60,434 bases of DNA, filler included, from Fonticula-like sp. SCN 57-25 (GCA_001724245.1; 5 parts of 5 records of this genome joined end to end with filler, not necessarily neighbours in it), one strand, 5' to 3'. Positions 1 through 60,434 are shown, counted from the whole stretch's first letter. Notes: a model not told the origin generated them from the sequence alone. Translations and numbers: made by a program.

Positions 1-3000
1 CTCTCCGCACCTCTGCTGCTCGTTCGTCAGCAGCGCCATGCCCTGCTGCGTCTCAAAGTTGTTGACGACGACACCGATGAAAAGCTGCACAAAGAACATG
101 TAGCCAACGAGCATGAACGGAATCATAAACACGGCGGCGATCATATTGACGTCGCGCTCGGGCTGCAGGTCGGTGCCGGCAAAGTCGCGAATATCCCAAA
201 ACACGTTCATCCAGCTCTCGGTCGAGGCCGTCTCGAAGAGCGTCAGAAGTGCGACACCGACATTGTCAAAGTCATAGTAGCGCGGCTTGACCCACACGCG
301 CGGGACCATGTACGGATGGGGCTCGCCAGCGCCGACATTGACGCTGTACTCGCCAATGCACGCGGCCTTGTTGGGCGACAGCGGGTCGTTGCAGTAGCCA
401 GTCTTGCCAGCAAAGAGCGTCACGGACCAGATCGAAAAGCCAAACAGCACAAACAGCAGGAGCGCAACACCACGCAAAAGATCCTTCCAGCCACGAACTA
501 GCGTGTAAAAGACAACCTGAAGGGAGGTGAACTGGTTGATGATACGGAGGGGACGCGCCGCGCGGGCAGCACGGAAGAAGCGACTCACACCCTAGTGGAA
601 CGCGTAAGCAAAGAAACGGCATGAAAGTACCAACTCTTCCCCCGCCACGCACCTGCGAGTTTGGCCGGTAGTAAAAGATAAAGCTGTCCATGAACATGCA
701 GAAGAGGACGAAAAAGTCGAGCACGTTCCAAATGTTCTTAAAGTATCCCTTTGGAGTGAACAAGACACCGTCCGCGAGCACGCGCAGCAGGAACTCGAGC
801 GTAAAGATGGCAAAGAAGAACACGTCGAGTCCGTAAAAGAGGTTCGCGTAAAAGTCGCTCTCCCTACGCAGGAGCGGCGTGTCGATAGCGAGGACAATGG
901 TGGAAGCAAAGATAAAGAGCAGGATGATCTTGTCAAAGAGCGGGCGGCGAACCTGCTCGGCTTCCACGTGCTCAGTGCCGAGGTCGACGCGCATCGCCTC
1001 CTTCTCGTCGCGAGCCTCGACGACGTCGCTGCCCACGATGAAGCGGCAGAAGCGGCGGATAGGGTTCGAGCGAGTCATTACAAAGAAGACGCGGTCGTAC
1101 ACGGGCTTGGAGGGCGTCGTCTCGATGCGCGCGGTGGTTGTTGGGGTAGCAAAGGTGACATCGTTGAACTGTAAAAAGTGATCGATCACGTTGCGGGTGC
1201 CTTCAAGATAAGCCTTGCACAGGTCGGGAGTGAAGAGCGTGCGGTAGTGGTGGAACGTCCGGGTCGACCCATCACGCATCGTCACCTCAAAGTCGTCTTC
1301 CTCCGTAGCGGCATGAATAGCACCGCCGCTCTCCTTGCGCCTCACCTCCGTAACCTTCTCGTCCACGGTAGCAGTATCGTCGACGAGCGCAGTGGTCGAC
1401 TTGTACTGAGAGGGATCGTCCGACGAGGCAGCGCTCACGCGAGACCGCTTCCTGAACATGCGGCGGAAAAGACCATCACGCTGACGGCCATCATCGCGGG
1501 AAGACGATTGGCCTTGCCCGTCCTCGAGAGACATGTTGGACGCCTGCTTGATCTCGTAGGAGCTGTCGCCGTCCTCCTCCTGGAGGAATTCGTTGATAAA
1601 GTCACGGCGCACTTGCGCGGTCAGCTGCTTCGACACGTTCTTGGGCTTGACGCTCTGCACGGGGTTCGAGGCAAGCACTCGGCGCATGCCCGAGATTACG
1701 CGCGAACTGAGAGAAAACAGTTGGTGAGTTTAACGGATTCAAACACAATCGGCTGAGGGCAAACGGATATACGCAATCACGCAACAACCGCCCCTTTCCC
1801 AATGAATATCAACGTACTACCAGGTGGCGGTACTCGAATCGTTGAGCGCAGCCATGTACTTTCTGTACTGCTCCCTCACCTTGTCCTCCTCCGACAGCTC
1901 AAAGTTTTCGAGAATGGCGGCGACGATAAAGTTGAGCAGGATGTACACGCAAACGGCAAACGTGAAGAAGAACAAGAGACCCGCAAAGATGACGCGGACG
2001 ACATTGTAGCTGAACCACGTGGTCTCCTGGTGCAGCTGGGCCCCCATCGAAATGTACATGATGTCAACCCAGTTCTCGACGGACATGATCTGGAAGGTGT
2101 TGATGAAGGCCTGCCAGAACGTGTCGTAGTTGTAGCGAGGCGCATACTGCCCAAACGGACCCTCAAACAGCGCATCCTACAGAGCGCGGGTCAGAAATGC
2201 GCAAAGAGAAGAAAGATCCAGTTGATAGATCATCGTACCTGCGCGACTTGATCAACCGTGCTAAACTGTCCTCCGAAAAACTGCATAAAGACCACGCTGA
2301 TAATAGCAAGAATGGACGTCACGAACAAAAGCACGTTAAAGATGACGCGGAACGAACGGAACGCCTTCATGGCAAGCGCGCTCAAGAAGGACCAGCCAGC
2401 GATCACGCGGATGAATCGAAGCACTTGGAAGATGGTCAGGTAGCCGTAGCCAACCCACGAGGGGATCGGGGGGATCTGAATGATCACCGTGACCACAGCA
2501 AGGAACAGCGAAAACACCTCAACTGCGCATGAAATGTTAGCAAAAAAGCCAAAAAAAGCACAAAGACCAAAAGTTCATATCCTCCTACATCTCCCTCCCA
2601 CCCCTTGTCGCATTTACGTACTCCTTGAGGCAAACAGCTGGCGACCGAGCACGAGCAGCTTGAAAGCCGCCTCGGCCGCAAAGCCGGCCGTGAACGCCGT
2701 CTCGATCGAATTGAGGAGCTCGGTCTTTTGCGCGCTGTCATTGGATGTCCGAAGCGCCATCACAATCAGGTTGACCAGGACGGCGATGACAACAATGGCG
2801 CGGAAAGCCCTGCTCCTGATGAGAGCTAGCGATCGGCGGATAAACGTGCTCTTGATGGCGACGCCCTGCTCAACGCGCCAGCCATTCTCATCGTCAATCA
2901 CCTGCTGATCATTCCTGCAAGGTACCACGTGGTTAGTACTCTGATATAGTGCAGCAGGAATCCCAGATATCATCAATAGGTAAACAGCCCGCCGCACATC

Positions 3001-4535
3001 CCTCCCACCCCTTGTCCTACTCTCCATACCTTGCTGATCCAAAGACACCGACTCCGGTTGACTCGGACGACGACGCAAACGTCTTTGCAATGACGGCAAT
3101 GAACAAGTTGATCATTGTAAACGACATGATGAGGATGAGAATGATAAAGTAGAACGGGACCGCGATTGCGTTCTCCGAGTCCATGAGGTCGTACATGAGG
3201 AGCGACCATCCCTCGAGTGTGGCAACGGTAAACACGACCAAGAAAGCAGTCACAAAGTTATCGAACGACTGCGTGCCCAGGTTCGGGTTGTCACCGAAAA
3301 GGCAAATCTGCCCAACAGGGCAAGCGTAGCCTTTCACCGGGTTGGTCGGCATCACGATACTAAAGAAAGGGTTCTGGGGCGGCGGCATAAGAGTCCCATT
3401 CACGTGTGTCCACGAGCCACACAGACGCGCGGGGGTCGCAGCTGTGCCATGATGTTAGTCAAGGATATACATATGTTCGCCCTTGCGTACCCGTTGCGAA
3501 AATGCCGTCGTCAAGGAAGCACTGGCGGCGGAGCGACCCCTGGAAGAGGCGGACACCGACAATGGCAAACAAGAGCCAGAAAAAGATGAGGAACGCAAAC
3601 ACACGGATGAGCAGCGGCATGTTCTCGAGCAAAGCATTGAGAATGTTCTGTTGGAAAGGCAGTTTAGCCACAACATTAGGTGCTCATAAACAATCGCTCG
3701 CACCCTCGTTCCGCTGTAGACGAGCAGCAGCTTGAGCGGCCGCATGGCAACAATCGCGGTAAAGATGCGGATCTCTTGGTATCCGTTGGCATACAGTCCA
3801 AACTGAATCCAGAATGCACACGAAATCAAGACCTCAAAGGTATTCCAAAAGTTCCTGCGGAGATACGAGTCGGGGGTGCGGATCGTGCCGTACACAAAGA
3901 TGCCCCACAGAGACCGAATACTGCCACGAGAGTGTTAGTACACATTTCCATACCATTCCCGTTCCACTCTATGTCGTACGTAAAGGCAGAAAAGAGGCCG
4001 ACCATGATGTACTGCTTGATGTACATATCGCTTGCAAACTGCGCTTCGGCCGCCGGCGTGTCGTACGTTGGGTAGGCAAACATCGCAAGCACAACAAGCA
4101 GCGCCATGTTGAGCAACACATCAATGTACTCGAACCACCTTTAGAAAGCACGCGTAAGCGACTGGTAATCGGCTGATGCACGCCATTCCCCCATCCAAAA
4201 GATCTGTACCTGCTCTCGTAGATTGCGAGCGCCAATCTCCGAACCGGATTGTCCGCCGAAATGAAAAACAGCGACGTGTTCTTAATCTGGGGACCCTTCT
4301 CCTTCACCTCGTCGTCCGCCGCATTGCCGTCGTTGGCCAGCAGGCGCGTCGACGACGTGCCCAGCTGCGTCTCCCAGCCGGTACCGCCGCGCACGCGCGT
4401 ATTGCCGGACGGCGTGAGAACCTGCAGCGGGATCGACGAAGAGCTCGCGTCAAACGCTACACGGCGAGGAAGAGAGAGCCAGGTTAGTCCACGGCTGTGA
4501 ATGCGATCTGCAGGTGGTGGTCCTCGCGTACCCAT
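1..4535 (-). CDS. Four-domain cation channel of the NALCN/Cch1 clade (multi-exon, 3' end runs off the window)
   Basis: Spliced ORFs give pore loops VATLEGW (DI), MSVENW (DII), ASTESW (DIII); low-charge S4 segments such as YLTIFQVLRFIRV; post-IIS6 VAAILENFELSEEDK typical of NALCN/Cch1. Confidence 0.85.
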
Positions 4536-5060
4536 GACGGTCGGAATCCCTTACGGAAAGTGGCCTCTCCGCTCGCGGCCAACACTCCAAAGCGCTATCC
4601 TATCTGCCTTGGAAAGCTCGTACGCTAGGATCCGCCGCGAAAATGGGCAACGAGAGATCCTCAGTCAATCAAAGATCGCGGTCCGTCGCCCACCAAACAC
4701 AGTCTACCCAAAGGCAAGGGACGCGAAGATGTTTTTCGCGCGAATTGAATGCATCGCATGTGATTTCGGGGCAGATTTCCTTTTAAGGTGTTTCAACCAG
4801 GTTTGCGCATCTGCTATTGGTGGGAATCCTGGTCGCGGATGGTTTGGTAGGTCTGCGTCGGGCAGCGTCGGTTAATTTTACGCGGGCAACAGCGGCAAAG
4901 AGAGATCAGCTGAGGGGCAAGGTTGCATTGCTGGCAGCGTGGGCTTGAGCGAGAAAAGTGTGCAAGAAAGAGCCCAAAAGAGGGGCTTGGCGTATAGAGC
5001 TGCTGTGTGCCAAGCGGCATAACGGACTATCTTGTCGTCGTGGTAGCCTCGTTGGAGTCG

Positions 5061-8000
5061 ATGCACCAGGATGGAGCCGGCCTGGTTGACTTCGGTACGC
5101 GTCTCGCCGTGTTCCTCGCGCGTGCGCGGCCTGACGCATGTCTTGCACAGAGTCTCGCGTGGCCGCGTAGTGTCATCGCGCGCCTTTTATATAGGCAGGG
5201 CCATTTTTGCGCTTCGCATCCTCTCCTAATCCTGTACATTTGCTTTATTCTAATCATGGGCCTTTCGTACCCGGCGGTCCGCTCCTTTGATGCTTTTCTC
5301 AGTCGGCCGCGTGGCTTTGAACCCGCCAAGTACTGGGAGAGCAGCGCGGGCCTTTCCTCTGTTGAGAACGACATTTTCATGGACACCTTTCGCGAAGGTC
5401 CCTTTCTTCAGATGCGGCATGTGTTCCTGACGTCGCCCCCCGATGTCTCGTCGTCAAATCCCACCGGGCATCGCGGCGTCCTTTCAAAGGAATTTTTCAT
5501 GAACCTCTTTAAGCTTTACTCTAGCATTCAGTCGTTTGCGGTCCCGTCGCCTTCCACCGGCGATCCGCTGACCCTCCAAGATCTCTGCTTTCGGTCGTCC
5601 GCGTCGGATGACGCCTGCGTGATCCACTCGCCACTCGAGTACTGGCGCAACGATCTATGGCGGCTCACCGCGGACCCCGACATTTACGCGACGCTTGGGT
5701 CGCGGCACGTGCGGTCCAGCATGGGCGTGCCGATGTCGATGCCGCTCGTGTTTGGCGGGATCACCAGCAACGAGACTACCGGGTTCCCAGCGGCCGCGTC
5801 GTCGGCCGTGCTCACCTTTTTCTTTGACGCTCAAGACAGAGAGACGATTCAAAACATCAACGTGTTTTGGGAATCGTTCTGGGAAAGCGCGTGCGAGTCA
5901 GAGGCCGAGCGGAGCCTCGTCAAGATGTTTGGCGTGGAAGGCGCGGTATGCAAGGCGGAAGGGAACACGAGGCGCTTCCTTATGACCGTACGCGGAAAGG
6001 AAAAGGGCTCGACAATGTTAAAGTAATATTTGGCGCGTGTGCTCACTATTGCTTGCCTCGCTAGTTCAACCAAGTTGGCTATGAGCAGTTTGCCGAGATG
6101 CTCCTGCTCGGCCTGAGCTACTTCCTTGTGTTCCTGTACATTTCTCTCTCCCTTGGCCGCGTGGATCTTGTCAAGTCACGCTTTGGTCTTGGCTTTTCGG
6201 CCGTCGTGCTTGTCCTCTCGTCGTTCACAATGTCGTTTGGCGTGTGCTCGCTCCTGGGCATCCACCTGGACCTCGTCCCGTGGGAAATTCTGCCCTTCAT
6301 GGTCATGGCCGTCGGCGTTGAAAACACGTTTGCTCTCACGAGCGCCGTCGTCGCCACATCGGTCGACCTTCCTGTGCGCCAGCGCGTCGGCCTCGGGCTC
6401 GGCCGTTTTGGCGGCTCAATGACGCGCACGCTGATGGCAGAAATCATCATTCTCGGCGCGGGCGTCGGACTCGGCGTCCCCGTGCTCAAGGAATTCTGCA
6501 TGGTCGCGGCAGTCGCCGTCGTCATCGACTACCTGCTCCACATCACATTTTTCATCACTGTACTTTCTATTGACATGAGGAGACTTGAGCTGGCCGACCT
6601 CGGCAAGCACCGGGGCGGCGTGGTCGCTGAAGCGGAAGGGGGCGCAGAGGACGATGGTGCCCCAGCACAGGGAGAAGGAAGGAGGAGGCGAAAGTGGTGC
6701 CGCCTAATCAGTATCGCGGTACGAATTGGCGGTGTCAATGTGGCAATATTGTGGCTCTTTGCGGTTATTACAGTATTATATTCTTGTTTTGTTTTGTTCT
6801 CTTTATCCAACATTTTCCTTTGCTTACATGTGGTACAGGTTGCGGTGGCTATTGTTATTGTTATCGCAATCTATGGCACGACCGACGACGCGTCCACCTC
6901 CGCTTCGTCAGCCTTTGCGTCCGCCGCGCAGCAGGCGATGTTTGCCAACTCGACGTCGACTGCTGTGGACCAGTTTTGGGCGGCGGCCAACCCGTCGCTG
7001 TCTGACACCCACCTCGAAATCAGCGGGTCGCTCATTGTCAAGCTCTCGTCGACGAAGCAGCCGGCGGCGCCGCATCGCACACGCCTGCCGCGCCCGTCGT
7101 CGACCCCACGCACCTTTGTCGGCGAGCAAGTCGATACTGGCGCAACACCGGACGCCCCCGCGGACGACGACATGTACGACGCGCGCGCGTCCGATTGGAC
7201 GTTGGATGTTGCCTTGCTGGCGGCGGCCACGGATGGCGGCCCCCTCTTTGTCGTGTTTGTCGGCGTAATCATTCTGGGCTGCGTCGGCGCGATCATGGTG
7301 ACGCTCGGCTGCGACCCACAGCATGTGCTCGGCCTCATTTTCCCGCGGCAATCCGCGCTGTCGTCGCTGCCGCCAGAGTGGCTTGTTGGCCCGGTGCGCC
7401 AGGTGGCGCTGCGCGCGCGCGGCGATGTCGAATCTTTTGCCGCTACAGAACACTTTGTGGCCACGTGCTCCCTCGACCGCGTGCTGCGCCTCTGGGACCC
7501 CGCGACGGGCGAGTGCCGTGCCGCTATGCCCGCCGGGGCGGGCGCCGCAGTGTGGCATGTGGCCGCGGACGGCCCGTGGGTTGCCACGGCAGGCGCCGAC
7601 GGCCAGGTGAGCATCTACGACGTCGGGCGGAGGACGACGCCAATTTTTGTCTCGCGAACGGTTCCTTATATGGACGATGACGAGCACGAAGCCGAGGAGG
7701 CGGAGCAAGCAGAGAATCGCGGCCACGCAGCCGCCGTTCATGGCCTGATCGTCGACGCTGACGTGCTCGGAGGCGTTGTCCTGTCTGGGTCGGCCGACCG
7801 CACGGTGCGCGTCGCTGCGCTGCACGGCGGCCGCACGCTCGCCACGCTGCGCCACTCGGCGCCCGTCGCGCAGCTGCTTATGCCAAAGGGCGGGACAGCG
7901 TTCGTGACTGGTGCGTCGGACGGGTCCGTGCGCCTCTACGACCTCGCCGCCGTTCAGGGGTCACCGGACGCGCTCCTTACCCTGCGCGGCCACGTCACGC

Positions 8001-8644
8001 CAATCACCGCTTTGGCCGTCGCGCCCGCCGCGACTGCTACCGACAAGCGCGCGGCCGACACTGCGAGCGCCACACAGTCAAATGCCACATTAAATGCAGC
8101 GGCCGAGTCTTTAGTCGACCCTTCTCCTGCGGCACCCCTGCCCGCGCTGTGGATCGCGTCCGGGTCCGAAGAGGGCCAAGTGCGCGTGTGGAACAGCGCG
8201 ACGGGCGAGTGCACACTGGCCCTGACCGCCCACAATGGCCCCGTGCGGCAGCTCGCGCTGGACGTAGCGTCCGGAACGCTCTTGAGCGCTGGCCAAGACG
8301 AGTGCCTTGTGCTGTGGGACGTGCGCACGCAGCGGGCCGTACGCCGCATCGACATGGCGGGGTGCACCGCCTTTGCAGTCGTCGACGGGATTGCCGTCGT
8401 GGCGGCCGGCACGGCGTACCGCGCGTACGAGCTCGCAAGCGGGCGGCTCATCGGCGGCGTGGGGGCCGCGGCGGCCGCAGAGAGGAGGGCAAGCTTTGCG
8501 CCGGCGCTGCTCAGGCCGGCTGACGAGGCGGGCGATATTGTCACGCGTATCGTCAGCGTAGGGGGAGCGCTCTTGAGCGACCACGGAGATGCAGTCATCA
8601 TCTCTCATCTGTCCGCCGCTAGGAGCGTCAGGGCACAAAAGTAA
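5061..8644 (+). CDS. SCAP: SREBP cleavage-activating protein (sterol-sensing domain + WD40), 3 exons
   Basis: SSD YISLSLGRVDLVKSRFGLG and FFITVLSIDMRRLELADL (MELADL-like), luminal C..HSPLEYW, C-terminal WD40 repeats; introns about 5988-6064 and 6719-6838. Confidence 0.9.
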
Positions 8645-8944
8645 AAAAGTAGAGATTACCAGTCACTTTTTTGTGTAAATTATGCGTCATTATTAGCTAC
8701 ATGAGTGTAAATACACTTTAGACATTTTATACCTTTACATTTAATCATATCGGCGATCTAGATATTTGCATATATCACGGCAGTGTTGCAGAATTTTACT
8801 TGTGAACGTCGCGAAATGATCGTTCCTCCCGACATGTCGACAGAAAAATCGATCTTCCACGAGCTACTGAACACGTGCCGCAAGGCCAGGCGGCATTCTG
8901 GTACACGTATCTTTTACTCTGCCGTTAGTGCCATTAGAATAGAG

Positions 8945-9066
8945 TAATTTGCGCACCGCGTCAGAGCCGATGAAAATGTGCACGAGAAATCATTCTTGCT
9001 ACTCACTTTCATATGAATCGCAAGTGGCTGATCAACTTCAACAAAACACCGCAAGTTGAAATTTTG
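8945..9066 (+). ncRNA. Possible divergent U4 snRNA-like element
   Basis: TTTGCGCA, AGCCGATGA, TTGCTACT and Sm-like AAATTTTG at U4-like spacing, stem-loop before the Sm site; K-turn pairing is imperfect. Confidence 0.25.
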
Positions 9067-9331
9067 AGAAAAATGTACCAAAATTGAACTCGACGTTTCT
9101 AGCTGATATATAAAAGCAGGAGCGGCGCATAAAATATCCATTTATTTTTACCTCTGACAGACGCTCCTGTGGCTTTTCAAACTATAAAAGATTATTCAAC
9201 CAATCAAAAATCACGAAAAATGAAAAAGTCACCAATCACGACCCTTAGAATTGATGACCATCATCAAAATCTGATCATCATCAGCCTCGTGGTTCACAGT
9301 TCCTTTTCCCTCCTGCGTGTGCCCATCAGCC

Positions 9332-10418
9332 ATGGACATTAGCGGAGAAGAGCCGCTCCAGTGCGTGCAGCTCGAGGCGCTGGTGCGTACCTTTACTGTC
9401 TTTATATTATTTTGCTTTTTATGGAGTATTTACGCATGTTTTTATAGACGCTTTTGAAGATCATCAAGCACTGCAGCGAGAGTCTGCCCAACCTTGTGAC
9501 TGGCCAGCTGCTCGGTCTTGATGTGCGCGGTTCGCTCGAGGTCACTAACTGCTTCCCCTTCCCTATTACGAAGGACGACGATGACGACGAGCGTGGTTCG
9601 TTTTTACCCCTCTTTGCCTTGTTGATGCTTACCATTCGTTCGATGCGCTTGTTGCAGCCGCCGAAGCCGGCACTCAATATCAGCTCGACATGATGAAGTG
9701 CCTTCGGGAGACGAATGTCGATAATAATGCCGTTGGCTGGTACCAGTCTGCGTACTTTGGCTCGTACCTTGAGATCTCTGTGATTGAGAGCCAGTTCAAC
9801 TACCAGAGCAACATTGCCAAGTCTGTTGTCATCATCTTTGATCCCCGCGGCAACAACGACTCGATGAGCCTCCGCGCGTATCGGTTAACCCAAAAGTTTA
9901 TGGACATTTACCGCGAGAAGAAGTTTACTGCCGAGACTCTTTTGCGGTCGAATTTGACGTTCAACCAGATCTTTGAGGAGGTTCCGATCTCGGTCCGCAA
10001 TGGCCCCCTCGTGAACGCCCTTTTGTATGATCTTCAGGGTTCGTTCCAGTCGCCGCTGATGGAGCAGCTCAGCGTTGTCAACGACGTTTTCCTTGAGCGC
10101 AACATTGAGTTTATGATTGACAGCGTGGACAACGTCGTCAACAAGCAGCAGATGTACCTTAAGAACATCTCGCGCATCCAGCTGCAGCAGCAGCAGTACC
10201 TCAACAAGAAGAAGGCCGAGGCGCAGCACCGCATCGCCATCGGCGAGCCGCCGTTGCCAGAGGAGGACCTGTCGCAGAACCCCCTCTTCAAGCCGCAGGC
10301 CGAGGCGTCCAGGCTCGACGCCCTCCTTGTTACAAACCAGATCGACACCTACTGCAAGCAGATCAACCAGTTTGCGGGGCAGATGTTCCCCAAATTGTTC
10401 CTCTCGTACGACATGTAA
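9332..10418 (+). CDS. EIF3H: Translation initiation factor 3 subunit H (MPN domain), 3 exons
   Basis: LKIIKHC...GQLLGLD...[37 protein letters not shown]. Confidence 0.95.
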
Positions 10419-10703
10419 AAAAATGGGCGGGATCTGTATGTGGATGCGAGTCCGGTTTGGTAATTGTAACGAAAAAATATAGCATATTTTGATTATATCA
10501 GCCTGCCATTGAATTGATTCAAATACCTGAAAGGAGAAAGTATAGAAAGCTTCGTTTTGAATTCGGGCCTATTATGAGTTCTAAATGCGTTCCTTTCATT
10601 ACTATGCTGTTCTAGACTATGCGTAAAACTAGAATGAAGTCCCTTTGTTCCATCCATTCGTTGCGAGCAGCCAAATAAAAGGAGATTCCAATCACTTGTG
10701 TAT

Positions 10704-10790
10704 GTCTGCGGCCATACACACGTGAACGTATTCGTACCCGTCTCGCTCACGAAAATCAAGCGCGTGCTGGTCGAGTCAGTACAGCGGAGG
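10704..10790 (+). rRNA. 5S rRNA-like sequence truncated after about 87 nt and followed by a T6 run
   Basis: GTCTGCGGCCATAC...TGAAC...CCCGTC...AAGC...AGTAC aligns with eukaryotic 5S; helices II and III still pair; 3' third is missing. Confidence 0.7.
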
Positions 10791-10960
10791 TTTTTTGTTT
10801 CAGTCAGTATTCAATAGGTATGGACAGCGTCGCAATGGATATCTGTACAATTTGGTCAAGACAGATAATATGCAGGGTATCAAAAGGATTATTATTTACA
10901 ATACACAAAGACCGACTCTTTTGCATGTTTTTTTCTCGCATCTCCTTTATCATATATCGC

Positions 10961-11733
10961 TTACGTGAGCGTGTCTTCGCTACGAAGGTACTCGCCAACA
11001 TCAGCCTGGTGGAAAGCGACGACCGCGGTGGGGTCGAGCTTGCGGCATGCTGCCGTCCCGTGCGCCAGCGCTCCAAAACCAAGCGGCACATCGTTCATAT
11101 TGAAAATAACAACACCCGCATACCTATTCGGGCAATACCAGTTAGCAAAAGGGAAAAGGATGGCAAGCGGGGGTGATCGTACTGTTCGGCATCCTCGGTC
11201 ATGCGGCCGACGTGCGATTTGAGGACGTGATGGCCATAGACAAAGCTCATCTCACCGGCGGGCTTGATCCACAGCTTGTTCTGCAGGCGCATTGGTTAGC
11301 AACACACAAATCAAAAGGGCGCTTCTCTGTGCGCACCTCGGCGTATTGCGCAAGGTAGTCGAGGCAGGTGACGTGCAGGGTCACCTTGCCCGTCTTGGTA
11401 AACTTGCCAAAGCACGTCCCGAGCGACAACAAGTTGTCGCGCGAAATGTTGGTCGCGCGCAGCATAATGGCCTCGCTGCACAACAAAATATTAGAGGGAA
11501 AAGAACGTTTGAAGGGATGCCGGCGCGTACCTGAGGTAGTAGATGCGATCGCGCTGGAGGCGGAAGCAGTAGGGCTCATCAGGGCGGTCGAGCAAGTAGC
11601 GAATGTTCCGTCCGATACTATGAAACAAATATTAGACAAACGCACACGGGGGAACTAGAGGACTGTTATGCACGCACTATTTGCTCAACTTTTCAAAAAA
11701 CACCTTCATCTCTTCGTCGGTAAGCGGACGCAT
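10961..11733 (-). CDS. NIP7: 60S biogenesis factor NIP7 (multi-exon)
   Basis: [49 protein letters not shown]-terminal [15 protein letters not shown]. Confidence 0.95.
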
Positions 11734-11767
11734 GGTGATGGACCAGAGGGGCGGACGCCACGCGAGA

Positions 11768-11825
11768 TGCAAACTGGAATGCAAACTTGGATGCAAACTG
11801 CAAGGCAATCTTAAAATCACGTGAC
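11768..11825. promoter_or_regulatory. NIP7/PEX14 bidirectional promoter: three TGCAAACT at 12-bp spacing plus E-box TCACGTGA
   Basis: Motifs at 11768, 11780, 11792 and TCACGTGA at 11817-11824, between divergent ATGs. Confidence 0.6.
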
Positions 11826-11862
11826 TAGTCCATCGCTGAGCCGCCGCTGCTTACGCGCCGCC

Positions 11863-12968
11863 ATGGCCATCCGGGAGGATGTTGTGCAGAGCGCTGTTCA
11901 GTTCCTGACGAACCCCAAGGTGCAGTCGAGCCCCCTGGCGCGTCGAATTGCCTTTTTAGAGTCGAAAGAGTTGACTAGCGAGGAGATTGAGGAGGCTCTT
12001 GCGCGCTCCAAGGGTACCTCTGGAGGGGCAACGGCGGTGGCAGCCCCGCCGACGCTGCCGGCGATGCCGTCGGCGCATGCGGCAGCGTACCACGGCCACT
12101 CTCACATGGTTGTCCACCAGCAGCCGGGGTGGTTTGCCACGGCGACGTGGAAGGATTTGGTGCTGGCTGCGGGCTTGGCTGGCGTGGCCGGCTACGGCGT
12201 CTGGAACCTTGCCAAGGTACGATACGAAGCAACTCTGTCGGTATCCTGAGGGAAGTAGGGATTGCGTACAATGTGACTCTTTTGATGCATATTTTGGTTT
12301 CCACGTGTCTCTTTATTCTTTTCTTTGCTCACATCCTTCTCTAGACGCACCTCGCCCCCATTGTGTCCTGGGTGACCCCCGCGAGCCTCGACGCGGACCG
12401 CAAGTCGTTCGAGAGCGACCTCGCCTCGACCAACGCGTCTATTCGCGAGGTCCGCGAGCAGACGGCCACGATCACCGCAGCGCTTGAGAAGCAGCGCGCG
12501 GACCTTGACCAGGCGCTGTTGTCGCTCGACGGCGCCATCGTCAAGGCGACGACGGCGGCGGCGGACCGCGACGCCGAGTCGCGGCGCCTCGAGGAGCAGG
12601 TGAGCTCGCTCAACCGCCTCGTGCCCGAGTCAATGGAAAAGTTTAGGGAGGAGCAGCGCAGGGCGCTCAGCGACGTCTCGGAAGAGTTCAAGTCGCTCAA
12701 GCTCATGCTCCTCAACCGCAGGCCCGACGCCCACGCGATCACGTCGCCCAGTGTCCCGCGCGCGACATCTCTGAGCCACGTGGCGGTTAGCGGGTCGCCG
12801 GGGCTCCCGGCGTGGCAGCTCGATGCCACGAAGGCGCCGGAAAGCCCGGCAAGCAAGCCGGTCGCGGGCCTCGGTGCACCGGCCACCAACGAAGGGGCGG
12901 CGGTGGGCAAGGAGGCGGCTAATGCTGATGCGGTAAACGAGGAGGGGGCCGCGCCCACAAGCTCGTAA
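11863..12968 (+). CDS. PEX14: Peroxin 14, 2 exons
   Basis: IREDVVQSAVQFLTNPKVQSSPLARRIAFLESKELTSEEIEEAL, TM segment, coiled coil with SLKLMLLNRR, LPAWQL. Confidence 0.92.
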
Positions 12969-13127
12969 GAAAAAGACAAAAATAGCTAAACATGGCATTT
13001 TGTATCTGTATTATCAAACAAAATAAGAATAAATGCAGCACGACGGGTGTGGAGCAGAGCATCCTTAGAAAATCTTTTCAAACGATTTATTTATAAGTTT
13101 GCGGAGCTATTCTTTGAAAACGAGTTT

Positions 13128-14088
13128 TTAATGCTTTGCAAAAGTCACCGAGAGGGCGTGCGTCGGCGAGATGTTGTACTTGTGTAGGTTATCCTTGGCG
13201 ACGGACGCCTGCATCTCATTCTCGTACTCGACGAAGGCAATGTCGGGGCGCGAGGGCACAGGGCGCAACTCCTTGAACCCGTGGAAGCTGCGGACGCACA
13301 GCCGTTAGTAAAATATATCAGACTGCTGCGCGCGTACCGCTGGAAGATGTCGGCGAGGACAGCCTCGGGCGTGTTGTCGGGGATGTTTTGGCAGAAAAGA
13401 ATCTTGTTGGGCGTCTGGTCGTCCTCCTTGGCGGCGCGGCCTGATATAAAGCATCAGCAACATAAAAGGAAATGGGTAAGGCGGTACCTGACGATGCTGG
13501 CCGTTCCGTCTTCTGGCGCTTGTTGGGCTTTTCGTCCGTCTTTGCCTTGGTAGACGTCTCTGCAAGGCAGGTGAATACGATGGGTCACAGAGAAAGAGCC
13601 AAAACGGCCCCAAAGCAAGTAAAAAAGAGACGTACTGCGCTTCTCCAAGTGCTTGCGCTTCACCTCGTCGTATGTGCCGTCCTCCTTTGCGATGGCGTAA
13701 GACTTGCCCTTGGCGTACTGAACGTCCATCGGCTTCTCAAAGAGAACGAATCCCTGGAGGGAGCGGAGCGCATTCGTGGCAGAAGAAATATCATTGTACA
13801 CAACAAAGGCCTGGCCGCGCATCTTGACCGTCTTGAGCGCAACGACGTCAACGACCGAGCCATGCTGAGAGAATAGCGAGTTCAACGTCTTTTTGAGATC
13901 TATGACGAGCGGGAAGGGAGGGAGGGATGCGCGTTAGGATGGCGGCTTCAAGGGAGCGGATCAAGACCCGAAATAAACGTACCGTCCTTCTTAATCTTTT
14001 CGTTGATATTACGAATGTAAAGCGTCTGGTTCGGGGGAACCGGGCCGCTCGAGGCGTCGCCATTGGCAACCTCCATGCTGTCCGCCAT
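13128..14088 (-). CDS. U1A/U2B'' snRNP protein (two RRMs, multi-exon)
   Basis: PPNQTLYIRNINEKIKK, VVALKTVKMRGQAFVV, PNKILFCQNIP, IAFVEYE. Confidence 0.92.
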
Positions 14089-14173
14089 CGTGTCGAGGAA
14101 ACACTCGAAACAGACACGCAAAATCGCAGGTACGAATAGTAAAATCGCATGCGATTTTAAGTGTCTTTCGAGG

Positions 14174-15185
14174 ATGTCAGCGTCTGATGCCGCGGCGGAC
14201 GCGCGCCTCATCATGCCGTCCCTAGGGGAGCCGGGGGAGCACCTAAACGTCCTCGATATCCCCCTTATTACACCACCGAATAAGTTTTATCCGGAGCGAG
14301 TGGTACGTCTGTTTTTGTGGCGATCGCTCGCGGTCCAGGTCGATGCTCATGTTTGCGTCAGCTGTTTGTAGTGGACAATAGCCATGAGATGGGCCTCAAG
14401 CTCTCGAGCACCAAGCCGCTCCTGTACGTTTCTCCCTTTCCTGCTCGACTTGCTCATTACTGCACGACAGACGCTGCGACTATGTTCGCCAATGTATCGA
14501 GGCCTTTTGCCATCAAAAGAGCCGCCTGTCGGCTCAGCATCAGTTTGCAGTCGCCTCCTTTGACAAGACGCCGACGCTGATCTGCCCGTTCACGCGCGAT
14601 CCCGAAGAGATCAAAAAGAGCTTGCGCTCCATCCGCACGAGCAACCTTCCCCCTTCGGGCCCCTTTGGTTCGTCCTTGATTCTTGAGAATACGTGACTTA
14701 CACGATGGTTTGCACAGATCTTACGTCCATTCTGCAGCTCTGGTACGTGCCCGTCGGCATCGCATGGCCATATCATTATACCTTTACTTACGAATGTCTA
14801 TATTAGTTCGACGTTTGTTGACCCTACGGGCGCATCCGGTCTCCGCCTCATTCTTGTCTACGGCCGCGTGTCGCATATTCCGACGCTCAACACCCACGAC
14901 GCTTCCTACGCAAAGCTGGCGCACCCGTCCAGCCGCTTCACAGCCGACGCCGTCTACATTTTTGAGAAGCGCGCGACGAACGCGCAGCCCACGTACGACA
15001 AGATCCTGCTGATGGGGCCCAACCCCGCGCAGAGCTACTTTTTCGATGGGGCGAGCCAGCCAAAGCGCATCTCTGGCGCGTTCCTCAGCATGCTGGCGCA
15101 CCCAGCACAGAGGCCGCTGCACGCAGACTGCCAATTCAACGCGCCAATTGTCACGCCGGCGCGCCCAATCGACGCGGCAAAGTAA
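14174..15185 (+). CDS. BABAM1: BRISC/BRCA1-A complex member 1 (MERIT40/NBA1, vWA-like), multi-exon
   Basis: PERVLFVVD, HQFAVA, RLILVYGR, DAVYI and the signature MLAHPAQRP. Confidence 0.8.
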
Positions 15186-15331
15186 AATTTCCCTAATTGC
15201 TGCCATTTGTGTACATTACAGAATACTATGAGTTCCACTGCTTTTGCGGTTAATGAAAAATCCAACAGCATTTCAAAAAGTCACATACATGGTCCAAATT
15301 TGTGTTTATTGCGACACTCAATGTTCAACGC

Positions 15332-16480
15332 TCAGATGATCTTGAGGCCGGCGAGGGAGCTCTCGAGCGACTTGACGTCCCAGATGATGATCTGGCCGTC
15401 AACGCCGGCGGAAGCAAACTGCTGGACGGCACCGGCGGCGCCCTTGAACGGCGCGAGGCCCGAGATGGCGTTCTGGTGGAGCGTCTTGAGCTTGGACTCG
15501 CCCTCGGTGGCGCCCTTGGTGTCCATGTTGAGGAAGACGGAGCGCGCGCTCGTCGCCTTGGCGGCCTCGACCTTTCCAGCGTCGAGCTCGCGGATGCGCT
15601 CCCAGCCCTGGGCGGTCTCCGAGAAGAGGATGGGGTTGTTGTCGTGGCCGGCGGCGACGATGCTCTTGGGGGTCACCCAGAGGAGCGCGCGGAAGGGAAG
15701 GCCGGCGCAGCGCACGTACTGCGGCTGGTCGATCGCGCTCGAGTGAACGACGGTCAAGTGCGAGCCGTGGCCGACGAAAGCGAGGCTCTCACCATCGGGC
15801 GAGAAGGCGATGTCGTGCACCCAGCCGCCGACGTTGCCAATGTCAATGTCGACGAGGCAGTCGCCGAACGAGGTCGACGAGCCCCAGTTGGTCGGGGTCG
15901 GCTTGCTGTCAACGCCCTTGATGGCGACGACAAAGACGCGGGCACGGAACTCGGCGCTGCCGGCGGCCAGCAGCACGTTGTTGGGGTGCCAGTCGATCGA
16001 GAGCACAGTCGACTTGATCGACTTGCGCACATGCTTGGCGACCCACCAGTCGTTGTCCTTGTCATAGTAGCAGATCGAGATGCAGCGGTCGCCAGAGCCG
16101 CAGGCAAACTTGTCCTCCTTCGGGCTCCACTTGACCTGCGTGGCGGCGCGGTCAATGCGCAGCAGCACAAGGGTCGGCGACCACTTGGCCGGCTCGCCAT
16201 TGGCGGCGGGCACAAACGACCACACATAGGCGTTACGGTCCTGCGAGCACGACACAATGCGGTTAGACTCGGGCGCCCAGTCAATGCCGGTCACAAGCTT
16301 GTCGTGCTCGAGAAGAGTGAACAGGGGCTTGGCCTCCCACTCGCCGTTGGTGCCCTTCTTGTAGATCTCGATCGCGTTCGAGTTGGGGCAGACGGCAACC
16401 ATGGAGCGGTCACGGTTGAACGAAAAGCACGAAATCGGAACCGGGGGGTTCAGGAGCTGGTGCGCGTCGGCAGCAGACAT
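15332..16480 (-). CDS. ARPC1: Arp2/3 complex subunit 1 (WD40)
   Basis: HDKLVTGIDWAPESNRIVSCSQDRNAYVW, NDWWVAKHVRK, TLHQNAI; single coding exon. Confidence 0.97.
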   Translation of the reverse strand: MSAADAHQLLNPPVPISCFSFNRDRSMVAVCPNSNAIEIYKKGTNGEWEAKPLFTLLEHDKLVTGIDWAPESNRIVSCSQDRNAYVWSFVPAANGEPAKWSPTLVLLRIDRAATQVKWSPKEDKFACGSGDRCISICYYDKDNDWWVAKHVRKSIKSTVLSIDWHPNNVLLAAGSAEFRARVFVVAIKGVDSKPTPTNWGSSTSFGDCLVDIDIGNVGGWVHDIAFSPDGESLAFVGHGSHLTVVHSSAIDQPQYVRCAGLPFRALLWVTPKSIVAAGHDNNPILFSETAQGWERIRELDAGKVEAAKATSARSVFLNMDTKGATEGESKLKTLHQNAISGLAPFKGAAGAVQQFASAGVDGQIIIWDVKSLESSLAGLKII

Positions 16481-16609
16481 GGCGGGCAATAAAGAGTGAG
16501 GCGAGAGCAAGCGCTACGATTCACTGGGCAGGACAAGAACGTGTCCACTGCCGAGATAGATAAAGGAAAGAAAACACGGCGAAACGAACAGAAAAACACG
16601 ACAGGGACG

Positions 16610-16709
16610 NNNNNNNNNNNNNNNNNNNNNNNNNNNNNNNNNNNNNNNNNNNNTTAATTAATTAANNNNNNNNNNNNNNNNNNNNNNNNNNNNNNNNNNN
16701 NNNNNNNNN
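16610..16709. other. Artificial contig linker
   Basis: N-run + TTAATTAATTAA (six-frame stop) + N-run. Confidence 0.97.
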
Positions 16710-17649
16710 ATCTTGAGCGAGTAGTCAATATGCGGGACGGACTGGCTCATGCTTCCCGACGACAAGACGTCAATATCTAGCGGCAGTGTCAGTGAAATGA
16801 CACAGGGATCTCGCGCGGCACGCACTGGAATCAAAGAATTCGTGAACGTTTTCGGGCGTGATGCCTCCCGACCCTTCTATGATGACGTGCGGGAACCTGT
16901 TCTTGACGCTGGCGGCCACCTTTGTAATGTCCTTGGGGTCAAAGTTGTCGAGCATGACCACCTCGGCGCCGGCAGCCGCCGCCTCGATCGCCTCCTCGAG
17001 CGACCGCACCTCGACCTCGATCTTGAGCGCAAAACCGCCAACGCTGCGCGCGCTCTGCACCGCCTTGGTGATGGACCCCGTGCTCCACACGTGGTTGTCC
17101 TTGAGCATGATCATCGACGACAGATCCATGCGGTGCGTGTCAACGCCGCCAACCAGCATCGCGTACTTTTCAACGAGGCGGAAGCCGGGCGTCGTCTTGC
17201 GCGTGCCGGCAACAGCGCCGTGCCAGCCGTGGCGCTGCTTCGCATCAGCAAAGGAGCGGGCGCGCGTCGCGATCCCGCTCGCGCGAGCAAGGAGATTCAA
17301 CGCGACGCGCTCGCCCTGGAGGATTCGCCGCGCCTCGCCCTCAACCTTTGCTACAACGCAGACGGGCTCAAACCGCGCGCCTTCGTCAACAAACCACGTC
17401 ACAGTGCAGTCAAGCTGGCGAAAGATCTCATCCACGAACGGGCGCCCGCACAGCACGCCCTACGTACATCTCATTTAGCACACCACACATCATAATGAAA
17501 AGGCGTACGGGGGTCTTGCCAAGAAGACGCGCGACGTCAGACTTGCCGCCAACAACAAAGCCTCCATAGTCAAAGGAGGGAACGTCCTCCTTGATCCATT
17601 CCGACACAGTTGTGCGCCACGACGACGGCAAAAGATTGGCGTACGACAT
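16710..17649 (-). CDS. QPRT: Quinolinate phosphoribosyltransferase (last codons cut by the contig end)
   Basis: EDVPSFDYGGFVVG, GERVALN, AGTRKTTPGFRLVEKY, HRMDLSSMIMLKDNH, VMLDNF. Confidence 0.96.
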
Positions 17650-17686
17650 GCCGGCGCTCCCTCGGCACCGCTCGGCACAACACTCG

Positions 17687-17720
17687 AGTTTGCAGTTTAC
17701 AGTTTGCAATCCAGTTTGCA
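17687..17720. promoter_or_regulatory. QPRT/MCTS1 bidirectional promoter: four AGTTTGCA-type motifs
   Basis: Copies at 17687, 17694 (AGTTTACA), 17701 and 17713. Confidence 0.6.
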
Positions 17721-17763
17721 TTGGCGTCATTCGGTCCGTGGCCGCGTTCGATCCCTGCCCGCC

Positions 17764-18638
17764 ATGATGAAAAAGTGCGCCGCGCTTGCTCGCGGGATCC
17801 TTGTGGGCTCACATTATGGGCTCTCTTTAGATTCAACCCCGAAAATGACATCCTGTCGCAGGGCCTTGCCAAGTCGTCCATCCAGCGCGCCATCCGCACG
17901 TCGGTGCTCGAGCAGTACCCCGGCATCGAGGAGGACATTGAAGAGTACCTTCCCAAGAAGAGCAACTGCCACCTTGTCAAATGGTACAATTTCCCTTTCT
18001 CTTTGCCTTTCTTTTATTCTTGAATGTATTTGGCGCTAATATCTGCTTATTTCCTTAGCAATGATCAGATCCAGCTCGTCGCGCAGGACGACGAGATCAA
18101 GCTCTTCAACTCGTGGCAGGGGCCGTACATGCCGACGCTCCGCATTGTCCACAAATGTACGACGGCGCGATATTCCCCTCTTGCTGTCTCTTTATATTTG
18201 TGGCTAATAATTTTGTCAGACCCGAACATGATGAAGACGGTGCAGGTGGACAAGGGCGCCATCAAGTTTGTCCTCAGCGGCGCCAACGTGATGTGCCCCG
18301 GGCTCACCAGCAAGGGCGGCAAGCTCCCCGACGGCCTCAAGAAGGGAGACATTGTTGTACGTAATCAGCGCGCGCCATTTTCTCCCGTCTTTTGCGTGTT
18401 TCTGTTTTGCTCACGAGGCATCGATAGGCGATCATGGCCGAGGGCAAGCAGTATGCGCTCGGCATCGGAATTCTCACCATGTCGTCCGAGGAAATGTGCG
18501 CCCTCTTATCTATTTTTTTTCATGGTACATTGCTAATACTGTGTGCGTTGCAGCCGCTCAATCAACAAAGGCATCGCTCTCGAGAATATGCACTGCTTGA
18601 ACGACGGGTTGTGGAACGCAAAGGTCGAGGCAAACTGA
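17764..18638 (+). CDS. MCTS1: MCTS1/Tma20 PUA-domain re-initiation factor, 6 exons
   Basis: KSSIQRAIR, PTLRIVHKYP, VQVDKGAIKFVLSGANVMCPGLTS, HCLNDGLW. Confidence 0.95.
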
Positions 18639-18817
18639 GTGGTTTCGTGTACAGATAGTGAATCAAAGATATAAACCGTATATTTTGCACCATTTCCAAT
18701 ATTCTTTTGCACAAATTTCCGACAAGTTTTGCATAAATTAAAATATGATATCGCGATATCGCATAACAAATAACAAATCGCGAATCGCACAACAAATAAA
18801 CATAAAGCACCTATCTC

Positions 18818-21020
18818 TTATCCCGTGTTGCCCATGCCCGCCGCGATTCCCTGGATGGTAATCGTAAGGCAGTCCTCGAGCCTCTGGTCCTTCTCGCCCC
18901 TCCTGAGCCTCTGCAGCGCCTTTGCCTGGATGATATTGAGCGCGTCCACAAACGGCAGGCGCGTCTCGACGGACCGTTTCTGCCGACCCAAACGTGCATT
19001 AGCCGCGGTTTATTCAAGTCGGGTTCAAACGTACGACGACGGGGTCTGTCTCGAGGAGCGCCTTTTGGCCCGTGATGGTGAGGAGCGTCGTGATAGAGTC
19101 ACTGAGCTCCTGCCTGAGCTCCTCGCCGATGGGCTTGAGGGCGTCGGGTACGAGCATGGTGTCGTACAGCGCCGACACGTTCATGTCCGCCTTGGAGAGG
19201 ACCATTTGCAGGAGGTCCAGCGTCGACCGGAAGAACGGCCAGCACTCGTACATGTCCGCCAGCACGCGCTCGTGGCCGTCGTCCATCGCCTTGCGAACGG
19301 CAAAGCCGACGCCGAGCCACACGGGGAGGTGCATGCGCGACTGCGTCCACGCAAACATCCAGGGGATCGCGCGGAGCGTTTCGACGCCGCCGTGGGGGTT
19401 GCGCTTGGCGGGGCGACTGCCAAGGTTGAGCGAGCCAACCTCATTGATCGGTGTCGAGGAGCGGAAGTACTCGACAAACGGTTTCTGGCTGTAAACAACG
19501 GTCTGGAACACGTGTCAGAACGGGCGAAAAAAAATATCAAGTCCATAAAACAGTCAAAAGCAGACAAAAATGCCATTAAAACAGTCACAGTCTCACCAAA
19601 ACAGTCCATGCCACATAAAGCACACTATCGCACCTGGTAGCGTGCGCACGAGTCCTCTGACAGCTTGTTAAACATGTGCTTCCACTCCTGCCTCGGTTGC
19701 TGCTGCGGCGCGAGCGTCGCAATGAGCGTCGCCGTCGTGTACCGCTCGAGCGTCTGCTCGGCCGTGCCGATAAGCCCAAAGTGCGAGTCGATTGTCTCTC
19801 CCTGGATGGTGACGCGCATGCGCCCGGCAACGGACCCCGGCGGCTGCGACAGAATGGCGAGGTGCTGCGGCCCGCCGCCGCGCCCGACCGACCCGCCGCG
19901 GCCATGGAAAAGTGTGAGGCGCACATTCTTTGCGGCGCACACCTTGACGAGCGTCTCCTGCGCCTGGTACAGTGACCACACGCTGGCGAGCCGGCCGGCG
20001 TCCTTGGCCGAGTCGCTGTACCCGAGCATGATCTCCTGGTGGCCGGCAATGTGCTGGCGGTACCAGTCAACGTCAAGGAGCGCCTTGACGGTCGCGCCCG
20101 ATGCCTCGAGGTCAGCCTTTGTCTCGAACAGAGGCGCGACGCGGAGGAACTCGCGCGCCCCGGCCTCGCGCTGAAGCAGGCACACGACGAGCACGTCCGA
20201 AGGGACGCGCGCCATCGAGATGACGTACGCGCCGAGGTACTCGGGGCCAATCAGCGCCGATACCTTGAACGTGGTGAGGACCTCGTGGACGCGCGGGTTG
20301 GACACGCTAAAGTTGGCGTCGAGCGGCAGGAGCGGGCGATGCGCTTGGAGCTCGCGCACGAGGAACGCCTGCTTTTCCTCCTCGGACCACTCGCGGTACG
20401 AGCCAAGTCCAATGTGCTGGGTGATGGCGTCCATGGCCTCGGCGTGGCGGTCCGACTCTTGGCGCAGATCGAGGCGAGCAAGCGACATGCCAAAGCACGA
20501 CACGCGGCGGATCAGGTCGCGGATGCGTCCCTGCGCCACCAGGTGGTCGCCGCACTCGATCAGCGAGCGGTGCACGAGCAGCAGCTGCGACAGCAGCTCC
20601 TCCTTGCGGAACACAAGGCGGTTGTGATCCGTATCAGTCACGCGATACGCATGGTACAGGGGCTCGCGCGGGTTCGCATCGGCGGCAAGCTTCTCCTCGT
20701 CCGTCGCCGTCGCCTGGCGCTGCACTTCCACAAGAATCGATTCAATCGCCTCGCGCGTAGCGAGCAGGCGGTCGCGCAGCACAGCAAGGTAGCGCCGGTA
20801 CGACTCCTCCTGGGGGATGTTGCCGCGCGGAAAGTCCCAGTGGATGCGCTCCGCCGACCACAGCTGCTGCTCGCTAATCGCCTGCGCCGCCGCGGTCAGC
20901 TCGGGCGACGCCTTGGTGATACTCAGCTCAAACATGAGGCGGTCAACCTCCTTGTAGTACAGGTCGGCGGCGCGCCAGCGTGCAAGCAAGACGACGTGCG
21001 TCGTGACATGGCTTGTCACA

Positions 21021-21052
<32 letters not shown>

Positions 21053-22224
21053 CGAGCCAAAGCTGACGGGCACGCGCTCCGGCGGAAGCGCGTCGACGCC
21101 GAGCTGCTCAAGGGCAACGTCTAGCGAGCGCATGAACTGCGGGACGGCGTTCCAGAGAATGCGTTCAACGACGAGCAGAGCGCCCTTGGCCTCGTCCTCG
21201 ACCGTCGGCTTGAGGCGGCGGACGGTGCTCGAACGCCACAGGCTGATAACCTCGGTGCGCACCTTGTTCATGTTTTCGGCTCCTTCGCTCACAGTCAAGA
21301 CGGAGCGGTCGCGCTCAATCATGAGCTCGCCAATCCTACGGAAAAGAGAGGGTCAGTCATTGGCATCGTGAGGAACAAGCAAAGAAAAATGCATTGGAAT
21401 GCAAGGAGAATTCAACAAGGGAAAGCTAGGAAATACAAAGCAAAGCAAAAGCATACACAACATAATACAACAATACAGACAATAATGAAGGAAACTCAAC
21501 TACAAATACAATAGTCGTACGTATTGAGCTTTTGGAGAACAGTGCGTCGGAGCGCCTGTGTCGGGTGCGCGGTCAGCACGAGCTCCACGTTCTGGTCCAT
21601 GAGGGCCTCCCTAATCATATCGCGCGTCATGCCGCGCTCCTTGAGGGTCGCGAACGCGTCATAGAACGTGTGGCGGAGCATCAGCTCGGAGCCGCCCACG
21701 CGGTACGAGCGCCAGCTAATCAAGCTTTAGTACAAAAAATCCAGGGGGATCGCCGAGCACGTACCGGCGAAGGCGGTGCAGCTTCTCGGCCAAGTTGACA
21801 AGGTTGAGGAACTCGTTGAACAGCCGCGCGCTCTCCATAAGATCGAAGGGGTCTTCCATCTGGTCGATGGCGTGCACCATCTGGCCAAAGATCTCGGACT
21901 TGGCATTGTGCTCGTAGTGCCGGCCCGACTGCAGCAGCTTCGATACCACCTTGAAAAGCGCGTCTGCAAGGAGATCAGAACAAAGGCAAGCGAGGGAAAG
22001 GGGCGCGTACCGGGATCCTTGGTCATGCCCGGCGTGGTCGTGCGGCGAAAGGTGTCCAGCAGGAGGGAGAGGAAAAAGACTATATCTTCCTCGAGCGGCG
22101 TGATGAAATCGACCGCGACCGGCGGCGCCTCAAACCGAATGTATTTTTCCACCTGCAGCAGCGGCACCTCGCCACACTGAATCGCGTCCAGGAACGCGCC
22201 GAGCCGATCCTTGCGCTCAACCAT
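18818..22224 (-). CDS. ppc: Phosphoenolpyruvate carboxylase (multi-exon)
   Basis: VLTAHPT, SWIGGDRDGNP, MLGYSDSAKDAG, FHGRGGSVGRGGGP, LRAIPW, C-terminal IAAGMGNTG. Confidence 0.97.
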
Positions 22225-22506
22225 CGCCGTCGTCTTCCTCTGATCGTTGGTCCAAAGGCAACAAACAGGGTCAGGGGCGAGCTGACGTAATATGCTCGAT
22301 CACTGGTGGGAATCTGGGGAAAAGTTTGGGGTAGACTTTTTGTTTTTCTCGGTGGGCGTGCGGGGCTCAGTGGGTCTGTGCGACGTCAGAGAGACGATTT
22401 TCGGCGGCTGTTTCGCGTTCTTCCTGCTGCTCGAGGCGTGTTTTTAAAAGGCCAAAAATAGGCGATCTATTCCGCGAGGCCGATCGCGCAGTCGCATTCG
22501 CTCAAG

Positions 22507-23784
22507 ATGGATCTCCAGCCGTCGCTCGTGTCGCATGGCACTCGAGACGGTTCGTACTTTGAGATGCTCGTCGAGGATCTCGACGATATGGGCTTTGATG
22601 ACCTCCTTCAGGAGGACATTTCCGTGTCTTCGTGCAGCCCCTCGTCGGTGTGGTCCTCGTCCTCCCCCCCACATGTGTCCGCTTCCTCTTCCTCGGCCAG
22701 CTTGGCGCCTCCCCCGCCCGCGCCCTCCTCCAACTCTTCTGGGCCTGGGCTTGTCTTTCTGCCGTCCCTTTCCGCGCCGCTGATCGCGATCAAGGATCTG
22801 CTCTTCCCCTCTGAGCGGATCCCGCCGAGCCCGCCGCCGTACGTCCTTGATGAGGAGAAGCGTCGGAATGCGGCGGCGTTCACCGCTGCGGCGATCAAGG
22901 AAGAGGCTGATCCCTCATCGTCGGCGGCGTACCCGTACTGCGGCACCGCTCTGCCTCCGCAGCAGTTCCCGCTCGCCTTTGCGCCGTCGTACGTGGACTA
23001 CAAGAAGCGCCGCCTGGACGATGTTGAAGCCTCGCCCTCGTTTTCGCTGCCGGTGAGCGCCGAGGCGCTGGGCCGCGACAAGGAGACGTTCCCGCTGCAG
23101 TCGCTGTCGACGGCGTCGACGCCCGAGGATATGCTGCGCATGCTCAACCAGTCGTTTGTGCGGACGGCGAGCGCGAGCTCGGACGCCATCCGCCGTCGCG
23201 AGATGCGTCGTCAGCAGCGCGGAACGGGCTCTGCCACGTCAATGTCGCCGCCGCCCGCGCCGGCCGCGCAGTCACCGTCGTCGGCCGCGCTGGACGCCGA
23301 CGACCGCCGTAACCGGCGCCGCGAGAACCACGCGTCGGTCGAGCGCCGCCGCCGCGACCACATCAACGACTGCATTGGCGACTTTGTGCGCATGGTGCCG
23401 GACCTGCAGGCGTGCACGCAGCTCAACAAGGGCGTCGTGCTGCGCAAGGCGACCGACTACATGCAGCAGCTCATCCACCACGGCGCGTTTATGGAGCAGC
23501 AGCTGCAGGCCGCCATGGCTCAGTGGGCCGCCGCGGGGCAGAGGATTGAGACAATGGGCGAGCACCTCAGGGCAGCCAACGCACGCATAGACGAGCTCGC
23601 GCTGCAGAACGAGACGCTCAGAAAGATCATCATGAGTTCGCCCGCGGCGAGGGAGGCGGCCGAGGCGGCGGTCAGCAGGGGCGCCAGCGGAGGGGCGGAC
23701 GACTTTACGGACGTCTTCTTGAACGCCAACGCGCAGAACGACGTCTGGAACGCACACAGAAGCGAGCCAGTTTCCGAGGTTTAG
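22507..23784 (+). CDS. bHLH-leucine zipper transcription factor (MiT/USF/Cbf1-like, group B)
   Basis: RRENHASVERRRRDHINDCI...NKGVVLRKATDYMQQL followed by a coiled coil; lacks the SREBP Tyr and TM segments. Confidence 0.85.
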   Translation: MDLQPSLVSHGTRDGSYFEMLVEDLDDMGFDDLLQEDISVSSCSPSSVWSSSSPPHVSASSSSASLAPPPPAPSSNSSGPGLVFLPSLSAPLIAIKDLLFPSERIPPSPPPYVLDEEKRRNAAAFTAAAIKEEADPSSSAAYPYCGTALPPQQFPLAFAPSYVDYKKRRLDDVEASPSFSLPVSAEALGRDKETFPLQSLSTASTPEDMLRMLNQSFVRTASASSDAIRRREMRRQQRGTGSATSMSPPPAPAAQSPSSAALDADDRRNRRRENHASVERRRRDHINDCIGDFVRMVPDLQACTQLNKGVVLRKATDYMQQLIHHGAFMEQQLQAAMAQWAAAGQRIETMGEHLRAANARIDELALQNETLRKIIMSSPAAREAAEAAVSRGASGGADDFTDVFLNANAQNDVWNAHRSEPVSEV

Positions 23785-23985
23785 TAACTTTTCATGAATT
23801 GTTTGTCTGTCTATTTGCTGTACTATATTTGCGGGTTTTTCTTCTTTTGCAAGGAGGATTGCGACCTGGTGTCACCTGTCACTGTCTGTTTCTATATGCG
23901 TCTAGGCTAGAGTCCGGGGCGACGCGCCCCGAGAATTTGATGTACATCGTGTTCCCTCTCATAAGTATAATATGAATATATATTG

Positions 23986-24626
23986 TTACAATGACCTTGT
24001 CGCGCGGCTCATAATTTCGTACACGGCGGGCTCGTCGTCCTCTTCCTCAGTCTGGCTCGGCGAGATCTCGTCAACGAGGTACGACCGCTGCCGGTAAAAC
24101 GCGATCGCGGCCGTGTTGCACCTGAACACCGTCAGCATCACCTTGTCCACGGGCAAGGCCGCCGCCATGCCTTCCAGGGCGCCCATCAGCACGCCGCCCA
24201 GACCGCGCCGGCGGTACCGTTCGTCGACCTGAAGCTCATAGCTGCGGCAATTTAGCGTCATTTGGCAAGAAAGGGATGCGGCACGCACCAATAGACGACG
24301 GTGCACAGCGAGTCATCGTCCGCCGCCGTCTCCTCAGTGTCTACAAGAAACGACGAAAAGGCGGCGAGCGTGTCGCCGTCGCGGATCACGAGCAGCCGCA
24401 TGCCCGGCTCGGCCAGCTCGGCGCGCTTCTTGTCGTCGGACCATCCCCATCCCGCTTCATCGTACAAGGCCGACATGTTGTTGCACGCCAGCGCAAGGCA
24501 GGGCTCGGTCCACCGGCTCGTCTTTGCGTCTTCTAGCTCAAAAGAAAGCGGCGCAATGGCCGGTCTAGGAAGCGCATCAAAGGCGGCCTGCACGCGACCC
24601 CGCAGCGCACGCAGGTTGGGCGCCAT
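23986..24626 (-). CDS. NAA40: N-alpha-acetyltransferase 40 (NatD), 2 exons
   Basis: NMSALYDEAGWGWSDDKKRAEL, YELQV..RRRGLG, KVMLTVF..N..A..FY, DEISPS, YEIMS. Confidence 0.88.
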
Positions 24627-24675
24627 TTTTGGCGGGAAATCGGATGCAAACTGACATGCAAACTGCTCAGAAACT
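24627..24675. promoter_or_regulatory. NAA40 promoter: E2F-type site plus TGCAAACT repeats
   Basis: TTTTGGCGGGAAA at 24627-24639; TGCAAACT at 24645 and 24657, degenerate copy at about 24669. Confidence 0.55.
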
Positions 24676-24834
24676 GGAGCTACATTTGCCACAATGCCAC
24701 TACATAGAAAACACATGGCAGTGTCCATTTCCGCACTGTACCATTGTAATATATAAAGGGGCAACAAGTGTAACGCGTATTTACATTATTTACAATAAAA
24801 GTGAAATGAATGTACAAGAGAGAAACAGGCAAAG

Positions 24835-25500
24835 TTACTCGGAACGCTTCTTCTTCTTTGGCGTCTCCTCCTGCTCGGCGCTCTTCTTCTTCTTTTTCTT
24901 GGGAGCCTCCTCCTCCTGCTCCTCCTCCTGCTCTTCCTTCCTGTCCTTCTTCTTCTTCTTCTTCTCCTGCTCCTCCTTCTTCTCCTTCTTCTTCTCGACG
25001 ACCTTTTCCTCCTCCTGCTCCTCCTCCTCAGCGATCTTGCTGCTCTTCTTCTTCTTCTTCTTGAGCTCCTTGCCGCTGTCCTCCGCCTCCTCCGCCTTCT
25101 TACCGAGCGCGTTCATGGCGATCTTGCGCGAAGCATCGGCGGTCGCGTTGGCGGCGATCCTCGCCTTGTCCTGCTCCTTGACCTTCTTCAGGTAGTGACG
25201 GAGGCGCTCCTACACGCCACCGCGTTAGCAAAACACACCACAAACACAATATAAGCAGGCACGCACCAGCTCGAGGTGCACGGGGTGATCCTCGGTCAGC
25301 TCACCCTGCGTCTTGAGGAAGGCATGGAAGATGCTGTTGATGGCGTAGGCAACGGCGACCTGGAGCCGCACGCGGTCGGCGGTCGAGAGAGACGGCACCA
25401 GTGTATCGAGCGGCGCATCGAGAAGCGGCTGAAGCTGCTTGCGGACCTCGCGCACCTGCTCTTCGATCGACCGCACCGCACCCTTCACGTCCGAGTCCAT
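24835..25500 (-). CDS. C1D: C1D/Rrp47 exosome cofactor with K/E-rich tail, 2 exons
   Basis: AYAINSIFHAFLKTQG...HPVHLEL|ERLRHYLKKV. Confidence 0.85.
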
Positions 25501-25737
25501 CGTCGCAGCGTGTCACTTGTGCACAATGCTGCAGAAAATGTGGACACTATTGTGGCAGGTGCCTCGATTCCAAAGCAAACCTGCGACTGGTGCTTTGCGT
25601 GCCGCTTGTGTACCGCCGCAACAATCGTTGCCGGACGCGATCGCGGAGCTGATCGGAGGCAGTGCACATAGGCCAGCGTCGCAGAGTTACTTGTCATATA
25701 GACTATCTCGCCTTTTGGGCGTTTTTTTTAGTTCGCC

Positions 25738-27048
25738 ATGTTTTCGTGCTGCTGCTGGCGGGGCAAGGTCGCCTCGGCGGATACCTCTCCCTCGGATCTT
25801 CTCCGCGCGCTTGTGACGGTGGCGTTCCGCGCCGGCTACACGATGGAGTCTCTTCGCGCGACGACGGTTTTTGACAAGCTTGTCGATAAGAAGGGGGAAA
25901 CTGCCCGGTTTGCCGTCGACGTTGTGACGCTGGCGGACATTATTATCCAGGGCGTCGCCGAGCGGATCGTCGAGGATGCGTTCCCGCCGCTTAAAGGGCG
26001 CGTATATGGCGAGGAGGAGGAAAAGTCCGGCGTTGAAGATTACAAGTCCCCGTCTACGTGGAAGCGCGCCGATCGCGAGACTGCCCACGGGATCCTTCAC
26101 AAGACTATTTTCAGCCCCCTCGAGGATGGCGATGCTGCAGCGGCCGATGCCGACGCGGTGGTGAGCGGGATCTTTGACCCTGTGGACGACGCCGCATGGA
26201 CGGACGACATACTTCGCGACGTGTACGCGCGCCTTGACGCGCTGGCCGACAGTCACCCGTCGCTGTTTGCGGACCCGTGCCTGTGGATGGACCCCCTGGA
26301 CGCGACCAACGAGTATGCCGAGATCGCCGACACCCGCTCGGGCCTCTCGAACGCGCCCGGCGAGTCGGCCGCGGGGAAGCCGAGCGGCATCGCGCGGGCA
26401 CACAGCGGCGCCGACGTGCTCGGTCGCCTAAACCACGCCGAGAAGCAAAACCGCCGCTCGTCGGCAGTGGACCTCTTGGCGCCCGCCGAGCCGCCGGCCG
26501 AGACCGCGGCGGCGGCGGACCCCATTGGCCGCCTCAAGGCGGTATGCTTTGTATGCGGCGTGTTTGACCGCGCGACCGGCGTGCCGCTGGCGGGCGTGGT
26601 GCACCAGCCGTTTGGCAAAACGCTGCTTTGGGGCGTGTCCGCCGGGCCGCTCAAGGCCAGCAACGTGTCTCCTGCCAGGCCGCTCGAGCGCCAAAAGCCG
26701 CGCATCGTGCTCAGCAGGGCGGACAGCGAGGGCGTCGCAGATTTGCTAAAGGACGAGTTTGAGCTTGATTTTGTGGCGGGCTGCGGTTACAAGCTGCTCA
26801 ACGTCATCGAGGGCGAGGCGGACGCGTTCGCGCTTGTCAAGGGGTCGGCCTACATGTGGGACACGTGCGGCGGGCACGCCGTCCTCCTCGCCATGGGCGG
26901 CGACATCATCTCGGTAAAGACAATGCAGAGCATAACGTACTCTACAAACCGGCAAAAGGCGCAGCACACAAACGGTTTTGTCGCGTTCACGAACCCCGAC
27001 ATTGGCAAGAGGGTCGCTCAGCTCCTGCAGCCGCTCTTCAAGAAGTAA
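25738..27048 (+). CDS. INPP1: Inositol polyphosphate 1-phosphatase
   Basis: FAVDVVTLADIIIQ, GEE, WMDPLDATNEY, GVVHQPF, GCGYKLL, WDTCGGHAVLLAMGG. Confidence 0.85.
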   Translation: MFSCCCWRGKVASADTSPSDLLRALVTVAFRAGYTMESLRATTVFDKLVDKKGETARFAVDVVTLADIIIQGVAERIVEDAFPPLKGRVYGEEEEKSGVEDYKSPSTWKRADRETAHGILHKTIFSPLEDGDAAAADADAVVSGIFDPVDDAAWTDDILRDVYARLDALADSHPSLFADPCLWMDPLDATNEYAEIADTRSGLSNAPGESAAGKPSGIARAHSGADVLGRLNHAEKQNRRSSAVDLLAPAEPPAETAAAADPIGRLKAVCFVCGVFDRATGVPLAGVVHQPFGKTLLWGVSAGPLKASNVSPARPLERQKPRIVLSRADSEGVADLLKDEFELDFVAGCGYKLLNVIEGEADAFALVKGSAYMWDTCGGHAVLLAMGGDIISVKTMQSITYSTNRQKAQHTNGFVAFTNPDIGKRVAQLLQPLFKK

Positions 27049-27170
27049 TGCATCATTGTATATTTAGACAGCGCCCTTGCCATTTTCCGGGGTCCTAATT
27101 GTTCTGCACCGTTTCCCTTTATGTAACCTTTGCTCTTCAAGCATGGTATTACGCAATTTGATTTTACCCT

Positions 27171-27367
27171 GGCGGTCGAGAATTTCGCCCTGAGCAAAAG
27201 GTCTCGGGCGCCTCGTTTGACCGCATATGTTCTTTATGCCTTTTCTGCTTTTTATGAATACAATTTTTCTGCCACACTCTAGTATAGTACTGCATCCGTG
27301 CGATCACAAATAGAATTGATGAATGGCACTTCACTCGGGCAGTGCCAAGGACGTGGCATGCACACCC
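27171..27367 (+). ncRNA. H/ACA-type pseudouridylation guide RNA(s)
   Basis: Hairpin 27172-27224 with pocket AGAATTT/CCTC complementary to 18S GAGG-UG-AAAUUCU, ATA box 14 nt after the upper stem; second hairpin TGGCACT/AGTGCCA with ACA also 14 nt downstream. Confidence 0.65.
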
Positions 27368-27489
27368 CCGAATCAGGCCCAATCGTTGATTGGCATCGGT
27401 CAACATGGGCAAATATGGTAAATTCGGTTCTTGTCAAACGCCGATTGTGTTTTCGGCCCCCCTGACCAATCAAAAGCGGCCGACCTGCC

Positions 27490-27589
27490 NNNNNNNNNNN
27501 NNNNNNNNNNNNNNNNNNNNNNNNNNNNNNNNNTTAATTAATTAANNNNNNNNNNNNNNNNNNNNNNNNNNNNNNNNNNNNNNNNNNNN
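27490..27589. other. Artificial contig linker
   Basis: N-run + TTAATTAATTAA + N-run. Confidence 0.97.
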
Positions 27590-28146
27590 CCGCCGCTCAC
27601 GTTGAAAAACACGTTGTGGCCCTCGTGATCGCTGGCGTGGTAGCACTCGGCACACATCACGCATGTGTCGTCGACCCCGCATGTTCTAGCAGCGCCGCTC
27701 AAAGGTCAGCGGGATCGAAAGAAATAGCACCATAGACGCACTTGCAGCGGTACACGAGCTCGTGCCGCTTAAACACTTTGCCGCACGTCTGCCCGCGCGA
27801 AGTTCCGAGCCCCGAGAACACCCCCGCATCCCCGCGTCCCAGGCTCATCATCAAAGCGCCGAGAAGGACATCCTCCTTAAACTCTGTCATGAGCTCGTGC
27901 TTTTCTTTGAGGCCCAGGATACTGCACAACCTGCATGCGCGGAAGCGGTACCCGCGTCAGCACCCCACGTAGCCCAAGCACGAGAACGCACTCGAAAAGA
28001 TCCTCGACGGTGATCTGCATCCTGTTCGGTTCCTGAGACCACCACTCCTTGAGCTGCTCCTCAGCTTTCGTCAAGGTAGCCTGACTGTCAGCTATGTTCC
28101 CAAGCATGCCCAGCGCATCCTGGCCCGACCGCCCTTTGACGTGCAT
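27590..28146 (-). CDS. UBR-box N-recognin E3 ligase (UBR1/2/3-like), 5' portion only
   Basis: CGKVFKRHELVYRCK|TCGVDDTCVMCAECYHASDHEGH UBR zinc finger; cut by the contig end. Confidence 0.88.
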
Positions 28147-28421
28147 CGCGCGAGGTGTGCCTGACCTGCCAGCAGTGACGTCTCACCACCGGTTTGCTTG
28201 TTGTTCAGTCAAGATTCAAAGTGACGCAAACTGCAAACTAAACCGTGTTTCGTTCTATGTGCTCGCCACGGCGGCATTTGGTGAGGGTTTATTTGAGCAA
28301 GCCAGTGCAGGCAGGCGCTTTTGTACTTTACCGGTGGGCAAAAGGACTGGGACCATATTTTGCAACTCTCGTGTATTATGAGCGTGGCGATCTAGTGTCG
28401 CTGCGTACAATCGCGCGCTCT

Positions 28422-29946
28422 CTACAGGTTGGCGTAGATGGCGTTGGCGAACACAAGGACGCCCTCGTAGTTCTCCTCGCCAGAGAGGATAATGTTCTCC
28501 GGCGGCACGACAAAGCTGTTACCGCTGTTTTCAAATAGTGTTAGTGCCCCATTCCGCGTGCAACAAACAAGGCGTACCGAAGCTCGATGGTGTAGGCCGG
28601 GACCTCAAAGTTAAAGTAGACGTAGTCGATGAAGCCGCCCGAGTGCGGGTACAGGTCCGAGCCCTGGATCGACTCGTAGCGCTGGTTGTGCACCGAGTTG
28701 ATGGCGTCCTCCATGTCGAGGCCGAGGTTCAGCACCAGGGAGCGGTAAGGCTCGGGGGCCGAATCCTACAGAGAGGTTCAGTCTAAACGTACTCGTGGCA
28801 CAAAGTAAAGCAGAGAGGGACGCACGTAGGTGTACTGGAAGGGGTGGAGGAGGAGCGGGCCGTACGTGTGGAAGTCAATGACACCCTACGATAAGCACCG
28901 TGTCAGCGGACATTCGCGCACGCGGCCAAATGCGCACCTTGAGGTTGGGGATGGAGTGGAGGTTGTCGCGCATGCTCGACGTCTCGGGCTCCGAGAAGGG
29001 GGCGGTGCCGCAGTACGTGTCGCTGCTGGGGAGCGTGCTCGAGCCAGCGGTGCACCAGGTGTCATCGGGCTAGCAAGCGAGCGCGTTAGCATGGTCCAAA
29101 AGTGCGACCAGAAGGCCCGACGTACGCCCCAGTTGCGGTTGAGGTCGACGCCAACGGAGCCGTTCGAGTTGACGCGGCGGTTCTTGCGCCAGAGGCGGTC
29201 GCCGTTGGCGGCCCAGGTGTGCAGGTAGCCGTCGACGTTGACGACGGGGATAAAGTACATGTCAAAGGCGCGGAGGAGCTGCACGGGGGGTGAGCGACAC
29301 GAGAGAGGCGGCGCGCTAATGGCAAGCGTACGTTAACAACATCGTTGTTGCCGGCCTCGTAGTCCTCGACAAAGCTGGTGAGGATCCAGAGGTTGGTGGG
29401 CGGGGCGAGCCACTCGCGGGCGTGCTGGGCGGCCTCAAAGTAGAGCGCAGCGCGGTCGGTAGAGTTGCTCACAGAGACCTTCACGCCCTTGATGGTGCGG
29501 CCCTCAAAGGTCACGCCGGCGTCGTAGTGGGACAGGAGGTCGGGGTAGAGGGCAACAAGGTCGTTCATGTACGTCTCGTAGTCGGCGTACGTGCGGAACT
29601 CGTCAAAGAAGCCGCCCTCGCGGCCGGGCTCCCACATGTCCTTGCCATCGCGAGTGCGCTCCACAATGCGGCGGCGCTCCTCAAAAATAACGCGGGACAT
29701 GTCCTGGACCTTGACGGTGTGCGGCAGGTTGAGATCCTGGAGCGAGACGTACTGGTTGGGGGTCAAAAGAAGCTCGATCGTGTTGCCGCGCTGATCCCAG
29801 ACATCGAGATCCGCAAAGACGGAAGCAAGCTCCGAGACGGTGTCCTCGGCGAGCGTCATCTCAACCAACACATGGTGGCGGTAGCTGCGGCCGGCAGAAG
29901 CCGCCGCGAGCAGACCAAGCAGCACAACAAAAAACGCGGCGCGCAT
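28422..29946 (-). CDS. Secreted M14A zinc carboxypeptidase (CPA-like) with signal peptide and propeptide
   Basis: MRAAFFVVLLGLLAAASA, QHAREW, RLWRKNRR, GVDLNRNW, DFHTY, SGGFIDY, YTIELR. Confidence 0.93.
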
Positions 29947-30229
29947 GGTGTGCGGGGTGGTGCAGAAAAACTTGAGGGGCACGCCGGTGGATGGTCACCT
30001 GAGCGAAAAAGTCACATGCGACTTTTTGTCAGATCAAGCTTGCAAAAGCTTGCAAGCGCTGCGTGACTGCGACGAGTGTGCTTGGTTTGTGGATTGACGT
30101 AGGTATTATATAGAGATACAAAGCGGTTTGTTGGAATGTCAAACAACAACGAACAGGATTATACAAATTGCAAAACAGCAACAAAAAACAGGGTCTACGA
30201 CAAAAAGTATATCAAACACGGAATCTACC

Positions 30230-31361
30230 TCAGAGGCAAATTGTGGGAAAGTACTTGATCTGCACGCCCCACGTATCCTCGACGATGGGCTTGAGCCACC
30301 GCCGATCCACCCAGCTGAGTTTAACAGTCTCGCCGGTGACTGGGTCCACCCATCTCTTCTTGCCCACCCAATTGATAAAGTCCTCGACGTAGGGCGGAAG
30401 GTCCTCGCTCATGCAAAATTGGCCGATAGCCAAGCGAAGCAGGTTGCCGTACGTCAAAGGCTGGTGCTTTTGTATCAATTCACGCAGCTTTACCCGTGTA
30501 TCGCGCCTACAAGCACAGTTAGCACAACACACAAAAATTGTAGCGCCATGCGTACTGCTGCTGAAGTGTCGTGGGCGGCGGTGGCGGCACTTGCCTGCTC
30601 TCCGGGTGATAGTCCCGCGGCGACGCGGGGTTCGGGTAGTACGACTGCTCCATGTCGTACACGTCGGCCTCGCTCGCAAAGCGAATATGGGTTCGCCGGT
30701 ACCTCCCGCGCCCCTTTTTCAGCGCCGAGCGGCGAGGAGGAGCCGGGAGCGCGATCGGCGGCACGGGCACCAGCCGATCCTCGTCCTCCTCTTCCTCGTC
30801 ATTCTGGTGGCGGTCCTCATCCGCCCCTTCGATGGCGCTGCTATCCTTTGCCTGGGCATCGTGCTCCGTCGCCGATCCCCCGTCAATGTTGGTGTTGTCG
30901 CTGTTTTCGTCCGTGTCTGGCTCAACGCCCAACGTCACGCGAGGATGGTGCTTGGACAGCGGGATCGGCAACCCGTCCACGTCCTGGCGAAGCTGCAAAA
31001 GAACGGACCGCCAATCCAGCGGCTCGCCGTTCGGATCGTCCGACTCGAGGTAAGGCGGGCACTCTATTATCGACGAGAAAGATGAGCTGCGGTTGAACGA
31101 CCGTGATGTCGGCCCTGGTGGCAACCCGCGCGCCAGGAAAGCATTCTCAGAAGCGGAAAACAGCTCATCTTTCTTTTCACTAAGTATAGACGACAGCCTA
31201 CAGCCACAAAGTGCACATGTGAGCACTCGCGTTATGGTGGCAAAATACGGCGCGCACCTCCGATCCTGCCCGGTGGCCGGGGTCGCCAGTGCCTCCCGAC
31301 CGGGAGAAGACGACGCGAGGCTGTGGCGCCGACGACGTTTCGTCTCGTTTCCGCGTTCCAT
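30230..31361 (-). CDS. Hypothetical protein with SILK/RVxF-like PP1-docking motifs and an unrecognised C-terminal domain, 3 exons
   Basis: Spliceable ORFs with canonical introns; RSALKK...HIRF motif; globular-looking C-terminus. Confidence 0.6.
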
Positions 31362-31924
31362 TCTTGCCGCCCTGCCTACGGAAGAGAAGGAAAATCTCGC
31401 TTTTCTGCGGTGGCGGGGTTCGTCAAGCCGGGTTTAGCGTGTGTGTAGTCGAGACCGTAGCAGAATTATTTCGAAAATCAAACAGTTTGTCAATTTGACA
31501 AATTTTACATTTTTCAAACCGGTCAATATTCGGTTGAAGGGCTTTCAGGCAAGCGTATATCCCGCATTCTATCGCCCTATATACGCTACATTGATATGCA
31601 TGCAAATTAATCGTAGAGTTTTGGAGTCGCCGCTACTGTCAACTTTATGCATAGACCTGCTGCAATTGCCATTCCTGTATGCCTGCTCGCTGGCCCCTGC
31701 TCGCGACGCACATTCGTACCCGTGTTTGCACTATTATCTGCGAGTTGCGATTTATTCGTGCTATTCCCCGACGCCCCCTCCTAGTGTGACACGCGAAGGG
31801 GTCAATCAGATCAGCCCTGGAATTTCAAGCCCACGTGGACGTCGCGTGCGTGCATCGCAAAACAGCCAAGCCCAGTGAGCGTTCACTGGCAGCGAGCCGT
31901 TTGGGAGCGCTGGTGCTGTTTGAC

Positions 31925-33624
31925 ATGACGGCCCGGCAGGCGTTGAATACATTGACGTCCATCCGCTTCTCCGCTGCTATGATTCAGCGTTTGCTGGTGG
32001 CCGGCATCTTGCTCGCATGCGCCCTCTTGATACTGAGCGGGCCGGCCTCTTCGCCCACGACGGTCAAGAGCCTCGCATCGCAAGCAGAGGTGCGCAATCG
32101 GGCTTTGTTTGCCCAACTTTACTTTTGTAGTTATTAACGGGGAAGCGAAATTTGCTTACTAGATTCGCTATGCCTTGATGCTTGACGCGGGTAGCACCGG
32201 CAGCCGCATCCACGTGTACAAGTTTATTCAGGATGCCAAGGGCCGCATTGACGTTGTGAGCGAGGTGTTTGTGCAGGTCAAGCCGGGCCTCTCGTCCTTT
32301 GCGACTGACCCCGCGGGTGCTGCGCGCTCGCTTGATCCCCTCATGGATGCTGCGCTGGAAGCGGTCCCCAAGAACCGTACGTCTTTTGTTGCTGCCATTG
32401 TTGTTTGTATCATCTGTGCCGCTGTTGACTGCCTCAAAAGCAGCAGCAGCATTGATCGGATCTACTTTCTAGCCCCCCTGTCTCTTTTCTTTTCAATTGA
32501 CCGCTTTCTGATCCTTTTCCCTTAGTTCACAAGTGCACGCCGGTTGCCCTGTATGCGACGGCTGGTCTTCGCCTTCTCCCCACTGCCCAGGTGGACGCGA
32601 TCCTCGCGTCCGTGACGTCGTACCTTACGGCGTCGCCGTTCAAGGTCGGCCCCAACGCGGTGCAGATCCTGGACGGCAAGGACGAAGGCGTCTTTGCGTG
32701 GGTGACTGTCAACTTTTTGCTAGGCAACTTCCAGCCTGGCATGGAGACGGTCGGCATCATGGACCTCGGCGGCGGCTCGACGCAAATTGTGCTCGCGCCT
32801 GAAGACGATGACGAGATTGACGCGCTGCCCGACCAGTACGTCGCGTCTGTCCCGCTCGGCGAGACCGCCATGGATGTGTACCAGTACAGCCACCTCGGCT
32901 ACGGCCTCATGGAGGCGCGCAAGGCTCACCGCACCCAGGCCGCCGCCCAGGTACGCCGAATGCCATCGCGCATGCATGTTTTTCTTACTGTGCGCTGCGC
33001 CACTCTAGTCGGACTGCGTGCGCGACAACCACGAGGTGGACGGGATGGCGTCGTCGCCGGGTGCCGGCTTTGACACGTGCCTCGCCGCCGTAAAGGGGCT
33101 GCTCAAGCTCGAGGAGCAGTGCGCGACCGACGTGTGCTCCATCAACGGTACTATTTAGGGCTGTACAAAGGCGGTGCTAACGCGCGGCGCTGTAGGTCAC
33201 CCGCAGCCGGCGTCGGATAGCTTCCCGGACATGTACGCGTTCTCCTTCTTCTACGACCGCGCCATGGACACCCCGTCCCTGTCAAAGGATATCGTCACGG
33301 TCGGTGAGTACGGCGTCGCCGCGCGCCAGTACTGCGATGAAGGTGCGCGCAGTGATGCTACCGTCTCCCTTGCTGACCATGAGGCTGCAGACAAGCATGT
33401 CAGCCCGTACCAGTGCTTTGATCTCACGTTCATGTACGCGCTGCTGCGCCACGGCTACAAGCTTTCCGGTACGCTTGCCGCGCTCTTTCCACCAGTGTGC
33501 TAACTTTGCGGCAGACGACACTTCCTTGAGTCTGACCAAGAAGATCCGCGATTTTGAAACTGGCTGGTGCCTCGGCGCGGCCATGACACTTGTTCAGCAG
33601 TCCCCCCGCTGCTCCGAGCGTTAG
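31925..33624 (+). CDS. GDA1/CD39 family NTPDase (ENTPD5/6-like), multi-exon
   Basis: N-terminal TM; ACR1 DAGSTGSR, ACR2 ATAGLR, ACR3 GKDEG, ACR4 DLGGGSTQ, ACR5 GWCLGA. Confidence 0.92.
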
Positions 33625-33793
33625 ACATCATTTTTCAAGCATAGTTTTCATCGTTTGTTAAATTGCAGATTTGCTGTGTTGCGAAGGTGTTATCTTCGTG
33701 TCATCATCATCATATATCCATATTATATAAATTCGAATGCTCTTTATTGCTTCATATGTTTATCAGATCGTCGCACAAACCGCATAGGCGCGC

Positions 33794-35180
33794 TTAGGCG
33801 AGCTTGGCGTAGAGCGCCTCAATGGTCTCGACCTCGTCCTTGCTGCCGAGGAACACAGGCGAGCGCTCGTGAATGCTGCACCACATGCCAATGTTAGCAA
33901 GAGAGGCCACAAGCGATCATAGCACGCACTTGGTGGGGACGATCTCGAGGCAGCGGCCGCGACCGGTCGAGCAGCGGCCACCGGCGTGCTCAGCGAGGTA
34001 GGCCATGGGGAAGACCTCGTACAGGACGCGCAGCTTACCCTTGGGCGAGCTAGCGCCATAATCATAAGTACATAGAAACACCGTAATTGATAGGCGTACC
34101 TGGTGTCGGCGGGGTAGGCAAAGAGACCGCCGTAGAGGAAGGTGCGGTGGACGTCGGCGACCATCGAGCCGACGTAGCGGAGCGAGAACGGCTTGCGGCC
34201 AGAGTCCTTGGCGGGGAACTTGCGCGACTGCACGTACTCGGTGACGGCGCCGTCCCACTTGCTGGCATTGCCCTCGTTCACAGAGTAGATCGAGGCCTTC
34301 TCGGGGATGCGGATCTAAAAAGATACGCGTTAAAAAAAGGCAAAGATAGATGTGAGTCGGCGCACCTTGGGGTGCGTCAGGATGAACTCGCCGAGGGACT
34401 GTGCGCAAGAAGATATTAGTTTTCCCATTCCGATAGAGCAGAACGGCGTACGGGGTCGAGCGTGTAGCCGTTGACGTCGCCGCCAGTGCAGATCACGAGA
34501 GCGGTCGAGCTGCCGTACATGGCGTAGCCAGCGGCAACGAGCTCAGTGCCCGGGCGCAGGACGTCGTCGAGCGTCTTGCCGGTCGAGCCCTCCTTCTGCA
34601 AAGCATCCGCGTTAGCATCACCTACAAGAGAGAGGCGGAAGAGACGCACGAGCTTGAAGATGCCAAAGATGGTGCCGATGGAGACGCCGCAGTCAATGTT
34701 GGACGAGCCGTCAAGGGGGTCAAAGCAGACGACGTAGCGGCCCTTGAGGCCGCCGTCCTCGACAAAGATGGCCTCCTCGTCCTCCTCCGACACGAGGATG
34801 GCTATGACACCGGGTCAGGATCCTGGCCATGTGGGGGGCAACCGCGTACCAGTCTTGCCCGACGAGCGGAGCGAGTTAATGAACACCTCGTTGGCGAGGA
34901 CGTCAAGCTTCTTCACCTCCTCGCCCTGGACGTTGGTGTGGCCGGCGAGGCCAGTGACATGAGCGAGGCCAGCCTTGCGCACGAGCGACGCCACAAACTT
35001 GCAGCCGAGCTTTGCGGAAGACGATCATTTAGACCAAAAATGCGGCGATTGAACGGCAAAGCGTACCTGGATGGAGACAAGGAGGAGGGTAAGGTCACCC
35101 TTGGACTCCTCGTGATCCTTCTGGTCGGCGAGGGTGTGGCGCGTGAGCGTGATCAGGTTAGTGTCCACGGTGGTCGACAT
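33794..35180 (-). CDS. FBP1: Fructose-1,6-bisphosphatase class I (multi-exon)
   Basis: [43 protein letters not shown]. Confidence 0.97.
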
Positions 35181-35245
35181 GGTGTTTCAAGCAGTGCTGA
35201 GCTGGAAGCGGAAAAGAAAGAACGTCTCTGTTTGAGACGATTGAA

Positions 35246-35849
35246 ATGGCGGGAACGGATGCCCAGGGATCGCGTCAGGGCGCCCTGTGGGTGCCGTGGA
35301 TGCTCTCGCTTGGCGACGTCAACAGGATAAGGCGAGTGCCTATTCAGGTGCGCACTGTTTGCGGCGGAGCAGTAGAGCCTTACCTGCGATGCTGACGACA
35401 TCGATCAGAATGACCCGTTCACTTTTGGAGGGAAACCGCTGCGGCGCGTGCAGATCATGGGCGACGTCGTTTACCTCTCTGTCAAGCCAAGCAACACCGA
35501 ATACATGCGTAATGTTTTTCATTTCTATGTTATATTGGCATTGACTTTGCTGCAGTGGACGACGGGACGGGGATTGTGCTGTGCGTCGAGTGGAACGGCG
35601 AGGCAGGACTTGCGGGACTGCCGCCCATCGAGCTCGGTCAGCTCGTCAGGGTGACGGGGCGGCTTTCAGACTACCGCGGAGGTATACAAGTTCTCGTAAA
35701 CGCCCGCTGTACGTTGTGTCTGCGTTGTGGTAGCTGTGCTGATGTTGTGCGCTGCAGGTATGGAAACCGATCCGAATGCCGAGTGGAGTACTTGGATTGA
35801 GCAGCTTCGACTGCGCCGCGACGTGTACGCTGCCAAGCCGGACAGCTAA
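35246..35849 (+). CDS. STN1: Short STN1-like OB-fold protein (CST complex), 4 exons, about 148 aa
   Basis: Exons 35246-35347, 35409-35508, 35556-35708, 35758-35849 give RVQIMGDVV, LDDGTGIVLCVEW, GQLVRVTGRL, DPNAEW..W. Confidence 0.7.
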
Positions 35850-35952
35850 ACTGCCCGCCATTGTAATTATAAGCTGTACTATAGAAGCGAAAGGCATAGT
35901 GTAAATTGGACATTACATTGTACAAATAGATATATGGAAAATTGCTTCTAGT

Positions 35953-38349
35953 TTAGTTTTGGGCGGGAGACGGCGTCCTCGACTTTGACAAGAGGATGCC
36001 GAGATCTGTAGAGATGGGGATGTTAACCTTGAACTGTGAAATCTCGTGCAACAGCTTCTGGTGCGCGGCTTGCCCCGTAGTCTCGTGGAGAGCGACGCTG
36101 TTTGCGCTGAGCACAAAGCTGCGCCCGCGCGACATGGAGCGCGACAGCCGCTTCTTGTCCTCTGGCTTGTCGGGCGTCACCTTGAGAATGTCCCACCGCG
36201 CGAGCACGTCGACTGCGCGCTGCAGGATATCGAGGGAGCACGACTCTGCAAAGGGGAACACACCGGCGTGGTACTGGGCAAGGGCGTGCTGCTGCACGCG
36301 GGCGACAAACTCGGGCCCCTTCACGGCGCCGTCCTCGAGGGTGCCCAACAGGTCGAGCACGATGCAGTACGACTCGATGACGGGCCGGATAAGGATGAGG
36401 AGCAGCTGCGCGAGCTTGGAGTTGCCCACGTCGCCGACCTTGAGCATCACGAGGGGGTCGTCGGGCGCCGAGGCGACGACGATGAGACCCTCGGACTCGA
36501 GCAGGCGGAGCGCGCGGTTGAGGAGGCGCATCGTGTGCGGGTCGTTGTACAAGAGGTACTCGGACTCTAGGATGTTGCAGAGCATCAGGACGCGGGCCTT
36601 AAGCTCCTCCTCGGCTGCAGAGGCGCGGGTCAGTGCACAGAACCAAGGAAAGCGAGGCGCGTACAAAAGGACTCGCCCAGGCTGAGCGCGGCGGTGAGCA
36701 GGACCGACTCTGGCACAAACACGTGACAACTCTGGTTGGCGAGGAACGACACGTGCAGGCGGTCGGTGAGCTTGAGCGACATCTGGACAAAGCCCGTGTT
36801 CATCTCATCGCCGGTGAGGTTCCGCTCAAGCTGCCGCAGCGCGTCCGAGAAGGAGATGATGAGGCCGCGGTCCATAAACTGGCTCGTCGCAAAACCGCGC
36901 TGCGTCATGAGCGAGCGCAGCCACTCAAAGTCCTGGAAGAGGGCCTGGCGGTGCGCGCCGTTGCGGTACACGGTGGTCAGCAGCAGCGCAATCACGGAAA
37001 CGTCAGAGACGCATGCGACATCGCGCGCGTGGCGCAGGGCAAGGCTGCCAAGGTCCTGCACAACGCTGGCGGACGCGACGACGAGCTCGCTGACGGGTAC
37101 GGTCGGCGCCTCGGGCGCGCTGCCAACAGCAATCACATCACGGAGCGACAGCGTCGGGCGCTGTGACGTCGCGTGGCTGTAGTGCAGGCGCAGGAAATCG
37201 CGCACGGAAATCGGCTCACCAAAGCTCACGTTGACGTGGCCGTGGTTGTAGCGCAGGAGGCGGATCGTGGACAGGATGGTGGACCAGAACGACTCGGTCA
37301 CCTTGGGCGTTCCGAGCAGCTCGGCGGGGAAGGAGGACTCGGGGATCGAATCATACGAAACGCCCACGGGAACAAGAAGGGCGTCCTCAACAAAGTCATA
37401 GGCAACAGCGTCAACGACGGCGGAGAAGAGACCCATCTTGGGGGGCAGCGGGCGGCCATTGCGCGCGCGGCCACCCTCAATAAAGATCTCTACATTCGAG
37501 CGGTCAAGAAGCGCCTAGCAAACAGATGTGTAAGCGCTCGTCAAGTAAAAGGGCGTCATTGCGTACCTGGATAACATACTCGCGAAGCAACGTCCGGTAA
37601 ATGTCATCGGACGGGTCGCTGCGCCTGCGAATGAAGAACGCATTGTGGTACCGCGCAAGGCGGCCAAAGAACGGGATATTCAGATTCTCGCCTATACCAG
37701 CAGTGAGCAAAGGCCACATGCGCTGCAGAAATATAAAAGCGCGCACCTGCCGCAATGTGCGGGAGCTTGATGTCGTAAATGTAGCAGAGGAAGGACACGA
37801 GTATGTAGTCGAGATGGGTCTTGTGGGTCGGTAGAAAGACGAGCGGCTTGTCGCGGGGAAGGAGCGCAAGCTGCGCCTCGTTGATCGTAATGCCGTTGTA
37901 CGTCCGAGAAAACACATGATACAGAACCCAGCCACTGTGGCAATGCAGAGTTAGCTCAATGGCTAGGAGCGCTGGCGCGGTCGATCGTACCTAACGCGAA
38001 GGAGGCCGCGCCACACACCGCCCGCCATATCCCGCACGAGCCTGGTGGCCTCGGACCGAACGACGGCGAGCACACTGTCGATCGACACGGCACTTCCGAT
38101 TTCCTCGTGGCGCCGCTCGGCGGCCTCGATGACGGCACGCTGCGTGCGCTCCGAGTGGATCACGCTGTCGTTCAGCGGCCGGTAATGGTACGCATTGCGC
38201 GGAGTGAGAGTAAGGCGAAGTGCGGGAAACCACGGCAGACGACGCCACGACGGCGGCATCAGCGCGTTGCGCCATACCTGCTCCGCGTCGTGCGGGACGC
38301 GGTGCGACGTGGGCACCCACGGCGAAGACGGTGCGACCACCGCCGCCAT
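35953..38349 (-). CDS. Glycerol-3-phosphate acyltransferase (GPAT1/PlsB/DHAPAT family), multi-exon
   Basis: FLPTHKTHLDY, AGENLNIP, AFFIRR, FIEGGRARNG, LLVPVGVSYD; no C-terminal PTS1. Confidence 0.9.
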
Positions 38350-38351
38350 CT

Positions 38352-38451
38352 NNNNNNNNNNNNNNNNNNNNNNNNNNNNNNNNNNNNNNNNNNNNTTAAT
38401 TAATTAANNNNNNNNNNNNNNNNNNNNNNNNNNNNNNNNNNNNNNNNNNNN
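38352..38451. other. Artificial contig linker
   Basis: N-run + TTAATTAATTAA + N-run. Confidence 0.97.
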
Positions 38452-38701
38452 GTCCTTGGCGGGCGCCACATTTGCGTTCTTCCAAAAGACACGCACTAGC
38501 GCTTTCTTGACTAGAAGCACGGTCGTTAGCCATCGACGCGCTTCCATCTCACAAGCGAGTGCGTACATGCCTCATCGGCCTGAAGCATGCGCGTGGCACG
38601 CATCATGGCGCCGGAAAGGATCAGTGAAAATAAGCGAAATCAGGCGAAAATCAGGCGGTGGTAACGGTGACAATCGATCGTGACAGACCACCGCCACAGG
38701 C

Positions 38702-39403
38702 ATGTCGGACGGATCGCATGACGAAGCACGCGCCACGGCGGATACGCCAGCCGAGACGACCCCACCGGCCGAGGCCGCCTCGCCTCGCACCATCCCTCGC
38801 GTGCCCGATACGGCGTTCTCTTCTCTTTCGATGCTAAATATCCCGATCACGCCTCTGCGTTTTACGGCGGTGTGGACCGTCGTCGGGCTCTCCCAGCTCG
38901 CACTCCACACGGTTGGGCCGTACGGGCAGCGCGCGCGCGGCGACGTTTACTTTTCGCTCGAGAACCCGCTTTTCAAGACGTTTCTGCTGACGTCAACTAT
39001 TGTCCTCGTCAAGATGCTGCTCGCCGGGTTCTACACGGTCTCGTCGGCGGTGAGCAACAACTCGACCGCCGAGAGCCCCGAGGACTTTAACACGGGCGAC
39101 GTGCGGTTCCCCCCCATGAAGCTCGAGGACGACCACGAGCAGGCGCGTCGGCGTCGCATTCTCCAGAATGACAACGAGATCGTTCCGGCGGCGGTGCTGC
39201 TCGCCTTCCTCATGCTGCTCACCGTCCCGAACCAGCAGGCAGCGCGCGTCTTCATGTGGTCATTTGTTTTCTCGCGGTGCATGTACACGATATGGTACGC
39301 CAACGGAGGCTCGCACTTTGGGCGCTTCCTCTTCCACACGCTCGGAGTGTGGGCCGTCATCGGCTACGTCTTTCAGATCATGCAGTTTGTCATTCATGCG
39401 TGA
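38702..39403 (+). CDS. MAPEG family protein (MGST1/PTGES-like)
   Basis: LVKML, SPED, RRRRILQNDNEIVP, FVFSRCMYT, four TM segments. Confidence 0.8.
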   Translation: MSDGSHDEARATADTPAETTPPAEAASPRTIPRVPDTAFSSLSMLNIPITPLRFTAVWTVVGLSQLALHTVGPYGQRARGDVYFSLENPLFKTFLLTSTIVLVKMLLAGFYTVSSAVSNNSTAESPEDFNTGDVRFPPMKLEDDHEQARRRRILQNDNEIVPAAVLLAFLMLLTVPNQQAARVFMWSFVFSRCMYTIWYANGGSHFGRFLFHTLGVWAVIGYVFQIMQFVIHA

Positions 39404-39526
39404 GCGGGCGAATGGCCCCTGTACAGTTTCAGTATCGTCTTGTGCATCATCACTGTGTATTTTCAGCGTATTATGAAACATTAATTTACACATTATAAAT
39501 ACAATAGACTATTTATCAAAATTGTT

Positions 39527-42500
39527 TTAGACCCTGCGCTCGTCCGGCGGTGCCTCTGTAATGCAGCACAAAGTGTAAAACTCGCCCGTCCCATCCTCGG
39601 TCGTATCCCGATAGAAATCCATAATCTCACGCGTGGCGCGCTCTTCGGTCTGAATGCGCGCAAGCGGCTTCCTGATCACCTTTCGCCGCTGCTCGCTCTG
39701 AATATCCCGCAGCGACGGCCGCGGCGGCGAGGCGGGCACGATCGGTTGCGCCGTCAGCGGAACCGCCTGCGGCCGCGGGATGGCTGCCCACGTGCGTGGC
39801 GGCGACGGCGATGCGTGCGGCTCGGGCCGCGCGCCCTTTCCACCGCGAACAATCACCTGCGCATTCCACATGGGCGGCGAGTTCTGCGCACGCGGCGGCG
39901 CCTTTGTCTGCGGCACTGGCACCGGTCGCGGCCTCGAGCTGCTCGCAGCCCGCTGCTCATTCATAATGTCAAGCAGCGAACGCGCAGGTGGCGACGCGAC
40001 GGGAGGCGCCGGGGCGCGCGCCAGTGACGGCGGACGTTGTGGCGCAGACTGTGGCGCAGACGGCAGCGGCCACTGATCCGCTGGTGGTGACATCGGCATC
40101 GGCCTTGGCGGCGTCACTGATGGCGACGGCGTCGCCTTTGGCCTTGGCGGTGATTGAGCCGTCATCGGCCGTCGTTGCGCCGCCACCGCGGCCGGCTGTA
40201 CTGACGTCATCAGCGGCACAGTCTGCGACGTCTTCTTTGAAGAAGCAGTTGTCGGCCCCGGCGCAGCTTTGGCGAGCGACAGCGGCGACTTTGCCGGCGA
40301 GCGCCTGGCCACATCGGCCCCCGCGGCGAGCCTGTCGTCAATGACGTAATACTCGACGTCGTCCGCGCCGCTGCCAAGCTCAGCGTCGGACCATGCTTCG
40401 TCGTCGTTGGCCGCACGCAGGGTCGCCTGCGGGACGACGCTCTTTTTCATAAAGGCAGTGAGGTCGTCCAGCATCGCCGGCGGCATGTCATCCAGCAGGC
40501 GCGTCTCGAGGGCCGCGTCAATGTTGCATGCGGCGAACCGCACGCAATAGTCGCGGAGGCCGTCCGCTTCAACCTCGTCGGCGAGCGCGCGCGACTGAAA
40601 GAGGTTGATCAAGGAAAGGTTCTCTTCGAGGTGTGCCTCGGCGGCCGCAAACATCTCGCGCACGCGGAGATAGTCGGCAAGGATAAGAATGTCGGCAATG
40701 TGGCTGTGCGCCGCCGTGCGGTCGTGCGGAATTGCGTCGTGGCAGGCCGCAAGGGGAGTCTCGCCGTACACAAAGAGCAGCACGGCGCGCAGCGCAGCAA
40801 GCGGCGCCCAAGACAGATCGACGACCGCGCGAACGCCTACCGCAGCGTTAATGCCAAAAAATGGATCTCATGCTCACGTACGGTCATCGTTTGCCGACGT
40901 TTGCGCGCCTCTCTCCTGCCAGCCGACCTCGTCCGCAAATAGAGACGCAAAGTATGGCACGCGCGCCGCCAGGAGCGCCCTGTGCGCGCGGAACCGCCTT
41001 CCGGACAGACCGACAATTTCGCAGTCGGCCGAGGACGTCGCGTGCGACGCCTGGTCAAGGCACATTTCGCGCAGGCTGTCCCACACCGGCTGCCTCATAA
41101 AGTCGTCCTTTTCAAGCGAGAATGCCTCTGCGACCGCCGCGTGCGCCGCGGCCGCCTCCTTCCACGAGTGAAACGGCAACGCAAAGGAGCCTGTGTAGCA
41201 CCACTGGACGAACGCGGTCATCAACAGCGGCGTCACGGCGGCCGACAGCACCTCTACCTCAACGCAGCCGCCCGCCCTTGTGCACTTGAACCCGCGGTGG
41301 CCAACGGTGAGCGCCTGCTTGAGCGCCGCGCACCGCTCCGCCAGCACCCACATGTGCGCGGCCGAGCGGCCCTCGCCGCCCCTACAGCACAGCACAACGT
41401 CTGCCCCGGCGGCGCCGCTCAACCCCCGCGTCTCGGCATATAGACCCGATATTAGCTGGCTGAGCGGCGCCGTCTGCAGATCCGCCGACGAAGCGCCTTC
41501 CTGCGCGGGGCGCGACGAGCGGCAGAGCGCCAGAAATGTTCCCTTAAAGCACGCGATCCGCTTGGTGCGGTGAAGGTGAGGGATGCGGCGGTATGCCGCC
41601 GAAAGGCCGCGCGACCCCGCCCACGCGACCGCCGGCGACGTGATGGCCACCTGCGCGTAGTAGGCCGCGCCGGACGCCGTCCCGATGGCGAACTCGTCGA
41701 TGCCGATGGAGACATCGACAGCGGCCAGTCCGCTCTCGCGAACGGGCCAGACGAGACTAGGGGCGCTGTCGCGCGACCACGCGACTACGCTCCCCGAGGC
41801 GAGCAGGGCGGCGAAGCAGCTATTGGGGCCGGAAAAGACACGCTCTATGGAGGGGTCCGCAAGGTGCGTGAAGAAGCGCTTGTCAAAGGCGGGCGACGAG
41901 AAAAGGCCCTTGCACGACACGGCAAGGCGCTTTGACGTATATTTTGAAAGAATTATCAAGGAAAGCGCGCCGCCCGATCTAAGCGCGTTTGCCGAATTAG
42001 CGCACAAAACCAAAAGATGCCCTGCGGCGTACGAGGCCAGGAGCACGGCGCTTGCGTCGTCGCCCGTCACGACTTGCTTGACTGTCGCATTCTCGCCAAT
42101 GCGCACAAGCTTGCGAGGCGACGAGGCGATCTGAATCACCTCGGGAAGACCCAGGTGCCCGGCATTCACCCCGCACGCGTACACGGCCGAGCTGCTGTAG
42201 AACAGCGAGTGGCGGGCGCCGGCAGCGGCACCAATAATGTCGCAGCCGCGAAGCCCTTCAATGAGCGTCGGCGGCTCCCACACTTCCTCCGCATTGGCAA
42301 TGTGCGTGCCCTTTGGCCGCGAGCGAAAGCCGAGCTGGCAGTCTGCGTTGATGCCAAAGCCAAAGACCGAGTCGCAGTCCGTCACAACGAGTGTGTGGTT
42401 CTTGGCCGCCGATACAAAGACGGCACGGTGATCCGCAAGAGCGCTCACCCGCGTGGGAAGAAGCTTGGCGGCCGTGTCGCCGTGGCCGAGGCGGCCGCCA

Positions 42501-43093
42501 TTGCCGATGCCGCAGGTGTACAGCGCGCCATTGTCGCACAGAAAGACGGCGTGGAACTTGCATAGGACAACATCGACCACGTTCTGCGGATCAACGCGCG
42601 CAAAGTAATCCACACGCTCGGGGAACAGTCGACTGTCCCCCGCTTTGTGGCCCACGGCAAGATTCGCATTGACGCCCCACGCCATGACCTCTGAGCAGCC
42701 GTCGCGGTCGCCTTGAAGCGGCGTCACCATCGATCGCGCAAGGTCAATCGGGCTATGGAGCTCGTGATCCAAAAGATCAACACGAGCGCCGCGCGCTACC
42801 AGCTCTCGGGCCACGCCGATATATCCGCGATAGATGGACGCATGAAGGGCCGTCCAGCCCGATTCTTCGTCTTGCCGATTCAGCTCGACGTCAGCAGGCA
42901 GGGCGCGGATCGCCCCAAGGTCGCCTAAACAACGCTTTAGAGAAAACCGATAAAGCGCAAACATACCTCGCCGCGCCGCACTCTGAAGTGTCCGATGTAG
43001 GCGCTCTTGATGTCGAGCCTGTTGCCGGGCGGGCGAAGCCGTGCCAGGGCGTTTGACCCCGGAGCCTCGCGGCGGCGTCGTGCCCGCCAGCAT
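39527..43093 (-). CDS. IBTK: IBTK-like ankyrin-RCC1-BTB protein, multi-exon
   Basis: ESGWTALHASIYRG ankyrin, RCC1 repeats (GGRLGHG), two BTBs (AHRALLAARVPYF), C-terminal KPLARIQTEERAT..I..FY. Confidence 0.85.
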
Positions 43094-43297
43094 CGTCGAT
43101 GATTGCAATTGGCCACGTGGGTGTGCATACGCTCCATCAACAGTCTCTGTGCCCGTCACCCATGCATGCGAGGTATTCTATGCTGAATTACATTCTATAA
43201 TGTGTCCGCGCTGCTTATTTTTGCATTGCATTGCGATACAGTATGGATACCGCTCATTCACAAGGTCGTCCCTTTTACTTTGTCGCTGGTGGTCCAA

Positions 43298-43431
43298 TTT
43301 CCCGCCAAAATCCTCAATCATGATTCATGAAAAATATGGTTAAAACTATCCCGTTGAATACTCTGAGAATGAACAGGGCAACTTTTCATCTTACCACAAT
43401 GCAATTATTCGTCTGATTTGGCGCCAAATCA
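43298..43431. promoter_or_regulatory. E2F-type sites in the IBTK/chromodomain divergent promoter
   Basis: TTTCCCGCCAAAA at 43298-43310; perfect 18-bp palindrome TGATTTGGCGCCAAATCA at 43414-43431. Confidence 0.6.
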
Positions 43432-43504
43432 AAACGTCGGTGCAACGACAACAATTCCCGCGCGCGCCATCCCCGGTTTCACACGTTGGCTGTGAAGGTG
43501 GGGC

Positions 43505-44920
43505 ATGGATCCCGCTGAGCTATTTGCGTCAAAGCGAGCGGCGGCGGCATTGATGAAGGACGCCGTCGCCAAGACCTCCCGTCCTCTATCCCCCCCGCCG
43601 ACGCCCCCATCCCCCATCAAGGTACCCAAGCGGTTGGCCTTTAAGGAAGCTTTGACGAAGAAGGTCGCTGAGCTGGGAAGCGATGGCACGCGTAGCCGCT
43701 CATCTATCCTCTGCGCGCTGCTGAACGATGCCATGCCGGTGTTGACGAGCGATACGACGTGGTCCGCCGAGGGGCTTAATCCTATTGGCGATGGGCCTAT
43801 GTCGTGTTTGAAAACGACCATGTCACCATCACGCCGGAAGCGCAGCGTGCGATTTGCCGACCCAGTGTACAGCGTGAATCTTCTCGACGACGCCGATGAG
43901 GATCGGCGTAACCCTTTTGTGAGAATTATTTCAAAGAGACGCACGAGGAGCGAGGCCGAAGACCCTTTGACCCCTCCCGAGCAGCTGATCTCGGCGCCAA
44001 GTGAAGCCGAGAAGCCCGTCGACAAGCAGCCAAGCGGATCGGCCGTCGTGGCGGCCGCGGACCACCTGACCTGGTGGGCAAAGACGACCCCGGTTTCAGA
44101 GTCCTCTTCCCTGGACACTTTCCTTGATCAGGTCGATCCCGACGTCGAGGCCGACAGGACGTCCGCCTCGAGCCCCGAACGGACAGCGACACACCTCGAT
44201 CTCGCGCAAGTTTCGCCGCCTTTTTCGGACGCTGTCCCGCCAAGCACAGCGACGCACGCGCCGCCGCCGCCGGAAACGACCGCGTCGCTGCTCGAAAGGG
44301 CGTGGCTGAACCTCCCCGGCGCGGTCAAGGAAAAGGCGTCGGTCGACCCCGCCCTGGTCATGAGCGCGCAAGGCCGCAAAGACGTTTTGGACGACGCAAA
44401 AGCCGTGTCCCCCGCCGCGGCGGGCGACCCTTTGGTGATTGTCGTCGATTCTCCGCCGAGGACGCCGGTCTCGCCGGCTGCGTTGCGCCCCTGGGCCCTG
44501 CCTGATGACTCTCCTCCCATGGACGAGGCTACCTTGGAAGACGACTCGGAGCTGGAAAGCGACTTGGAATCGACCGACGACGCGTCCTACGAGGCCGTCG
44601 GGTCGGCAGACTGCACCTCCGCCGCCTTGCCCACGAAAAGAAAGGCGCAAGACGACGCAGACGAGAGCGACGGGAAACGGCGGCGGCGCCATGCAGGGTT
44701 TCAGTTGCTGCCCGTCATTGAGATACCCGCCACGCCAACTGGGAGCCAGTATGAGGCCGAGCGCGTAGTTGACAAGCGCTGGGTTGATGGCTGTCCGTTC
44801 TACCTCGTCAAGTGGGCGCACTTTTCGAGCGAGTGGAACACGTGGGAACCGCGAGGCCGCCTTTCGTGCGACGCTCTCATCAGGGATTTTGAAGAGAACC
44901 GCAGTTTTGCCCATAGCTAG
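43505..44920 (+). CDS. Largely disordered protein with a C-terminal chromodomain and a PP1-docking motif
   Basis: YEAERVVDKR...YLVKWAHF....NTWEP with intact aromatic cage; SCLK...KRSVRFADPVY; single exon. Confidence 0.85.
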   Translation: MDPAELFASKRAAAALMKDAVAKTSRPLSPPPTPPSPIKVPKRLAFKEALTKKVAELGSDGTRSRSSILCALLNDAMPVLTSDTTWSAEGLNPIGDGPMSCLKTTMSPSRRKRSVRFADPVYSVNLLDDADEDRRNPFVRIISKRRTRSEAEDPLTPPEQLISAPSEAEKPVDKQPSGSAVVAAADHLTWWAKTTPVSESSSLDTFLDQVDPDVEADRTSASSPERTATHLDLAQVSPPFSDAVPPSTATHAPPPPETTASLLERAWLNLPGAVKEKASVDPALVMSAQGRKDVLDDAKAVSPAAAGDPLVIVVDSPPRTPVSPAALRPWALPDDSPPMDEATLEDDSELESDLESTDDASYEAVGSADCTSAALPTKRKAQDDADESDGKRRRRHAGFQLLPVIEIPATPTGSQYEAERVVDKRWVDGCPFYLVKWAHFSSEWNTWEPRGRLSCDALIRDFEENRSFAHS

Positions 44921-45127
44921 CGCTTCCTTTGCTTCAAGGAATCATTCCTGTCATATGTTCTGGTGTTTAAGTATAATGCTGTTTTTGTTCCTTTCTCATA
45001 TTTCGCATGATAATTGTTTGGCCTCTACGATGAATTCGTCGGGTGTTTGTGGCACGATTAAATAAAGACTCTTTATAATATTTCATTTTGGTTTGTACAA
45101 GAACTACGTATGGCCGCCCGCCGATCC

Positions 45128-46232
45128 TCACAATGCGCTAGGGGCCGGCTCGGCGACTTTGTGCTTGAGGTTATCGACGGCCGTCACGTCGAGGGGCACG
45201 GCATGCGTCGTGGTAGCCGACATGTAGGCATTCTTTACGAGGCGCGCTAGAGAGGTTGTCAGCATCGCGCTTTAAAAATAACAAAAAGACGTACAGCGCT
45301 TGTCGGCCTTGCGCGACGCAACGGTCGCCTGATAGAGAGCCGAGGCATTCTGCTCGAGGTGCTCGGGCGGGAACGAGACGCGCCCAATAGGGACATTAAT
45401 GTTTCCCTGCTTGTCGGTGCGGAACTCGCGCGCAAACTTGGAGTTGCGGACAGCCTCGCCGACGGCTTCCGTCACGGTGCCTAGCGGGGGCGTCGGTGAG
45501 TCAAAGTGGGCGGAAAAGGAACAGCGCACCGTTCTTGGGGTTGGGCATCAGGCCACGGGGGCCCAGGACGCGCGCAACACGAGCGAGCTGCGGCATCATT
45601 TCGGGCGTCGCAATGCAGCGGTCAAACTCGATCTTGCCTTCCGAGATCTTTTATAGAAAGCAAATTTGGTCAGTGTTCAGAAGCATCAACGTGGGATCGG
45701 GCGCACCGACTGGATCAGGTCCATGCCGCCGACCACGTTGGCGCCGGCAGCCAGTGCCTCCTCCGCCTTCATGCCCTACACGCAAACATTAGCAATGGCG
45801 CGAAAGAGGCGTGATCCTGCGTACGGTGGCGACGACGGCCACGCGAACGGTCTTGCCGAGAACATGCGGCAGCTGGGCGACACCACGAAGCGTCTCGCTG
45901 TAATTCAGACAAGAAAGAGAAAAGCGGTAAGCAAATGCAATCCAACAATCATAAATGCGACTCTTTCTTCTTCTCAAAGGCGGGATCTATTATGCGCACC
46001 CCTTGTCAAGCTTGCAGCAGAGCACCATGGAGACGGTCTCGTCGATAGTGCCGGGCGAAAAAGCCTTCATGAACTTGTGAGCATCGCCGATGCTGTAGAG
46101 CGTAGTCGCGCGAGCAGAGGCCTCGCGCGCCTTCCGCTGCGCGTCACGGGCCTTGGTGGCCAAACCGCGCGCAGTCAGCGGCGCCGCCACGGCGGCTACG
46201 CTCGCGATCCTCGAGGCCGTCACCGCCAGCAT
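45128..46232 (-). CDS. MRPL1: Mitochondrial ribosomal protein L1 (multi-exon)
   Basis: Targeting peptide, [40 protein letters not shown]. Confidence 0.9.
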
Positions 46233-46320
46233 CGTGCACACCTCGAAATTGATGACCATCAGCGAAAATCGCTCATGATCATCAACGGCTCTTTCAGTGA
46301 TTTTGAACCGCGCGCGCCAA

Positions 46321-49172
46321 ATGGACCAGGTGCGCAGGCGGATGCGGTGGCCGTTTTAGTTTACAGGAGTCGCCTTTACTGACGAATGACCCTGTTTTTC
46401 TTTTTTTTACGTTCTTGTTATTGCTTTGGTTTATTATGCCGTGTTGTTTTGCCGCTTTCGCCCCTTTTCGCTGTGTCTTTACCGTTTCTAGTCGCCATCG
46501 ACCGGCCGGCGAGGCGCCCCGTACGGGAGCCCCCTGCGCTTGACGGATTTGAACGGCAGTGCGCCGGCCCGCCAGTCGGGCAGTCCCTCGACGTCTTTTA
46601 TTGGGAATACGCGCAGAGATGCCAGTCAGCTGGGGCAGTCGACGACGACTTCGCCATTCTCCTCGCCGATGAGCGTGCCATTGGTACGGCCGCGCGTGAG
46701 CCAAAGACGCATGTAGCTTACAAGTGCTGCCTTTAGCGCTCTGTTAGAGACTTTCGTCCGTCCCCGCTGCAAGCGGCGTCAACGTCGCCTAGTTATTTTG
46801 GCGCGGGGTTTAGCACTTCCCCGTACAAGCAGCGGGAAGGTTTGAAGCGTGTCAATGATGGCCTCGATGTACGATCCCGTGGCGAGTCCCATCGTGAATC
46901 ACTGACGGCCCTTGGTGCAGAATATGTCGAATAAGAGAAGGCAGTTGGCCGACGGCCGCGTGCTTACGTCTAAGCGTACGTTTTTTGTTTCGAATTTCCT
47001 CACTTCATGCTCATGCTGACGCCTGGTATGCAGCCGCTGAACGCGAGGAAGGCTACACCAGCGCGACGGCGAGGCGTATCCTTGAGACTCTTCAGATGGT
47101 GAATCCCCCGGCACCGCCGATTGCGATTCCCCCGCCGGTAATGCACCACCGCTCGCCATCCCTCTCTGTACGAAACGCACATGAATTTTTCGCCTGTCAT
47201 GCTGACGCACGCCGACGCAGCGGACGTCTCGCTCGTCCACTATGAGCGCCTCTTCCTCGGAGACCGCGGGCAAGGACGACGTTGCCATGGACTCCCCCTC
47301 TCCCCCTAAGACCACCGCGGCCAAGCCTTCAAAGACCGCGAGCCAGCCTCCTGCCGCGGCCAAGCCGACCCCTGCGCCCGTCGCTGTTTCTGTGCCCGAA
47401 TCGCCCAAGAAGCAGACAAAGGCAGGCGCTGCCGCCAAGTCGGCTGCCCCCAAGGCGCCGTCCAAGCTCGGCCGCTCGCAGTTTTCCGCTCGCTCTGACG
47501 ACGATGACGACGACGACGAGCCCGCCCCCGCGGTGGCCACCAAGAAGAAGCCGGTCGTCGAGGCCAAGAAGCCGGTCGTCGAGATCAGGATCCCGGCGGC
47601 CGAGGTGAAGAAGCCCGTCGCGGCGCCGGTCGCGCTCCCCACCACGCCGGTGCAGCCCAAGGCGACCAAGCCTGCGCCCGTCGCCGCCGCCACCGCGTCG
47701 CCGTTCGGTACCCCTTTGTCGACGCAGTCCCGCCCGGTCGTCGATACGGACGTTGAAAAGTTCAAGTTTGACGAGAGCCCGATGTCGACCCCCTCAACGG
47801 CGGAGGCGAAGAGCGCGCTGCTGACGCCCGAGTCGCAGCTGCCAAAGTTTGACTTTGGGGCGGCTGCCCGCGAGGCTCCTGCTGCCAAGGCGGAGGAAAA
47901 GACGTCGAGTACCCCGCTCAAGGCGGCCGACCTGAGCGGCAAGTGGACATGCCCGACGTGCATGGTGCCCAACAAGGATGTCGACCTAAAGTGCGTCTGC
48001 TGTGATGAGAAGAAGCCGGGCGCCCCGGCGGCCCCCAAGGCGGCCTTTTCCGGCCCCACATTCCCGTCCGCTCCGACGACATCCGCCTTTTCCTTTGGTG
48101 CGCCGACGTCGGGCACTGGTGCTGCTCCGGCCGATGCGACCAAGGCTGCGCCGCTCAAGGGGGCTGATCTGAGCGGCAAGTGGACGTGCCCGACATGCAT
48201 GGTGCCCAATAAGGACGATGATCTCAAGTGCGTCTGCTGCGAGGAGAAGAAGCCCGGTGCCCCGGCTGCCCCCAAGGCGGCCTTTTCCGGCCCTACTTTC
48301 CCGTCTGCGCCCACAACGTCCGCCTTTTCCTTTGGTGCGCCCGCTGCCGGCACTGCCGCCGCGCCCTCGTTTGGCGCTCCTGCTGAGCAAAAGTCATCTG
48401 CCCCTGCTGCTGCTGCCGCGCCGCTCAAGGGGGCCGACCTGAGCGGCAAGTGGACGTGCCCGACGTGCATGGTTCCCAACAAGGACGATGATCTTAAATG
48501 TGTCTGCTGCGAGGAGAAGAAGCCCGGTGCCCCGGCTGCCCCCAAGGCGGCTTTTTCGGGCCCCACTTTCCCGTCTGCGCCCACGACGTCCACCTTTTCC
48601 TTTGGCGCCCCTGCTTCCGGCGATGCCAAGGCGGCCGCGCCGGTCTTTGGCGCCCCTGCTTCGGGTGATGCCAAGGCCCCGATCTTTGGTGCGCCTGCTT
48701 CGGGTGACGCCAAGGCAGCTGCTCCGTCCTTTGGCGCCCCTGCTTCGGGCGGTTTCTCGTTCGGTGCACCCGCGCCAACCTCCACGTCGTCGTCGGACAA
48801 GGCCGCGATGGAGTTCGGTGTGAAGAAGCCGGCGGAAGAACCGGCCAAGGCGGCGATCGTTACACCCACGCCCGCGTCCCCCGCCGCTTCCCCGAGCCTC
48901 TTTTCCTTTGGCGCCGCGCCCGCCGCCGCGCCCGCCTCGAGCGACAGCCCCAAGTCGGGCTTTTCGTTTGGTGCCAGCACTGGCGACAAGCCCGCCGGCA
49001 CGAGTGCCTTTGGCTCGAGCGCCTTTGGGTCGGCTGCCGCCTCGCCGGCGTTTGGCTTTGGCGCTCCTGCCGCCGCTCCCGCCGCCGAGGCGCCCAAGGC
49101 GGCCACCGATGCGCCTACCGCAGCCGTCACGTCGGCGTTTGGAGCCGGCACGCCGCCGCAGAGCACGACGCC
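46321..49172 (+). CDS. NUP153: Nucleoporin NUP153-like (RanBP2 zinc fingers + FG repeats), cut by the contig end
   Basis: Spliced N-terminus contains SATARRILETL; three WTCPTCMVPN..CVCC fingers; FSFG repeats. Confidence 0.8.
47914..48610 (+). repeat. Three near-identical coding repeats (zinc finger + FG linker)
   Basis: Units start at 47914, 48151 and 48421 (CCGCTCAAGG...); differences are mostly synonymous. Confidence 0.95.
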
Positions 49173-49272
49173 NNNNNNNNNNNNNNNNNNNNNNNNNNNN
49201 NNNNNNNNNNNNNNNNTTAATTAATTAANNNNNNNNNNNNNNNNNNNNNNNNNNNNNNNNNNNNNNNNNNNN
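49173..49272. other. Artificial contig linker
   Basis: N-run + TTAATTAATTAA + N-run. Confidence 0.97.
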
Positions 49273-50238
49273 TGTCAACAGCAAGCAGACGCGTCTTCGC
49301 CGCGAGTACTTGTACCGCAAGTCGCTTGAGGAGAAGGATCGTGACACATATGAGAAGAAGAAGCGGATCCGCGAGGCGCTCGCCGATGGCAAGCCGATCC
49401 CCACTGAGCTGCGCCAGGCGGAGACTGAAGTGCGCCGCAGCATGCAGCTTGAGGCGGGCGACGATAGCGCACCCCACACGCACATAGACGACGAGTACGG
49501 CACGGCCGGCACGTTTGACCCCAAGATTGTCGTGACGTCGTCGCGCGATCCCAGCTCGAGGTTGACCCAGTTTGTCAAGGTACTTCGACACTGAAAGGGG
49601 ATTCGCATTGTCTAACGAATTTTGGAATAGGAAATGCGCCTTGTTTTCCCCAACAGTCAAAAGATCAATCGCGGTAACTATGTGTTGAAGGAGCTTGCCG
49701 ATGCCGCTCGCGCCAACAACATGACTGATCTGATCATTTTCCACGAGCATCGCGGCGAGCCCGACGGCATGATCATTTCTCACTTTCCCTACGGCCCGAC
49801 GGCGTACTTTTCTCTCCACAATGTCGTTCTCCGCCACGACATTGAGGACCGCGGCACTGTCTCGGAGCAGTACCCGCACCTCATCTTTCACAATTTCAAC
49901 ACCAAGCTCGGCGAGCGCGTCCAGAGCATACTAAAGTACCTCTTCCCCGTGCCCAAGGCGGAGAGCACGCGCACAATGACATTCGCCAATTCGAGCGACT
50001 TTATCAGCTTTAGGCACCACGTGTTTGCGATGACGAACAAGAAGGAGGTCGAGCTCATGGAGGTCGGCCCTCGCTTTGAAATGCGACGTACGCCAGCGAT
50101 GCTGATGCACGAGTGCCCTAACTTTTTTCCGCGCTAGTGTACAAGATCACGCAGGGCACGCTGGACATCACCGAGGCCGACGTCGAATGGGTGTCGCGGC
50201 CGTACATGAACACGTCCCGCAAGCGCGACTTTCTGTAA
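49273..50238 (+). CDS. IMP4: U3 snoRNP protein IMP4 (5' partial)
   Basis: [44 protein letters not shown]. Confidence 0.96.
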
Positions 50239-50321
50239 ACCTCTTTTCATTTGCTGTCATTCCCTGTACAAATGTTTACCTCAAAATCAATCACTTTATT
50301 CCACACATCGGTATCTAACAC

Positions 50322-51862
50322 TTAGAGCGTCTTTTTGTCGCTCGGCTCGCGCCCGAGCTTTTCGAGGAACGACACGTGCGACGCGATCGCCTGCCACACT
50401 GTCTCCTTTTCGTTGTAGGCGATGCCGTGCTCCTTGCACGTCTTCTTCACGATCGGCGCGATGGCCGGGTAGTGGTACTGGCTGACGCCGGGGAAGAGGT
50501 GGTGCGTCACCTGGTAGTTTAGCGCGCCGCTCGCAAAGGTCCAGAACCACGACTTGTGCCCATAGTCGAGCGCCGTGATAATCTGCAGCTCGGCCCAGTC
50601 AATGTTGACGCGCTTCGTGGCCGGGTCCATCTTGGGAAAGTTGATCGACTCGCCAAGGTGGTTCACCTGGAAAAGGACGGCAAGCCAGTAGGAAGACACA
50701 AAGTCGGCCACGAGGAAGAGGAGGACGACACGTGACACGGGCATGAAGAAGCACGGGATCACAATGCGGTAGGCGACGAAAAAGATCTTGCCCAGCCAAA
50801 AGACGGCGAGGTGGTAGGTGGTCGGCGGGTTGATGCGGATGACGCCGTCGGTTTTGAGGACGTGGAGAATGATAACGTCCTGGATGCGCGTCTTGAGGGC
50901 GAGCAGGCCGTAGAGGATAGGGACATAGACCTGCTGGGAGAGGTAGCGGCGGTACCACTTTTGGCTAGACTTGATGCGGCGGAAATCCTTGTCCTCGGCT
51001 GAGAGAGGACGTGAGCAAAGAGTTGCGGTAATTCACGAAAAAAACACAAAATACGCATAAAATCGCAATAAAATACACAAAAATACACAAAAGTCATCCA
51101 CTTTAGCATTCAACTATCGTACCGGTCTCGATGTCGGGATCGACGCCCTCGATGTTGGTGTAGGGGTGGTGCCCGAGCATGTGCTGGTACAGCCACACGA
51201 GGTAAGAGGATCCGTTCAAAAAGTCGTGCGTCGCGCCGATCGCCCGCCACACCCACGGCTGGTGCGTGTTGGCAAAGTGCGATCCGTCGTGCAGCGGCAT
51301 CAGGCCGAGCAAAGCGCAGCACCAGCCAAGGAAGAGCGCGCATGCGATCGACGGGATGAGATGCGTCGCGCCAAACTGAAGCTGGAGGTACCACGAGGCA
51401 AAGATACCGCCCCAGATGAAGAGGTAGCGCGCCCACATCCAGGGAGCAAACTTGGGGTCAATCTTGTTCTTGGCAAAGTAGTCGGCGACATTCTAGCATA
51501 TCAATCAGCGAGATGTAAAACAGAGCATATAGATGACGCACCTTGCGAACGGCGACCTGGAAGGCGCTCGGCTCGGGGAAGGACACCAGCTCGGTGTCGG
51601 CAAGGCGGCCAATGAGGTACTTGCCGAGGTACGCCTTTGCGGTCGACGCCTTGTGGTACGAATCGTACACCTGCGTGACATCGCGGCCTGCAGAGATCAG
51701 CAACACGTCAGCACCGCCGGGGTGCAGATCGATCCACTCGGTCACGTCGTAAACATAGCCGTGGATGGACACCCAGGCCGAAGAAGGCGTGTTGTGCTCC
51801 GCGACCTCCTTCCAGGTGAACGTGCGAAGCGCCGCCTCGGACGCATCAACCGCCGTCGCCAT
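50322..51862 (-). CDS. Front-end (delta-5-like) fatty acid desaturase with cytochrome b5 fusion, 3 exons
   Basis: HPGG, HDGSH, QHMLGHHPYTN, QVTHHLFP. Confidence 0.92.
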
Positions 51863-52641
51863 CGTGGTTCTGCCGCTGCGGCGGGAAATGAAATGCGGGA
51901 AATGGGGTTGTATCACGTGGCCGTTGATGTGTATCCACGTGGGTGTGGTTCAACGAAAAATGCTTGGCGCGACTTTTCCGGGCTGTCAAGGCACAAATTG
52001 ACACTCTTTTTTGTGTATAGTTGGCCTGGGAGGGGCGTAGGCGCGCTGTTGCTATGAGTTATCCGCTTTTCCTATCAAAACTTTCCGCATCCCAGGTGCA
52101 TCAGAGGCGCATCTGCAGCGAGTCCCCGACGAGCATGAAAGTGTCAAATTTGCTATTTCCAATCGACCAATCACATCGCGTCTAGTCACTCGCCTTTCCT
52201 CTTCGACATCGCGCGGTGCGTGCTCGGCCAGCGCTGCCCGTGAGACTTGCGGAGGCGGATCCCTGTACCCTACCCCGTTGCCCCTGCGCCCTTTGCGTCT
52301 GAGGCTCGGTTTTGTCTGTTGTACGTCATTTTAGACTCTTATTTATTATAGATGCTGCCTTTATTCGCCATTGGGTGTTGGACTTTTTGCGTCCGTTGTT
52401 GGGCCAATCTTTTTCACGCAATGTTTTTTGTCGTGTCTTGCTGCGCCTTTTCCTGCCAGTATTATTTGTCGTTTTGTCTTTCATGAAGCATTGCAATTAC
52501 GCGCTACGCTTGATGTGCTCTCTCCTTGCCAGTTGGCGGAGACCCTGCCCCTGACGCCTTGTTTACTAAACCACGTCCCTCTTTTTATAGGTTTGTTTTT
52601 GTTGGCAGCGAGCATCTCGAGTCGCCACCTTTCCTTTCAAG

Positions 52642-54231
52642 ATGAGCAGTAACCCGGAGACCGATGATCAGGAGCAGCTTGATGAGGAGCCCAAGAACAT
52701 CATCCTGAGCATGATCAAGCAGCTCAAGTATGGCATGGACCTGCACCGCATCACGTTCCCCACCTTTGTGCTGGAGCCGCGGTCCATGCTCGAGCGCATC
52801 ACCGACTTTATGGCGCACCAGGACTACATCCTTGCGTGCGTACTTTGTTTGTAATGCCTACTGGTTTCCTAACTGCGTGCTCGCGCGATCCCCAGTGTTG
52901 GCAAGGAGGATGACGCCGTCAAGCGGTTCACCGCCGTCGTAAAGTACTTTTTGTCTGGCTGGCACATTCGGCCAAAGGTTCGCGCCCTCGTGCATGCTTT
53001 TTCCCTTATTTTCTCACTGCTTTTTTTCTGCAGGGCGTGAAGAAGCCGTACAACCCCGTGCTCGGCGAGATCTTCCGCTGCCGCTGGAAGCTCGATGACG
53101 GCAGCGAGAGCTTTTACGTTGCCGAGCAGGTGTCGCACCACCCGCCGATCTCCGCCTACTACTTTGCCAACCCGACGCACCGCGTCGTGATCAACGGCTT
53201 CCTCGCCCCCAAGAGCAAGTTTCTCGGCAACTCTGCCGCGTCCATCATGGAAGGGCGGTCGAGCATCCGCTTCCTCGACCGGCCCGACGAGGAGTACATT
53301 GTCACAATGCCCAACATGTACGCCCGCGGCATTCTCTTTGGCACCATGATCATCGAGCTGTGCGACAACTGCACCGTCAAGTGCGAGGCAAACGACCTCA
53401 AGGCCGAGCTCGAGTTCAAGGCAAAGGTACGTTTGCAAACAATATGGGGGTATTGGAAGGCGCACATTGCAGTTTGCGTGTTGTGGATGTGTTTGTGGAT
53501 GTTTATGTTGATGTGTGTTTGTATACTTGTATTGTGTGTCATTCTACATGTATTGTGTGATATTGCACTTGAACATGTATTGTGGCTATTGCACGTGTAC
53601 ATGTACATGTTATTGTCCCATGTAATTTTCCGTGTATTGTTCCATGTATTTTATCATTGTACATGTGTCGATTTCCATGTTTTCTGACTGTTTTCTTCAG
53701 GGCTACTTTACCGGCACGTACAATGCCGTTCAGGGCAACCTGACGCGCGACGGCCACGTCATCTCCCGCCTTAGCGGCAAGTGGTCCGAGGAGCTTTACC
53801 TGCAGCAGTCGACGTCGCGCGACAAGGACGTTCTCTTCAACGCCGTCGAGTCCAAGCCGCTCAAGAAGATTGTCGCGCCCGAGAGCGAGCAGGAAGAGTT
53901 TGAGTCGCGGCGGCTGTGGACCAAGGTCACCGACGCCATCATTACGCGCGACCAGGAGGCCGCCACCATCGAGAAGAGCAAGGTCGAGGACCACCAGCGG
54001 ATGCTGCGCGCCAACCGCGAGGAGGACGGGACCACCTTTGTCCCGCGCTTCTTCAAGCTCACTGCCAATGAAGTCGACTGGGAGATGGTCGGGAATGTGT
54101 ACGCACGCGCGCTTGTACACACATACAAGAAAGTGAAAGCTAACATTACTTGGTGTAGACCGAACCCCACGAACGAGCATTTGACAAAGTTTATCTTTGA
54201 GGCGCCGCCGCCGCCGGCCGCACAGGAGTAG
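52642..54231 (+). CDS. Oxysterol-binding protein-related lipid transfer protein (Osh6/7-ORP5/8-like, ORD only)
   Basis: GMDLHRITFPTFVLEPRSMLE, KKPYNPVLGE, EQVSHHPP, ESRRLW. Confidence 0.92.
53427..53700 (+). repeat. Long intron containing a degenerate TG/AT-rich minisatellite
   Basis: Repeated ACATGTATTGTG..TATTGCAC and CCATGTA.TTT units. Confidence 0.6.
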
Positions 54232-54758
54232 AGTCCACAATCATTATGTTTCTCTTGGTTTTTGTTTGGGTTTTTTGGGGGGTCGGGCAGGAAAGCAGCG
54301 ACTGCCTGATATGATATACACGCCCGCCGATCTGGCACGATGACACTACTACCGTTTAATTATGATGATGTCGGCGCTGATCTCCATCATGCACGACTAT
54401 CCCCCTTGCTCTCTCCTCGTTTATTTCTTCTTTCTATATATCGTGGCCGTCGCGGTCTCCTTCTTTTGAAAAAATTTGAATGAGAGTTTTGACTGATCTG
54501 ATAATGATGCCTGATGTCCCAATACTGCCCATTTCGTTGGCTACCATAGAAACATCCAGATGATGCGCTGGATCTCGGCCCCAAAAGTGTTGTAAAACGG
54601 ACCGCAACTGGTTTGCAACGCATGCCGTGTGGCAGCATGGACCGTGTGCATGCCATGCCTACAGGAATTGTACAAAAAGAGTCACATATTTGAACCTATT
54701 TTTTTGCAATTTTTGAACGCGTGTCGCACATCTGCACAGTCATCAATCCACGTTGCCG

Positions 54759-56325
54759 ATGCTGCGGTTCGGTCGCGCGGCGCTGCAGGCGTCTGCGTCG
54801 CCGCACGTCTCTGTGCGCCGCGCTCTTGAGAGCTCGCGCCTTGGCTCGCAGGTGACGGTCGGCGGCTGGCTGCGTACCGTTCGGACGTCCAAGACTGCAT
54901 CCTTTGCCGAGCTTTCTGATGGCTCATGCTCGCAGTCGCTGCAGGTGGTGATGCCGCCCGCCTCTGCCGCCGGCCTCTCGACGGGATCGGCCGTGCGCGT
55001 GACGGGCACCATGGAGGTCGGCCCGCACGCGAGCCAGCGCTCCGAGCTGCAGGCGTCGCACGTCGAGCTGGTCGGGTCGGCGCCGCTCGACTACCCCCTT
55101 CAGAAGAAGCGCCACACGCGCGAGTACCTGCGCGACATTGGGCACCTGCGCCCTCGGTCCCGTCTGATGGGCAGCGTCATGCGCGTGCGCGACGCGCTCA
55201 TGCGGTCCGTGCAAAAGTACTTTGAAGGCCGCGAGTTCCTGCAGGTGCAGACGCCCATCATCACGTCGATCGACTGCGAGGGCGCCGGCGACATGTTTGA
55301 GGTCAAGGCGCCGGGGAACGAGGGGTACTTTGGCAAGCCCGCCTTCCTGACAGTGTCGGGGCAGCTGCAGGCGGAGATTCTCGCGTGCGCGCTGTCGCGA
55401 GTGTACACAGTGGGGCCGACATTCAGGGCAGAGAACTCGCACACACCAAGGCATCTCGCTGAATTCTGGTACGCGAGGCATGAAAATAGTGAGAGTAAAA
55501 GTGCACTGTGTTAGTCTATTAGAGCTTTTTAGGGCATTTTAGTGCACTTTTAATGCACTTTTATTGTCTTTCTTGGTTGTCTTCCTTTTCATTTTTCGAC
55601 TCTTCCTCACTTCATACCCTGTTACTCACATAATCTTCAGGATGCTTGAGGCCGAGCAGGCGTTCCTTTCCGACCTCTCTTCTCTCACCGACCTCATCGG
55701 CGGCGTCTACTGCGCAGCCATCGACGGCGTCCTCGAGACCAACAGCGACGACATTTCCTTTCTCCAGTCGCAATCCTCTTCACTTTCCTCTTCCTCTTCT
55801 CCGACGCCCGTTTTGCGCCCCCTTCGCGCCTCTTCCTTCCCTACTTTGACCTATACCGAAGCCGTCTCAATTCTGTCCCGCGCGACCGGCCGCACCTTCC
55901 AGTTCCCCCCGCGCTGGGGCGACGCCCTGCACCTCGAGCACGAGCAGTACCTCACTGACCACGTGGGCGGCCCTTTGTTTGTTGTTGACTACCCGCGCGA
56001 CGTAAAGTCCTTTTACATGCGGCAAAACGACTGCACGGAAGGTCGCGAAACGGTCGCGGCGGTCGACTTTCTTGTTCCCGGCATTGGCGAGCTGGCGGGC
56101 GGCAGTCTTAGGGAAGAGCGACTGGACGTGCTGGCCGGGGAAATGGGGCGGCGCGGCATGGACACGGCGCAGTATGAGTGGTACCTTGACCTGCGGCGGC
56201 ATGGGACGGTGCCGCACGGCGGGTTTGGGATGGGCTTTGAGAGGCTGGTGATGGCGGTGAGCGGGATTGAGAATGTGAGGGACGCGCTGCCGTTCCCGAG
56301 GCACGCGGGAAGGTGTCTTTTTTGA
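54759..56325 (+). CDS. NARS2: Mitochondrial asparaginyl-tRNA synthetase, 2 exons
   Basis: Targeting peptide, YPLQKKRH, DCEGAG, FLTVSGQL, PTFRAENSHTPRHLAEFW, PHGGFGMGFER. Confidence 0.95.
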
Positions 56326-56689
56326 GGTCGCTCCAAGGGACCGGCATGTACAGAATAAACTAGATTGATGTCATGAAGATAAGAGTAAATGACCATATGG
56401 GCAACAGAAATGCGTATATGACCATTCATAAGAGCGCATGATACACTAAATAGTAGAGCACATGGCACAAGTATCAAGCATATTTTGATGTTGTTTATTG
56501 AGGTACATTGATAGGGAGGTAGTATATTTGCAAACAGAATGGAGGGGGAACGGCAACGACTGTATGTAAATGGCACAAGATATTTTGGTGAGGAAACAAC
56601 GAGAAAAGCAAAAGAATATGCGCGACAAATGTCGCGCCTCTTTCTACCCTCTCATATATCTCCTCTTTTTAAATTATTACGCGGTTCGG

Positions 56690-57343
56690 CTACCGCTTGC
56701 GGACGACACCGACGTCGGCGACGCGGAGCGGCCTGTCGTGGATCATGTAGCCCTCCTTGTGGACGAGGCCGACTGTCCCGGGCTCGAGCTTGTCGTCTTC
56801 AATCTCAAAGAGCGCGCTGTGGAACTCGGGGTTGAACGGCTTCCCGAGCGACTCGAACGACTTGATGCCGTGGCGGCCAAGGATCTTGACCATTTCGCGG
56901 TCCGTCATCGAGACGCCCTCGTGCAGGCTCTTGAGCAGCCCTTCCGCCTTGAGCTCCTCCGCGGGGACCGACTTGAGCGCCATGGCGAGCGTGTCGGCAA
57001 CGTCGAGCAGGTCCTTGGCAAAGTGGCTCACGGCAAACTCCTTGTTGGTCTGAATCTCCTTGCGGGCGCGGGCACGCACATTCTCCATCTCGGCGAGCGC
57101 GCGAAGGTACTTGGCCTCGGACTCCTTCAGCTTGGCCTCGAGCGCGGCAACGTGCGAAGCCGACACATCGGGCGGAGTCTGCGCGGCGGGCTCCTCGACC
57201 TTTGTCTGAGCTTCGCTGGCGACCTCTGATGACGATGACGAAGAAAGGAAAAAGCGAGGGGCGACCGAGGCGGCGGACGGGCCGCGGCGCGCGAGGGCGC
57301 CGGAAGACCGCACTGCGAGAGAGCGGGCAGACTGGATAAACAT
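56690..57343 (-). CDS. GRPEL1: Mitochondrial GrpE/Mge1 nucleotide exchange factor
   Basis: YLRALAEMENVR, FAKDLLDVAD, FNPEFHSALF, GYMIHDRPLRVADVGV. Confidence 0.93.
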   Translation of the reverse strand: MFIQSARSLAVRSSGALARRGPSAASVAPRFFLSSSSSSEVASEAQTKVEEPAAQTPPDVSASHVAALEAKLKESEAKYLRALAEMENVRARARKEIQTNKEFAVSHFAKDLLDVADTLAMALKSVPAEELKAEGLLKSLHEGVSMTDREMVKILGRHGIKSFESLGKPFNPEFHSALFEIEDDKLEPGTVGLVHKEGYMIHDRPLRVADVGVVRKR

Positions 57344-57544
57344 TGTGAACGCGGGGAGGGCCACTGGTACGCGGACGCGGTGCTTGGTAATCCCGGTTGG
57401 TTGACCGGGCGGGCAGTGGTTGAAGCAGGTTCAAGTGCGATTCAGAGGTCTACGTGGCAAACATGTGGTAAGTTTGCATTGCAGTTTGCACTCAAAATTG
57501 CGGTCTGTTCGTAAACACTTGTTGGAAGCTCGAACGGAGATGTT

Positions 57545-57630
57545 GGGGTTGTGGCGCAATGGATAGCGCACCGGTCTTCGATCCTTTTGAAGCAAACCGT
57601 AGGCTGCAGGTTCGAGTCCTGCCAACCTCG
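57545..57630 (+). tRNA. tRNA-Arg(TCG) with a 13-nt intron (57582-57594)
   Basis: Acceptor GGGGTTG/CAACCTC, D-arm GCGC/GCGC, anticodon TCG at 57578-57580, T-arm GCAGG-TTCGAGT-CCTGC; intron TTGAAG pairs with the anticodon loop. Confidence 0.93.
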
Positions 57631-57633
57631 TTC

Positions 57634-57640
57634 TTTTTTT
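57634..57640 (+). terminator. Pol III terminator for the tRNA
   Basis: T7 run just after the discriminator base. Confidence 0.8.
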
Positions 57641-57739
57641 GTCGCCAAGGCAAAGTTTGCAGTTTGCCGGCGATCAATCAATCAATCGACTCGTCACGAG
57701 GACCAACACGCGCGCCGCCTCGTCGCCGACACGCTCGAC

Positions 57740-58696
57740 ATGGACAGGCTGGCTCACCTCAGCGACGTTTTCGGTACATTTTCTTTTGACGATCAATCGC
57801 GCGCATGCTCAATTGCTTTTTAATTGCTTTTCTTAGAGGATGAGTGTGGCATTTCGTGCCGGCTGATCGCCGTGTTCGTCAGCTTTGTGGGCGCGTGGAT
57901 CTGCTACGGCATGTCGTGTTTCGTGTGGAACCGCGCGTCGGTCATGTACCGCTCCCTTCCCGCCGACGAGAAGGCGGCGTGGGACACGCGCACCGTGAGC
58001 ACGCTGCACTCGATCGTCACGGGCGTGTGGGCGATCATTTGCCTGACGTCAGCCACGTACCACATGCCGAGCTGGAGCGTTGGCCAGCCGACGTCAATGT
58101 ACGTGCTTCCTGCCGAGGCGGCGCACGACGCGGTGCTTAGCAACGGGACCGGGGATATGGGCTTTGCGTCGGACAGCATGATCCGCGGCGCCAAGGAGTT
58201 TTTCTTTGGCGGCAACTACCAGATGGAGCTGATGCTGTGCGCGAGCCTGGGCTACTTTCTGCAGGACAGCCTCGTGATCATGGGCGTGCGCGGCGCGCTG
58301 TGGAAGTACGAGGACCTCGTGCACCACGTCACCGTCCTCGCCAACCTGATGACGGCGCTGATCGCCCGCACGTTCCTCCCGTACATCACGTGGGTGTACC
58401 TCGCCGAGCTCAGCACGCCGCTCCACAACCTCCGCTACTACCTCGAGCGCTTCGGCCGCTCCTCCATGGTGCTCGACGCCACCTTTTCGCTCATCTTTTT
58501 GGTCGTGAGGCCCATCAGCTTCACGTGGCTCATCGTGCACATCGTCCAGCACTTTGAGCTCTGGAGCCACTCGTTTGCTGCTTACATGATCCTCGCTGTC
58601 GCTTGCTTCTTCTTTGCGCTCAACTATTATTGGACGCTGCTCGTCATTCGCGGAATCGTCGACGCGCTCAAGCCCAAAAAGATCAAGCCCGAGTAG
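57740..58696 (+). CDS. TLC-domain (TMEM56/TLCD-like) membrane protein, 2 exons
   Basis: WDTRTVSTLHS, SLGYFLQD, LVHH, AELSTPLHNLR, LNYYW; KKxKxx-type tail. Confidence 0.88.
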
Positions 58697-59278
58697 CGAT
58701 CGATACACTTTCGCATTTTTTGGTTCTTTATACCGTCGTTTCTCTTTTCGAGTGTATCATTATAGTATTCAAGTATATTTAGTGTTTTAGTATTTTATTT
58801 GCATGTCCACTTGAGTACCATGTAAATCTCAGACGACATCGCGGCACAAAGAGTGCTTATTCTTCATCTGCTCTTCCCGCCAAAAATCGACCAATCACAT
58901 GATGACTGCGCATGTCGCCATGGCCATGCCATGGACCGACTGACAAAGGGGTTGCGCAAGCGTCTTCTCGCGCGCTCTGAGTGTGCCCCCGTGCCTTTTG
59001 GCTCCTATTCCCCGAGGCTCTCTTTTCTCCCCCTCCCCTTTTTGCGGGCCGTCCATCTTTGGTCGTCGTCATGGGGGCCTCATGGTGATGTCACAGGGGC
59101 AGCCATAGGCGCAGTACTGATCTCCTCGTCCGCGGCGCCCCCTTCTTCCTCGAAGCTTCTTCTATGAATGTCATTCCCCCCCCCCCTCTCCCCTTTCGTC
59201 ACTCTTTAGTGGTCTTCCTGGCTCTCTTTCCCTTTGATCTCCCACTGTCTTTTCCTTCTCCCTTCGATTCTCTTCGCC

Positions 59279-60434
59279 ATGTCCGATCCGACCATCTCGG
59301 CTCGGTACGCCAACGCGGTGCCGCTCAGCGAGACCCCGAATGCGTCTCTGGTGGACACGACGCGCGTCGTCTCTGCCTCGCAGGACTTTACGTCTTCGGC
59401 TGACACGTCGAGCAACATCATGCCGATGCAGTCGTTCACGTCGGCGCCGTCGGTCGCCCCCGTCCCCGTCGTGGCCGTCGTGCCTCCGCCCGCGCCGCCC
59501 GCGCCCGCGCCCGTTATCGCCGCCACTCCCCAGATCAAGTACGACGACCCCGAGCAGCGCCGCCGGCTTCGCCGCTGGTACCTCTTTTCCGGCATCTTTT
59601 TGCTGCTCAACGCGATCGTCCTCGCTGCCGTCGGCGGTGCCGTCGACTCGCCCTACGTGCGCCTCTTCCCTCTTTTTTCTCGCTTTGTGTATTTCATGCT
59701 AACGCTTTTCCGCGTCGAAACAGTACCGCGCGGCGACCGGCTTCAACGCGTACGACCCCGCGACGCGCCGCTTCCGCTACACCAACCTCGACTACCGCGG
59801 CAACATGCTCATTGTGCCCTACATCAGCATCTTTGTCGGCATTGCGGGCATCGGCTTCATCCTCACGGGCATCTGGGCCAACAAGGTGCAGCGCTCGCTC
59901 GCTAGCCGCCGCCAAAACTATCACCATCTTGCTCGCGTACGCACTTTTTTGTGCTTTTTATACTCTTTTTCCATGCTGACGATGCGCAAAAGGTGTGCCT
60001 GGGAGACGATTCTCTTTGCCTTTGCCATTGGCGTCTCTGAGATTTTCCTCATGATTGCCCTTGGCGGCCTCACTATCGCCCTATTTGGCTTTTGGATGCT
60101 CATGGACGTACGCGCAGCCCATATTCATGATATATATTGATGCTGACTTTGGCCGCAGGACGTGAACCGGCCCGGCACGCGCACCAACTTTGGCGCGCAC
60201 ATCCTGGGCTGGGCCATGTGGGCGGTCCTCTTTACGATCCTCTTTGCGTACACGTGGGCCAACTCGAACCGCGCCATGCCGGCCATTCTCTTTGTCACGC
60301 TCTTCATGGTACTCGCTCAGTACACGCTCATCGGCCTCATCCAGGTGCGCTGCCATCAACAACTGCGCCATATTTGATATGACTAACATTATCTCGTGCA
60401 GTTTGTGCATTATGTGACGTCATCGTCGATGAGC
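59279..60434 (+). CDS. Divergent heliorhodopsin-like multi-TM protein (3' end beyond the window)
   Basis: Spliced product follows heliorhodopsin TM1-TM6: LRRWYLFSGIFLLL, long TM1-2 loop YDPATRRF, SLASRRQNY, LMDDVNRPGTRTNFGAHILGW, MPAILF, LIQFVHY. Confidence 0.6.

What the first reader, a model, noticed from the sequence alone, without database searches (positions are those of the whole stretch)
59279..60434. Heliorhodopsin-fold protein that has lost the RWxEY counterion motif
Seen: splicing exons 59279-59656, 59724-~59936, ~59993-60107, 60159-60344 and 60402 onward gives a Pro/Ser-rich N-tail and six TM helices. Recalled knowledge: order and spacing match heliorhodopsins (basic patch before TM1, long TM1-2 beta-hairpin, ...N.FRW.EY at TM3, ME..N....NW....G between TM4 and TM5, P.FV at TM6, LQY after it). 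Here the TM1/TM2 histidines are L/F and NxxRWxEY reads NYHHLAR. Inference: a repurposed, possibly retinal-free or spectrally unusual heliorhodopsin-type receptor in a protist. TM7 with the retinal lysine is outside the window.
Basis: partly seen in the sequence, partly recalled or inferred. Interest (0 to 1): 0.78.

Follow-up and report, generated by a model that had tools for sequence, protein, structure and literature searches.

The report
Heliorhodopsin relative lacking retinal-binding residues
A spliced gene of an uncultured protist, cut by the window's end, encodes a membrane protein descended from the light sensor heliorhodopsin that has lost the residues that hold and tune retinal, so it probably works without light.

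Summary
However, the window lacks 11 bases behind 59920 that every bridging contig of three sequencing runs carries. On the window as given, the proposed exons run into a stop. With the 11 bases they are in frame, and the quoted 'NYHHLAR' becomes NYPFAVTI, which also has no counterion motif.

The spliced protein scores 41 bits against a profile of 32 bacterial heliorhodopsins, against 11.3 bits for the best of 2000 shuffles. Its only full-length relative among 1.84 billion representative proteins is Fonticula alba H696_05277. That protein passes the Pfam Heliorhodopsin cut-off, matches solved heliorhodopsins by sequence and fold, and has Leu in place of the Schiff-base lysine.

In the window protein, His23, His80, Arg104, Trp105, Glu107, Tyr108 and Trp173 of 48C12 are all replaced. 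All 17 exonic strain differences are synonymous.

TM7 of the window gene lies outside the window and could not be recovered.

Verdict: a conserved, very probably chromophore-free heliorhodopsin descendant in Fonticula-like protists. It is a new variant of a known kind, and its function is unknown.

The parts
59279..59656 (+). Exon 1: start codon, about 90-residue Pro/Ser/Thr/Val-rich N-tail, basic patch RRRLRR, TM1
   Evidence: Translation. The N-terminus and juxtamembrane part align with P0008. 6 of 6 strain differences are synonymous.
59657..59723 (+). Intron 1 (67 nt, GTGCGC…CTAAC…CAG)
   Evidence: GC 0.48 against 0.64 in the exons.
59724..59936 (+). Exon 2: TM1-TM2 loop (beta-hairpin in the relative's model), TM2, cytoplasmic loop, start of TM3. 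The window sequence is short by 11 nt inside it.
59920..59921 (+). Site where the window lacks 11 nt (CCCCTTCGCCG; CCCATTCGCCG in run X2)
   Evidence: table 4: every bridging contig of X1, X2 and X4 has them. P0006 and P0010 read NYPFAVTILLA. Spacing test. Stop codon without them.
59937..59992 (+). Intron 2 (56 nt, GTACGC…CTGAC…AAG). Absent in the relative P0007, whose ORF reads straight through TM3.
59993..60107 (+). Exon 3: rest of TM3 and TM4 (holds the family-conserved AIGVSEIFL stretch)
   Evidence: 3 of 3 strain differences are synonymous.
60108..60158 (+). Intron 3 (51 nt, GTACGC…CTGAC…CAG). P0007 carries an intron-like read-through at the same place.
   Evidence: 13 strain differences fall in its 51 nt (input).
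60159..60344 (+). Exon 4: TM4-TM5 loop, TM5, TM6
   Evidence: 6 of 6 strain differences are synonymous.
60345..60401 (+). Intron 4 (57 nt, GTGCGC…CTAAC…CAG)
60402..60434 (+). First 11 codons of exon 5 (end of TM6 and loop). TM7 lies beyond the window.
   Evidence: A contig of run X1 runs 364 nt further, but its letters are not given (table 8).

Best explanation
This is the 5' five-sixths of a nuclear gene of an uncultured eukaryote. Its only full-length relative on record is from Fonticula alba. The gene encodes a descendant of the heliorhodopsin (type-3 rhodopsin) family.

It keeps the family scaffold: N-terminus inside, a long TM1-TM2 hairpin, seven helices in the relative, and structural residues such as Asn101, Gly124, Asp/Glu127 and Gln213 (plus Ser242 and Trp246 in the relative). 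It has replaced the photochemical core. His23 is L, Ser76 is A, His80 is F, Arg104 is F, Trp105 is A, the counterion Glu107 is T, Tyr108 is I, Asn138 is T and Trp173 is F. In the Fonticula protein, Ser237 is N and the Schiff-base Lys241 is L.

Shown: family membership by homology, loss of these residues, and purifying selection.

Inferred: it cannot hold a protonated retinal Schiff base and therefore works without light. My preferred mechanism is a guess by analogy. I think it acts as a membrane-embedded regulator or scaffold that contacts partners through its cytoplasmic loops and its long disordered cytoplasmic N-tail. Canonical heliorhodopsins act by binding partner enzymes, and lysine-less type-1 opsin relatives of yeast regulate the plasma-membrane H+-ATPase.
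For: - Homology. Among 1,835,955,588 representative proteins, only 4 match the TM2-TM4 read-through at E <= 0.001. Two are fragments of this locus, one is a 52%-identical fragment (P0007), and one is P0008 (45% identity, E 7.4e-12). P0008 is Fonticula alba H696_05277.
- P0008 as a heliorhodopsin. It matches PF18761 at E 2.9e-15, 56.7 bits against a cut-off of 26.7. It matches 48C12 and TaHeR chains at E from 9.6e-6 to 2.5e-4 over residues 99-345.
- Fold. The AlphaFold2 model has pLDDT 72.6 and pTM 0.68, with seven helices and a hairpin. All 10 Foldseek matches at E <= 0.001 are heliorhodopsins, TM by target 0.68-0.76. The ESM Atlas's own alignment-free model aligns to a heliorhodopsin cluster at TM 0.87, and 30 of 30 feature hits are PF18761 clusters.
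- Window protein directly. It scores 41.0 bits against a profile of 32 actinobacterial heliorhodopsins, aligned from the basic patch to TM6. Controls: best of 2000 shuffles 11.3 bits; reversed -2.9 bits; best unrelated ORF among 1349 window ORFs 9.3 bits. It is 41.8% identical to P0008 over 225 core positions.
- Residue losses. Lys241 is K in 32 of 32 actinobacterial and 30 of 30 top Patescibacteria heliorhodopsins, and L in P0008. Glu107 is E in 32 of 32, but G, T and T in the three lineages. His23 and His80 are H in 31 of 32, but M/L and Y/F/W here.
- Selection. 17 of 17 exonic differences between strains are synonymous, while 18 more differences sit in 174 nt of introns.
- Topology. The basic patch and the TM2-3 loop (4 K+R, 0 D+E) fit an N-in orientation.
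Against: - TM7 of the window's own gene is not in the window, and I could not obtain it. The lysine loss is shown only for the Fonticula protein, which is 42% identical.
- The window protein has a membrane-embedded Glu in TM3 (in CAWET) and an Asp at the Glu149 position. With a retained lysine, these could serve an unusual chromophore site.
- Single exons gave no Pfam heliorhodopsin match at E <= 10 and no match to solved structures at E <= 10. The case for the window protein therefore rests on my own spliced model and a home-made profile.
- The good AlphaFold model used an alignment dominated by canonical heliorhodopsins. The model from the family-only alignment was poor (pLDDT 52.6, pTM 0.39).
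- No evidence of transcription or of the splice junctions was obtained.
- Nothing speaks directly for the regulator/scaffold mechanism.
Confidence: 0.7

Rival explanations
1. It is still a photoreceptor. The window's gene keeps the TM7 lysine, unlike Fonticula, and binds retinal in an unusual site without the usual counterion. That would give a deprotonated, UV/blue-absorbing or otherwise spectrally odd heliorhodopsin.
For: TM7 is unseen. The window protein alone has a Glu inside TM3 and an Asp at the Glu149 position. Gln213 and Asn101 are kept.
Against: Every other residue around the Schiff base and the polar cavity that can be read is replaced by a hydrophobic or small residue: His23, Ser76, His80, Arg104, Trp105, Glu107, Tyr108, Ser111, Asn138 and Trp173. 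The only full-length relative has Leu for the lysine and Asn for Ser237. The third lineage, P0007, also lacks Glu107, Tyr108 and His80.
Confidence: 0.12
2. It is a decaying pseudogene, a relic of a heliorhodopsin that is no longer used. The 11-base deletion in the window is part of that decay.
For: The window as given is frame-broken at the exon 2/3 join. The photochemical residues are gone. No run on record as RNA holds the stretch.
Against: Every bridging contig of three runs, and two independent ORF fragments, carry the 11 bases. 17 of 17 exonic strain differences are synonymous, against a roughly fivefold higher difference density in introns. The splice sites are intact. The protein is conserved at 42-52% identity in two further lineages, with an intron position kept.
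Confidence: 0.05
3. It is an unrelated lineage-specific multi-pass membrane protein. The likeness to heliorhodopsins is compositional (hydrophobic helices).
For: Single exons match nothing in Pfam or among solved structures. The first ESM Atlas look-up with the read-through piece gave only unnamed clusters at 0.82.
Against: There is a full-length, collinear profile alignment at 41 and 54.7 bits. Shuffles reach at most 11.3 bits, reversed sequences are below 0, and other membrane ORFs of the window reach at most 9.3 bits. P0008 is over the Pfam curated cut-off. Heliorhodopsins outrank all type-1 rhodopsins in the fold search.
Confidence: 0.03

Closest known systems
Fonticula alba hypothetical protein H696_05277 (XP_009497415.1, UniProt A0A058Z2J5), uncharacterised
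   Same: It has the same architecture: a disordered N-tail of about 95 residues, a conserved KY.DP.Q.RRLR juxtamembrane patch, the hairpin loop, and the same NY to GVS[DE] spacing. It is 41.8% identical over 225 core positions, and it has lost His23, His80, Glu107, Tyr108, Asn138 and Trp173.
   Different: It keeps Trp105, Ser111 and Pro172, which the window protein has replaced. It has Leu where the window has the TM3 Glu. It is full length, so its Lys241 to Leu change can be seen. I found no paper that names it.
Canonical heliorhodopsins: 48C12 (PDB 6SU3, 6UH3, 9LJJ) and TaHeR (6IS6, 7U55)
   Same: Same family by profile, sequence and fold. The inferred N-in topology, the long TM1-TM2 beta-hairpin, and Asn101, Gly124, Asp127 and Gln213 are shared, as are Ser242 and Trp246 in P0008.
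   Different: Only 16-23% identical. The residues that passages of preprint 10.1101/767665 list as conserved in all heliorhodopsins are nearly all replaced: Ser237, Glu107, Ser76, His23, His80, Tyr108, Asn16, Glu230, Arg104, Glu149, Gln216 and Tyr226. The Schiff-base lysine is Leu in P0008. There is an added N-tail of about 90 residues.
Lysine-less type-1 rhodopsin relatives (Rh-noK; yeast opsin-related proteins that regulate the plasma-membrane H+-ATPase)
   Same: The same evolutionary move: a rhodopsin scaffold kept under selection after loss of the retinal lysine, and presumed to be light-independent (passages of PMC7714340).
   Different: A different rhodopsin family with the opposite membrane orientation. 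Type-1 rhodopsins rank below all heliorhodopsins in the fold search (E >= 4.7e-3), and no type-1 Pfam family matched.
Lysine-less heliorhodopsin-family ORFs of Patescibacteria (loci L184, L185; earlier scan finding e1-2116561)
   Same: Heliorhodopsin-family proteins without the TM7 lysine (Q and N) and without Glu107 (Y and K).
   Different: They are bacterial and keep Arg104, Trp105, Glu149, Tyr226 and Glu230. They are the most distant sequences from P0008 in my tree, so the loss is probably independent. They are not published as far as my searches show.

Membership tests
Heliorhodopsin protein family (Pfam PF18761), membership by descent | Full-length match to the family profile above the curated cut-off | tested here: met
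   P0008 scores 56.7 bits against a cut-off of 26.7, over profile 1-239/242. The spliced window protein cannot be handed to the Pfam tool. A home-made profile of 32 heliorhodopsins gives it 41.0 bits, with controls at or below 11.3 bits. Single exons gave no match.
Heliorhodopsin protein family (Pfam PF18761), membership by descent | Seven-helix fold with a long TM1-TM2 beta-hairpin, closest to solved heliorhodopsins | tested here: met
   Tested on the relative P0008. The model has 7 helices plus strands 135-143 and 148-160. 10 of 10 Foldseek matches at E <= 0.001 are heliorhodopsins. The alignment-free Atlas model reaches TM 0.87. In the window, six helices and the loop are present and TM7 is outside.
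Heliorhodopsin protein family (Pfam PF18761), membership by descent | Inverted topology (N-terminus cytoplasmic) | tested here: inconclusive
   The positive-inside count fits: RRRLRR before TM1, TM2-3 loop with 4 K+R and 0 D+E, TM4-5 loop with 2 and 0. However, the outward hairpin also has 5 K+R. No experiment was done.
Rhodopsin in the functional sense (retinal protein) | Schiff-base lysine in TM7 (Lys241 of 48C12) | tested here: not met
   Leu in P0008, against K in 32 of 32 and 30 of 30 bacterial heliorhodopsins. For the window's own gene this is not testable, because TM7 is beyond base 60434.
Rhodopsin in the functional sense (retinal protein) | Counterion Glu107 within the RWxEY motif of TM3 | tested here: not met
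   The window has FAVTI, P0008 has HWFGM and P0007 has RGMTT at the five positions. E and Y are present in 32 of 32 actinobacterial heliorhodopsins.
Rhodopsin in the functional sense (retinal protein) | His23/His80 pair and the polar cytoplasmic cavity (Asn16, Tyr108, Arg104) | tested here: not met
   The window has L, F, Y, I and F. P0008 has M, Y, Y, M and H.
Rhodopsin in the functional sense (retinal protein) | Binds retinal and shows a photocycle | not testable with these tools
   Needs expression with all-trans retinal and spectroscopy.
Type-1 lysine-less opsin relatives (Rh-noK, fungal ORPs) | Descent from type-1 microbial rhodopsins (bacteriorhodopsin-like Pfam family and fold) | tested here: not met
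   No type-1 family appears in the Pfam scan at E <= 10. Type-1 structures rank after all heliorhodopsins.

The most novel reading that the evidence does not exclude
Fonticula-like opisthokont protists keep, under purifying selection, a small clade of heliorhodopsin descendants that have shed the whole chromophore site: lysine, counterion, histidine pair and pocket tryptophans. This would be the type-3 counterpart of the lysine-less type-1 and type-2 opsins. It would expose a light-independent activity of the heliorhodopsin scaffold, such as partner regulation, lipid handling or transport, in an organism where it could be studied free of photochemistry.
Probability: 0.4. Interest if true: 0.75.

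Novelty: new variant of a known kind. Interest (0 to 1): 0.6.

Why it matters
The cellular job of heliorhodopsins is still largely open. Surveys define the family by the TM7 lysine and so discard lysine-less sequences by design (passages of PMC9601134).

A conserved eukaryotic branch that keeps the scaffold but not the chromophore site says the scaffold has a use that does not need light. One member is from Fonticula alba, a named species with a sequenced genome, in which this could be tested. It also adds a heterotrophic opisthokont lineage to a family mostly discussed for monoderm prokaryotes, algae and giant viruses.

There is a practical lesson too. Single-exon searches miss this family entirely: each exon scores below 10 bits, while the spliced protein scores 41.

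Tried and rejected
- Whole genome: none is held for the window, so there was no downstream sequence and no genome-wide search for paralogues. Within the window there is no second copy.
- Pfam on single exons and on the exon 2-3 read-through: no heliorhodopsin match at E <= 10. phmmer of the same pieces against solved structures: 0 matches at E <= 10. The ESM Atlas with the read-through piece gave only unnamed clusters at 0.82.
- Word-index protein searches. The read-through against longer proteins found nothing. P0008 found only itself. A small alignment of the TM6-TM7 part of P0008 with the window's last pieces, meant to catch an exon-5 fragment of this organism, found only the exon-4 fragment P0011.
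- Metagenome contig scans with exon 4 and with P0007 found no relative. A viral contig scan with P0008 found nothing.
- RNA evidence: no RNA holder is listed. Run X11, only guessed to be RNA, has one 267-nt contig over exon 1 and shows no joint. The splice junctions therefore rest on sequence logic and homology alone.
- AlphaFold2 of P0008 with the family-only alignment (6 rows) gave pLDDT 52.6 and pTM 0.39, too poor to use.
- Alternative gene model on the window as given (acceptor at 60005, in frame, 8 residues shorter) was rejected. It gives the wrong TM3 spacing (15 against 23), a lower profile score (35.5 against 41.0 bits) and one non-synonymous strain difference.
- P0009, a 555-residue member of the cluster of P0005, is an unrelated bacterial-looking protein and was set aside.
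- Placement among eukaryotic and viral heliorhodopsins was not possible, because I could fetch only Actinomycetota and Patescibacteria sequences.
- Supplementary alignments and tables of 10.1101/767665 and PMC9601134 were not seen. They might list the Fonticula protein or lysine-less sequences.

Full report
**What is in the sequence**

From 59279 the + strand carries an ATG followed by coding stretches with GC 0.64. Four short introns interrupt them, at 59657-59723, 59937-59992, 60108-60158 and 60345-60401 (51-67 nt, GC 0.39-0.48). Each has a GTRCGC donor, a CTRAC box and an AG acceptor.

The rest of the window is eukaryotic too. It holds a TLC-domain ORF directly upstream, a sterol-sensing-domain/WD40 protein, a PEP carboxylase, an RCC1-BTB protein and a class II tRNA synthetase. 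No whole genome is held for it. The sequencing runs that hold the stretch are bioreactor, wastewater and aquatic metagenomes.

**An 11-base gap changes the key motif**

Joined as proposed, the window's exons are out of frame and meet a stop at residue 213.

I laid the contigs of four runs on the stretch. Every contig of runs X1, X2 and X4 that bridges base 59920 carries 11 extra bases there. The only X1 contig without them simply ends at 59920 (tables 4 and 8). Two ORF fragments from other assemblies, P0006 and P0010, read NYPFAVTILLA across the place.

With the 11 bases:
- Exon 2 ends in phase 2 and the acceptor at 59992 is in frame.
- The distance from the conserved NY to the conserved GVS[ED] is 23 residues. 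That equals the distance in the two relatives, against 15 in the window as given.
- The strain difference at 59929 is synonymous instead of Leu to Pro.

An in-frame rescue of the window as given (acceptor 60005) scores lower (35.5 against 41.0 bits), and I reject it. The real reading at the RWxEY place is FAVTI, within NYPFAVTI.

**Is it a real, used gene?**

One search listed 40 single-letter differences between the window and the runs' contigs, with 7 more not shown.
- 17 lie in exons, and all 17 are synonymous under the repaired model.
- 18 lie in the 174 nt of introns 1-3.

That is strong purifying selection on the protein. No run on record as RNA holds the stretch, so transcription and the junctions are not shown.

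**Relatives**

A full HMMER pass of the TM2-TM4 read-through over 1,835,955,588 representative proteins gave 4 hits at E <= 0.001:
- two fragments of this same locus;
- P0007, a 109-residue fragment from a third organism (52% identity), which lacks intron 2 and shows an intron-like read-through exactly at intron 3;
- P0008, 360 residues, 45% identity, E 7.4e-12.

P0008 is hypothetical protein H696_05277 of Fonticula alba, an opisthokont of the order Rotosphaerida. The spliced window protein is 41.8% identical to it over 225 core positions. That includes a conserved juxtamembrane patch and even bits of the N-tail. The window holds no second copy.

**Heliorhodopsin descent**

P0008:
- It matches Pfam PF18761 at 56.7 bits (cut-off 26.7) over positions 1-239 of 242.
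- Of 6 solved-structure sequences at E <= 10, the five heliorhodopsins score E from 9.6e-6 to 2.5e-4, and the sixth is a chance hit at 0.66.
- An AlphaFold2 model has pLDDT 72.6 and pTM 0.68, with seven helices and a TM1-TM2 beta-hairpin. Its 38-row alignment included 32 bacterial heliorhodopsins.
- All 10 Foldseek matches at E <= 0.001 are 48C12 or TaHeR chains (TM by target 0.68-0.76). Type-1 rhodopsins follow from E 4.7e-3.
- Because that alignment could bias the fold, I note two further results. The ESM Atlas's own alignment-free model aligns to a heliorhodopsin cluster at TM 0.87. My family-only alignment gave an unusable model.

The window protein itself:
- I built a profile from 32 heliorhodopsins taken from 116 positive genomes among 401 of one actinobacterial phylum.
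- The spliced protein scores 41.0 bits, aligned collinearly from the basic patch to TM6.
- Controls: the best of 2000 shuffles reached 11.3 bits, reversed sequences -2.9 and -2.6 bits, and the best unrelated ORF among 1349 window ORFs 9.3 bits.
- Each exon alone scores below 10 bits. That explains why Pfam and the solved-structure search on single exons found nothing.

**What has been lost**

I used 48C12 numbering, which the printed alignment fixes (His23, Glu107 and Lys241 fall on the right letters). The table compares 32 actinobacterial heliorhodopsins with P0008, the window protein and P0007.

| Position | 32 heliorhodopsins | P0008 | Window | P0007 |
|---|---|---|---|---|
| Asn16 | N 32 | Y | Y | not covered |
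| His23 | H 31 | M | L | not covered |
| Ser76 | S 26 | I | A | T |
| His80 | H 31 | Y | F | W |
| Arg104 | R 32 | H | F | R |
| Trp105 | W 31 | W | A | G |
| Glu107 | E 32 | G | T | T |
| Tyr108 | Y 32 | M | I | T |
| Asn138 | N 31 | T | T | T |
| Glu149 | E 32 | H | D | not covered |
| Trp173 | W 32 | F | F | not covered |
| Gln216 | Q 32 | H | H | not covered |
| Tyr226 | Y 32 | S | outside window | not covered |
| Glu230 | E 32 | D | outside window | not covered |
| Ser237 | S 32 | N | outside window | not covered |
| Lys241 | K 32 | L | outside window | not covered |

Kept residues are Leu12, Asn101, Gly124, Asp127 (as D or E), Gln213, and in P0008 Gln26, Ser242 and Trp246. Positions in loops (Pro40, Arg91, Tyr92, Leu96) align differently, and I do not use them.

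Passages of preprint 10.1101/767665 name most of the lost residues as conserved across all heliorhodopsins, and the kept cluster Gln26/Ser242/Trp246 as structural. The picture is a retained scaffold with the photochemical core removed. The window's own TM7 is beyond base 60434. Scans of two collections and a targeted protein search did not recover it.

**How it most likely works**

Shown: descent from heliorhodopsins, loss of the counterion, histidine pair and pocket residues in three lineages, loss of the lysine in the one full-length member, and purifying selection.

Inferred: no protonated retinal Schiff base, hence a light-independent role.

Which role is a guess. Canonical heliorhodopsins are reported to work by binding and regulating partner enzymes (glutamine synthetase, PMC9529153; seen as listing and abstract only). 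Lysine-less type-1 relatives of yeast regulate the H+-ATPase (passages of PMC7714340). The two full-length lineages of this family share a long disordered cytoplasmic N-tail, and charged cytoplasmic loops are seen in the window protein. I therefore favour a membrane regulator or scaffold, at roughly 0.3. Lipid scrambling or a leak/transport activity of the empty scaffold are alternatives. A light-independent scramblase activity of a proteorhodopsin is reported in PMC10730872 (listing and abstract only).

**Comparison with what is known, and novelty**

Lysine-less relatives are known for type-1 rhodopsins ('Rh-noK', about 600 of 5,558 genes according to passages of PMC7714340) and for animal opsins (PMC9368030, listing only).

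For heliorhodopsins I found no description:
- No paper holds 'heliorhodopsin' together with 'Fonticula'.
- No paper holds the protein's accessions.
- Searches for lysine-less wording gave only type-1 cases.
- The large survey PMC9601134 kept only sequences with the TM7 lysine (passages).
- Preprint 10.1101/2025.11.27.691015 treats the lysine as a family constant (passages).

I did not see supplements, and subscription journals are not in the library.

I checked this partly. Among 97 positive genomes of 401 Patescibacteria (this tally includes one unpublished genome, G562, from which nothing else was used), the 30 best matches all have the lysine. Of the 4 most divergent that I fetched, 2 lack it (L184 has Q, L185 has N). 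In a tree of 68 sequences, P0008 and the window protein form a clade with support 1.0 on a stem of 2.5 substitutions per site. The bacterial lysine-less ORFs are among the three most distant from P0008. So the eukaryotic loss looks independent.

I could not place the clade among eukaryotic and viral heliorhodopsins.

**Verdict**

The protein is a member of the heliorhodopsin family by descent but fails the defining tests of a rhodopsin. It is a new variant of a known kind, with interest 0.6.

Noticed in passing
window 59920-59921: The window's assembly lacks 11 bases that all bridging contigs of three runs carry. One X1 contig ends exactly at 59920, which suggests a mis-join in the source assembly.
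   Followed up: yes
window 59454-59511: The GC-rich Pro/Ala-coding low-complexity stretch of the N-tail draws in unrelated contigs. Depth is 69 against about 13 around it, with loose ends on both sides. The small 'shares' of many runs may rest on it.
   Followed up: partly
window 19625-21352 (-): A 575-residue open frame matches PEP carboxylase at 603.8 bits. This is a notable enzyme for an organism whose nearest protein relative here is an opisthokont amoeba. From recall, fungi and animals lack it. Origin not examined.
   Followed up: no
window 6065-8644 (+): One open frame joins a sterol-sensing domain (151 bits) to WD40 repeats, that is, SCAP-like.
   Followed up: no
window 57824-58696 (+): A TLC-domain (TRAM/LAG1/CLN8) protein lies directly upstream on the same strand (55.8 bits). 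No link to the finding is known.
   Followed up: no
window 43496-44920 (+): An open frame ends in a chromo domain. It could be a chromatin protein or part of a chromovirus-type retroelement.
   Followed up: no
L184 and L185 (Patescibacteria genomes G495, G443): Two divergent heliorhodopsin-family ORFs lack the TM7 lysine (Q, N) and Glu107 (Y, K), but keep Arg104, Trp105, Glu149, Tyr226 and Glu230.
   Followed up: partly
L146 (actinobacterial genome G361): A heliorhodopsin with the lysine and RWxEY intact, but with Leu at both the His23 and His80 positions.
   Followed up: no
protein cluster of P0005: The 90% cluster of the 55-residue fragment P0005 also lists an unrelated 555-residue bacterial-looking membrane protein, P0009. 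This is probably a clustering artefact.
   Followed up: partly
window 60000-60004 region (TM3, in CAWET): The window protein alone has a glutamate inside TM3 where P0007 and P0008 have leucine. Its meaning is unknown.
   Followed up: no
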